From positions 1 through 48,694 of the IMG/VR virus record IMGVR_UViG_3300033153_005799: a stretch of 48,694 nt of DNA. One strand, given 5' to 3'. The translations under genes were made by a program, and so were the position numbers. The notes under the pieces were generated by a model, which was not told the origin of the DNA, did no database searches, and saw only the letters and a program-made list of their open reading frames with translations. The stretch comes from a virus. Its lineage: Duplodnaviria; Caudoviricetes. Positions 1 through 48,694 of the stretch are shown here, in pieces; position 1 is the first letter of the stretch; every line of letters starts with the position of its first letter.

Positions 1-220
<220 letters not shown>

Positions 221-264
221 GTACACCCACCTTGACGATTTCCGGCACAGCCGGTATTTTATCC

Positions 265-293
265 TTGACAACTGTGATTTAATATGTTATAAT
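265..293 (+). promoter_or_regulatory. consensus sigma70 early promoter
   Basis: TTGACA (265-270), 17-nt spacer with TG extended -10, TATAAT (288-293). Confidence 0.9.
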
Positions 294-330
294 GGTTTAT
301 AAACACTTACAATGAAAGGAGAAACAAGCA

Positions 331-540
331 ATGAAGAAAAACAACAAATTTAGTGTCCTGTCTAATAAGATTTGTGCCTGCGGAAAGGCAATTAAACAGA
401 ATCTTATCGACAAAAACCCTAACGCACACCTCTGTTATAGTTGCTTTAGTTCAGCGCAAGCAAACGATATGGCTACAGCAAGAGAGGTTAGAACAGGTAA
501 GAAGGCGGGAAGAAAGAAAGGTATTTACTTTATTGAATAA
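331..540 (+). CDS. small Cys-containing (zinc-finger-like) early protein
   Basis: AAGGAG RBS; CACG and CYSC pairs; basic C-terminus. Confidence 0.7.
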   Translation: MKKNNKFSVLSNKICACGKAIKQNLIDKNPNAHLCYSCFSSAQANDMATAREVRTGKKAGRKKGIYFIE

Positions 541-547
541 CATGAAG

Positions 548-572
548 AGCCAGTTGGAAACAGCTGGCTTTT
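548..572 (+). terminator. probable intrinsic terminator
   Basis: AGCCAGTTG-GAAA-CAGCTGGCT stem followed by a short T run just after the first ORF. Confidence 0.55.
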
Positions 573-588
573 CGTGCTGGGATTAACT

Positions 589-613
589 AAGAAAAGTCAA
601 CATTTGACCTTTT
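589..613. promoter_or_regulatory. dispersed palindromic element, copy 1
   Basis: AAGAAAAGTCAA-CAT-TTGACCTTTT. Confidence 0.75.
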
Positions 614-627
614 AAACTGGGATTAGG

Positions 628-687
628 ATTGACTCCCTAACAGACCGCAGGAAAGTAAAGAGTCCTGCGGTTGATTAAGGAATCAAT
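628..687. other. long imperfect stem-loop
   Basis: ATTGACTCCCTAA/TTAAGGAATCAAT outer stem, ACCGCAGGA/TCCTGCGGT inner stem. Confidence 0.65.
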
Positions 688-703
688 GAAAGGAGGTGAA
701 ACA

Positions 704-781
704 ATGGAATTCTTTAACATCTGGACACTGGTATATTTTACACTTATATTCATAGCAGGTTGTGCTGCATTAATTAACTGA
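704..781 (+). CDS. 25-aa membrane peptide (not in ORF track)
   Basis: AAGGAGGTG RBS; MEFFNIWTLVYFTLIFIAGCAALIN. Confidence 0.65.
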   Translation: MEFFNIWTLVYFTLIFIAGCAALIN

Positions 782-794
782 AAAGGAGAGAAAG

Positions 795-896
795 ATGAAA
801 AGTTTTAATCCCTGGATATTTACAATAGGACTAATGGCAGGAGTGCTGGTTTTATTGATAGTTTATTCAGCTTCACTAATTAATTATGGAGGTTAG
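795..896 (+). CDS. 33-aa membrane peptide (not in ORF track)
   Basis: AAGGAG RBS; MKSFNPWIFTIGLMAGVLVLLIVYSASLINYGG. Confidence 0.65.
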   Translation: MKSFNPWIFTIGLMAGVLVLLIVYSASLINYGG

Positions 897-897
897 T

Positions 898-1059
898 ATG
901 ACTAAAGAGGAAATGATAAAGGCCTTAGTTAAAGAGAAAGAACATTATAAAGGAAAGCTAAGTACACGCCTTATGAAAGTAGCTGCACTTAAAGCTCTTA
1001 TAGTTAACGTAGATAAAGAAATAAACTGGTTAAGCCATTTAATAAGGAAAGGAGAATAA
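898..1059 (+). CDS. 53-aa hypothetical protein (not in ORF track)
   Basis: GGAGG RBS; fills the gap between neighbouring genes. Confidence 0.65.
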   Translation: MTKEEMIKALVKEKEHYKGKLSTRLMKVAALKALIVNVDKEINWLSHLIRKGE

Positions 1060-1061
1060 CA

Positions 1062-1316
1062 ATGACAAGTAAAGCAAATACACAACACCTTAAATTAATA
1101 AATAGGCTGAAAAAGATTGAGAAGTATAAAGATTCTGTCTTCTGCTTAGACATTACTACCTGGAATGGTCTGAAGACTGAAAAGGATAACACTACAAAAA
1201 TCAGACTTTGGGAACAAGAGGAAGGTTTTATATTTGAAGGAAATACAATGTCAGAACTTGAACGCTTTATAAACAGTGAGAGAAAGAAAGCTGGACTCTT
1301 TCAAGAGAGGAAATAA
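1062..1316 (+). CDS. hypothetical early protein
   Basis: AAGGAG RBS, tight operon packing. Confidence 0.7.
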   Translation: MTSKANTQHLKLINRLKKIEKYKDSVFCLDITTWNGLKTEKDNTTKIRLWEQEEGFIFEGNTMSELERFINSERKKAGLFQERK

Positions 1317-1318
1317 CA

Positions 1319-1516
1319 ATGGTTAACTTAAATAACCCAGACAATGATGGACAAAGCAAGTATGAAGACTACTGGGTAACAGCTACCTACTTTATTGATG
1401 AAGATGCAACATGGGATGCAGTAATAGGTGAAGTTACCTTATCAAAAGACATTACCTACGAAGATATGCCTATTGAACTAGAAATTAATGGAGTAACTTA
1501 TAAAAGGGAGGACTAA
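1319..1516 (+). CDS. small acidic hypothetical protein
   Basis: GAGG RBS; D/E-rich. Confidence 0.7.
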   Translation: MVNLNNPDNDGQSKYEDYWVTATYFIDEDATWDAVIGEVTLSKDITYEDMPIELEINGVTYKRED

Positions 1517-1729
1517 ATGGAAACAAGAAAGAAAACAATAGAGCAATTCAGAATAGAAATTACAGACGCTATCTACTCAGCAATTAAAAAAGAAACTAAT
1601 CGCTCAGCAGAGTTTACACGAACAGCTGACTACTTCAGAGCAAAACTTGCTGAAGCAAAGATTGAAGGACTTCATATTGCTCTTGGTGCAATTATTGATG
1701 CAGCAGCTGTTGAAGTGAAGGAGGAATAA
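1517..1729 (+). CDS. hypothetical protein
   Basis: GGAGG RBS, abuts upstream stop. Confidence 0.7.
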   Translation: METRKKTIEQFRIEITDAIYSAIKKETNRSAEFTRTADYFRAKLAEAKIEGLHIALGAIIDAAAVEVKEE

Positions 1730-1984
1730 ATGACAAGAGAAGAATTTGAAATAGCAAGAGTAACTCCAATATGTAGGAAATGTATGCAAAGGGCTGAGAC
1801 AATCCTCCTCAAGGATGAACCAAGACGTGCCATTATGACAGAAAGCTATAGTCTTGGAAAACCTCGCTTAACTACCTCCTACCAAAGGGAGTATTCAGAC
1901 CTTTGCTTCTTCCATACAAGGGAAGAAAAGTATGAGTATACTAATTGGCGTGGAGTAAGGTTTGGAGAAAGGAATAAAACATGA
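1730..1984 (+). CDS. hypothetical protein with CxxC...CxxH
   Basis: GGAGG RBS; CRKC and CFFH. Confidence 0.7.
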   Translation: MTREEFEIARVTPICRKCMQRAETILLKDEPRRAIMTESYSLGKPRLTTSYQREYSDLCFFHTREEKYEYTNWRGVRFGERNKT

Positions 1985-2394
1985 GAAGTCTACAACTAAC
2001 AGCTAAAGAATGGAAAGCTCTAAAACCATCACAGAAAGAGATGGCTAAACAAATGGGTTTTAAAGCGCCAAAGACACAGAGGAAAAGAAGTAAAAAAGAA
2101 GCCCTCCCCACAGCCCCAAAGGACTATGTCCTTCGTAAGACATTTACCTGCTCTTGTTGCAAGACAATTACTAAAGAAACCTATTATATGAAGTATATCA
2201 AAGAAGAAAGTAAAACCTCCTGGGATGATTGTCTTCGAGCTATTCCCTTCAGTGGAACACAACCACCAGACAAAATTGAAAAGACTTCCCTTCGCAACTG
2301 TAAGAGTTGTAAGTCATCGTTAGACAAGCTATCACGAGAACAGCTTATAACTAAAGTTATGCACCTTAATAGGATAATTAATTATGGAGGTTAG
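1981..2394 (+). CDS. basic zinc-binding hypothetical protein
   Basis: ATGA overlap; CSCC and CKSC. Confidence 0.7.
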   Translation: MRSLQLTAKEWKALKPSQKEMAKQMGFKAPKTQRKRSKKEALPTAPKDYVLRKTFTCSCCKTITKETYYMKYIKEESKTSWDDCLRAIPFSGTQPPDKIEKTSLRNCKSCKSSLDKLSREQLITKVMHLNRIINYGG

Positions 2395-2396
2395 TT

Positions 2397-2690
2397 ATGG
2401 TAAGGAACTATACAGTAATAAGACATATTGCAAGGCTAAAGCTTATATTAGATAACCCTAAACTTTGTGAGCTTTGCCCAGCAATATTAGAATATAATTC
2501 AGATAAGTTTAAACATATTCCTTGGGCAAATGATCCTTGCCAAGTATGTTATACCTTTGTAGGACTAAGAATGGCTGGGTCAAGCTGCCCTTGTAAACAA
2601 GTAGGCCAAGAAGAAGCAGTCCGTCTAACATTAAAAGCTTTAAAAGAGTTCAGATTAAAAGGTCAACGATTGACCTTTCTTAGAAAATAG
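2397..2690 (+). CDS. Cys-rich hypothetical protein
   Basis: GGAGG RBS; CELCP, CQVC, CPC. Confidence 0.7.
   Translation: MVRNYTVIRHIARLKLILDNPKLCELCPAILEYNSDKFKHIPWANDPCQVCYTFVGLRMAGSSCPCKQVGQEEAVRLTLKALKEFRLKGQRLTFLRK
2658..2681. promoter_or_regulatory. dispersed palindromic element, copy 2
   Basis: AAAGGTCAA-CGA-TTGACCTTTCTT. Confidence 0.75.
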
Positions 2691-2701
2691 GAGGAAACTA
2701 A

Positions 2702-3124
2702 ATGAAGCAAATAAACACAACAGAGCTATTCAATTATGTTGTGGAACATCTAAAAGATGGGGAAGCCATTTCTGTTAGCTGTGAAACTGAAGAGCAAATG
2801 GAAAGAGTAAGAGCTGCATTTTACAGACAGAAGCAAGCACTCTATAAAGTTGTAAGAGAGATGGCAAATTCTATTACTATTTCAAGGAGAAAGAAGAGTT
2901 GTTGTCTTATTGTAGGGAAATCTTCAGAGAAGTTTAAAGTACACCTCCTTGACAAGGAAGGTAATGAAACACAAGAGCTTTTCAATGATGATGTAAGACC
3001 TGGAGATGCAGATGAAGTAAGGCAACGGGAGTTAATGGCAGCTGATGGAATAAGTCAGGAAGAGATTGACTTTTACTTTCAAGAAAAAGGAGGTAGTAAT
3101 GAAACAAAGAAAACCAGTGTTTAG
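2702..3124 (+). CDS. hypothetical protein, likely paralog of 3524..3958
   Basis: GGAGG RBS; C-terminal RELMAADGISQEEI matches WKLMKLDGFSANEI. Confidence 0.7.
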   Translation: MKQINTTELFNYVVEHLKDGEAISVSCETEEQMERVRAAFYRQKQALYKVVREMANSITISRRKKSCCLIVGKSSEKFKVHLLDKEGNETQELFNDDVRPGDADEVRQRELMAADGISQEEIDFYFQEKGGSNETKKTSV

Positions 3125-3524
3125 GCTTATACAAAGTATAAATAATAATAGGGTTAGCTTATTTGTACACAGTGCACCTTACGCAAAAACCTATACTAAA
3201 GGTAAAATTGTTACTGCTAATAAAGATAGTATAGGTATATTCTGCTTTAGAACAAAGAAAGAAGCTACTGTATACAAAGACACCAAATTTCTGGTAGGCT
3301 TCCAGCATAAAGTTGAAATAATTAAAGTCTTGCCTATAGGTAGAGGTATCAGTCCTAAGAAGATAGCGTACTACTATACAAAAGAGTGTATTACTATCTA
3401 CAATACTTGGTTAAAACGAGGTAAACCTTCTCTACAAGTAATGTTAAAAACAGAAAAAAAAGTACGTTTTATGTCTCCTGCAAAAGGAGTCATCTGTTAC
3501 CCAGCAGTAAAGGTATTAACCTAA
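3099..3524 (+). CDS. basic hypothetical protein
   Basis: ORF track 3066..3524; ATG at 3099 follows AGGAGG. Confidence 0.65.
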   Translation: MKQRKPVFRLIQSINNNRVSLFVHSAPYAKTYTKGKIVTANKDSIGIFCFRTKKEATVYKDTKFLVGFQHKVEIIKVLPIGRGISPKKIAYYYTKECITIYNTWLKRGKPSLQVMLKTEKKVRFMSPAKGVICYPAVKVLT

Positions 3525-3958
3525 TGTCTCACAGAGAAATTCTAATACAATGGCTGAAAGAAATAAGTGAAGCTGATGCAGGAGATGAGATATTCCTTCC
3601 TACAGATAATAGACAACTGCAAATGGAAACAATAGTTGCTGTTAAGAGGGAACTTCGTATTATGGCTGAAATAGACCCTGTAAAAGCTGCACAGATTCGT
3701 GCGACCAAGGTATTTAGAGACGGAAAACTGTGGGTTGTTTTGAAGAAGATACCACACTCTCCTCTCTTAGGGTTTAAGAAATTAAAAGATGGAGCAATTA
3801 AACGAGTAAATCTGGAGGATTTGTCTACTAAAAGAAGAAGATGGAAACTCATGAAGTTAGACGGATTCTCTGCTAATGAAATAATTGAAAGTGAGAACGA
3901 TTTAACTAAGGACGAAATAGCATTCTTGAAAGGAGGAATAAATGAGAAAGAAACGTGA
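3524..3958 (+). CDS. hypothetical protein, likely paralog of 2702..3124
   Basis: TAATG coupling; shared C-terminal motif. Confidence 0.7.
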   Translation: MSHREILIQWLKEISEADAGDEIFLPTDNRQLQMETIVAVKRELRIMAEIDPVKAAQIRATKVFRDGKLWVVLKKIPHSPLLGFKKLKDGAIKRVNLEDLSTKRRRWKLMKLDGFSANEIIESENDLTKDEIAFLKGGINEKET

Positions 3959-4790
3959 AAACATAATGCTGGCAGTAACAGCCAGTACAGCAAGTATTAG
4001 AAACCTTGGCCCTCAGTTCTTTGTTCAACCTAAGTATAAAGGGCAAAGACTGAGGGTAGAGTGGTTTCATGGAGACCCTGTACTTCTCTCTTCTTACGGA
4101 GAAGAAAGGCTATTCTTTCCACATATTAAGGATGCTTTACTGGAGCTACCACATCTTCCCTGGGATGGTGAAGCCTATGTTCATGGATGGACTCAAGAAC
4201 ATATTAACTCAGTTTGTAACAGAACTGTAAATGAACATCCTGAAGCATATAGAGTAGAGTTTCATATCTTCGATTATCAAGGAATAGCGTCTACTCAGAT
4301 GCATAGGATACAAAGGCTTCTCATCGTTCAACATAAGTTTGGACTGCTCAGTTCTTATAACTCTCCACTTCGCATATCTCCAGTAAAGTTAGCTACACCA
4401 ACCACTTGGATGCCGTGGCTACAGCAGTGGATGGATGAAGACTATGAAGGAATAATATTTCGTAAGCCAGATGCTCTATACGTAATGTCTCGAAGGACAG
4501 GACTTCTTAAATTCAAACCTACTGAAACTGATGAATATACTATAGTAGCTATGACAGAAGCTGTTGATAAATATGGAGTACCTAAAGATATACTTGGAGC
4601 TTTTCATGTTAAAGGTGATGATGGTAATACTTTTAAAGTTGGCGCAGGAAAACTTACTCACGAAAGGAGGAAATACTATTGGAACAATGAAGATGAGGTT
4701 ATTGGGAAGCAACTTTTAACTAAGCACGAAGATAGTAAGACTCGGCACGGAGTCCCTGTCTGTGCTGTTGCAGTGGAGGTAGTGAAATGA
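3942..4790 (+). CDS. ATP-dependent DNA ligase
   Basis: motif I QPKYKGQR, WDGEAY, FHIFD, YEGIIFR, LLKFKP, OB-fold FKVGAG. Confidence 0.9.
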   Translation: MRKKRENIMLAVTASTASIRNLGPQFFVQPKYKGQRLRVEWFHGDPVLLSSYGEERLFFPHIKDALLELPHLPWDGEAYVHGWTQEHINSVCNRTVNEHPEAYRVEFHIFDYQGIASTQMHRIQRLLIVQHKFGLLSSYNSPLRISPVKLATPTTWMPWLQQWMDEDYEGIIFRKPDALYVMSRRTGLLKFKPTETDEYTIVAMTEAVDKYGVPKDILGAFHVKGDDGNTFKVGAGKLTHERRKYYWNNEDEVIGKQLLTKHEDSKTRHGVPVCAVAVEVVK

Positions 4791-5140
4791 GTGAGTCACC
4801 ATCAAAAAGAAGAAGAAAAGGTAGAGAAGCTTTTACTCCCAATACTAACCCTATGGAGTTGCAACCATATAAGGAAGGAACATGGAACTATACATGCCAC
4901 TTACAAGATTGGTTAGATGGTTGGGATGAAGCTGAGAAACAGGCAAATACTCCTACTCCTATCAAAAAATGTCTTGGTAATGTAGACTATCTTGGTGATG
5001 GAGTATACTCTATTTATGACGGCTTTGGAATATGGCTGCACACTAACGATCATAAGCATCCTACAGATAGAATATATATTGAACCGTCTGTATTAGAAGC
5101 ACTTAATAGGTTTGTTAAAAGAATGGAAGGAGATAAGTAA
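4787..5140 (+). CDS. two-domain hypothetical protein, N-terminus resembles Rmf/CrpP fold
   Basis: GREAF...QPY...WLDGWDEA pattern, then YLGDGVY domain. Confidence 0.55.
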   Translation: MSESPSKRRRKGREAFTPNTNPMELQPYKEGTWNYTCHLQDWLDGWDEAEKQANTPTPIKKCLGNVDYLGDGVYSIYDGFGIWLHTNDHKHPTDRIYIEPSVLEALNRFVKRMEGDK

Positions 5141-5367
5141 TGAATAACCAGTTGCAAAACTATGCAAGACGAACTTTAAAAGATAATCTAGCTCAGTTAA
5201 CAGACGATAACAGACTACTATTTAAGCGAATGTATGCTAAGGGCAACCTAAACTTATCAATTAGTGAGGTTGTTGATTTAATGGAAGAAGACAAGCTTGA
5301 TTGGGCAATGCAACAGGTTGAACGATCTCTTATAAACAATCGTCAAGGAAAACATAATAATCGTTGA
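5140..5367 (+). CDS. hypothetical protein
   Basis: AAGGAG RBS, TAATG coupling. Confidence 0.7.
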   Translation: MNNQLQNYARRTLKDNLAQLTDDNRLLFKRMYAKGNLNLSISEVVDLMEEDKLDWAMQQVERSLINNRQGKHNNR

Positions 5368-5393
5368 CATCTGGTAAATTATATGTTATACAT
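5338..5393 (+). promoter_or_regulatory. promoter with conserved upstream element (twin of the late promoter)
   Basis: AATCGTCAAGG-N15-TTGACA (5364-5369)-N17 with TG-TATACA. Confidence 0.65.
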
Positions 5394-5460
5394 AGGCACA
5401 TTCAAAAAATGTTCAATTAACTGCAAGACGGAGGTCTTACATAAGGGGAGGTGATAAACT

Positions 5461-5625
5461 TTGAAGCACGTTTTTGTTCAAGCCCTTTTGCCAGAGGACT
5501 TGCACACCGAGTTGAAGCATCTGGCAATAGATAAAGGACTGGCTATAAAAGCTGTCATTAAGTTGGCAATAATTCATTACTTAAAGAAAGGAGAGAACAA
5601 TGGCAAGAGAGAAGAAATTGACTAA
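5461..5625 (+). CDS. ribbon-helix-helix DNA-binding protein, TTG start (not in ORF track)
   Basis: GGAGGTG RBS; KHVFVQALLPEDLHTELKHLAIDKGLAIKAVIKLAIIHYL fits the CopG/Arc-type pattern. Confidence 0.7.
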   Translation: MKHVFVQALLPEDLHTELKHLAIDKGLAIKAVIKLAIIHYLKKGENNGKREEID

Positions 5626-5971
5626 AGACTTAAGTACAAAACCTGGAATCGTTATTATCACCGTAGCTGGTGGCTCAGAAGGGGCAATGGAATTTCCCTT
5701 CGGTTCACTACCAGAAAAGATTCAGAAGGAGTTTGGGCCTTTTGGTCTTGGGCATAAACTCGGAGATAGTGCCGCTGGCAGGAAAGGGGAAGACGCAGAA
5801 GCTGCCGTCCAAAAGGTTTGGGATGGGCTGCTTGAAGGTAATTGGAGTGTTCGTGCTCCGGCAGTACCGAAGGTTAAAGTCAGTGACATTGTTGCCAAGC
5901 TGGACAAGATTCCAGCGGCACAGCAGGAAACTGCCAAAGCACTGCTTAAAAGCCTTGGTATTGACCTGTAA
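5600..5971 (+). CDS. hypothetical protein, likely paralog of 48080..48499
   Basis: AAGGAG RBS; GLGHKLGDSAAG...LLEGNW. Confidence 0.75.
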   Translation: MAREKKLTKDLSTKPGIVIITVAGGSEGAMEFPFGSLPEKIQKEFGPFGLGHKLGDSAAGRKGEDAEAAVQKVWDGLLEGNWSVRAPAVPKVKVSDIVAKLDKIPAAQQETAKALLKSLGIDL

Positions 5972-5973
5972 AC

Positions 5974-6173
5974 TGCGGCTCGGATGGCTGGCTCTTGTAG
6001 GAATCCCTCCTCAAGGAGCTTTGACCTCTTGAGCTGGCAATTAGTCAGGAAGGCACTCGGCGCTAAGGTGTATTGCCTGTAAGCGATTAGCTTTCCTGAC
6101 TTTTCTATTTGGCTACGGAGATTGTGTGGCTCGTGAGGTGCCACTTCCGCTGTGAATACAGTTTCCGTAGTCA
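5974..6173 (+). ncRNA. candidate structured RNA, three tandem long hairpins
   Basis: GC-rich intergenic region; stems at about 5974-6039, 6043-6101, 6110-6173 with G-U pairs favouring the + strand. Confidence 0.5.
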
Positions 6174-6191
6174 TTTAATAAGGAGTAAGAA

Positions 6192-6398
6192 ATGAGGGCA
6201 AAGTTAAGAGTATGTGCTTCTTGCGAGTGGATTTTTAAAGGATATAAATCATGTCCTAAGTGTGGATTTGCTCACTATTCAGCACTCTACGTATATGGAA
6301 AGAAGTGCTATACCTACGCTAAGACACAACAACCATGGCTTGATAAGAAGATTGGCACTTATATAGATACTTTACAAGAAGAAATTAAAAAGGAGTAA
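6192..6398 (+). CDS. zinc-ribbon protein
   Basis: CASC and CPKCG; AAGGAG RBS. Confidence 0.75.
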   Translation: MRAKLRVCASCEWIFKGYKSCPKCGFAHYSALYVYGKKCYTYAKTQQPWLDKKIGTYIDTLQEEIKKE

Positions 6399-6403
6399 AC
6401 AAT

Positions 6404-7342
6404 ATGCTAAAAATAGACAACACCAAAAGAAAGACCTACGTTTCCTGCCCAAGAAAATACTTCTTTGAATACATCCTCGGTTTAAAAACAGAAAAAGGTT
6501 CAACTCCCCTCCGATATGGAATAGTCTGGCATGATATGATGGAAGCCTTTTATAAGAGTATAAAGGAGTTAGGTTGGACAGGTAATGAGGAAGCTATGAA
6601 GGCTGCTATAGTAGCAGGACAAAAATCTTGGGATGAATATACAGGAAGTCAAGAATTCTGGGTAGACTACCGCACCTTAGAAAATGCAGTACAATCCTTC
6701 CTTGAATACATCAATCACTACGTTGGTGATGAAGGTTTTATGGAAATAGAAGATGTTGAAAGCATCTTTCAAATTGAGACTCACTGGAGTAGTGAAGAGG
6801 AAGAAGCTGCTTTCCCGTCTCTAAAACCATTTATGTTCACAGGTAAAAAGGATTTAATGGTAAGGTTAAATGACCAGCCTTGGATTTATGAGCACAAAAC
6901 AAGTGGCTGGCCTATCAAGAAAGTCAAGCAAGACCTACATAGAAGTCCTCAGGTAATGGGCTACACCTGGGCAGGAAAGATTGAGTATCCTATCGAAGAA
7001 CCTGCTGGTGTCCTTGTGTCTTACCATCACCTCAGTTGTTACAAGAGAAAAGACGGCTCATATGGAAATCCAAAGATAGACTTTGAAAGGGTTCCTCAAA
7101 TCTATACCAATGAAGACTTGGATAATTGGCGTCAGAGCTTCCTCTCCACAGTTGAACGAATTCAAATAGAAATGGACAGAAACATCTGGCCTATGGGTCA
7201 TGACTCTTGTTACCAGTATGGAAGGTGTTCTTACTGTAATATATGTGAGATGAACAAAGACATACACACCTTAATAGAGAATGTTCCTTATGGTTATTAT
7301 ATAACTGAGCCATGGGATGTTACTAATGAAAAACATTCATGA
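6404..7342 (+). CDS. PD-(D/E)XK Cas4/RecB-like exonuclease
   Basis: N-terminal CPRKY, GKKD, EHKT, QxxxY, C-terminal Cys cluster CxxxxxCxxxxxC. Confidence 0.85.
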   Translation: MLKIDNTKRKTYVSCPRKYFFEYILGLKTEKGSTPLRYGIVWHDMMEAFYKSIKELGWTGNEEAMKAAIVAGQKSWDEYTGSQEFWVDYRTLENAVQSFLEYINHYVGDEGFMEIEDVESIFQIETHWSSEEEEAAFPSLKPFMFTGKKDLMVRLNDQPWIYEHKTSGWPIKKVKQDLHRSPQVMGYTWAGKIEYPIEEPAGVLVSYHHLSCYKRKDGSYGNPKIDFERVPQIYTNEDLDNWRQSFLSTVERIQIEMDRNIWPMGHDSCYQYGRCSYCNICEMNKDIHTLIENVPYGYYITEPWDVTNEKHS

Positions 7343-7466
7343 AGTTTTAGAACCTATATACAAATATGTTCGAGAAATTAGGAAAGAAGAACCTGAAAGG
7401 GCAAAGCGAATAGCTCAAATTTGCCTTGAATTAGTTATAGCTATAAAGAAGTTAGATAGGAGGTAA
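7326..7466 (+). CDS. 46-aa hypothetical protein (not in ORF track)
   Basis: fills the gap to 7468; weak RBS. Confidence 0.45.
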   Translation: MKNIHEVLEPIYKYVREIRKEEPERAKRIAQICLELVIAIKKLDRR

Positions 7467-7467
7467 A

Positions 7468-7686
7468 ATGACTAAAGCTCAAGAGTGGGCAAGACAAAGG
7501 AATGGTATTAAGTTTAGATTGGCAGGAGTAAGAGAAAACCTTCGGATGATGACAATCTCAAATGTTATACTGTCAACAGAAAAGAAGGAAATGAAGAGAG
7601 CCATATTATTCCTTGATGAAGTCATAGGTTCTTGGAGAACAAGGAATGGTATGTCGAAGAAAAAGTTCATGGAAGGAGGTAAATAA
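7468..7686 (+). CDS. hypothetical protein
   Basis: AGGAGG RBS. Confidence 0.7.
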   Translation: MTKAQEWARQRNGIKFRLAGVRENLRMMTISNVILSTEKKEMKRAILFLDEVIGSWRTRNGMSKKKFMEGGK

Positions 7687-7689
7687 TTT

Positions 7690-8421
7690 ATGACCTTACA
7701 AAACGCAAAGGATGTAACAACAGGATCAGAGTTTATTAAGGCAATGGTAGTCGGGGACTATGGAATGGGAAAGTCTGTCTTTGGTTCCACCTTTCCAACT
7801 CCAGGCCATGTCTTTGATATTGACAAGCATATTCTCATTTATAGAGGGTTGGACTTTAGCTACTCCCAATATCCTATAACTTCCCTTGGGTGGGTAGACT
7901 TTGAGAAAGACCTTCTTGAAGTTGAGAAGAAGGTTAAGGCCGGAGAGTTAAAGACTGTTATTGTAGATAGTACTACATCAATGACAGACTTGGCAATGGA
8001 ACGAGCACTTCAACTTGATCCCAAAAGAAATCCCGCTACCCAAGGCCCACTGTGGAATGTCCACTACCAGATTGTCAAAAATCTTATGGAAGGTAAGTTA
8101 AGAAGATTAATTTCCCTCGAGTGTAACCTTCTCATCAATGCTCACTGGAAGATAACAACTGACCAAGATACTGGTGCAATCATTTCTGCTGACCCACTAC
8201 TCACCGGTCAGCTTTCAAGTATTATCCCTGGATACTTTGACGAGATATACTATGCCTTCACTACTATGAAAGAAGGTAAGCCAGTATATAAACTTCGTAC
8301 CCTTCCGAGAGGATTTTATAAAGCTCGAAGTTGTTTCTCAGGAAAGCAAGGGCTACTTCCAGCAGAGATTCCGAATGACTATAATGTACTTGCAGAGTTA
8401 ATGAATAAAGGAGGTAAGTGA
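7690..8421 (+). CDS. Sak4-like (AAA_24) ATPase, single-strand annealing protein
   Basis: Walker A GDYGMGKS, Walker B VIVDS, GYFDE motif; lies between nuclease and SSB. Confidence 0.8.
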   Translation: MTLQNAKDVTTGSEFIKAMVVGDYGMGKSVFGSTFPTPGHVFDIDKHILIYRGLDFSYSQYPITSLGWVDFEKDLLEVEKKVKAGELKTVIVDSTTSMTDLAMERALQLDPKRNPATQGPLWNVHYQIVKNLMEGKLRRLISLECNLLINAHWKITTDQDTGAIISADPLLTGQLSSIIPGYFDEIYYAFTTMKEGKPVYKLRTLPRGFYKARSCFSGKQGLLPAEIPNDYNVLAELMNKGGK

Positions 8422-8693
8422 TGTTAGAAAGTAGTCCTAAAGATTTTAGTCTATCTGAAGCAAAAGCAGAAAGGTGTACTCCTGATTTTGAATCAATAAT
8501 TAAGAGTGCAAACAGAAGTCTTGTTAAATCAGAACGTTTCAGAGATGCTGCTTTAGAATACTTTGATGGCAGAAGAGCAAGAGATAAAATGGCTGAGTTA
8601 ATTGGCGAACTGGTGACAGAATGTAAGTTACTAGAAAATCAGCTTACTATACTTCTTGCTGCCCAAGAAAAAGAAGGAGGTGAAGCAGGTTAA
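8418..8693 (+). CDS. hypothetical coiled-coil protein
   Basis: GGAGG RBS; GTGA overlap. Confidence 0.65.
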   Translation: MMLESSPKDFSLSEAKAERCTPDFESIIKSANRSLVKSERFRDAALEYFDGRRARDKMAELIGELVTECKLLENQLTILLAAQEKEGGEAG

Positions 8694-8765
8694 TAGTAAA
8701 ACCACAAACTACAAACTACAACGACAAACCAGTTAACTTAACCACAATGAATAAGGAGATTTAAA

Positions 8766-9236
8766 ATGGAAGAACAAATTAACACCGCCTATAACCTCGA
8801 TGAAGAGTACAAACCAGACCCGCTTATCCCACAAGGCAATTACCTCGGAAGTGTAACAGCAGTTGGGTATAAAGCTGAGGCCTACTGTATTACCTGGACA
8901 ATTACCCTCGCTGACAATGGTGGTCATATGAGTGATGGTCAAACACCTATTGATGGTGGGAGAGTGTTCGCTCGTAATTGGCTGCCCAAGCCTACTGATG
9001 AAAGTGAAATGACTTCCGATGGAAGGAAAACTAAACGTCAGTCTAAAATCAATATGCTTAAAGACTTCGCTGCTGCACTTGATGTCAACATGAATACACC
9101 TGAAACAGTCAATGAGTCTATTTCCAACGGAGACTGGATAGGTATTCCAGTAGTTGTTACTGTCGGGATTTCTGAGTATCAAGGTCGTACAAGGAATGAG
9201 GTTAATAAAGTAAACCGAAGACCTGAAGAAGGATAA
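8766..9236 (+). CDS. single-stranded DNA-binding protein (DUF669-like)
   Basis: LIPQGNY N-terminus, EYQG...NEV C-terminus; position after Sak4-like gene. Confidence 0.7.
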   Translation: MEEQINTAYNLDEEYKPDPLIPQGNYLGSVTAVGYKAEAYCITWTITLADNGGHMSDGQTPIDGGRVFARNWLPKPTDESEMTSDGRKTKRQSKINMLKDFAAALDVNMNTPETVNESISNGDWIGIPVVVTVGISEYQGRTRNEVNKVNRRPEEG

Positions 9237-9244
9237 GGAGTAGT

Positions 9245-9341
9245 TTAATTACTAACAGCCCCTTGAATGATGAAAGGTTCCTTACTCCTTCCTTTCATAA
9301 TGCTTAGCCGTTACTCCATTCAAGGGGCGATTAGTAGTTAA
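9245..9341 (+). ncRNA. candidate branched RNA structure
   Basis: 11-bp plus 12-bp outer stems (GCCCCTTGAATG/CATTCAAGGGGC), inner ATGAAAGG/CCTTTCAT hairpin. Confidence 0.55.
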
Positions 9342-9344
9342 ACC

Positions 9345-9369
9345 AAGAAAGGTCAATGATTGACCTTTT
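9345..9369. promoter_or_regulatory. dispersed palindromic element, copy 3
   Basis: AAGAAAGGTCAA-TGA-TTGACCTTTT. Confidence 0.75.
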
Positions 9370-9392
9370 CAACTTAAACGAAAGGAGAAAAG

Positions 9393-9695
9393 ATGAACAA
9401 TAACACACCACCTAAGATGCCACAAATTCCAAGACCGCAAGGAAGACAAGTTAACTTCACCATTGCAGAACTTAACGCTATGACCAACACTAAGTGTCCT
9501 AAATGTGGAGGTGAAACATTTATGCAAGCTCACTTATTAAAACGAGTTTCACCACTGTTAGCTCAATCCGGCCATGTTGAAGTTTTACCAATTCAAACTT
9601 TCATTTGCACTGAGTGTAAACGTCAACTCTCACCAAAGGATGTAGAAGATGAATCTACTGAGTCTACGGACGAACTTCCAGACATTATTGCCTAA
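9393..9695 (+). CDS. zinc-ribbon protein
   Basis: CPKCG and CTEC; AAGGAG RBS. Confidence 0.75.
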   Translation: MNNNTPPKMPQIPRPQGRQVNFTIAELNAMTNTKCPKCGGETFMQAHLLKRVSPLLAQSGHVEVLPIQTFICTECKRQLSPKDVEDESTESTDELPDIIA

Positions 9696-9870
9696 TGAGC
9701 AAGAAGTGTTTATGGGTAAATATTTTAGTAAAAGAACTATTGACTTAGTGAAGACAGCTATAATTAAGACTAAAGCTGTCAGGAAGAAAGGAGTTACTAA
9801 GTCAAAGGAGAAGAAGATACCAGTAACTATTGAGCAGCTTGAATTATTGAAGAAGTTAGGATTAATATAA
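9649..9870 (+). CDS. basic hypothetical protein
   Basis: ORF in operon; ends LELLKKLGLI. Confidence 0.6.
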   Translation: MNLLSLRTNFQTLLPNEQEVFMGKYFSKRTIDLVKTAIIKTKAVRKKGVTKSKEKKIPVTIEQLELLKKLGLI

Positions 9871-9878
9871 GGAATAAA

Positions 9879-10091
9879 ATGGCTATCCCAATATGCGACC
9901 ACTGTGCAAAAACAAAACTTGGTAATTTATACAAGTATGTTAACAAAAAATATACGTTTGCTTTCTTCCTTGAGTGTTGTGTATGTAATGAATATTTTAA
10001 AGAAAAATATGCTATTCCCACTCTTGACAAAGATAAAAATTCTTTAGCTGCTATTATCTCTTATTTAAAAGAATTAAAAGGTAATAAATGA
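9879..10091 (+). CDS. small zinc-binding hypothetical protein
   Basis: CDHC and CCVC; AAGGA RBS. Confidence 0.6.
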   Translation: MAIPICDHCAKTKLGNLYKYVNKKYTFAFFLECCVCNEYFKEKYAIPTLDKDKNSLAAIISYLKELKGNK

Positions 10092-10137
10092 AGAAGTAAC
10101 AGTTACTAAGATTAATATAGAGGGATAAGGAGATTAA

Positions 10138-11430
10138 ATGGAAATAAAACTGTTTGACCCTACAGAAATAAGAGTTCGTGAAGGGATGAATAGGTACAGG
10201 AATGATATGGGAGATTTGCAAGAACTTGCTGACTCCTTTACAAGGACACGTCAAATCTTACCTATTGTAATTACAAAGGAAATGGAACTAATAGATGGTG
10301 GACGGCGCTTAGCCGCTTGTATACTTGCAGGTATTCAAGTCAAAGCTGTTTTCGAAGATGTCGTTGATGCAGCAGAGATGAGAGAGTTAGAGTTGGAGAG
10401 TAATCTCTGTAGAAAGGATTATACTCCTGCAGAATACGCCTTCGCTGTTGCAGACCTCCACAAGTTTAAAGTGGAGCAATATGGAGAAGCTGTATCAGGA
10501 GCTAAAGGTGGTCATACATTAGCTGATACAGCAAAGTTGATTGGAAAGACTAAGGGAACTGTTATCAGTCAGCTTCAAATAGTTGAAATGATTGAAGCAT
10601 TTCCACAGCTTGCTGAAGGAAAGAAAGCAAGTGAAATTAAACGAGCCTATAAAGGCCTTGAAAGAGTTGCTTCTGCTATTGAAGGAGTAAAAGAGTATGA
10701 AAAGCAAGCAGAGTTAGGTAAGAAGCTACACACTCTTAAGCAAGCGGACGCCATAGACCATATGGTTACAATGCCTAACAACTCTGTTGACATCTTATTA
10801 ACAGACCCACTGTATGGTATTGAGCACGATAGAATTGGTATTGCTGCTGGTGGTCATACTGGTGGTATGTCAGCATACGGCGTAGACTTTAGTGATGATA
10901 AATATAAAGCACTTGCAGGGTATTACTTCCTCGCCAAAGAAAGCTTCCGCTTTACTAAGTCTGATGCACACGGCTACATCTTCCACGCAATGGAGCACTT
11001 CAACTACCTCCGAGATATTTTCATGGACGTAGGATGGAGAGTTTATATTAAACCATTTATCTGGATTAAGCGCTCTACTGGTCAATGCAACGTACCTACA
11101 GCATGGCCATCCGATTGCTATGAGCAGATAATGTATATCAGGAAAGATGATTCTCGAATTATTAAGCAAGGTATGCCAAACTGGATTGAATGCCCTCCAG
11201 TCAATTCTTCAGTTAAAGTACATAAATATGAAAAGCCTATCCCTCTGTTACTTAACCTACTTGAGCGTGTTGCTCTTCCAGGACAAATGCTTTACGACCC
11301 TTTCATGGGAAGTGGCTCTGCCATTGAAGCTGCAACTATACTGAAGATGTTTTCTGTTGGAGTTGATAATGCAATAGAAGCTTATGCAGTTGCACTTGAG
11401 AGGATGAATAAACTAGAAAAGGAGAAATAA
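10138..11430 (+). CDS. ParB-like domain fused to N4/N6 DNA methyltransferase (beta-class order)
   Basis: PIVI...LIDGGRRLAA...ELESNLCRKD, HTH-like LADTAKLIGK; catalytic TDPLY; SAM-binding YDPFMGSGS. Confidence 0.88.
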   Translation: MEIKLFDPTEIRVREGMNRYRNDMGDLQELADSFTRTRQILPIVITKEMELIDGGRRLAACILAGIQVKAVFEDVVDAAEMRELELESNLCRKDYTPAEYAFAVADLHKFKVEQYGEAVSGAKGGHTLADTAKLIGKTKGTVISQLQIVEMIEAFPQLAEGKKASEIKRAYKGLERVASAIEGVKEYEKQAELGKKLHTLKQADAIDHMVTMPNNSVDILLTDPLYGIEHDRIGIAAGGHTGGMSAYGVDFSDDKYKALAGYYFLAKESFRFTKSDAHGYIFHAMEHFNYLRDIFMDVGWRVYIKPFIWIKRSTGQCNVPTAWPSDCYEQIMYIRKDDSRIIKQGMPNWIECPPVNSSVKVHKYEKPIPLLLNLLERVALPGQMLYDPFMGSGSAIEAATILKMFSVGVDNAIEAYAVALERMNKLEKEK

Positions 11431-13839
11431 ATGTTCGTAAAAACTACCGGCCCGCCAGGAGCAAAGATAATGCTTATCGGGGAAGCACCTGGAGAGGACG
11501 AGAATAGAACTGGCAAGCCTTTTATGGGCTACGCAGGAAGAACCCTCGACAAGCTATTACATCAAGCAGGAGTGAGTAGGCAAGAATGTCTTGTAACCAA
11601 CATCGCTCGGGAGAAACCTCCAGGCAATAAGATAGGTTACTTCTATGAAGACAAAGGCATGACTATTCCAAAGCCTGTGCTTCGTGAATGGCTTGAATTA
11701 TTAAAGAGTGAAATTGCAATGTACAGACCTAATATCATTGTTACTTTAGGTGCAACAGCCCTTTATGAAGTCTGTAAGCTTAAAGGATTAAAAGCTTGGA
11801 GAGGTTACCTCACCAAGTCAACCTTAGTTCCAGGAATTAAGGTACTTCCAACCTGGCATCCACAGAAAGTAAATTATGAATGGAAGCTGCACTTTGAAAC
11901 TATAATGGATTTAAGGAAAGCTGTGCAGAACAGTGAAACACCTGACTTTCCAGTAGATAATAGAATACTGGAATCCTCTCCATCTCTCAATGAGTTCCTT
12001 AGCTACCTTGAGTACCTTGAACATGAACACAGTGGTCATTTAGCAGTTGATATTGAAACTGTATCTCCTGGAAGTCATGTAGATATTATGGGGATAGCTG
12101 AGAGTGCAAAGCACTCAATGTCATTAAAGATTGTTTCTGGAAGGAAGCCTGTGTTCTCTCCAGACAGTGAAATAAAACTGTGGCAAGGTCTTTCAAGAGT
12201 ATTATCAAAGAAGCCACTCATAATGCACAACGGCAGTTATGATGCAGCTGTTCTCTGGTATAACAATGGTATTTACTGTAAAAACTTTAATGCTGACACA
12301 ATGATAGCAACGCATATATGCTGGCCAGAAACTCCACGAAGTCTTGCCTTCTTAACCAGCATTTGTCTAAACGTAGGTGCTTGGAAACACTTGTCTCAGG
12401 AAATGCCAACCTACTATAACAATCTTGACTGTGTTAATACCTATGGCTGCTGGGAAGTAATGCAAGAGGAACTAACTAAATTAGATGGATGGGATACCTT
12501 TAACTTTGAAATGTCTCAAATAGAACCAGCAACATTCCTTCAACTACAAGGTCTCTATCTTGATAAAGAAGTTCAGAAAAAGTTAATTGAAGAATCTGAC
12601 CTTAGATTGAAGACATTAGCAATTGAACTTGAAGAGGGTTTAGGTAAGAAGATAAACTTCAACTCTCCAAAGCAGTTAAAAGACTTACTCTATATAGACC
12701 TTGGACTTCCCACACAGTATAAAAGACGTAAGTCAATACATGAAACAAGGAAGGCAACATCTGATGCTGATGCTTTAACAAAGTTAGCTCGTTCAACAGA
12801 TAATCCTATCTTACTTAAAATAATAGATTGGAAAAAAACTAATAAGTTAAGAGGTTCTTTTCTAACTGCTTCTATTTCTTCAGATTCTAAAGTATATACT
12901 TGTTACAATGTAACAGGAGCTACTATGATGAAGCAAAAGAAGTATTCTGTTATAGATGATGAGGATAGTTATAAAAGCTTTGGTAGATGGAGTTCTTCGA
13001 AAAGTATTATCAGACCTTATGGCAGTGGGAACTTACAAAACATTCCTGTGCCTGCACGTAAGATGTATCCTGCGCCACCTGGGATGGTATTCCTCCAGGC
13101 AGATTACAAACAGGCTGAAGCAGTTGTTGTAGCTTATGTTAGCAATGACCAAAAACTAATGCTGTTATTTAAAGAATCATTTGGCAAGTCAAGGGAGTAC
13201 TGTGAAAAGAATAACCTTGATATACATAAAGTAACAGCCGCAGAATTACTTAATCTTCAAGTTCAAGATATAACCCCAGAACAACGCAAGTTAATAGGTA
13301 AACCTGTAAAACATGCAACTAATTATAATGCTGGCCCAGGAGTACTTGCAGCTAAAATGGGATGCAAAATAGCTGTGGCAAAAAATCTACTTAATATATA
13401 CTATTCTAAAAATCCACAACTTACTCTCTGGCATAAACGCATACAAGACGAGCTGCGTAGAACTCGTTGCCTCTCTAATTTACTAGGAAGGAAGCATAAA
13501 TTCCTTGATAGATGGCCTAATGACGGACAAGGTGGATTATTTCGTAGTGCTTACGCATTCATTCCTCAAAGTACCGTTGGAGACCTTTTAAATAAATCAC
13601 TTGTAAAGTTCTATCGTGAGTACGGCTCAAAGTACTTAGACTCACAATTACTTAGTTTAATACTTCAGCTTCATGATGCTATGTATACCTTCGTTGAAGA
13701 TAACTCTAATAGCATACAAGAAGGAATGGACTATCTACGAGGATGTATGTTACATACGCTTGTAGCTGACGGGAGAGAATTTATAATAGATGTTGACTTT
13801 AAGTATGGCCCAAGTTGGGGTGAATTGGAGGAGATATGA
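11431..13839 (+). CDS. family A DNA polymerase with N-terminal family-4-like uracil-DNA glycosylase and 3'-5' exonuclease domains
   Basis: GEAPG...GKPFMG...TWHP; exonuclease DIET, HNGSYD, YNNLD; NLQNIP, ADYKQAE, KPVKHATNY, QLHDA. Confidence 0.92.
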   Translation: MFVKTTGPPGAKIMLIGEAPGEDENRTGKPFMGYAGRTLDKLLHQAGVSRQECLVTNIAREKPPGNKIGYFYEDKGMTIPKPVLREWLELLKSEIAMYRPNIIVTLGATALYEVCKLKGLKAWRGYLTKSTLVPGIKVLPTWHPQKVNYEWKLHFETIMDLRKAVQNSETPDFPVDNRILESSPSLNEFLSYLEYLEHEHSGHLAVDIETVSPGSHVDIMGIAESAKHSMSLKIVSGRKPVFSPDSEIKLWQGLSRVLSKKPLIMHNGSYDAAVLWYNNGIYCKNFNADTMIATHICWPETPRSLAFLTSICLNVGAWKHLSQEMPTYYNNLDCVNTYGCWEVMQEELTKLDGWDTFNFEMSQIEPATFLQLQGLYLDKEVQKKLIEESDLRLKTLAIELEEGLGKKINFNSPKQLKDLLYIDLGLPTQYKRRKSIHETRKATSDADALTKLARSTDNPILLKIIDWKKTNKLRGSFLTASISSDSKVYTCYNVTGATMMKQKKYSVIDDEDSYKSFGRWSSSKSIIRPYGSGNLQNIPVPARKMYPAPPGMVFLQADYKQAEAVVVAYVSNDQKLMLLFKESFGKSREYCEKNNLDIHKVTAAELLNLQVQDITPEQRKLIGKPVKHATNYNAGPGVLAAKMGCKIAVAKNLLNIYYSKNPQLTLWHKRIQDELRRTRCLSNLLGRKHKFLDRWPNDGQGGLFRSAYAFIPQSTVGDLLNKSLVKFYREYGSKYLDSQLLSLILQLHDAMYTFVEDNSNSIQEGMDYLRGCMLHTLVADGREFIIDVDFKYGPSWGELEEI

Positions 13840-14024
13840 ATATAGAGTATAAAACATGGAGAAGAGAAGTTTGGGAGTTAACAAACCATGAAAAGCTAAC
13901 CCTTGCTCCAATATTTGAATTAGAAGCTATTGAAATTAAGTTAAGAAGAATGATTTCTGATTATAATAAAGATGGTTGTGTAGGAAATACTCTACCATTC
14001 AACACCAGAAAAGTCAACGATTGA
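13836..14024 (+). CDS. hypothetical protein
   Basis: GGAGG RBS, ATGA overlap. Confidence 0.6.
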   Translation: MNIEYKTWRREVWELTNHEKLTLAPIFELEAIEIKLRRMISDYNKDGCVGNTLPFNTRKVND

Positions 14025-14026
14025 CC
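14007..14026. promoter_or_regulatory. dispersed palindromic element, copy 4
   Basis: AGAAAAGTCAA-CGA-TTGACC. Confidence 0.75.
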
Positions 14027-14046
14027 CACGGGAGTTATAATTGCCT

Positions 14047-15261
14047 ATGTCTCGAAAACTAAAGAATTGGCTTGAAACATATGAACTGTATACAGAGAAT
14101 ACTGAAAGTGCTAAGCTATTCCACCATTGGGTAGGCTGTTCTATGATAGCAGCTGCATTGCAGAAGAAGGTATGGTTGCATCTTGGGAGAATAAAAGTCT
14201 TTCCAAACTTGTATATAGTCTTAGTTGCAGAACCGGGCATCGCACGAAAGACAGCAAGTATAAACTACGGGGTAGATATTCTCAATGAAATTGCAAGTAT
14301 ACAATTATCCGCAGATGCTATAACTAAGGAAGCTTTGCTTCAAGACCTTGAAGCTTGTGCCAGTGATGAACAGATGGCTAATGGAGATGTCTTTAGGCAC
14401 AGCTCACTTTCCATAATATCTAAAGAGTTTGAATCCTTCCTTGGACAGAAAGCTGAGAATACTAAAATGCTTGTCCTCCTTACTGACCTATTCGATTGCC
14501 AAGAAATTCCATGGAAATACAGAACAAAACATTCTGGGAGTAATATAATACCATCAGTATATATAAATATACTTGGTGCTACTACACCAGAAAGTTTAGC
14601 GTCCAGTCTTCCTGTAACAGCTATTGGTGGTGGATTGACCAGTCGTATATTATTCATCTGGGGTAGTAAGAAGCACAAGAAGATAGCTATTCCTTATATA
14701 GATGCTTCACTGTTTGAAACAAGGGGCGAATTGATACAGGACTTAGCTATTATATCTCGTATTTCTGGAGGGTATAACTTCAGTCCAGAGTGTAAAGACC
14801 AGTGGGAAAACTGGTATAATAACTATGATGAGCAAAGTCAATCAAGGATATGTAAAGACATTGCTTTCAATGGTTGGTACTCTAGAAAACCTATGTTCAT
14901 TTTAAAGCTGGCACTAATTCATGCTGCTTGTAGACACAGTAATTTAATACTTGAGTGGCAAGATATTGAAACTGGCCTTAGACATATGGAACAAGCTGAA
15001 CAAGCTATGAGTAAAACCTTTGTTGCTGTTGGAAGGAGTGATGTGTCTCCAGAGGTTAATGCTGTTGCAGACATTATACAAGGGGAAGGAACTATTTCCG
15101 AACCTGCTCTAATGCAACGAGTGTGGAGAGATGTTGATGCTAAGAAGTTTGATAATGTAATTGCTACTGTGATTCGAAGGGGTCTTGCAAGGAGAGGGTT
15201 TGAAGGTCCACTCGGAGAAAAAGGAATTTATTACTATGCAACAAACAGTAAAGGGTACTAA
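14047..15261 (+). CDS. DUF3987-like P-loop protein, probable replicative helicase
   Basis: PNLYIVLVAEPGIARKT, degenerate Walker B SKEF, GGGLTSRI arginine-finger-like motif; follows the polymerase. Confidence 0.7.
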   Translation: MSRKLKNWLETYELYTENTESAKLFHHWVGCSMIAAALQKKVWLHLGRIKVFPNLYIVLVAEPGIARKTASINYGVDILNEIASIQLSADAITKEALLQDLEACASDEQMANGDVFRHSSLSIISKEFESFLGQKAENTKMLVLLTDLFDCQEIPWKYRTKHSGSNIIPSVYINILGATTPESLASSLPVTAIGGGLTSRILFIWGSKKHKKIAIPYIDASLFETRGELIQDLAIISRISGGYNFSPECKDQWENWYNNYDEQSQSRICKDIAFNGWYSRKPMFILKLALIHAACRHSNLILEWQDIETGLRHMEQAEQAMSKTFVAVGRSDVSPEVNAVADIIQGEGTISEPALMQRVWRDVDAKKFDNVIATVIRRGLARRGFEGPLGEKGIYYYATNSKGY

Positions 15262-15349
15262 CAAAGGCGGATTTAAAGATTTTATAAGACTGTTATTATT
15301 TATTTGGGGAATAGTTGCAGTCAAACAAGTGGTTCAAATGTTGTTTTGA
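15236..15349 (+). CDS. 37-aa membrane peptide (not in ORF track)
   Basis: AAGGA upstream; hydrophobic LLLFIWGIVAV. Confidence 0.4.
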   Translation: MQQTVKGTNKGGFKDFIRLLLFIWGIVAVKQVVQMLF

Positions 15350-15352
15350 ATA

Positions 15353-15440
15353 TCCAATTCTATGGGTGTAGGATGCCCAGAATTGGACGATCTATTTTTA
15401 TACACACCATTGTAGGCGTAAAATAATAATCCAATTCTGG
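15353..15440. terminator. hairpin(s) at the convergence of the two transcription arms
   Basis: TCCAATTCT/AGAATTGGA inverted repeat, T-rich downstream, second TCCAATTCTGG copy. Confidence 0.45.
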
Positions 15441-15456
15441 AAGTCTCACAGGCCAG

Positions 15457-15852
15457 TTATGGTGCTGTTAAGACCTTCATTCTATTAGCCTTATCAATAC
15501 TACTGTCACCAAAATTATCTACAGCTTCATATATCCATTTAGCTCTTAGTTCATTCATATCTCTTTCAAGACACATTTCATGTAAGATTTCATCTACCCT
15601 ATATCTCCACTTATGTTCTAAGTAACCATGACACATTAAACCATACAAGCCGTCATGTACACAGGAAGGAGCAATAAAGTTCTTTGTTTTAAAGGTGGGA
15701 CCAGAAGGCTCAAAGCAAAATCCTACTTTCATTACAAGTAAACCTTTAATTAAGTCAACATATTGTGTCCTAATTATTCTATCTACTGCAATGTTAGTTT
15801 GATAACTCCAAGTCTCGTAGACTCTAAAGCCTTGAACCTTCTGGTATTTCAT
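15457..15852 (-). CDS. DUF1353-like protein
   Basis: GF...SGP...SCVHDGLY...DEIL...M...RAKWIYEAV pattern. Confidence 0.65.
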   Translation of the reverse strand: MKYQKVQGFRVYETWSYQTNIAVDRIIRTQYVDLIKGLLVMKVGFCFEPSGPTFKTKNFIAPSCVHDGLYGLMCHGYLEHKWRYRVDEILHEMCLERDMNELRAKWIYEAVDNFGDSSIDKANRMKVLTAP

Positions 15853-16034
15853 TATTTAGCTTTTACACTAATAGGTTCTTTAGTAATAGCTCGAAGAACC
15901 AAATTAATACCTGCAACCACAATAGCTACAATCTCTGGTGCAGCAGCAACTTCTGGCATATTTATAAAGTATAATGCTGCGCCTGTAATTACGTTAAACA
16001 AAATTGTCTTGCTTTTCCAAAAAGGTTTCATCAT
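15852..16034 (-). CDS. holin-like membrane protein
   Basis: KPFWKSKTI start, two hydrophobic segments, INLVLRAITKEP. Confidence 0.7.
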   Translation of the reverse strand: MMKPFWKSKTILFNVITGAALYFINMPEVAAAPEIVAIVVAGINLVLRAITKEPISVKAK

Positions 16035-16140
16035 TTTCTGTTATCTCCTTCTTATGAATTAATATTATAGCACAGATAAATAATGTAACTACTGCGCCAG
16101 TGAACAGACCAACAAGTATTCCTGTCCAGTAAGGATTCAT
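15994..16140 (-). CDS. 48-aa single-TM protein (not in ORF track)
   Basis: TAATG coupling; MNPYWTGILVGLFTGAVVTLFICAIILIH. Confidence 0.5.
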   Translation of the reverse strand: MNPYWTGILVGLFTGAVVTLFICAIILIHKKEITENDETFLEKQDNFV

Positions 16141-16562
16141 TATAACTCTGTCTCGGCAGTTTTGTAAAAGCCTTTCAGTAAAGCTCTTACACTCTTGACA
16201 TACTCTGGTCTATCATCTGGTAGTATCTCGCTCATATCGAGCTTGATACCATACAGATCAATTCCAGACTTAACCAACAGTATCAGTTCCCTGTCTTTAG
16301 GATACTTATCTAAAGCATAAGTATAGGCGAGTTGCAGAACATCTTCGTTAAACAACTCAGCATCAGATAGAGTTAAAACCCCTTTAATATACGGCTTAGC
16401 TTTAACGACAAACTCAGGATATTTATACTTAAAGTAAGATCCTAAATTCCTTCCAAAGGTTTCATACTTAGCTACCTGATTATTAGGGTCAATTTGAATT
16501 AAACAACTACTAAAACTAAGTAGCATAACCATAGCCAATAGAACTAAACAAACTCTTTTCAT
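16140..16562 (-). CDS. predicted lipoprotein (lysis region)
   Basis: signal peptide ending FSSC at residue 20; GGAGG RBS. Confidence 0.65.
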   Translation of the reverse strand: MKRVCLVLLAMVMLLSFSSCLIQIDPNNQVAKYETFGRNLGSYFKYKYPEFVVKAKPYIKGVLTLSDAELFNEDVLQLAYTYALDKYPKDRELILLVKSGIDLYGIKLDMSEILPDDRPEYVKSVRALLKGFYKTAETEL

Positions 16563-16583
16563 AACTTCCTCCTTTCCTTTTGT

Positions 16584-16991
16584 TTATGGTTCTGATATTA
16601 CAAACAATAAATTCACAGGAATTGCTGAACCTGCAAAATTATAAGGGTAATCCACCTCGTTGGAATTGCCGCTTTCGCCAAAACTTGAGTTCCAAGATCT
16701 AACAATAAAGTACTTTGTTCCTGCACCTTCCAAAACCAAAATATAAGCTGATTCGTAAGTAGGAGCCGATGTACCATCATATGGCATTGTAATAATTGGA
16801 GTAGTCCCGTACACGCCCGAAGTATCAGACATATACACTCGCCATTCTTCAACCGGCCCTACCGGAGGTATAAGCTCTGGACAACCATTAACACAAGGTT
16901 GCTCCCATCGAAGCTTCACCGGCTTATCAACTGCAAATGCCACTCCTACCAAAAGTAAAAACACTACTAAAACTAAACAAACTCTTTTCAT
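16584..16991 (-). CDS. secreted fibronectin type III-like protein
   Basis: Sec signal ending AFA; VKLRW...WRVY...YFIVRS...ESGNSNEV. Confidence 0.7.
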   Translation of the reverse strand: MKRVCLVLVVFLLLVGVAFAVDKPVKLRWEQPCVNGCPELIPPVGPVEEWRVYMSDTSGVYGTTPIITMPYDGTSAPTYESAYILVLEGAGTKYFIVRSWNSSFGESGNSNEVDYPYNFAGSAIPVNLLFVISEP

Positions 16992-17012
16992 AGTTCACCT
17001 CCCTTTAATTAA

Positions 17013-17318
17013 CTATCTTAAAATTGCATCATACTCGACATGAATATGAGAGTAATGAACTACAACATCATACTTGTCACCAAGCATAAGACGTAACTCA
17101 CCTGCAATAACATTATATTCTGAGTTATCAAAATATCTCGTTCTTAAGTCTACTGCATAACCATAAGGATGAAGACTTGCAGCACTATGCACACCATCTA
17201 AAGTTGATGTGACTACAAGTTCTTGGTTATGTGATCTCCAAAGTTTATCGGCTTCAACAAGAACTTTCCTCATTTCTAATTTAAGTCCTGCTAATTTCAC
17301 TCCACTTTTAATTTTCAT
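17013..17318 (-). CDS. peptidase M15-type endolysin
   Basis: VTS...SLHPYGYAVDLR...HIHVEY zinc motif; start taken at MKIKSG. Confidence 0.8.
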   Translation of the reverse strand: MKIKSGVKLAGLKLEMRKVLVEADKLWRSHNQELVVTSTLDGVHSAASLHPYGYAVDLRTRYFDNSEYNVIAGELRLMLGDKYDVVVHYSHIHVEYDAILR

Positions 17319-17336
17319 ATTATCTCCACTTAGTCC

Positions 17337-17357
17337 AAGAAAAGTCAACGATTGACC
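17337..17357. promoter_or_regulatory. dispersed palindromic element, copy 5
   Basis: AAGAAAAGTCAA-CGA-TTGACC. Confidence 0.75.
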
Positions 17358-17485
17358 CGGTCAGCACATACATTTAGTTCTGAGCAAGTACCATCTTCCC
17401 TCATCCATAAACAAACGTCTCTGTATTTTGATTTTATTGAGTACTCACATATCTCTTGGTCTTTCCACACAGTAAACTTACACAT
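17345..17485 (-). CDS. 46-aa Cys-rich peptide (not in ORF track)
   Basis: MCKFTVWKDQEICEY...VCLW...TCSELNVC; fills intergenic gap. Confidence 0.4.
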   Translation of the reverse strand: MCKFTVWKDQEICEYSIKSKYRDVCLWMREDGTCSELNVCADRVNR

Positions 17486-17517
17486 AGTAATACCATTATA
17501 GTATCCTAAATTAACCA

Positions 17518-19026
17518 CTATGTTACAACAACCTGTGGGTCTATATAGATATAACCGTCTGCATCATACTTAGCCACAAAACATTGTATTCTTACTTTTG
17601 ACGCAGTTGCCGAAGCTATTCCAGTTACCTCTATATACTGAGTCCAATCAGATACACTACCCCTAATAGAACAGGTTTCATCTGATTCTTCTTTAGTTAT
17701 TGTGTACTCACTTGTATCATCGTAAGAATCCACGTACTCTACTTCAAGCCAGAGTTCAGAGGCTGTAAGAGATAGATCCTTACAGTTAACATAGTATCTG
17801 TAGGACTTACTTGTAGTGTCTGTTTCAAATTCATGACTAAAAATTAATACAGAAGTAAAATATTCGTAGAAAGGAAAGCTTACTTCTATTATTTTATCTG
17901 CCCCATCAGTTCTTTTATAAGGATCTCCAGATCCAGCTACAACACCTTTAGAAATAACCATTATATTGTTATATACTGAGACATGGTCACCTAAAACCTT
18001 TTGGTAATTTTCTATCTTAACACCTTCAAGATCTTCAGTGTTTACTCCCCCAAATTCAATCTTAGTTGTACTTCCCAACTTAACATCTACACCACGAATA
18101 ATATCTGCTCCATAAATATCTGCCTGCGCATTAACTTGTTCTACTCCAACATTTACATTATTAAGTACTGCTGGACCAGTATAATGAATTCCATATCCTC
18201 CCATATTATAGATAGCTAAGTTTGTAAGTATTCCTTCGCCCCTAAACCCTGCTTGGGAAGAGCCTGTAGCATTACCAGTTACAACCGTCCTGTCTATACA
18301 AGAGTTTCCATTAGAATATAACACATACCAATTATAAGTACTTGATATTAAAAACCCAACTATCTTTGAATTATTAGCTAAGTACACAACTCCTGTAGTT
18401 GAAATGCTATTTATAACCTCAAAATTACACATTTCAGCATATGTTCTACTAAGATTAAGCTTGTAAGCTGTTCCATTAAAATCAAGAACTGGTAAATCAT
18501 CTGCATCACTGTCCCAACCATCTATATCTGCTGGCTTACCGGAAAAATCCTCATCAGCTTCAATCTGAAATTTACCGTTTGCTGCGGAAACACCTGTGCC
18601 AGAATATTCTCTATCAATAATAAGAGTATTAGAATCTATTATTCTTGTTATAAGAAACTTACTTCCATTAGGAGCAGTTGCCCATCTTCCGCAATGCTCT
18701 GTCCTACTAAGTGTAACACCAACAACTAAATCAACAGTTGTACTTCCGTTTGTCCAACTTGCAGAAGTAATAGTTGTGTCTGGAAGAGCTGCTCTTGGCC
18801 AGCCAATAATACGTACATAATTACCAACTTCTCCTATTGCTGCTGGGTATAAATCAGATGTTGGAGAACCAGAATATTCTACGTGAGTTCTTCTAACCCA
18901 TACAATATCTCCAGCAGCTAAGGATTCTACTTCAAGTGCATTCTCTAAAGTAGCCCATGCAAGAGCTTGAGTTGTGCCATTATCTTCATCATCTCCTGAG
19001 TTTGAATCTACATAATAATTAGCCAT
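17518..19026 (-). CDS. beta-helix-containing fibre or receptor-binding protein
   Basis: YYVDSNSGDD.NG...AWATL start typical of parallel beta-helix proteins; N/G/I-rich coils. Confidence 0.6.
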   Translation of the reverse strand: MANYYVDSNSGDDEDNGTTQALAWATLENALEVESLAAGDIVWVRRTHVEYSGSPTSDLYPAAIGEVGNYVRIIGWPRAALPDTTITSASWTNGSTTVDLVVGVTLSRTEHCGRWATAPNGSKFLITRIIDSNTLIIDREYSGTGVSAANGKFQIEADEDFSGKPADIDGWDSDADDLPVLDFNGTAYKLNLSRTYAEMCNFEVINSISTTGVVYLANNSKIVGFLISSTYNWYVLYSNGNSCIDRTVVTGNATGSSQAGFRGEGILTNLAIYNMGGYGIHYTGPAVLNNVNVGVEQVNAQADIYGADIIRGVDVKLGSTTKIEFGGVNTEDLEGVKIENYQKVLGDHVSVYNNIMVISKGVVAGSGDPYKRTDGADKIIEVSFPFYEYFTSVLIFSHEFETDTTSKSYRYYVNCKDLSLTASELWLEVEYVDSYDDTSEYTITKEESDETCSIRGSVSDWTQYIEVTGIASATASKVRIQCFVAKYDADGYIYIDPQVVVT

Positions 19027-19036
19027 TGGATTTCCT

Positions 19037-19387
19037 CTATGGTATTTCCTTTACTTCAACTTTATAATCAACTTCGTACTGATTACCTTCATCAGTTGTT
19101 ATTCTGAAGGTTACAATATAAGGAGATTTAGTTACATCTCCACCTTCACCCTTAAGTCGCATGGAAAGCATATTGTCATCAAAGTCTCCATTTAAGTCAC
19201 TGTCAAGCCTTTTTGTACCTTGCTCCATAAATGTATCAGACACATCTGTACCATCAGCATCTTCAGCAACAACAGTACTTCCAACTAACGTAACCACTTC
19301 AGTTGAGTCATCTTCCTGCCATTCTAAGATAGAACCTGCAAGATAATAGGCTTCCCAATTTTGTTTTTTAACTGTTTTTATCCCCAT
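19037..19387 (-). CDS. small virion protein, possible fibre adaptor
   Basis: beta-rich 116 aa between fibre genes; YIVTFRITT motif. Confidence 0.45.
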   Translation of the reverse strand: MGIKTVKKQNWEAYYLAGSILEWQEDDSTEVVTLVGSTVVAEDADGTDVSDTFMEQGTKRLDSDLNGDFDDNMLSMRLKGEGGDVTKSPYIVTFRITTDEGNQYEVDYKVEVKEIP

Positions 19388-21282
19388 AGTGTTACCTCTT
19401 TAGCTCGTCTATTAATTGTGCTTTCAGCTTTTCTTGTAGAAACTGTTGTCTCTGCAGATCTTCTCTCAACTGTATCCTCTTTCTCTCTTCTAACTATAAA
19501 CTTAGGAAATGAATACGATAGGTCAGGCATTGCTACTGTAACATCTTCTGCTACAGTTATCGTTTCAAATGTATTAAGTGATATACTGCTTACTACTAAG
19601 GTTGTATCTTCAGTGATAGCAACACTATCAAATACATCAACCTCTATTCCAGCAGGTGCTCCAACCTCACAGGTTACATCCTCAGCAACTCCGACAGTAT
19701 CAAATACAGAGTGTTCTAAATTAGATAGTGTAACAGTTATATCTTCTTGTACTAGAACAGAGTCATATACACCAAGAATAACTGTACTTACTATAAGTGA
19801 TATATTTTCTTCAGTAGTAACAAGGTCAAACTCAGTAATATATAAAGTGCCAGCTTCTCCAACATCACAAGTTACATCTTCCACAACTCCAATATTATCA
19901 AAGGTGGAAAGTTGTACATCAGATATTAAACCAGAAACACTTTCGTCAATTGAGATAGAATCAAAGGTACTAAGAATAACTGTACTTACTGTTAAAGTTA
20001 CATCTTCATCTACTGTTGCAGTATCAAATACACTGACATCTAAATCATCTTGTGCTGTTATTGAAACAGTTACATCTTCTTCAAGTGTAGTACTGTCATA
20101 GAGGTCTACAGTCAGATCAGATAGTAGAACCTCAACATTTTCAGTTATACCAGCTTCATCAAATACAAGTGTCTGTAACTCATATATTGCAGTACTGACA
20201 TTTTCTTCAAGAGATATTGTATCAAAGACATCAGGTTCGAGTGCTGGCCCAGCGCCTACTTCAGTTGTAACATCTTCTTCAGTAGTTACGCCATCATAGA
20301 CATCTATTCCTGGAATATCTGTTATAAGTGTAACATCTTCACTTATACCTACTGACTCAAATTCATTAATACTAAGGTCAGGTTGTGCTTCAACTTCAAC
20401 TGTTACATCTTCCTCAAGAGTAATAGTATCATGTACTTCAAGTATAACAGAAGATAATATACCCTCAGAAGATTCTGCAACATCTACTAAATCATATACA
20501 TCTACTCCAGGAATATCTGTTACACTTTCAATATCCTCAGTAATAACTACTGCATCAAACTCATCAATATTAAGATTTGGTTCAGCACCAACTTCTGCTA
20601 TAACATCCTCAAGAATAGTAATGTCATCACTTGTACTTAATATTACATCAGATACTTTACCTTCAACATCTTCTACAATGCCTATTGAGTCATAAACATT
20701 TACAGTTAATAGTGCAACAAATTCAAAGACATGTTTTATAGAGTGATGACCATATGACCATGCAGGACTGGCATAGATTGTTTCACCAGAACTTGTAGCT
20801 TTTGCTACTGCCCCATAGCTCCAAACAGGAATAGTACTTAATGGAGGAACTGCTGAGACAGAAATATCTTCAGCTACAGAAACAGTATCAAACTCATTAA
20901 CATCTAAATCTGGGCCTGCTTCAACAACAGATGTAACATCCTCAGTTAGCGAGACCTCCTCAAACTCGTCAATATCTAAGTCAGGTTGTGCAGTAATATT
21001 AGCTGTTACATCTTCCTCAACAGTTATATCCTCACCGACACTTACTCCAAGGTCAGCTAATCTTGAAGTAATGTCTTCCTGTACTGTTAACTCTTCATAA
21101 ACAGAAACAGGTGGAATAGACGCAGCAGTAGCAATATCTTCAGCAACACCTACCGGACTGAAAACACTTATAGCGGAGACAAGAGTAGCAACTACTTGCT
21201 CTTGTACAGTAACATCTTCAGCTACATTAATAGCTAAGTCACTTAGACCAACTGCTACATTTTCTAATACTGTTACGCCCAT
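19378..21282 (-). CDS. acidic repeat protein (about 22-26-aa repeats), probable fibre component
   Basis: roughly twenty LxVxxFDxVxVxEDV units; basic C-terminal tail. Confidence 0.7.
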   Translation of the reverse strand: MGVTVLENVAVGLSDLAINVAEDVTVQEQVVATLVSAISVFSPVGVAEDIATAASIPPVSVYEELTVQEDITSRLADLGVSVGEDITVEEDVTANITAQPDLDIDEFEEVSLTEDVTSVVEAGPDLDVNEFDTVSVAEDISVSAVPPLSTIPVWSYGAVAKATSSGETIYASPAWSYGHHSIKHVFEFVALLTVNVYDSIGIVEDVEGKVSDVILSTSDDITILEDVIAEVGAEPNLNIDEFDAVVITEDIESVTDIPGVDVYDLVDVAESSEGILSSVILEVHDTITLEEDVTVEVEAQPDLSINEFESVGISEDVTLITDIPGIDVYDGVTTEEDVTTEVGAGPALEPDVFDTISLEENVSTAIYELQTLVFDEAGITENVEVLLSDLTVDLYDSTTLEEDVTVSITAQDDLDVSVFDTATVDEDVTLTVSTVILSTFDSISIDESVSGLISDVQLSTFDNIGVVEDVTCDVGEAGTLYITEFDLVTTEENISLIVSTVILGVYDSVLVQEDITVTLSNLEHSVFDTVGVAEDVTCEVGAPAGIEVDVFDSVAITEDTTLVVSSISLNTFETITVAEDVTVAMPDLSYSFPKFIVRREKEDTVERRSAETTVSTRKAESTINRRAKEVTLWG

Positions 21283-21289
21283 AAGTTAC

Positions 21290-22207
21290 CTACTTTTCTA
21301 CTATAGTAATGAACTGCTGTTCTTCTCCGTTAGCAGGATATTGAACTCCATTATTATCTATATGCCTGCAAAATATTGAAGTATCAATTAAAAAAGGAAA
21401 TTCTTTCTTTTGAAACTCAGGCCAGCCAGCTTTCTTAAAGATATTGTTCTTCATTATCCTTGTGCAAAGCTCCATATCCTCTGTACCAGATGACATAAAC
21501 CAGTTACCTGTTTCAGGGTCAAAATGACTTCTTGCAGGAGTTTCAAATATTTCCCTTGCCTTATATTTTCTGTTACCTCGTATAATCTCAATCTCAGGAC
21601 TCTCATCATAAAGGGCTTTAAGAATAGATGAATGAATCATAGTACAGCCCATTGGAAGTCCATCAGCCCAAACCTCTTCACCAAGTTTCCAGTCCGTGAA
21701 ATAGGAATTACCTCTACCTCTATAAATTAAAGGCTCACTTGGTTTACTTTTAGTAAAATATAAACCTGACCAGACCGGCACATCTCCTTTTAACATTCTA
21801 TCATTATACTTTAAAATCATGTTAGGTGGCGGAATAGTATCGTGGTCTATAAAGAGTAACCACTCAAAACCTCCCTCCACACAAGCAGAAGCAATAATAT
21901 TCCTTGCCCCAGATACCAGAAATCCCATAGGACTCCACTGATCTAAGAACTGAATACAATCAACTTGACTCCAATTACAAGGAATAACTTGACCATACCT
22001 TGCCAGCATCCATTCAGCTCTAACAAGTCCAGTCAATGGAACTCCTATCATTATTCTGTTTTGTGCAGCCTCTGCTGTACCAAATAACTTACCTGTATAC
22101 CCGTCTACAAGTAATTTTTCTTGTGGATTCTCTTCTATTTTATTTCTTAGTCGTGTCTGATGCTCTTCTTTGGTTTTCAGTCTTGGAACTTCCTCCTCTC
22201 TACACAT
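21290..22207 (-). CDS. GT-A fold (GT2-like) glycosyltransferase
   Basis: IMIGVP, ARN, WLLFIDHD (DxD), MGCTMI, TEDMELC, IDTSIFCRH. Confidence 0.8.
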   Translation of the reverse strand: MCREEEVPRLKTKEEHQTRLRNKIEENPQEKLLVDGYTGKLFGTAEAAQNRIMIGVPLTGLVRAEWMLARYGQVIPCNWSQVDCIQFLDQWSPMGFLVSGARNIIASACVEGGFEWLLFIDHDTIPPPNMILKYNDRMLKGDVPVWSGLYFTKSKPSEPLIYRGRGNSYFTDWKLGEEVWADGLPMGCTMIHSSILKALYDESPEIEIIRGNRKYKAREIFETPARSHFDPETGNWFMSSGTEDMELCTRIMKNNIFKKAGWPEFQKKEFPFLIDTSIFCRHIDNNGVQYPANGEEQQFITIVEK

Positions 22208-22680
22208 TATTCCTCCTCCTTTAACTTCCTAAGAATAACTTCCATATTACCTGTTTGTTGGTAAGCACTGAATTCAATCTTCCAAGGTTTAGGTTTGTAA
22301 ATCTCATACAAAGATGTACCTTTCTCAAAATAAGTAAAGGTAGCTTCATTAGCTGGGTTGCAGTGTGTTGGGTCTTGAATATAACCAAACGACCAGCCAT
22401 ACGGCATTGATAAAAGCAACTGTCCATTAACCTTAAGAATCCTCCATAACTCATTCATAAAGTCAATGGACAGCCAGGGTTTAATATGCTCATAAATATG
22501 AGAACCTTTAACAGTAAGACAACATTCATCATCCAAAGGATATGGAAAATCCTCAAGGTCATGAACTATATCAACACCTTCAAGCTCTCTCTTGTCCATT
22601 CCTGTAAACCCTTCTTGCTTATTACCGCCACAGCCAATATCCAGTAGGATACCTTTGTGTTCCTCAATACTTGTATTCAT
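22207..22680 (-). CDS. class I SAM-dependent methyltransferase (type 11-like)
   Basis: LDIGCG, VDIVHDL, SHIYEH, ELWRILKVNG, DPTH. Confidence 0.85.
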   Translation of the reverse strand: MNTSIEEHKGILLDIGCGGNKQEGFTGMDKRELEGVDIVHDLEDFPYPLDDECCLTVKGSHIYEHIKPWLSIDFMNELWRILKVNGQLLLSMPYGWSFGYIQDPTHCNPANEATFTYFEKGTSLYEIYKPKPWKIEFSAYQQTGNMEVILRKLKEEE

Positions 22681-22699
22681 AATACCTCCTTTCTATCTA

Positions 22700-23173
22700 T
22701 TATGAAAAGCGAATTTGGTAAGTACAGTTCACTGCTTGGTTTGTATCACAGGTAGAACCTGTATATGTATTACCTGCAAACAGTGAGTTCTCAGCACTTG
22801 AAGCAAACAGCCCGATATTATCAAGTGTAACCTGAGCAGCTACAAAGTTCTCAGATGACGCAAAAGTTACTACAAACTGAGCTGTTGTTGAGGCAATAAC
22901 GGAAAACTCTGGTACATTTCTTTGTGTGCTGGAAGTAATCTCTCCAGGTAAAGCTACCGCATCACTCGCAGGCACACCTCCAGTACCAAGAGCAACAAAA
23001 CCAACCTGCATTGAACCGGTAGTTCCAGCAATTAAATTACACAAGTAATTCAGGAAGCCTACATTTGTAATCTGGTTTGGCCCTACAAAACCTGAGTCAC
23101 CTTCTACCCTTCCATCAGAACCAACAATCTGTACTCGCGAAAAGCCTTCAATCTTAATTGGGTCTTTATTCAT
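22700..23173 (-). CDS. small beta-rich virion/fibre subunit
   Basis: NQITNVG...VALGTG...LPGEI...NIGLF pattern; start taken at MNKDP after AAGGAG. Confidence 0.6.
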   Translation of the reverse strand: MNKDPIKIEGFSRVQIVGSDGRVEGDSGFVGPNQITNVGFLNYLCNLIAGTTGSMQVGFVALGTGGVPASDAVALPGEITSSTQRNVPEFSVIASTTAQFVVTFASSENFVAAQVTLDNIGLFASSAENSLFAGNTYTGSTCDTNQAVNCTYQIRFS

Positions 23174-23184
23174 TTTCTTCTCCT

Positions 23185-24591
23185 TTACACTAAACAAGTT
23201 TCTGTTTCTGCACAGTCGTGCACGTTTACGGCTAAAGTTTCACCGCCTGCTATTATAGTCAGTTGTGGTGTAACCGTATAAGTATCCAACCCTTCTATTC
23301 TAAAATCATAACTCACCTCCCCTGCGTATTCAGTTGCTTTAAGACAGAATTCAACTTCTGTATATTTATCAGCATCCAGATCAATAGCATCTGCTGGATT
23401 ACTTGACTCATGAATTTTACCAGCTTGAAAGTCTCCAGTGTCTTTAGTAGCTGGAGCTAATAATTGAACTGTTGTTGCTGCCCCATCGACAAATTCATCA
23501 CTCAGTGATAGTACAAACTCATGTGCTATCTGGGATGTTATATCTTCTTCGAGTGTTACTGTCTCAAATACATCCACATCTAAGTCTGGTTGAGCAGTTA
23601 CCTCAGCAGTAACATCTTCCTCAGTACCTACTTCACCAAACTCATCAATAGATAAATCTGAAAGTTCTGCTGTAATATCTTCATCAACTGCTACCTCTTC
23701 ATAAGCATCAAGTAAGACAGCTCCATGTATACCCTCTACATATTCATCAACTGTAATACCTTCAAACTCATCTACTTCTAAGTCTGCTGCTGCTTCTGTT
23801 ACTTCTACATCTACATCTTCCAGTACTGTAACAGCATCAAACTCATCTGGTATTATTACAGTACCAACAACAGCTTCTACATTTTCAAGAACTGTAACTT
23901 CTTCATATTCATCTGGTATACTTAAGTCACCTACTACTGTAGTAAGTGTTGCAAGACAGACTCCGATGCTTACACCATCAGTTACATTATAAAGCTCAAA
24001 CTCATACTCTTTCCCACTAAGAATATTTGATGTGTCAATCGCCCATTGGCAAGCAGTCCATTCATCTACGCTAAGGGCATTATATGTCCAATCGTTTGCA
24101 CCCTCTCTTTGCATACCCAAACCAGTATCGTAGGTTGTTTGAATTGCACTAATACCACTCGCTGCTTCAAGTAAGGTGTTGCCATTTACAAGACTAGTAG
24201 TTCCATTATAAGTAAGTTGTCCAGTATTTCCAAGAGCAGCAAAATCACCGCCATCGCTTTTGTTTCTCCATCTGAGTTGAACAATCCTTGACCCACTTTG
24301 CGCCCCACTTTGAGAACCAAACCCAACAGATACAACAAAATCATATCCTCCAATCCAATCTATTACATCAACATCCTCATCAGCTTCAAATCCAAGTACA
24401 ATATTTAAAATTCGAGAGCCTTCATACTGAGGTGCTTTATTAGCCCCACCTATAAGATATTTTGGAACAGCTAACCCATATTTTTCAAAGAGCCAACACA
24501 GGTGGATCGGTTTCCAGCTTTTTATCCAGCGTGAAAAACCCACTTTGAAAACATCACCCAAAGTATATATGCTATGTTTGTTTGTCGCCAT
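23185..24591 (-). CDS. fibre-associated protein with central acidic repeats
   Basis: DLSIxEFxxVxVxEDV units between globular regions. Confidence 0.6.
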   Translation of the reverse strand: MATNKHSIYTLGDVFKVGFSRWIKSWKPIHLCWLFEKYGLAVPKYLIGGANKAPQYEGSRILNIVLGFEADEDVDVIDWIGGYDFVVSVGFGSQSGAQSGSRIVQLRWRNKSDGGDFAALGNTGQLTYNGTTSLVNGNTLLEAASGISAIQTTYDTGLGMQREGANDWTYNALSVDEWTACQWAIDTSNILSGKEYEFELYNVTDGVSIGVCLATLTTVVGDLSIPDEYEEVTVLENVEAVVGTVIIPDEFDAVTVLEDVDVEVTEAAADLEVDEFEGITVDEYVEGIHGAVLLDAYEEVAVDEDITAELSDLSIDEFGEVGTEEDVTAEVTAQPDLDVDVFETVTLEEDITSQIAHEFVLSLSDEFVDGAATTVQLLAPATKDTGDFQAGKIHESSNPADAIDLDADKYTEVEFCLKATEYAGEVSYDFRIEGLDTYTVTPQLTIIAGGETLAVNVHDCAETETCLV

Positions 24592-24833
24592 CTTATATTA
24601 CAGTATTCCTCTGGTGCTTCATATACACAACATTGAAAAGGTCTATCTATGTGATAATCACAAAGCCATTCATTAGCTCTAAATATTAAGTGTTCACATT
24701 TTACTCTTCGGCAACACTCTCCACACTTGTTGCATCGCTCAGTCTTTATGTACCATTTGCCTAAGTCTCTTTTTATAAAGATTTCGATCCCAGCAAAGAT
24801 GTATATGTTTCTTTCGTCTGTCCATTTAAGCAT
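24522..24833 (-). CDS. CxxCxxCC (YkgJ-like) cysteine-cluster protein
   Basis: RCNKCGECC...CEHL...LC...RPFQC. Confidence 0.7.
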   Translation of the reverse strand: MLKWTDERNIYIFAGIEIFIKRDLGKWYIKTERCNKCGECCRRVKCEHLIFRANEWLCDYHIDRPFQCCVYEAPEEYCNIRWRQTNIAYILWVMFSKWVFHAG

Positions 24834-26152
24834 TAGCTTGTTGGCATATCACGCCACACTGCGTCAGTTGTTTTCTTATATTGTATTTTAAATTGCTTTG
24901 CATCTGGGTCTTCAGAAGCATTTATCAAAAACCTCACTCGAGTACTAATTCCTCTTGCTCTGTTTATATCAATATCTTGCTCAGCAAGCCAAGTAGCTGC
25001 TGCTTCTGAATCATCATCATCTCGCCAGCGAAAGCCTTCCTGTTCTAAAACTATACCAATTACTTCTGCTATTACATCCTCTAAAACACTTACTGCTTCA
25101 TTCTCATCTATAACTAAGTCAGATAATATAGTTGTTATGTCTTCTACAAGATTTATTAAATCTGACTTATCTATTTTTAAATCTGACAATATTGTTGTTA
25201 TATCTTCTGTAAGACCTACAGTTTCAAATTCGTCTACTGATAAATCTTCTACTGCTGATACATACTCAAATGCTCCAATATCCCAAGCAGCGCCCCTCGC
25301 TGTCCCATCTATATCATCAGTATATCCACCATTAACAGTATCTGTGCCTTCTTCTATTGTATCTGTGCTGCCTACTTTAGTTGCATAATCTTCTGTACCA
25401 GCACCAGTATTCTCAAAAACTATTGTGCCGGATTGAATACTTTGCGCTCCACCATCATCCGTATCAGTTCCATCTGTGCAGTTATAGTTACTTGCCGTAA
25501 ACGTTCCGAGATAGGCTGATGTATCCCCACTACCATCTACAATGTTATTAATTGCTGTTAGTGTGCCGCCACCTTGTCTTATACCTCGTGTACATCCTGC
25601 AAACGTGTTGTTTTCTACATATGTTGTTCCCCCTGCGGCAGAAAAAATTCCAGTATTTTCTGACCCAGACATTTTATAAACAATATTGTTAAATATATAA
25701 ACATCATTTCCTGCTGCATTTGCTGACACCCAAATAGCATTTTCATAATTAACTGAATGTCCCTTTAAAAGGCATTTTTTTACTATTACATCGCCATCCT
25801 CAGTATTTAATATACGAATTCCATCATTATCAGTGGGACCAAGCTGTATATTATTAACAGTAAGTCCCATAAAAATATAAAAAGTGCCACTCGCTGGTGC
25901 TTCGTGCCGATATTTACTTGCACTATAAGATGTACTTGCTTCATTTCCTGCAATTGGTTTTATCTCGGCAAAATATGTACTTAGAGACGTAACTCCAAAA
26001 ACAAACGATGTAACATCAGCAGACCCAGAAGAACTACGACAGGTGGCCTCTACATCATCTGTCAACGTAGCAGCCAAACCAGCTTCCCATAGGCTTAAAC
26101 TTAAATAATCTGTTCCCCCGCCATCATCAGGGTCTATTATACTTGTTATCAT
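24833..26152 (-). CDS. right-handed beta-helix protein with acidic repeats
   Basis: IFNNIVY, VENNTF, AINNIV coils; DIDG..RG..WDIGAFEY; three EDI/EDV repeats. Confidence 0.65.
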   Translation of the reverse strand: MITSIIDPDDGGGTDYLSLSLWEAGLAATLTDDVEATCRSSSGSADVTSFVFGVTSLSTYFAEIKPIAGNEASTSYSASKYRHEAPASGTFYIFMGLTVNNIQLGPTDNDGIRILNTEDGDVIVKKCLLKGHSVNYENAIWVSANAAGNDVYIFNNIVYKMSGSENTGIFSAAGGTTYVENNTFAGCTRGIRQGGGTLTAINNIVDGSGDTSAYLGTFTASNYNCTDGTDTDDGGAQSIQSGTIVFENTGAGTEDYATKVGSTDTIEEGTDTVNGGYTDDIDGTARGAAWDIGAFEYVSAVEDLSVDEFETVGLTEDITTILSDLKIDKSDLINLVEDITTILSDLVIDENEAVSVLEDVIAEVIGIVLEQEGFRWRDDDDSEAAATWLAEQDIDINRARGISTRVRFLINASEDPDAKQFKIQYKKTTDAVWRDMPTS

Positions 26153-26946
26153 TATTCCTCAAACCTATCTTGTATATAATTCATAAGCTGCGCTTGCGTA
26201 ATTGTCATAGTTCCACCTGCATCTATCACTATATCAACCGCCGCTGAGGTAAGATAATATTGTCTTCTCCGTATAATATTTCCATCAAGAGCGCCTTTCA
26301 CTACTCGCTTAAAATGTTGAAAGACAATATTCGCTGTGATCTCAAAAACAATAACCAAACCACTATTTAAAATAATAGTCGTCCCTCTACCTTCAATATA
26401 AGTTTCTATAAATGAAGGATTCATACCGGATGCAGAATAATCAATCCTGATAGTATGAATGCCCGTTGCCTCATCATAGCCATCTTCTGAAAACTGAAAC
26501 AAAGCATGTTTATCTTCTCTAATTTCCCAAAAACCCTGAGATTTAATAGCATCAAAAGCAAGTACATCAAAAACAACTTCGTTTGATGCAGTACTGAAAA
26601 TAGAACAACCCCATTTAGTTAAAAATGTTTCTACTTTATCCCTTGTCAGTCCTCCTAAATTAGAAGCACTTACATCTTCAGCAAAGGCTCTTAACCTGTA
26701 ACCATCAATAGATGCATTTCTATTTACAACAGAATAATCAAAAGTCTGTACCCACATTTTGCTCAAATAATTTACCACTGTCATAGTTGCAATTTCAGGA
26801 ACCTTAACAATAATAAAAGTAGGCAACCCTTCTTTTAAACCATAACTACTACTATTGGCTCTGACTTCTACAAAATCACCTTTCTTATATTGAGTAGGGT
26901 TTGCAGAATCTTTGTCTGCTGCCATGATTATAAATTCAGCCATCAT
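26152..26946 (-). CDS. hypothetical protein (fibre cluster)
   Basis: AGGAGG RBS, TAATG coupling. Confidence 0.65.
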   Translation of the reverse strand: MMAEFIIMAADKDSANPTQYKKGDFVEVRANSSSYGLKEGLPTFIIVKVPEIATMTVVNYLSKMWVQTFDYSVVNRNASIDGYRLRAFAEDVSASNLGGLTRDKVETFLTKWGCSIFSTASNEVVFDVLAFDAIKSQGFWEIREDKHALFQFSEDGYDEATGIHTIRIDYSASGMNPSFIETYIEGRGTTIILNSGLVIVFEITANIVFQHFKRVVKGALDGNIIRRRQYYLTSAAVDIVIDAGGTMTITQAQLMNYIQDRFEE

Positions 26947-26976
26947 TCCTCCTATACTAACCTACTAAAAAGACTT

Positions 26977-27294
26977 TTAAACAAGTACTATTACTTCAAG
27001 TACAGTAGTTGTAGTTCCTTTAGCATAACCAATTATATCTCCTGGATCTGCTGTTATATCAAGCCAAAACGGAGATGCTATGGTAGCAAGTGTTGCGCCA
27101 TTAGACACAGCAGAAAGCTGCATAGCTGCAGCATCTCTTGTATTAAAATAAACTCTCTTTGAATAAATACCTGCTGGAATAGTTATAGCTACAAACCCAA
27201 GTACTACTGATATACTTATCTCTATCACAGCACCTATTAAATTACCAGTCTGTATTGCATTCTTATTACCATCTGTTTTAAGTGCACTTCTCAT
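26977..27294 (-). CDS. small hypothetical virion protein
   Basis: AAGGAG RBS. Confidence 0.6.
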   Translation of the reverse strand: MRSALKTDGNKNAIQTGNLIGAVIEISISVVLGFVAITIPAGIYSKRVYFNTRDAAAMQLSAVSNGATLATIASPFWLDITADPGDIIGYAKGTTTTVLEVIVLV

Positions 27295-27306
27295 AACTTA
27301 TCTCCT

Positions 27307-27516
27307 TTAATTAGCAACTTTAATTCCAATAAATGCCAGTGCTCCACCTATTATACCGCCTACAAAAGAACAGACCTTATCTACCCAAGGTTTTCTTTCT
27401 AACTTAGTAAGCCTTGCATCTATACTTCGTATAGTGTTATACGTCATCCAGTCTCTCTGCTCTTGTGAAGCACTTTCCCAATCCTTATCATCAACTACTA
27501 TAAATCCGTTAGACAT
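27307..27516 (-). CDS. small coiled-coil protein with C-terminal TM segment
   Basis: IDARLTKLE then FVGGIIGGALAFIG. Confidence 0.65.
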   Translation of the reverse strand: MSNGFIVVDDKDWESASQEQRDWMTYNTIRSIDARLTKLERKPWVDKVCSFVGGIIGGALAFIGIKVAN

Positions 27517-27536
27517 TTAATTCTCCCAGTTGAGTT

Positions 27537-27556
27537 GGTCAATTGTTGACCTTTCT
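27537..27556. promoter_or_regulatory. dispersed palindromic element, copy 6 (inverted)
   Basis: GGTCAA-TTG-TTGACCTTTCT. Confidence 0.75.
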
Positions 27557-27559
27557 CGG

Positions 27560-30500
27560 TTAGTGCTCAGTTGAAGGAGCACCAAATAAGTACCTAAGTT
27601 TAGAATCTTTATATCGCTTAGGTATATCATCATTAGTCAACCGTATCATCTTCTTCATCATTTGAGGAACTGGACCATATTTGTCTTGCCATAACCATTC
27701 TTTTAAAAAGTCAACGATAAAGAAGTCAGGACTAAGTTGGTCTCTTGCCGCTTGTGCTCTATTATCAGTTACATCAAACACAGCATTAAGTACTGGACTT
27801 GAAGCGAGTGTAGGATATTTAGTTTCACCTTTCATAAAAGGTATATGAAAAACATGCTCATGTAAATGCATTCCTCCAGCACCACCAGCCATCATAATAC
27901 CGCCAGCCATTAAAACTTCCTTCATAAACTGAACACTCTGTGGCGTTCCAAAGTATCCTCGGTCAGCATTAAGTGCATCCATGATTATACTCTGTTTGAA
28001 CTCATGTTCTCCTTCACGAATGAATTGCTTTATTCCTCTCAGTTCCTTCAGTGTATTCTTAAGTCCCTGTCGCTTTACCTCACCACCTACAGTCTTAATA
28101 AGATCAGCAGCCTTAACAGCCCCAATTAACCTTCTCTCCATAATTTTAAAAGCTGTATTTTGAAACAATGCCAATGCTCTTATCTTAGGATTACGCATCC
28201 AACTTGGGTTCAGTACCCCACTCAAGAAGTTATTCTTAAGAATTGTATCAACTACTCCATAGGCAGCATCTTTTGCAGTCATTCCTCTTTTAGCTGCCAT
28301 CGCCATTGCAGCAAGAACACCATGAGTTCTATCAAAATGCTCAACTGCACGGACAAGAACACCTCCCTTCTCATTAGCGAATTTAAGAGCAGCATCAAAT
28401 GTACTTGCTGGATTAACCTGTAAGTCCAAATCCATTATAGTATTCATATAACCATATTGTCTTGAATATGTCTTAGTTACAAGGTCTGTTACTGCACGTT
28501 CGCCTACCTTACCTTGCATACCAAGTTGCTTTGCTAACTCTCTTCCTCGCATTCCTTTACTAAAGGTTCGAGAGAAGACTCGAACACTTTGTGGAATGTG
28601 TTTCATTGCTTCCCCAAAACCAAGTTGTGCCCAAGTACCAGGAAGTTTAAATAGATGTTTAAAAGCAACTGAACTTGAAAAACCAAGAAGCCTAAAGACT
28701 TCAATAGCTACATATGTATTAGCAGCTTTATTACTCCATGTATCTGGGGCAGGTTTACTTGCTTCATGAAGTCTATTAAAGAAGTCTCTTAGTGGAGCAG
28801 AGTCCTTTATAATAGGACTTTTACTTAGTGAGTACCAACCATCTTTGCTTTTTTTATTCCAGAATCCTCCCATATAAATCCTGGCTTCTGCATCAGGAAT
28901 ATACCTACCAGTATTAAACCCTATATGAGGAACCATTTGTCTACTGTACTTAGAACGGCTAAAGAATTTAGTGTATGGAACAGCCGCTGGAATATCAAGT
29001 TTAAGTCTTTTCAATTCATCTATAACAAACTGTTTTCTCTGGGATGGATGAAAGGCGTGATGTATATAAGGTTGACTACGAATAACTGAATCCTTGCCCA
29101 TTACTCCAGTAATAGTTTCAGCGTAGTCTTCCATAAATTTCTTATAGTAGCCAACTGCTTCTAATTCAGAATATGTCATTTTATCTTTAAGCCAAGGACG
29201 AAACTTAAAGTCAACTGTGTCTTCAGCAGCAAGTGACATTCTAACTGCAGGATGTGTGTCAGATAAATGCTTCATCATTACTTCATGTTCTTTCTGAAAC
29301 TGTTTAGCTGGACCCTGCAGTTCTTTACGAGCTTCTCTTAGTATTTTAAGAGAACTGTCAGCTTCATCAATTCCTTTTTGAAGCGCTATTTTATCATCTA
29401 CCTTTATTTTCTTTTTCTTAAGATCTTCATAGAAACCTTTTCTTATTCCTTTGATAGTAGCCATCTTAGACTCAATAGCATTATACGCTCCTACTTGAAC
29501 AGAGAACCTATCTGATAATGGTTTCATTGCTTCTATAATATTTTTAGGGTTTCTGTCATAGTTTAAAACATCATCCATCATATTATCAAAGACTTTCATA
29601 TGCTTCTCAACCATATGACCCTGAGCAATGTGCCTACTACCAAGTTCAATAGCAGGATCACCACCAGCTTTAAAAAACAATCTTCCAAAACCAGCAACTC
29701 CCATAAACTTGCTTGTACCAAGTGGAGTATCAACAACTCTGGTTACTTGGTCAACCAGACGCTCTCCTCTATCCTTAACCATCTTTGATACACTGAGGGC
29801 TTTCATTCTTGTACCCATAAACTTCTGTCCTTCAACAGCAGGAATATAAGCATACCCTTGATCAACTATTTCTTTAAACAATTCCTTTACACTTCTACCA
29901 GTAGCCTTTAAGGAATCAATTACAAACTTGGATACCTTAGAATGAGCAGCAACTTCAACAGCTACTTTACCAATCGAAGCTTCGGCAGTTTGTGTTTCTC
30001 CATCAAAGATGGACAGTAGAGGGACTGTAGCTGCTACAATATAGAACATCTTCCACTTTGAAGGGTCAAACTCTTTTCGAGTTAAAGCATCAGCACTTTG
30101 AAACATCTCTTCAATAGTTTCAGAGTTACCTGCCCTTGCCAACCACTCAGCATCATCCATTTCAGCTTCAGTTAACTTCCTTCCAATACTTCCTTCCAGT
30201 GCTTCAACATGGTCTTTCATCACTGGTTTAAGTGCTTCTTCCTTCAATGGCCTTTGCTTCTTAGCTTGAGCAGCAAGTATCTTTTGCTTTGCCTGCAAGT
30301 AAGATATTTCTTCCATTCCTACGGGAATGGTAGCTTCCTTCTTCGCAACAACTTCATCTGGAACCTGCTCAACAGCCTTCTTTCCTTTCTTCCTTACAAC
30401 AGCACCAGACTTAGTCTGAACAAGACCACCTTTAAACCTCTTACCCATTTCAGCAAGACGAAGTCTTGAAGCAGCTATATCCTCTCCAACCTCAGCAATT

Positions 30501-32002
30501 TTAGTAGCAAGTATTTCCTTATCAACAGCATCATTAACAGGAGCTGCTGCCTTAGCAGCTTTCTTTGCTGTCTTCTCAGTTTTCTTTAAAAGCCTTTCTC
30601 CTTTAGAAAACTTATAATTTTTGAGTAGGTCATCAGTAGTATACCTTTCAATTTGTGCAGCGTCAACTTCATCCATAACGGCTTTGACACCTTTGGTAAT
30701 TCCATCCTTAATCTCCTTTAACCTTTGATCAGCAACAACATCAACACCTTCTTTAACTTCAGCAGTAGCCTTCTTAATTCCTTTAGTCTTAGCCTTCTGC
30801 ATAGCTACATCAGCTTGCTCATCAGTAAAACTACTGAATACTCTTTTAACATCTTTAGATGTCCAAGGTGCAGTCTTCTTAACTCCCTCTCTAAAGGGAC
30901 TTTCAAATCCACCATAGGCTTTTACATAACCTTCAACAGATGAAGCAGCAGCTGTTCTCCTATCAAATAACTCAGCAATAGAAAATGCTTGACTCTTCTT
31001 TACTCCTTCAATAGAAGTATCTACCATTTCATTAGCTGCTTTAGCTACTGCTCTATCTTTGCCAAGTCTAATAGCATTCCTTGCACTTGGGTACTGCATC
31101 AATGTCTTCTCTGCGATACCTTTAATAAGATCTTTCTCAGCTGCTTTAGCTACAATACCTCTAAATAGTTTATGCCCTCCATATGCAGGAGCAATACCTA
31201 CTACAAGACCTCTGGCCACATCCATTTGCCAACTGTCATTATAAGCCCTTCCAAAGTTAGACTTTTCAACTACATTCTGCAGTGCATCATATACTTTAAA
31301 AGCTGGGACAGCAAGTACTGCAGCAGCGCCAACTGCTGGCCCAAATGCAGTAGCAGCAAGTCGCTTAGCTGCCCACTTTCCAAGCATCTTCTTAGACATG
31401 GTCTTAGCTAAGCCCTTTTGCAGCCCTCTTACTCCAACTTCAAAACCAGCACCATAACCCATAGCTTCTAAGAAGCCTGTATGGTACTCTTCAACTTCCA
31501 GCGCTCCTTGTCTATCCTTATACTCTTGATACCCTGGAAGTGCTCTTACCTTATCATCTTCACCAAAAGCACCAAACCAGTTAAGCGGAGCATAGTCTTT
31601 CTTATATTTATATTTATGAGATTCTTCAATAAGTGACTTACCACTTTCACCCTTTATATTAAGCCCACTACCAGCAAGACCATAGACTATTTGGTCTACT
31701 GAGTACCTTGCATTCTCAGGACTAATTAGTGCTCCTTTTATATTCTCTTTAAGTTGTGTCCCATAACCCTTTAAAGGATGGTCGTCAGGTATATTAGCTT
31801 CAGCAGCATCTGTCTTCAGTGCAAAGTCACTACTCAACTTAGCTTTTGAAGGAGATACCATTTGAGTAAAGTCTGCAACAAGCTTATCCAATTGAGCTGG
31901 ATTAGCAAGGAGCGCCATCTTTTTCTTTGCTCGGCGTGCTGCCTCAGTTCTTCTTGAGTCATCACTAAATGCACTATGTAATAACTGTTCTCCAATATTC
32001 AT
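27560..32002 (-). CDS. large internal virion / DNA ejection protein
   Basis: 1480 aa, A/K-rich and helical, last of the core genes as in podoviruses. Confidence 0.6.
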   Translation of the reverse strand: MNIGEQLLHSAFSDDSRRTEAARRAKKKMALLANPAQLDKLVADFTQMVSPSKAKLSSDFALKTDAAEANIPDDHPLKGYGTQLKENIKGALISPENARYSVDQIVYGLAGSGLNIKGESGKSLIEESHKYKYKKDYAPLNWFGAFGEDDKVRALPGYQEYKDRQGALEVEEYHTGFLEAMGYGAGFEVGVRGLQKGLAKTMSKKMLGKWAAKRLAATAFGPAVGAAAVLAVPAFKVYDALQNVVEKSNFGRAYNDSWQMDVARGLVVGIAPAYGGHKLFRGIVAKAAEKDLIKGIAEKTLMQYPSARNAIRLGKDRAVAKAANEMVDTSIEGVKKSQAFSIAELFDRRTAAASSVEGYVKAYGGFESPFREGVKKTAPWTSKDVKRVFSSFTDEQADVAMQKAKTKGIKKATAEVKEGVDVVADQRLKEIKDGITKGVKAVMDEVDAAQIERYTTDDLLKNYKFSKGERLLKKTEKTAKKAAKAAAPVNDAVDKEILATKIAEVGEDIAASRLRLAEMGKRFKGGLVQTKSGAVVRKKGKKAVEQVPDEVVAKKEATIPVGMEEISYLQAKQKILAAQAKKQRPLKEEALKPVMKDHVEALEGSIGRKLTEAEMDDAEWLARAGNSETIEEMFQSADALTRKEFDPSKWKMFYIVAATVPLLSIFDGETQTAEASIGKVAVEVAAHSKVSKFVIDSLKATGRSVKELFKEIVDQGYAYIPAVEGQKFMGTRMKALSVSKMVKDRGERLVDQVTRVVDTPLGTSKFMGVAGFGRLFFKAGGDPAIELGSRHIAQGHMVEKHMKVFDNMMDDVLNYDRNPKNIIEAMKPLSDRFSVQVGAYNAIESKMATIKGIRKGFYEDLKKKKIKVDDKIALQKGIDEADSSLKILREARKELQGPAKQFQKEHEVMMKHLSDTHPAVRMSLAAEDTVDFKFRPWLKDKMTYSELEAVGYYKKFMEDYAETITGVMGKDSVIRSQPYIHHAFHPSQRKQFVIDELKRLKLDIPAAVPYTKFFSRSKYSRQMVPHIGFNTGRYIPDAEARIYMGGFWNKKSKDGWYSLSKSPIIKDSAPLRDFFNRLHEASKPAPDTWSNKAANTYVAIEVFRLLGFSSSVAFKHLFKLPGTWAQLGFGEAMKHIPQSVRVFSRTFSKGMRGRELAKQLGMQGKVGERAVTDLVTKTYSRQYGYMNTIMDLDLQVNPASTFDAALKFANEKGGVLVRAVEHFDRTHGVLAAMAMAAKRGMTAKDAAYGVVDTILKNNFLSGVLNPSWMRNPKIRALALFQNTAFKIMERRLIGAVKAADLIKTVGGEVKRQGLKNTLKELRGIKQFIREGEHEFKQSIIMDALNADRGYFGTPQSVQFMKEVLMAGGIMMAGGAGGMHLHEHVFHIPFMKGETKYPTLASSPVLNAVFDVTDNRAQAARDQLSPDFFIVDFLKEWLWQDKYGPVPQMMKKMIRLTNDDIPKRYKDSKLRYLFGAPSTEH

Positions 32003-32013
32003 AGCTTGTCCTT

Positions 32014-32646
32014 TTACAACCTAAATTTACTTGTCGGCCTTCTAAAGTTATCAAGAAAACTTTGTAGAAAGGTAGGTTTCTTTTTCTTAGTCATAGTTCC
32101 ATAAGCAGGAGCTTGTGGTAATAATGGCTGCTCTACTTGGCCAGGAAGTGGAACATCTTCTCCCCATCCTCCACTACCGCTTCCCACAGGTCTTTCGTGA
32201 GGAAGTCTTGCTCTTGTTTCTGAATCTACCATATCTGGCCTCACTGACGACATAGCAGCTTTAGGTCGTGTACCTTCTGGCATACGCCTATCAGCAAAGA
32301 ATACATTAGTCCTTGGTATAATAGGAGGAAGACCAAGTTTGTCTCTAACCGCACCTTCACCATAATCTTGCTCTATACCACGAGCAAACCTAGTTCCTAC
32401 ATTACCAAGACGAACTGCTTCTGTCTGTTCTTCTTGAAGTGGCCCACCAAACTCCTGCGCAGCCATAAGCCTATTCATAGCACCTTCCTCTTGAATCCTT
32501 GCAGTATCTCCTATGTCAGTACTCCGCATACCCTGTAAAGCTTGGTCATACTCAGCTTCCTGCCTTCTTGCTTCCGAAGTAGAAACACCTGTTGCCAGAT
32601 TCCTTCTTCGAAACTTTTTCATTGTTTCACCTAATGAAACTCTCAT
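32014..32646 (-). CDS. probable internal virion protein
   Basis: GAGG RBS; low-complexity; position before large core gene. Confidence 0.55.
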   Translation of the reverse strand: MRVSLGETMKKFRRRNLATGVSTSEARRQEAEYDQALQGMRSTDIGDTARIQEEGAMNRLMAAQEFGGPLQEEQTEAVRLGNVGTRFARGIEQDYGEGAVRDKLGLPPIIPRTNVFFADRRMPEGTRPKAAMSSVRPDMVDSETRARLPHERPVGSGSGGWGEDVPLPGQVEQPLLPQAPAYGTMTKKKKPTFLQSFLDNFRRPTSKFRL

Positions 32647-32662
32647 AATCTTACCTCACTTT

Positions 32663-32683
32663 AAGAAAGGTCAACGATTGACC
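32663..32683. promoter_or_regulatory. dispersed palindromic element, copy 7
   Basis: AAGAAAGGTCAA-CGA-TTGACC. Confidence 0.75.
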
Positions 32684-32691
32684 TACATCAG

Positions 32692-33777
32692 TTAATGTTT
32701 GTATATATGCTGATGAACTTCACTCTGACTCTGTCCAACACTTTCACTATCTGTTTCAGACCAATTCATTCCACCATGGAAGTTATATCCTGTTGCAGTA
32801 TTAATGGAGCTAAGTGCGCTTGCAGCCAACTGAGCCATTACACTTCCACCTGCCTTAGCAGCTTCCAGTTGAAGTTCTTTAACAACAGTAAAAACTTTAA
32901 GGTTTGCCTCCATTTCTGAAATTAATATATCTGCTTCTATTTTAGCTTTCTGTAATTCAAGACTAATCTTAGTACTAAGTGTTTCATAATACGCTTTTTG
33001 CATTTCAACAGTAGCTACATACTGAGCTACATTAGCTTCAAGTACTTTAACCTTTGCTTCAATAACAGCAACTTGTGCTTGAATACCAGATATATAACCA
33101 TTAATCTCTGCAACATAAGCTTCTACTCTAACAGCATATTCTTGAAGTCTTACCTTGAACAATTCAATACAAGTAGTCAGTGCAAACTGAGTTTGTGTCT
33201 GTGCTAACTTAGTCTGGTTAACCAGAATATCATTGTTTAAATCCTCAGACTTTCTAACTATCTCACTTGAAAGTCGAGCCATTAAACTGGCAACTACCCC
33301 AGGTAAAACATCAAAACCTCTTGAAGCATAGAGATTTTCAAGCTTTTCATATTCATCTCTAAACTCTTCATCAAGTCTATTCCTTGCTCTATCATATATA
33401 GCATTCTCTACATCTTCATTAATACCAGAACCACCATTTAATAGTGTTTCATTTATATTGGTAAAGACAAGATCTAACATAGCTTCAACATCTGTGTCAT
33501 TAAATGAAGGTGGACTTGGTAGTGAGCCAGTAATAACTAATTCCAACTCCAGCGGGTCAAGTGCAGGAGGAAGTTCTATATTAATATCTGGAATTTCAAT
33601 AACAGGCATTTCTATTTCAAGTGTCGGTATTTCATACAACTCAAATAGTGCTTTAAGTTCTTCAAGAAACTCTTGCGCAGAAGCAAATGCTTCATCAGCA
33701 TACTCTCTTGCCTGCGCAATTTGAGTAGTCGTTATATCAAGTGCTATATCTTTTATGTACTGACTGTCAGTAGCCAT
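32692..33777 (-). CDS. coiled-coil virion protein (internal or tail)
   Basis: long heptad pattern; ASRGF..LPG motif. Confidence 0.6.
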   Translation of the reverse strand: MATDSQYIKDIALDITTTQIAQAREYADEAFASAQEFLEELKALFELYEIPTLEIEMPVIEIPDINIELPPALDPLELELVITGSLPSPPSFNDTDVEAMLDLVFTNINETLLNGGSGINEDVENAIYDRARNRLDEEFRDEYEKLENLYASRGFDVLPGVVASLMARLSSEIVRKSEDLNNDILVNQTKLAQTQTQFALTTCIELFKVRLQEYAVRVEAYVAEINGYISGIQAQVAVIEAKVKVLEANVAQYVATVEMQKAYYETLSTKISLELQKAKIEADILISEMEANLKVFTVVKELQLEAAKAGGSVMAQLAASALSSINTATGYNFHGGMNWSETDSESVGQSQSEVHQHIYKH

Positions 33778-35138
33778 TAGGCATTCTCCTCAGGTACTTC
33801 ATATATCTTAACTTCTAAATCAATAGCTTCATTTGCAATACTAAAGTCTAAACTATTACTGCTTATATAATCAGTTATTAAAGTATTTACTGTCATAGTA
33901 AAATCAACACTCTCTAATTGCTCTCTTGGGTCTACTTCTAAGGTACTTTTGTACTCATTAACTGCACATTTAATATCTCCAACAACATTATAAGTTGTGC
34001 TTGATTGCTGCTCATGTATTTGTCTTCCCCAATAACCAAATAACTGAACAAATACTTCCCCACTGAAAACTGTCAAGTTAATAGGAACATCATAGCCTAA
34101 CCATTCTTTAGATATATTATACGAAGATGGCCCACAAGTAGTTGCTACCCAAACCTTAGTTACTTCATCATATAAGTATAAAGGAGTAAAATCCCCAAGT
34201 GGAGACTTAAGCGTACAGTCATATACATCTCCATATTGATAACAAGCATTATCTTCAGCTATTAATTCACTATGTGCACAGTGGTCATAATTAGTATTGT
34301 ATACATTATAAGAATATGAATTATACTCTCTTTCATAAACAATAGCATGATTTCTTACACAAGTAGTTAATCCTGCAAAAGCTCCAGGTACTGTAATAGT
34401 AAGATTATAACTTTTAAGCGGGCCAAGAATAAAAGCTTTCATATCATACCATCTAAGTTGATCGTACCAGTCCCAAACTGCCCCGCACTCTGGACAAGTT
34501 TCCCATGTTCCATGCCAAGAGCCATCATACCATTCTCTTGGTTCAACACAGCACCAATAATAATCATAGCCACATGGACCACTTGGTACATCGTAAAAGC
34601 CGTAGTATCCCCAGTAGTTAGATAGTGTATTGGTAAGTGCTCCACAACCAGTATTAGCTGACCCTAACCCATTACCACTTGTTTCTCCAGCAAGAACTAC
34701 ACTGTAAATACCATTATTATCTGTAGCATCCTCAGCCATGCTTGCTGCAATCCAGCCATCAACATCATCTTCAGTTATAGGATACTCAACAAATGCATCA
34801 GCTAATGCTCCACTTCCTACATCCCATATAATATACTTTGAGTCATATACTGGATTCTTAACCTCAATAACCACAAAGTTTACAGTGATTGGATATTCTT
34901 CCTCAACTACCGGAGGAATAACTGGAACAACTTCAGGAAATGTAACATCAATTACTTCTTGTCCTAAGATATTTGCTACTTTAATAATAGCACCACTTGC
35001 TAACCTAACAGTCTTTTGTAACTGACCAAGGTTATTAAAAGCCATATCTCTATTAAGTTCATCTAATACCCTTCTTGCAGTAGGAAGCAACAGCTTCGCA
35101 GAATCAGTATCTCCATGAAGGCGAAGTCTGTATGGCAT
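33777..35138 (-). CDS. hypothetical tail-associated protein
   Basis: 453-aa ORF coupled on both sides; Cys/Tyr/Trp-rich middle. Confidence 0.55.
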   Translation of the reverse strand: MPYRLRLHGDTDSAKLLLPTARRVLDELNRDMAFNNLGQLQKTVRLASGAIIKVANILGQEVIDVTFPEVVPVIPPVVEEEYPITVNFVVIEVKNPVYDSKYIIWDVGSGALADAFVEYPITEDDVDGWIAASMAEDATDNNGIYSVVLAGETSGNGLGSANTGCGALTNTLSNYWGYYGFYDVPSGPCGYDYYWCCVEPREWYDGSWHGTWETCPECGAVWDWYDQLRWYDMKAFILGPLKSYNLTITVPGAFAGLTTCVRNHAIVYEREYNSYSYNVYNTNYDHCAHSELIAEDNACYQYGDVYDCTLKSPLGDFTPLYLYDEVTKVWVATTCGPSSYNISKEWLGYDVPINLTVFSGEVFVQLFGYWGRQIHEQQSSTTYNVVGDIKCAVNEYKSTLEVDPREQLESVDFTMTVNTLITDYISSNSLDFSIANEAIDLEVKIYEVPEENA

Positions 35139-36013
35139 TAAACTCTCCCAAGAACAATAGGAAACATTTCAAGAGTGTCTATTTCAAAATCAGCACCTCT
35201 TACATTAATAATCTTAAACTTCCAGTAAGAGCCTTTTCCTTCCCTTCCAACAGGAATCTTAGTTTTTGACCTAACTGTCTTAGGTTCAAACAGTCTTCTC
35301 CTTTCATTCCCTTCATCATTTTCAGTATAAAGTCGCAGTGGTTTACTTGCCGTTCCTCCATAATAAACACTTCTTACTCGTTTCTTATTATCTATACCAA
35401 AATCACAGAGTGGAAAAGTAGCATAAGCTACTATATTTTCCCCACTATCTTCTCCACTGTCCAGTCTATAAAGTCCCGAGTCAGAAGCACCGAAAGATAA
35501 ATTACCAATACGACACATACTATTAAAAGTAAAGTTTGCATATTCACTAAGTCCCAATGTTTTAAGGTTAATTGCATACCCTGTAACTGCACCAGATGAA
35601 CTAGTTGAAATACTAGCCTGTAACAATGGAAGGATTATAGCAGCAGTAACCAGTATGTCATGTATCGAAGTTGCTCGAAGTATAAGCTTTGGTAGTTCAA
35701 TAATAACTGAGCATAAAACTGGAGTTGTAGCAATACCACTTATAATTAGTTTAGGAAGCTCTATATCAACAGTACATATACTACCGACAACAGCATTAGC
35801 ATCAGCAGTCAATAAGGGAAGTTCAAGAGTAACAGTAGCACCACTATAGGCCACCATCTCTAATGAAGGTAGTATTACCTCAACACTGCACCCTGTACGA
35901 GCAGCTGTATTAATGGTCAAGTTTGGTAATGTTATAGCAACTGCTACACTTATACCAGAATCTCGGACATACTCAGTAATAGTAATTGTATCAAAAACAT
36001 TAACGTCTGGCAT
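35138..36013 (-). CDS. tail-associated protein with N-terminal xLPxL repeats
   Basis: six TLP/ILP/ELP repeat units, then a C-terminal beta domain. Confidence 0.55.
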   Translation of the reverse strand: MPDVNVFDTITITEYVRDSGISVAVAITLPNLTINTAARTGCSVEVILPSLEMVAYSGATVTLELPLLTADANAVVGSICTVDIELPKLIISGIATTPVLCSVIIELPKLILRATSIHDILVTAAIILPLLQASISTSSSGAVTGYAINLKTLGLSEYANFTFNSMCRIGNLSFGASDSGLYRLDSGEDSGENIVAYATFPLCDFGIDNKKRVRSVYYGGTASKPLRLYTENDEGNERRRLFEPKTVRSKTKIPVGREGKGSYWKFKIINVRGADFEIDTLEMFPIVLGRV

Positions 36014-36020
36014 AGTTTAC

Positions 36021-36506
36021 CTATACTGATGGATTAGTAACACTAAAAGTATCAATAGTAGTAGTTGCTCCAACTACAACAGTTGTACTGCTCATAATCA
36101 TTTCAGTTCCGCTTGTTCCACAAGCTCCATCAAAACGTACTGAAACAGAACTTGCTCCCTGCAATCTGTTATTAGCGTAGAATCTGAACCACCCAGCGGT
36201 TCCACCACCTCCTATACCAATCCCCTGCCACGTTTCACCACTGTCTTTCTCAAGTACTCCAGCTGTCGGGTCATCCTCAAATTCAAGCCCATTAGTTGGC
36301 GAACTTGGAGTAAAAGTCAGACCACTTTCAGATATGATAAGAATATTAGTACCACTTTCTGTAAGATCTGCTGTTGCAGGCTGAGAACCAGTGTAAACAT
36401 AAATGACGCCATCAAGGAACAAAGTTCCAAAGCTTGCTCCTACAAGGCTTCCGCCTGTTTGAGCCATCATTAAATTTACTAAGCCTGTACTTAATCGAAA
36501 AGCCAT
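36021..36506 (-). CDS. small virion structural protein
   Basis: IYVYTGSQPATAD...TAGWFRF...RFDG pattern; AAGGAG RBS. Confidence 0.6.
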   Translation of the reverse strand: MAFRLSTGLVNLMMAQTGGSLVGASFGTLFLDGVIYVYTGSQPATADLTESGTNILIISESGLTFTPSSPTNGLEFEDDPTAGVLEKDSGETWQGIGIGGGGTAGWFRFYANNRLQGASSVSVRFDGACGTSGTEMIMSSTTVVVGATTTIDTFSVTNPSV

Positions 36507-36523
36507 TTTGTTTCTCCTTATAA

Positions 36524-37459
36524 TTATGGATTCAGTAATCCAATATATTTGCTTCCATCAAACAGACCTGCTCCATCAAGAGCAAAGTCTATGTCTAATC
36601 TTTCCATTGTCAAGTTATGTATAACACCTTCTCCACTACCAACACAGATTCCCTTCTCATTAAGCCACATCCACGTTTGCCCAGTATGATTAAGACCCTC
36701 TGGAAAGTTTCTTGGGTCTACTTTAGTATTAGTTCTTGCTATAGTACGATAACTATCAATCTTAGCTATATGAGCTTCTAATGGATTAAGTCCCATTATG
36801 AAGTGCAAACCTTCATCAGTACCCACAAACATACCTGCATTCGTAGGACATAGCATATTAATGCTACTGGTAAATGGAATGAAGTCCTGTCCCATATTAA
36901 ACCAGTAATTTGCCCACGGCAAACTAAAGAACAGTGTATTACCTCTTGCCACATATACTCTACCACTTAAATAACTAATAAACTCACCAACAGGAGCTGA
37001 GGTAAAGTACCTCATATCATATTTAACTCCTGGTGTAGTAGGTAAGGTATCACTAACCCAAGTCCAACTAACTCCATCCCTTACAACACCATTCTCAATA
37101 CCGTTACTGTAAAAGACATCTTTACCAGGTTTTATATATGACATTTTCCTATAAAGTGTAAGTCCTGACCTTAGTCCAGTAAGAGTACCATCCTCAAAGA
37201 TTGAAAACAGTGCGTCATCCATCACACCAAGACCAAAATCACCAAAACCTTTTATACTATGCCAGTCACCAGCATCAATAGAAACAAATCCATGCCTTCT
37301 CTTAATTTTACCCTTATCAGTAATATCAATATTAACAGCTTCACTAAGTTCAGTAATTCCTGATTCTGGGTCATAATCAAGATGAGCATCAGTTTGCTTC
37401 TTATTAAGACCAGTAGTTCTTTTAAAAATACTCAATGGTTTTCCCATTAGCTGCCCCAT
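36524..37459 (-). CDS. probable tail nozzle (beta-propeller) protein
   Basis: GL...AVNIDI...G.I.RR.G start; follows the adaptor gene. Confidence 0.55.
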   Translation of the reverse strand: MGQLMGKPLSIFKRTTGLNKKQTDAHLDYDPESGITELSEAVNIDITDKGKIKRRHGFVSIDAGDWHSIKGFGDFGLGVMDDALFSIFEDGTLTGLRSGLTLYRKMSYIKPGKDVFYSNGIENGVVRDGVSWTWVSDTLPTTPGVKYDMRYFTSAPVGEFISYLSGRVYVARGNTLFFSLPWANYWFNMGQDFIPFTSSINMLCPTNAGMFVGTDEGLHFIMGLNPLEAHIAKIDSYRTIARTNTKVDPRNFPEGLNHTGQTWMWLNEKGICVGSGEGVIHNLTMERLDIDFALDGAGLFDGSKYIGLLNP

Positions 37460-38103
37460 CCTTCTTCAGACATAATATGGTGAACTCTTCGCCGTGCAAA
37501 ATACTCTCTCAATTTAACAATTCCAGAATGTTTGCTATTTTCAGCAAACGAAAGGTTAAAGTGTGTTCCGGTATTTATTTTCTCGCCTTCAATACCGTCT
37601 TCAATAAAGTTATAAATAAGATATGCTGCACCGTGAACAAGTAACAGCCTGTGCAGCGAAGCTGGAATAACTGCTACTTCATCATCGTCATCAACCAGTA
37701 CAGTTGGTTGCTTGTAAAGAACAAGAACCAATGTTTCTGCTACAGCTGGAATTTTCTGATACCACAGTATATTACCTTCTAAGGCAACAGATTCAACTTC
37801 TCCAGCAGCATCCCAATCACTTTCATAATAAGACAGCATATCTTCCAAAGTAGCGTAAACATCTATTCCATCTTTAATAACTTTCCTGAGATTACCAGAG
37901 AAACCACCTGACACACTTGTAAGATTGACATAATCCTGAGACACAACCGTATCAACAGATACAACCTGCTTTAAATCTGGTAGATTTATGAGATCTGCCG
38001 TGTATGAAAGCGCTTGGTTAATATAGCTGTCAATCTGGTCATCAGTCCAATCAGGATCTTGAATTATAATTATAACTTCATCTCGTATTTCTTCAAGTAG
38101 CAT
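37447..38103 (-). CDS. head-tail adaptor protein
   Basis: LEEIRDEV...WTDDQIDSYINQA...IPASLH.LLVHGA pattern. Confidence 0.7.
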   Translation of the reverse strand: MLLEEIRDEVIIIIQDPDWTDDQIDSYINQALSYTADLINLPDLKQVVSVDTVVSQDYVNLTSVSGGFSGNLRKVIKDGIDVYATLEDMLSYYESDWDAAGEVESVALEGNILWYQKIPAVAETLVLVLYKQPTVLVDDDDEVAVIPASLHRLLLVHGAAYLIYNFIEDGIEGEKINTGTHFNLSFAENSKHSGIVKLREYFARRRVHHIMSEEGWGS

Positions 38104-38125
38104 GGTTCATTCTCCAATAATTCTC

Positions 38126-38149
38126 AGAAAAGTCAACGGTTGACCTTTT
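38126..38149. promoter_or_regulatory. dispersed palindromic element, copy 8
   Basis: AGAAAAGTCAA-CGG-TTGACCTTTT. Confidence 0.75.
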
Positions 38150-38153
38150 TAAC

Positions 38154-38684
38154 TTAACCCATTAAAGGCACTCTGTGTACCAGTGCATGAACTCTTGCAA
38201 CCCCACCAGTAATAGCAGCATCACTTATAAGAGTTGCATAAACTACAGGAACGGCTGAGTCCGCAGGAATAATCTTAACAGGTTGAACAAATGTAGCAGC
38301 TGCTAAGGCAGTAACAAAGTCTGTTGCAGCCCCAAAGTAAGTCCCCACAGTCCCATGAGTAATTTCAGTATTGTCAATATAGTCATCAAGGTCAGTTGTA
38401 GTAACAGTACCTCCAGTAGTTGTACTCTCTAAAGGAATAGTACCGTAACCAATATCAAGTGTGATAGTACCACCAGCAAATAAAGTGGTAATTTCACAGC
38501 AAATTGAAGTTATTAGAACAAGTCCTCTGTTAGGAGTTGCCCCGCCAGTAAGAGGAAAGGAAAATAGCACCGCTTCTGTGTCATCTGCGTCCTTAGTAAT
38601 TGGTGCACTGGTAATCCAATATGGATTCTCCAGAGTTGTTCCTCTTAAGTCAGTCCTTCTTAAGTCTAACATCGTATTAGCCAT
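38154..38684 (-). CDS. putative capsid decoration protein, paralog B
   Basis: near-identical termini to 38703..39227; downstream of the capsid gene. Confidence 0.6.
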   Translation of the reverse strand: MANTMLDLRRTDLRGTTLENPYWITSAPITKDADDTEAVLFSFPLTGGATPNRGLVLITSICCEITTLFAGGTITLDIGYGTIPLESTTTGGTVTTTDLDDYIDNTEITHGTVGTYFGAATDFVTALAAATFVQPVKIIPADSAVPVVYATLISDAAITGGVARVHALVHRVPLMG

Positions 38685-38702
38685 ATTTAATAATCTCCTT
38701 TA

Positions 38703-39227
38703 TTAACCCATTAGAGGCACTCTATGCATCAAAGCATGAACCCGTGCAGAGCCAGCTGTGATTGGAGAAGCACTTGTAAGTGCAGCGTAGACTACAGGAA
38801 CAGTAGTGTCTGCTGCCACAATAACTACAGGGTCAGCAAAGGTAGCTGCAGCAGAAACAGTAAGCCAATCACCAGCAGCCGGAAAATAAATTCCAGGGGT
38901 AGCTTCTGTAATACTTGCTGACGGAAAGAAATCATCTGCATCAACATCAGTACAAACACCACCTGTAGTTATATCGTCTGTTGCAAGACTGCCAGTCCCA
39001 ATAGTCATTGTAGGTGTGCCACCAACAAAGCCAACAATAATTTCACAACAAATTATAGTTATCAGAACAATCCCTCTATTCGGGGTCGCTCCACCAGTAA
39101 GAGGGAATGAGAACAAAACAGCTTCTGCATCATCCGCATCCTTATTAATCTCTGCACTGGTTACCCAATAAGGATTTTCAAGGGTTGTTCCTCTCAAATC
39201 CGTTCGTCTCAAATCTAACATAGCCAT
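38703..39227 (-). CDS. putative capsid decoration protein, paralog A
   Basis: MLDLRRTDLRGTTLENPYW...ARVHALxHRVPLMG shared with neighbour. Confidence 0.6.
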   Translation of the reverse strand: MAMLDLRRTDLRGTTLENPYWVTSAEINKDADDAEAVLFSFPLTGGATPNRGIVLITIICCEIIVGFVGGTPTMTIGTGSLATDDITTGGVCTDVDADDFFPSASITEATPGIYFPAAGDWLTVSAAATFADPVVIVAADTTVPVVYAALTSASPITAGSARVHALMHRVPLMG

Positions 39228-39242
39228 AATAGTATTCTCCTT

Positions 39243-39650
39243 TTAGTGAATAACAGAATACATGGCAGTAACGAAAAAGGTACCACCAGTTCCACCATTA
39301 TCATCGCAAGTTAGGGTGATCGCCCCACTTGCATCGTTAAACCATTTACCCCTACTTGCTGGTTGCCCATCTTGAATTGCTCTTACTACACCAAGAGAAT
39401 CAGCTTCTCCAAGAATAGTATCTATAAAGCCATCTGGGTCAGCAGTCTCACCATTTCCCATAAAACCTACTGAAACAAGAGCACCAGCAGCTGTTGCAGC
39501 TAATGTCTTAATTAGCCATACATCTGTAACAAACGCAAACTGTGGGATGTCAATAAGACAGTAGCTATCATCATCAGGGTCAATGAGTGTAACACTTCTT
39601 GCAAACCGGAAGTTATCCGATTTCCTTACGTGTGATTCTTTATATTCCAT
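39243..39650 (-). CDS. putative capsid decoration protein
   Basis: IP..AFVTDV...VSVG...DPDGF pattern; immediately after the capsid gene. Confidence 0.55.
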   Translation of the reverse strand: MEYKESHVRKSDNFRFARSVTLIDPDDDSYCLIDIPQFAFVTDVWLIKTLAATAAGALVSVGFMGNGETADPDGFIDTILGEADSLGVVRAIQDGQPASRGKWFNDASGAITLTCDDNGGTGGTFFVTAMYSVIH

Positions 39651-39666
39651 AACTCATTATCTCCTT

Positions 39667-40698
39667 TTAGGTAAGTCTTGCACCCCAACTTGAACCAGTG
39701 ATTGCTCCGAAGTCATAACCGCCGAAACGAGTTTTCTTATAACCAAGAATACCACCACCTCGAATCATAAGAAAGCGTTTTGCGTCCCTTGTGTAAGGAA
39801 CGAAAGCCATTACACTTGATTTACTTTCACCTGCTCCGCCCCACGCCCAACACGCTGCCTGAGCACCAACCAGAACGTTCCGGTAAACATTGGTCTGTAC
39901 TGCTGGGACCCTTTCAGATTTCATAACAAGCAATCCATTGTACTCAAACTCAATATTTGGTTCACCGAGTTTGTTGGCACTTCTGAGCATATCACCCCAC
40001 TGGCCAACATCAGTATCATGGCGCAGTCTGTCATACACAAAAGTATGCAGGATTACTTTGAAATACTTCCTACCCTTAATCATTAAGGGGCGTACCTTTA
40101 AAGCTTCATTGGTAGGTACTTCCGCCCTTTGCTTCATAGCATCAAGGAAGCCAAGTGTCATTGTATCAGAAGCAGTCATAGATGCTTCTGCAACTTCATT
40201 CATAAGCATCTTATGGTCAGTATCCGGCTCTTCAATTGCTTGAGCAAATTCTACTCCAGCCACCCTAAAGGCACTGTTTCCACACAGCGTATTGATAGCC
40301 ATATCACTCAACTTATCAACCCACCATTCCTGCAGACCATCTTTCCCTTCAACAAGCAGGTCATAAGGAACTCTTTGCTCTTCCATTTTACCGCCAGTAT
40401 CAACTGCATGGTTCAGTTCTTCAATAGTCATCTTGAAGTCTTTAAAGCGCAGCTGTTCTTCATTGCCCTCTACAGTACTTCTACCGACAACACCTTCACC
40501 AGTTAGAGGCAGACGAATACCAAAGGTTACTTGATCACCTTCGCCTTTCCCTAATTCAGTCCTAATCTGAATCGGACTGTTTGTTCCTTTACCTACCAGA
40601 CTTGAAAACTCAACTGCAGGGAGAATCATTTGAAACAAGTCCCTTGCGTGTTTCTTTCTGGTCAGGTTATCATTAGATACGAAAATTGTTTCAGCCAT
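39667..40698 (-). CDS. major capsid protein, N4-gp56/DUF4043-like
   Basis: ELGKGEGDQVTFG...L.GEGV.G...EGNEE.L...I.EL.HAV...MEEQR motif; position after scaffold. Confidence 0.88.
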   Translation of the reverse strand: MAETIFVSNDNLTRKKHARDLFQMILPAVEFSSLVGKGTNSPIQIRTELGKGEGDQVTFGIRLPLTGEGVVGRSTVEGNEEQLRFKDFKMTIEELNHAVDTGGKMEEQRVPYDLLVEGKDGLQEWWVDKLSDMAINTLCGNSAFRVAGVEFAQAIEEPDTDHKMLMNEVAEASMTASDTMTLGFLDAMKQRAEVPTNEALKVRPLMIKGRKYFKVILHTFVYDRLRHDTDVGQWGDMLRSANKLGEPNIEFEYNGLLVMKSERVPAVQTNVYRNVLVGAQAACWAWGGAGESKSSVMAFVPYTRDAKRFLMIRGGGILGYKKTRFGGYDFGAITGSSWGARLT

Positions 40699-40711
40699 TT
40701 ATTAATCTCCT

Positions 40712-41668
40712 TTAATCCAATTCATTGCGGAGATACTTATCGTATACATCTTTTGGTACAGCATCAAGTTCATCTTCTTCCATCTCATCAATCCTTTTAG
40801 CTGTCCAACCACCTTTATCACTTCCACCTTTCAGATTACCAATAGATGTAGTTTCCTTTACAGGAACTTTAGGTTTAGTCTCCGCAGTAGTTTCAGTTTT
40901 ACTCTCGTCGGTTTTCTTTTCAGTTTCCTCTTCCTTAGCAAAGTCAGGATGATACTGCTTAATTACATCATACATATATTTGTAAGGATTAGACATTTTC
41001 CAGATAGATACTTCAACTTCAATCCTACGTTCTTCATAGTTACCACCTTGTTCCTTAGTAACATGTGAAGCAATAGTATCTACAACATCATTAAAGCGTT
41101 CTGTTGAAACAACCACTCCAACGTCAGACCACTTTTGTGTCTCAGTCATTTGCTGTAATAGAACATCTAACTGACCACCACGAGCTGCCATCACACTTTC
41201 CTTCTCATTCATCAGCTCTTCAATAGGAGTTAAGTCTTCTTCAATATCCTTTTCCTCACCAGTTACTTCATCAATAACCTTACTCGTTCGTTTATCAACT
41301 CTGGCAAGTTGCTGCTTAAGCAGTGTAGACTCCTGTTTCTGGTTACGCAAAAGACCTCTTAGCTCAGAGAGCTCAGCATCTCGTTCAGTTCCTGTAATTT
41401 GCGTTTCTTCTCCAGTCTTCGTTCCATCTTCAACATCCGACTTTTCTTCTGTTCCCTGTCCTTCCTCAGTTTTCTCACCTTCTTCAGTAGCATCCGTTTC
41501 TGCCGTCTTGTCTTCTGTACCTGTACCTGTCGAGAGTTCATCAGTCTTCTCCTCAGTTTTACCGTCAACTTTTACTTCTTCTATTGCGCCAGCATCAAGC
41601 GCTGCAGTCAGCTCATCAAGAGCTTCTTCTCCTACAGTATCTTGCGCTTTAACTATTGTCTCTCCCAT
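40712..41668 (-). CDS. capsid scaffolding protein
   Basis: very acidic N-terminus, coiled coil, between portal and capsid genes. Confidence 0.75.
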   Translation of the reverse strand: MGETIVKAQDTVGEEALDELTAALDAGAIEEVKVDGKTEEKTDELSTGTGTEDKTAETDATEEGEKTEEGQGTEEKSDVEDGTKTGEETQITGTERDAELSELRGLLRNQKQESTLLKQQLARVDKRTSKVIDEVTGEEKDIEEDLTPIEELMNEKESVMAARGGQLDVLLQQMTETQKWSDVGVVVSTERFNDVVDTIASHVTKEQGGNYEERRIEVEVSIWKMSNPYKYMYDVIKQYHPDFAKEEETEKKTDESKTETTAETKPKVPVKETTSIGNLKGGSDKGGWTAKRIDEMEEDELDAVPKDVYDKYLRNELD

Positions 41669-41680
41669 TTTATCCTCCAG

Positions 41681-43573
41681 TTAATCTTTTGTTGTACTTG
41701 ATTTCTTAGCTTGTATAATTTTAGCCTCCGCTTCCTTCTCCTTAATATCCACCTCCTTTTCTTTCAACTTCATTTCCCATTCAGCCATTTTACGGTCATG
41801 GTCAGCCTGTTTAGCTTCAGCTTCCCTTTGCGCATCATGATAAGCTTTTACCTGCTGTTTAACACTAAATGGTAGTCCAGCATAATCTAAGAATACCTCC
41901 GGTGGTATACTTCCAGGATTATTATGTGCAAAGTCACCAAGCATTTGAGCAATACCAGACCTCATTGAAATAGTCTCAATAGTTTCACCTATCTCAATAT
42001 CATATTCTCCTACAGTTATATCATTCCAAGTAGGACTTTGAGGATTCATCTGTGAGTTAATTTCCATCAGCTGCATTCCTTTCTCTCCTTGAACCCTAAT
42101 CATTTCAGAGTCAGCAATGTATTGCTGCATAAAGGAAAGCAGTATTTTAGAATCTTTAATTCTTGATTTTCGAAAGTTATCGAATAGAATGTAGAGAACA
42201 ACTACACCAGTTTCCTGTCGCATTCTTAAAGCAACACCAGGTTCTCTACTTGATGTCTGTACACTCATAAGTGGGTCTTGTATACCAGAAGCATCCTTCA
42301 TACTCTGCGAACTCATAGCATCAAACTCTTTATAGATAGGTGGTATTGAAGGTTGCTCTTGAAAACCTACTTTATCATACATACCCTTTGAAATTTCAAG
42401 GTGAAAATTCGGGTCAGTACTTCTCTTTTCATAATCATCTATATTAGTAACGGCACCAACCTCATGCTTTAACATACCTTTAGGTAATGTTTTAAGTTGA
42501 GAAGAAATCTGTCGGCGCATATCATTCTTAGCTCTTTGAGGGTCTTTCATCATAGTAACCGCACCAAAGAAGTTATTGTTATCATCATCTCTATAGGCGC
42601 CATACAGCGACATTGGAAAACCCTCATAGTTATGAGGACTTACTCCTTCTTCAAGCGTTACACTTCCACTAAACAGTGAGTAGTAATAAATCTTCCTAAA
42701 TCCTGGAGCACTCATAGGCTCTTCAAACTTTTGTTCAATTACTTCACCATTCTCATCCTCTCCAACAGGAACTCCTTCAGCAAGTGTTTGCACAAACTTT
42801 GTGTAGTCAGCTTTACTAAGCCATTCCATCTTTCCGGTCATAGGATTTTGAAACCAGATAACCTTTCGCATCTTATAATACCAGCCCTCAGCAATGCGAT
42901 ACTTATCATTTGCTTCATTAAAGAAGGAAGGCATATCAGTAGTTCCACCACCACCCTTAACATTAGTTATGTCCACTTTAGGAAAGTAAAGCTTTATTTC
43001 TTCTTCAGTAAGCCAAGTATCAATAAATACATACCTTGCATCACTTAAGTCAAGTTCAACACTATCTGGGTCAACATAAAAGTTAAATCCTGAATACCGC
43101 TTACACTCCAATTTAGGTTTAAATGGATTATCCCTGTTAATGAAGAAGTACATAAGACTACGACCTGACTTAACAGTATGTAGGAAACAATCAAGTTGTC
43201 TATCAATCAAGCCAATCTTTTTACTAAAGTGTTTTACCGAATTACCAACCAACTCAGCCAACGGCTCATCTTCCTTTCCAATAGGAAACACTTCAGGTTC
43301 ATGCCGTGTCTGAGAAGCAACACCATAGAGCATATCAATCTTTGGCTTTACTTCATTGTAAACACTTGGTACTTTATTCTTAGCTTTAAGAGTACTTTTC
43401 ACTTCATCAGTATCTTGATCACCAGCATAGAATGCATAATCTTCCGTCGCTACAGTTCTATACTTTGTCTCTGATGTACTCCTCTCAGCATCACGTAACC
43501 AATCAAGCAGGAACTTATTATTTTCCTTGTTCTCTGTTCCTGTATCAGGTGTTTCCATTCTTTCACTTGGCAT
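41681..43573 (-). CDS. portal protein (P22-like)
   Basis: EDYAFYAGDQ, YNEVKPKID, MKDPQRAKN, SGI...SREPGVA, GEYDI motifs; follows terminase. Confidence 0.88.
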   Translation of the reverse strand: MPSERMETPDTGTENKENNKFLLDWLRDAERSTSETKYRTVATEDYAFYAGDQDTDEVKSTLKAKNKVPSVYNEVKPKIDMLYGVASQTRHEPEVFPIGKEDEPLAELVGNSVKHFSKKIGLIDRQLDCFLHTVKSGRSLMYFFINRDNPFKPKLECKRYSGFNFYVDPDSVELDLSDARYVFIDTWLTEEEIKLYFPKVDITNVKGGGGTTDMPSFFNEANDKYRIAEGWYYKMRKVIWFQNPMTGKMEWLSKADYTKFVQTLAEGVPVGEDENGEVIEQKFEEPMSAPGFRKIYYYSLFSGSVTLEEGVSPHNYEGFPMSLYGAYRDDDNNNFFGAVTMMKDPQRAKNDMRRQISSQLKTLPKGMLKHEVGAVTNIDDYEKRSTDPNFHLEISKGMYDKVGFQEQPSIPPIYKEFDAMSSQSMKDASGIQDPLMSVQTSSREPGVALRMRQETGVVVLYILFDNFRKSRIKDSKILLSFMQQYIADSEMIRVQGEKGMQLMEINSQMNPQSPTWNDITVGEYDIEIGETIETISMRSGIAQMLGDFAHNNPGSIPPEVFLDYAGLPFSVKQQVKAYHDAQREAEAKQADHDRKMAEWEMKLKEKEVDIKEKEAEAKIIQAKKSSTTKD

Positions 43574-43748
43574 TTTGTTCCTCTTGTTTTTCTATTGCTT
43601 CAAGTGTATACACTAATTCATTGTATAAATCAATACCAGTAGGATGCATATGTTGACCTGAGCAAACAAATATTCGACCATGTTTTAGGGTGACTATAAT
43701 TTCCTTAAACAACTTTAATGAAAGTATAACTTTTTTATTTGTTTTCAT
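43563..43748 (-). CDS. small hypothetical protein
   Basis: ATGA overlap with terL stop. Confidence 0.55.
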   Translation of the reverse strand: MKTNKKVILSLKLFKEIIVTLKHGRIFVCSGQHMHPTGIDLYNELVYTLEAIEKQEEQNAK

Positions 43749-45211
43749 CCAGTCATCCAGGTCTCACGACCATCATCCATAAAGCTATTATCTGGTTGGG
43801 GTTGCACACTTTCCTGTCTATCTTTCTGATTCTTCTTAGATTTCCACATTAAACTTGCAACTCTGTGAAAGTACTCAGTTAAACAAAGGGCATCTGCAAT
43901 ATTAGGACTTGCAATACCTCTCAGTTTCATCTTCTTCTTACTCTCTACTACATACCCTCCCAGGGCATTGAACTCATAGTAAGGACTGGCAAGTTCATTA
44001 CACAACTCCTCACCCATTTCACCAATAGGAAAGGAGTAAACTCCCCTCATACACTTTTGTCTTACAGCAACCCACAACTCATCCCGTAAGATATTATACT
44101 TTTCTCTATTACTAGATTTCCATTTAGTATTAATACCATGAACATCAGCTCTCCTGAGCTTTTGCAGCCAGTCGGTAACACCAGCACCAACGCCAATTTC
44201 ATCTATGGCAATACCATCAGCTTCGTTGTCAGCATACACCTGCAAAATAAAACCGCCAAAAGTAATAGTATCCATGCCCTGAAAAGTTTCCCAAGGGTCA
44301 ATTCTTAATCCCTGCCGTGGCATGATAATACTCTTATCTTCGCCATATCTTGCAACATCAACTCCAAGGTAAATAGGCTCATCCTCAGCAACTTCAATCT
44401 CATTACCAACACACTGCTGTGCCCAATGTAGTGGAATTAACGTCCTCTCATCTTCAGTCGGTGGGTCACCAGTAACACGTATTCTATACACGTTAGAATC
44501 AATGCCATACTTAGTAGCCATATAAGCCGGATACTCGTCCTTAACATTGGTGCTTTTTCTACTATCCCAGTGAAACCGAGTCCAAGGTTTCCTGAGTTCT
44601 TTGTGGAAATGACTATCATAGAAGTAACCTGTATTCCTTGTCATATTTCCAATAAGTAGTACTTTATTGTCTCTCTGCGTCATAGCACCTTCAAGTGGTA
44701 TAAACACAGGGTCTGGGATACCAGATGCTTCATCACAGACAATAAGTAAGTGTTCACCATGGAAGCCAGCAAGTGTTTCAGCCTGATCTTCTTTTGTAGC
44801 TTTAACAGAAGGACTTACTGCTCTACACCACCATTCTTTTGGAGATTCTTTATGAAACAACTTATCCTTCTGTATAACAAATTCATCTTGTAAGATACTC
44901 ATACGAAGCCATTTACTTAACTCACTCCATAAAATATCATTTAACTGTCGTGCAGTAGGTGCAGTACAAACGACCTTTGCATATGGCCTTGTAATCATAA
45001 ACCAGAATATTGCCCAACTTGCTCCAGCATCTTTACCAGTACCATGACCAGACCTAATAGTTATTCTGTTAGAAGCATTTAACGATTGAAGCAGTTCAAC
45101 CTGCTGGGTACTCGGCCCATCCTGTGGAACTTGTCCCCAGTCGAATGCTTCCATAGCAAATATGAGTGGACTTTGTCTCCACTCTCTAAGTTTTCTTTCT
45201 ACTAAGTCCAT
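43745..45211 (-). CDS. terL: terminase large subunit
   Basis: Walker A SGHGTGKD, APT..QL, Walker B LIVCDEA, coupling IGN, nuclease GVDVA and SPNIADA. Confidence 0.93.
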   Translation of the reverse strand: MDLVERKLREWRQSPLIFAMEAFDWGQVPQDGPSTQQVELLQSLNASNRITIRSGHGTGKDAGASWAIFWFMITRPYAKVVCTAPTARQLNDILWSELSKWLRMSILQDEFVIQKDKLFHKESPKEWWCRAVSPSVKATKEDQAETLAGFHGEHLLIVCDEASGIPDPVFIPLEGAMTQRDNKVLLIGNMTRNTGYFYDSHFHKELRKPWTRFHWDSRKSTNVKDEYPAYMATKYGIDSNVYRIRVTGDPPTEDERTLIPLHWAQQCVGNEIEVAEDEPIYLGVDVARYGEDKSIIMPRQGLRIDPWETFQGMDTITFGGFILQVYADNEADGIAIDEIGVGAGVTDWLQKLRRADVHGINTKWKSSNREKYNILRDELWVAVRQKCMRGVYSFPIGEMGEELCNELASPYYEFNALGGYVVESKKKMKLRGIASPNIADALCLTEYFHRVASLMWKSKKNQKDRQESVQPQPDNSFMDDGRETWMTG

Positions 45212-45591
45212 ATACGAATAAGTTCTGTCTTGTTATTATTAGTTAAATACATCTTAATCATATCATACATATAATTTAATTGAGGAGGTAAACAGTTAGC
45301 AACTATTAAAACATTTTCAGCAGTATAACCAGAAAGCAACTCAATATTTTCATTTTTATTTGCTTGCACACTTAAAGGAATAAACTTACAAAACCAATCG
45401 TATTTATTTTTCATAAATAAACCATTTTGCTTACAATCAAATTCTGTATTAATTGAAAGTTGATTACACAAAGTAAATACTTTATCTTGTAATATCTTAT
45501 TATCTTTACTTGTACCAATACATAGTATTTTAGGGTAACTTACTGTAGTAAGAAACAATATTATTTCTTTGGCTGCTTTTTGTAAGTCCAT
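45202..45591 (-). CDS. truncated, inactive-looking paralog of the terminase ATPase domain
   Basis: collinear by eye with TerL residues about 63-189; no Walker A; Walker B LIVCDE replaced by LIVANC. Confidence 0.75.
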   Translation of the reverse strand: MDLQKAAKEIILFLTTVSYPKILCIGTSKDNKILQDKVFTLCNQLSINTEFDCKQNGLFMKNKYDWFCKFIPLSVQANKNENIELLSGYTAENVLIVANCLPPQLNYMYDMIKMYLTNNNKTELIRIWT

Positions 45592-45911
45592 TACCCTTTG
45601 CCCTTCTTCTGTTGCTCAGCAAAGATTATTTCCAACTTCTTCATTATTACTTCCCACTCTATTTTAAAATTTTGCCAGTCTCTAATAGCACGATTAGGCC
45701 ATGTTCTCTTATCTAAACCATATCTATCCTCTAATGACCACATCCTTTTCTGAAGGTCATTAGCTCTTGCTTCCAGAAAGCCATAGTCCACCTTCATTGA
45801 AAGCACTTGAAGTTCAGATGATTTAGCAAAGTATCCAATCGCACTAAATCCTGCACCAAAGATAACAATAAGAGAAACAATAATACCTATTATAGTAGAG
45901 TATTTTTTCAT
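45591..45911 (-). CDS. N-terminal TM plus coiled-coil protein
   Basis: IIGIIVSLIVIFGAGFSAIGYF then helical region. Confidence 0.65.
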   Translation of the reverse strand: MKKYSTIIGIIVSLIVIFGAGFSAIGYFAKSSELQVLSMKVDYGFLEARANDLQKRMWSLEDRYGLDKRTWPNRAIRDWQNFKIEWEVIMKKLEIIFAEQQKKGKG

Positions 45912-45921
45912 TAGTATTAAG

Positions 45922-45997
45922 ACTGCCCAAGGGCGCGAGATCGGAGGTAAATCCCTTTGACGGTAATAACTCCCGGGTAGTCAGGCCCTCGGGCAGT
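45922..45997 (-). other. GC-rich intergenic stem-loop
   Basis: 13-bp stem ACUGCCCGAGGGC/GCCCUUGGGCAGU on the - strand. Confidence 0.55.
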
Positions 45998-47178
45998 TAG
46001 TCTGCCTTCCTTCTTATTTTAAACGGTTTCCCTTTAGTTGCTTTTATATGTTTAGGCAGCTCCACTGCTCCTGCCTTCCTTCTTAAATACATTGGAGGCC
46101 CCTTAGCTTCTGCAGCATCCTGCAGTGCTCGTGCCATTTCTCCAGGAGTTAGTTTCTTTTTACTTTTAGGACTTCTTACAACTCCTTCAATCCACTCATC
46201 AAAAGTATCAGGTAGCTTTCCTTCTTTAACTTTCTTTTGTATAGCAGTTCTCTTTCTAAATCCTTTAGCTGCTTCCCCTAATGTTTTCCTGTAAAGCGTA
46301 GGAGACCTTTTCATCATGTCTTGTGTAACAACTTTTGCTGCTATATTAAAGGCTTTATCATATTCTTTACTTGTTATTTTCCTTCCTTTATCTACTGCCC
46401 AAGAAGTTAATCTTGCGTGTGTTTCAGTAGGGTCATCTTTATAAAACTTTCTCCCAAATTTTACTTTATTAGAAGCTTTAGCTCTTGCAACTGCTTTATT
46501 TGCTATATCAGAAGATGTTTCAAGTACAGCAGCGTTATAACCCTTTCTTGTTTTATCTCCTTTAGTTGCATGTGCAGTAGAGTGTACTGTTTCATGCCAC
46601 CACTCTTCTGAACCAGCTTTTGGGTCTAACTGAATTTTAGATTCTCCAGGTTTCTGTCCTATCCTTACATTTCTTCCGGTAGTTCCTGGAGGAAGTCTAT
46701 CTGTATACTTAACATTTATTAAAGGGTCAAATACTTCTTTTGGGGTATTTCTCATAGTAGCTGCCATTGCTCTAACTTTCTTTGGTGGTAGTAGACTATT
46801 AGTAATTTCTCTTGCACCTACATTGGTATACCCAGCTTTTAGTGCTTTTTTCTTAGTATCAATTCTTATTTTTCCAGCGCTACTTCCAAGTGTCTTGCGA
46901 GCAGCAGCTCCTGTCATCCCTGCACCAACAGTGTTTGGAGGCAACCCTCCAGGCTTTCCACCTACTATACCACTAAGCACAGCAAGTGTCAACTCCTCAC
47001 TGGTTATATCTAACGGCTCACCTTTATAAGCACTTATCAAAGCTCCACCAGCTTTACTTGCTGGTGTTAGCATTTCAGTACCTAACTGCTTGAAGCCTCT
47101 ACCGACCTTGTGAACATAGTCACTCACGCCTTTTCTTCTTCTAATATCTTCAGCAGTCTTCTTTTTTCTAATTGGCAT
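45997..47178 (-). CDS. basic protein with HExxH zincin-like motif
   Basis: IQLDP...WWHETVH...PTETHAR; very K/R-rich. Confidence 0.6.
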   Translation of the reverse strand: MPIRKKKTAEDIRRRKGVSDYVHKVGRGFKQLGTEMLTPASKAGGALISAYKGEPLDITSEELTLAVLSGIVGGKPGGLPPNTVGAGMTGAAARKTLGSSAGKIRIDTKKKALKAGYTNVGAREITNSLLPPKKVRAMAATMRNTPKEVFDPLINVKYTDRLPPGTTGRNVRIGQKPGESKIQLDPKAGSEEWWHETVHSTAHATKGDKTRKGYNAAVLETSSDIANKAVARAKASNKVKFGRKFYKDDPTETHARLTSWAVDKGRKITSKEYDKAFNIAAKVVTQDMMKRSPTLYRKTLGEAAKGFRKRTAIQKKVKEGKLPDTFDEWIEGVVRSPKSKKKLTPGEMARALQDAAEAKGPPMYLRRKAGAVELPKHIKATKGKPFKIRRKAD

Positions 47179-47186
47179 ATATTCCC

Positions 47187-47206
47187 AGAAAGGTCACGGA
47201 TTGACC
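47187..47206. promoter_or_regulatory. dispersed palindromic element, copy 9
   Basis: AGAAAGGTCAC-GGA-TTGACC. Confidence 0.65.
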
Positions 47207-47213
47207 TACTCAG

Positions 47214-47678
47214 TTATAAACTTGGTTCATACTCCGGATTAGTTACATCCTTAATTATTTCAGTAACATCATCTCCATTAACATCTACAATATCAACTTC
47301 CTTAGCATTCAGTGCCAGCTCCTCTTTCTCTATCTTAATTAAATAACCCACCAGTCCCTTTATGTCAGTCGGTTTACCTTCCAATACTTGTTCCTTATCT
47401 TTCAGTATTTTAAATGCGAATACTAAGTCGCGAAGTGGGGCTTGTTCTATTTTATCAGGAGTAATTGCTTCGAGGATTTTAGCTTGAATACTTGTTAATT
47501 GTAAGGACTGAAGTGGCCTGTACTTCATAAGAATGCCTTGTTCTTGCTGTATCTTGGCAATCCTATTGGAGATGGTTTGAGGAGAACAGCCTATTTCGTC
47601 TGCCTGCTCCTTTATCGTTAGTCCCATATCTCCAAAGTCAAGTAGTACATCAGTATCTATATCTAATAGCTTTCCCAT
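47214..47678 (-). CDS. probable terminase small subunit (HTH)
   Basis: GLTIKEQADEIGCSPQTISNRI helix-turn-helix; first late gene, upstream of terL. Confidence 0.65.
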   Translation of the reverse strand: MGKLLDIDTDVLLDFGDMGLTIKEQADEIGCSPQTISNRIAKIQQEQGILMKYRPLQSLQLTSIQAKILEAITPDKIEQAPLRDLVFAFKILKDKEQVLEGKPTDIKGLVGYLIKIEKEELALNAKEVDIVDVNGDDVTEIIKDVTNPEYEPSL

Positions 47679-47715
47679 AAAGTCCTTGTTGTTAAAGGTA
47701 TGTGTAATAGATTCT

Positions 47716-47771
47716 ATCTATAACACACTTTTTCAAAGATGTCAACAATTATTATCCAAACCTTGACGATT
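47716..47771 (-). promoter_or_regulatory. late-arm promoter
   Basis: on - strand AATCGTCAAGG-N15-TTGACA (47745-47740)-N17 with TG-TATAGA. Confidence 0.7.
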
Positions 47772-47963
47772 TATTTCCTTTCTGAAGTATTCTAAGCAAG
47801 TCGTATAAATTCACCTACTGTGTAACAAAGGTCTATATCATTTCATCCACCTTAACCGTTGGGTGCTTCGGGGGCATCAAGGTTTCATCAAATAACCGTC
47901 ATTAAACACGCCAGCCTGTATACCCAATGAAATCAACACGTTACGGAGTACTCAAAATAATTG

Positions 47964-47992
47964 TTGACAATACCATTTTAAAATGTAATAAT
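47964..47992 (+). promoter_or_regulatory. sigma70-type promoter
   Basis: TTGACA-N17 with TG-AATAAT. Confidence 0.65.
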
Positions 47993-48010
47993 GCACTCAA
48001 CAAATCAATT

Positions 48011-48023
48011 TGTTCTTTGACAA
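48011..48023 (+). promoter_or_regulatory. boxA-like antitermination motif
   Basis: TGTTCTTTGACAA versus rrn boxA TGCTCTTTAACA, just downstream of the promoter. Confidence 0.5.
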
Positions 48024-48024
48024 T

Positions 48025-48542
48025 TTAAACTTTATTCTTCTTAATAGTGGCATGACCTCCAATTAAAAAGGAGTCAATCATGGCACAAGCAAAGATAAAA
48101 GTAAGTATCGACCACACCACAGGTGTAATCACATGGGAAGGGCTTGACTTTGAAGTAAACGTACCAGAATTGTTATTCATAGAGGACTGGTCAGAACGTA
48201 TGGCGCTTGACCGCATGGCATCCTGTCATGGGATTAAGCAAAAAGTCAATGACTCACGAGCCGGATTAACCTTTGACAAAGGTAATACCGAAGCAGATAT
48301 GGTTAACGTAATGCAAGAAGTTGTTGACCACATCGCTGACGGCCAATGGAATAAGACCAAAGAAGGCTCAAAAGGCAAGAGTCTGTCCTTAACCAATGCC
48401 ATCAGCAAGATGAAGGAACTCGGTAAAACTGAAGCAGAAATTCGGGAAAGTCTCGACTGGATGTTTCCAGCAATTGACGTTAATACACTTAAAATATAAT
48501 TCAACCTGAGGTCATGTTACTACTAAGTAGAATAAAATTTAA
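48025..48542. repeat. 35-bp imperfect inverted repeat (48025-48059 and 48508-48542) enclosing one gene
   Basis: 30 of 35 positions complementary. Confidence 0.8.
48080..48499 (+). CDS. hypothetical protein, likely paralog of 5600..5971
   Basis: AAGGAG RBS; HGIKQKVNDSRAG...IADGQW. Confidence 0.75.
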   Translation: MAQAKIKVSIDHTTGVITWEGLDFEVNVPELLFIEDWSERMALDRMASCHGIKQKVNDSRAGLTFDKGNTEADMVNVMQEVVDHIADGQWNKTKEGSKGKSLSLTNAISKMKELGKTEAEIRESLDWMFPAIDVNTLKI

Positions 48543-48561
48543 GAAAAGTCAACGATTTACC
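48541..48561. promoter_or_regulatory. dispersed palindromic element, copy 10
   Basis: AAGAAAAGTCAA-CGA-TTTACC. Confidence 0.65.
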
Positions 48562-48586
48562 TGCTTTACTGAGAAAGTTTAAGAGA

Positions 48587-48689
48587 GGTGTATTTAGTGC
48601 GATATGTAGCCTGTACGTGTACGTTGTACGTGTATTTATTCCCTACATTATTGGGTCATTTCCGTTGACCTTTCTTACCTTCTCTTAAG
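48587..48689. repeat. right arm of imperfect inverted repeat with TGTACG repeats
   Basis: reverse complement resembles 95-220. Confidence 0.75.
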
Positions 48690-48694
48690 AAAAA

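Follow-up and report, generated by a model that had tools for sequence, protein, structure and literature searches.

An inactive half-copy of the large terminase ATPase domain overlapping terL in a podophage with a P22-like portal

Introduction

Why would a podophage carry, directly in front of its intact large terminase gene, a second and much shorter piece of the same protein? The question is raised by the window analysed here, a stretch of 48,694 nt (IMG/VR record IMGVR_UViG_3300033153_005799), in which a 129-aa ORF resembling the ATPase core of the large terminase (TerL) precedes terL. A preliminary description had regarded this ORF, hereafter the copy, as an inactive terminase and proposed that it acts either as a decoy for terminase-sensing immunity or as a regulator of packaging. 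The terminase is the main trigger of Avs1-3 and Upx, and how phages escape from such broad sensors is mostly open. As described in the accessible part of PMC13601566, Avs2 reads the terminase ATPase domain with a bridging ATP, and Upx is predicted to bind unfolded core strands. According to the available portion of the Avs2-trypsin preprint (10.64898/2026.08.25.746987), Avs2 contacts the terminase with its TPR near Walker A and with its C-terminal domain around Walker B.

Results and discussion

Organisation of the locus

By appearance, the window is a near-complete podophage genome, encoding a P22-like portal, a major head protein, a DNA polymerase and a primase. On the minus strand, the gene order is probable small terminase (TerS), 393-aa ORF, 106-aa ORF, copy, terL, 61-aa ORF and portal, with the following features.

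47214..47678, minus strand: HTH protein, probable TerS, judged from its position and weak HTH matches
45997..47178, minus strand: 393-aa ORF, no function assigned, common to the relatives with 73-75% TerL identity
45591..45911, minus strand: 106-aa ORF with a hydrophobic N-terminus, joined to the copy by TAATG (1-nt overlap)
45202..45591, minus strand: the copy (P0001, 129 aa), a TerL-derived half-domain ORF without catalytic motifs (BLASTP, shuffles, alignment, fold models)
45292..45297, minus strand: copy codons N99-C100, at the position of TerL Walker B D160-E161 (alignment)
45202..45211, minus strand: overlap of the copy end and the terL start, 10 nt; the first 9 nt of terL, ATGGACTTA, are identical to the first 9 nt of the copy
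43745..45211, minus strand: terL, intact large terminase, 488 aa (phrog_2, E 2e-43)
45029..45049, minus strand: TerL Walker A, GHGTGKD (residues 55-61), not in the copy (sequence)
44639..45031, minus strand: terL stretch matching the copy, residues 61-191 (alignment)
44729..44734, minus strand: TerL Walker B DE, residues 160-161 (sequence)
43563-43748, minus strand: 61-aa ORF between terL and portal, AT-rich (29.6% GC)
41681..43573, minus strand: P22-like portal (PF16510, E 1e-81)

The copy is an intact and AT-rich ORF beside terL, as had been described, with a GC content of 25.4% against 40.9% for terL and 38.1% for the window, the minimum among 65 ORFs. To judge from the overlaps, the 106-aa ORF, the copy and terL would be translationally coupled. 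An identical copy sequence is present in an independent IMG/VR contig (L001), ruling out an assembly artefact of the window, and a split or frameshifted terL is likewise ruled out by the presence of a complete terL, part of which the copy duplicates. Promoter and repeat scans around the copy returned nothing exceeding chance. The 61-aa ORF between terL and portal is unlike TerL and without a relative among the loci fetched.

Elsewhere in the window, a run of 94 A opens the contig (1-94) and probably arose as an artefact of sequencing or assembly. Short GTACA(A)AC-like tandem motifs were seen by eye at 155-230, with similar ones in opposite orientation at 48610-48645. A ParB-like domain fused to a DNA methyltransferase is encoded at 10138-11430 (plus strand), immediately before the DNA polymerase.

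Likeness to TerL and loss of catalytic motifs

The collinearity with TerL residues of about 63-189 proposed earlier is borne out. BLASTP aligns copy residues 6-99 with TerL 64-160 (28/97 identical, E 2e-11), and the local alignment score of 109 is reached by none of 2000 shuffles, the best of which scored 54. A global alignment pairs the copy with TerL 61-191 (36/128 identical), although the likeness is weak over the final 30 residues. A TerL-core profile made without the copy also recovers it (E 4e-11), while searches of Pfam, PHROG, NCBIfam and PDB sequences with the copy gave no significant family. A diversity-generating retroelement was ruled out as the source of the changes, which are not adenine-specific.

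What the alignment removes is as clear as what it retains. The copy begins right after Walker A, stops at motif III, and lacks the Q motif, Walker A, motif Ia, the Walker B DE, motif III, the lid and the nuclease. The loss of the TerL sequences APTARQL and GNMT had not been mentioned in the preliminary description. The start just past Walker A, the loss of the Walker B DE and the missing nuclease had all been noted in the preliminary description and are found again here: the alignment runs from residue 61, the last of GHGTGKD, and N99-C100 stand at D160-E161. The same holds for the family introduced below, in which all four members start after Walker A, D160 is replaced by N, the GN is gone, and a length of 126-136 aa leaves no room for a nuclease. 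These proteins therefore lack the P-loop, the Walker B/motif III pair and the nuclease of an active large terminase; significant likeness in sequence and fold to the TerL ATPase marks the copy as derived from it.

Distribution of the copy

A word-indexed search for relatives of the copy yielded P0003 only, a protein of 128 aa and its closest homologue (58-60% identical); an exhaustive profile search added P0156 and P0157, the latter on a 674-bp contig. The four members (126-136 aa, pairwise identity 35-60%) share length, ends and 26 invariant columns, and the four-sequence profile recovers these four among 756 candidates of 69-238 aa. In a tree they form one clade (100/100) on a stem of 4.6 changes per column, for which the tool issued long-branch and composition warnings. 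No match was obtained by tblastn of the copy in annotated phages, and scans of viral contigs with the copy alignments found only this phage. Feature matches in the ESM Atlas (0.93-0.94) are to unnamed viral clusters and are unaligned; P0156 has none.

P0003 shares its source, contig count and longest contig (46,702) with a TerL, a portal, a capsid protein, Sak4 and a 135-aa protein, and a polymerase matches it in longest contig only. From this we infer that P0003 and these proteins belong to one sister phage. P0003 ends in IWT and the TerL of the sister phage begins with MDL, compatible with the same overlap. A dead, nuclease-less paralogue upstream of and overlapping terL is thus present in the window and presumably in the phage of P0003.

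Beyond these, the arrangement is patchy. A second TerL match upstream of terL was found in none of 92 other loci (64 TerL clusters; TerL 55-99% identical, at least 450 nt upstream). In the three closest relatives (TerL 73-75% identical, one of them a short contig), both the 106-aa ORF and the copy are missing, and a very basic 49-aa ORF precedes terL in their place (L021 3072-3221, L005 99-248, L101 3746-3895). Across the loci L002-L099, the interval separating TerS from terL differs greatly within this phage family, ranging from direct TerS-TerL coupling to long inserted genes. Some TerL relatives of about 830 aa carry PF05203, PF05204 and PF14528 (P0036, P0119, P0122; L019 2239-3618) and are likely intein-bearing.

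Since related TerLs occur in bins of several phyla, no host was assigned. Avs2 scored above the cut-off in none of five genomes with related TerLs and in 3 of 401 genomes in each of two phylum samples.

Rate of change and selection

Between the window and the sister phage, the copy is 60% identical, compared with 90-96% for six core proteins (TerL 95%, portal 90.5%). TerL residues 60-191 are 100% identical. On this comparison, the copy changes about eight times as much as TerL.

Such a rate could reflect neutral decay, which was examined in simulations that ignore indels and take the present-day sequence as start. At d 0.2-0.22, the divergence that gives about 60% identity in these simulations, both frames rarely stayed open. 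This was the case for 2 of 400 pairs at d 0.2 and, with four other spectra at d 0.22, for 1-12 of 500. At each d from 0.3 to 0.9, none of 400 pairs remained open. Neutral change at d 0.7 lowered identity to 25-31% and never left 58% (0/500 in each of four spectra); dS, to be read as a proxy only, was 0.68-0.99 in five TerL pairs and 1.6 in one (TerLs 90-98% identical, taken from the loci analysed). With stops forbidden, simulated changes were as conservative as those observed in 3 of 1000 runs by BLOSUM and 4 of 1000 by hydrophobic class. The rarity of open frames under neutrality together with the conservative changes indicates that the copy protein is under purifying selection and not in neutral decay. 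Thus, neither of two outcomes that would have spoken against the preliminary description, absence of homologues and neutral decay, is seen.

Origin

Against the profile of the copies, 69 cores of this TerL family reach 40-81 bits, compared with 7-27 bits for five distant TerLs, which points to this podophage TerL family as the parent. The earlier term "self-derived" is not established as regards the phage's own terL gene: its TerL ranks 25th of 74 cores against the copy profile, and the AU test places the copies equally well with their own TerL clade (p 0.49) and with the outgroup (p 0.48). An MDL start is found in 6 of 121 TerLs, five of them in the own clade, and three of the four copies start with MDLQ. 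Noticed after the fact, these MDL starts and the shared first 9 nt hint at a local tandem duplication with an internal deletion.

Predicted fold and surfaces

AlphaFold2 modelled the copy with a pLDDT of 80 and a pTM of 0.75 from the four copies alone, and with a pLDDT of 87 when 74 TerL cores were added to the alignment. Both models share their elements except for the last strand, for which the prediction is poor when only the four copies are used. The structural comparison with TerL suggested earlier was made on the single-sequence model of the ESM Atlas and gave a TM of 0.70-0.74. With Foldseek, the best PDB match was 4znl (TM 0.61, E 0.007), and most top matches in BFVD were terminases, with modest E-values. 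The copy is thus predicted to be a folded alpha/beta terminase half-domain, its fold corresponding to the middle of the large terminase ATPase domain (PHROG 2; TerL structures of P74-26, Sf6 and PhiV-1). BFVD also holds several uncharacterised phage proteins of 108-155 aa (Arthrobacter, Gordonia, Mycobacterium and Vibrio phages) with a predicted fold like that of the copy (TM 0.43-0.59), which may be further small terminase-like proteins.

Conservation is unevenly spread over this half-domain. The TerL-conserved columns were divided by side, in classes drawn from the topology of the fold after the alignment had been seen. On the catalytic side, 1 of 24 columns was kept in at least three of the four copies, compared with 8 of 17 on the other side (Fisher p 0.002). 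Conserved residues that follow strand ends, at the ATP site, have nearly all been lost, and loops leading into strands are often retained. These loops may be needed for folding alone. When the published contacts of the Avs2 C-terminal sensor are mapped by their offset from Walker B, not by superposition, eight of nine fall inside the copy and one in a gap; most of these residues in the copy differ from TerL. The sensor contacts at the Q motif and Walker A lie in the part that is missing. When the copy was modelled in complex with the C-terminal 580 residues of a stand-in Avs2 (an NF041813 match, homologous to 9o4e), the score was 0.00, which counts neither way.

Comparison with known systems

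The preliminary description knew of no report of this arrangement. It is already in print: for Rak2-like phages, phiM12 and phiN3, PMC5259590 describes a large terminase in truncated form next to terL, giving no function there, and in the record of one Rak2-like phage (KU574722) such a gene, CBB_274, overlaps the terL start. CBB_274 (235 aa) lies directly upstream of terL with a 14-nt overlap, is about 22% identical to its own TerL (E 4e-9) and has a GC content of 31.8% against 37.3% for terL. Like the copy, it lacks a nuclease domain, has degenerate Walker motifs and a lower GC content than terL, and overlaps terL. Unlike the copy, it spans the entire ATPase domain, in which the P-loop is degenerate and the RG intact, derives from a T4-type parent and is about twice as long; the 129-aa copy has nothing up to Walker A or after motif III and belongs to a TerL family of P22-portal podophages. 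The copy profile does not match CBB_274 significantly (its best domain scores below 0 bits), placing the copy outside the Rak2-type family. What is new is therefore an independent and much smaller truncated terminase beside terL, from a P22-portal podophage.

Other small terminase-like proteins are known from the Avs2 literature and are compared here by description. According to the accessible text of PMC13601566, T4 vs.8 is, like the copy, a stand-alone phage protein homologous to the terminase ATPase domain with an open function, but it has retained Walker A and B, and EcAvs2 is activated when the two are co-expressed. Ksap1 and Ksap2, as presented in the available parts of PMC11564622 and PMC13601566, resemble the copy in being small and lineage-restricted, with a terminase-like sheet predicted to sit mainly on the Avs2 C-terminal sensor. 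They differ in having no clear TerL descent and in triggering Avs2, and Ksap1, which is dispensable (PMC11564622), is not encoded beside terL. The literature search found no function for truncated terminases beside terL, and no terminase decoy was found in the accessible portions of PMC7824862, PMC13716836 and 10.1101/2025.06.06.658234.

Possible roles of the copy

Lacking the usual motifs for binding or burning ATP, the copy would have to act by binding. Our leading interpretation, to which we give a probability of roughly 40%, is that this dead ATPase half is kept by selection as a binding protein in host conflict, most probably as a bait for, or a competitor of, immune proteins that sense the terminase. 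The copy would be translated along with TerL by way of the overlapping stop and start, would retain the loops on the face of the sheet that is remote from the ATP site, and would fill the C-terminal pocket of the sensor without the ATP-bridged contacts that help to activate Avs2. It is because the region contacted by the sensor is present and the ATP-bridging region absent that this role is placed first. Fast change and patchiness also fit a partner in host conflict better than TerL or portal, both of which are nearly unchanged. On the other hand, identity between the copy and TerL is low, at about 28%, and any fast, patchy accessory gene would look alike, the interval upstream of terL being variable throughout the family. 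Moreover, Ksap1, Ksap2 and vs.8 engage part of the Avs2 pocket and yet activate the sensor (accessible part of PMC13601566), so by analogy a protein that mimics TerL in part might itself act as a trigger.

The place of the gene in the packaging operon and its overlap with terL would also suit a packaging modulator that, on binding TerL, TerS or portal, adjusts the assembly of the motor or holds it back, or one that poisons the motor of a related phage in competition. The recurrence of the arrangement and the basic residue retained at TerL R130 (KKRR) agree with this, but the drift of the copy to 60% beside a TerL at 95% and a portal at 90.5% does not; motif Ia is missing, the conserved SPSVKA..QAE stretch is the least conserved part of the copy, and 92 related loci package without it, leaving a packaging role unlikely. 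Rather unlikely, too, is that the half-domain has become a scaffold for a target unrelated to terminase sensing, such as another defence system or a host protein, with the site beside terL being only where the duplication occurred. The very long stem would be expected then, as would the 46 of 127 positions common to the two closest copies but unlike TerL and the new invariant residues (E9, Y64, F70, N99, Y109, Y115), and the available text of PMC13601566 discusses such a reading for its non-terminase activators, as suggested for Ksap1, Ksap2 and vs.8. However, the separate origin of dead copies immediately before terL in T4-type jumbo phages favours a role linked to TerL itself.

Finally, the protein might be irrelevant, with the frame kept open only so that ribosomes reach the terL start, or with a duplicate slowly dying. 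This would explain the lowest GC content in the window, a residue composition typical of AT-rich DNA (a FYMINK fraction of 0.40-0.45 in all four copies against 0.25), the lack of a clear Shine-Dalgarno sequence before terL, and dN/dS values against terL of 0.47 (NG86) and 0.87 (LWL85), both of them saturated. Yet relatives without the copy also lack a Shine-Dalgarno sequence before terL, changes simulated with the frame kept open are more radical than those observed, and four members at 35-60% identity retain the same ends and core, which makes an idle protein quite improbable.

Significance

Returning to the bait or competitor, a broader proposal is that decoys made from a phage's own terminase have evolved repeatedly, of which the 129-aa form would be the minimal version, reduced to the face that the Avs C-terminal sensor reads (or to the strands that Upx reads) and rid of the ATP-bridging half required for switching the sensor on; this generalisation is tentative and somewhat doubtful. 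The copy is the shortest such truncated terminase met in this analysis. Since one defined half of the domain is removed, it amounts to a naturally occurring deletion mutant, with which the terminase surface that binds a sensor could be told apart from the one that activates it. If it is a decoy, the copy would define a self-mimic class of counter-defence; if it modulates the motor, it would represent a new control point in packaging.
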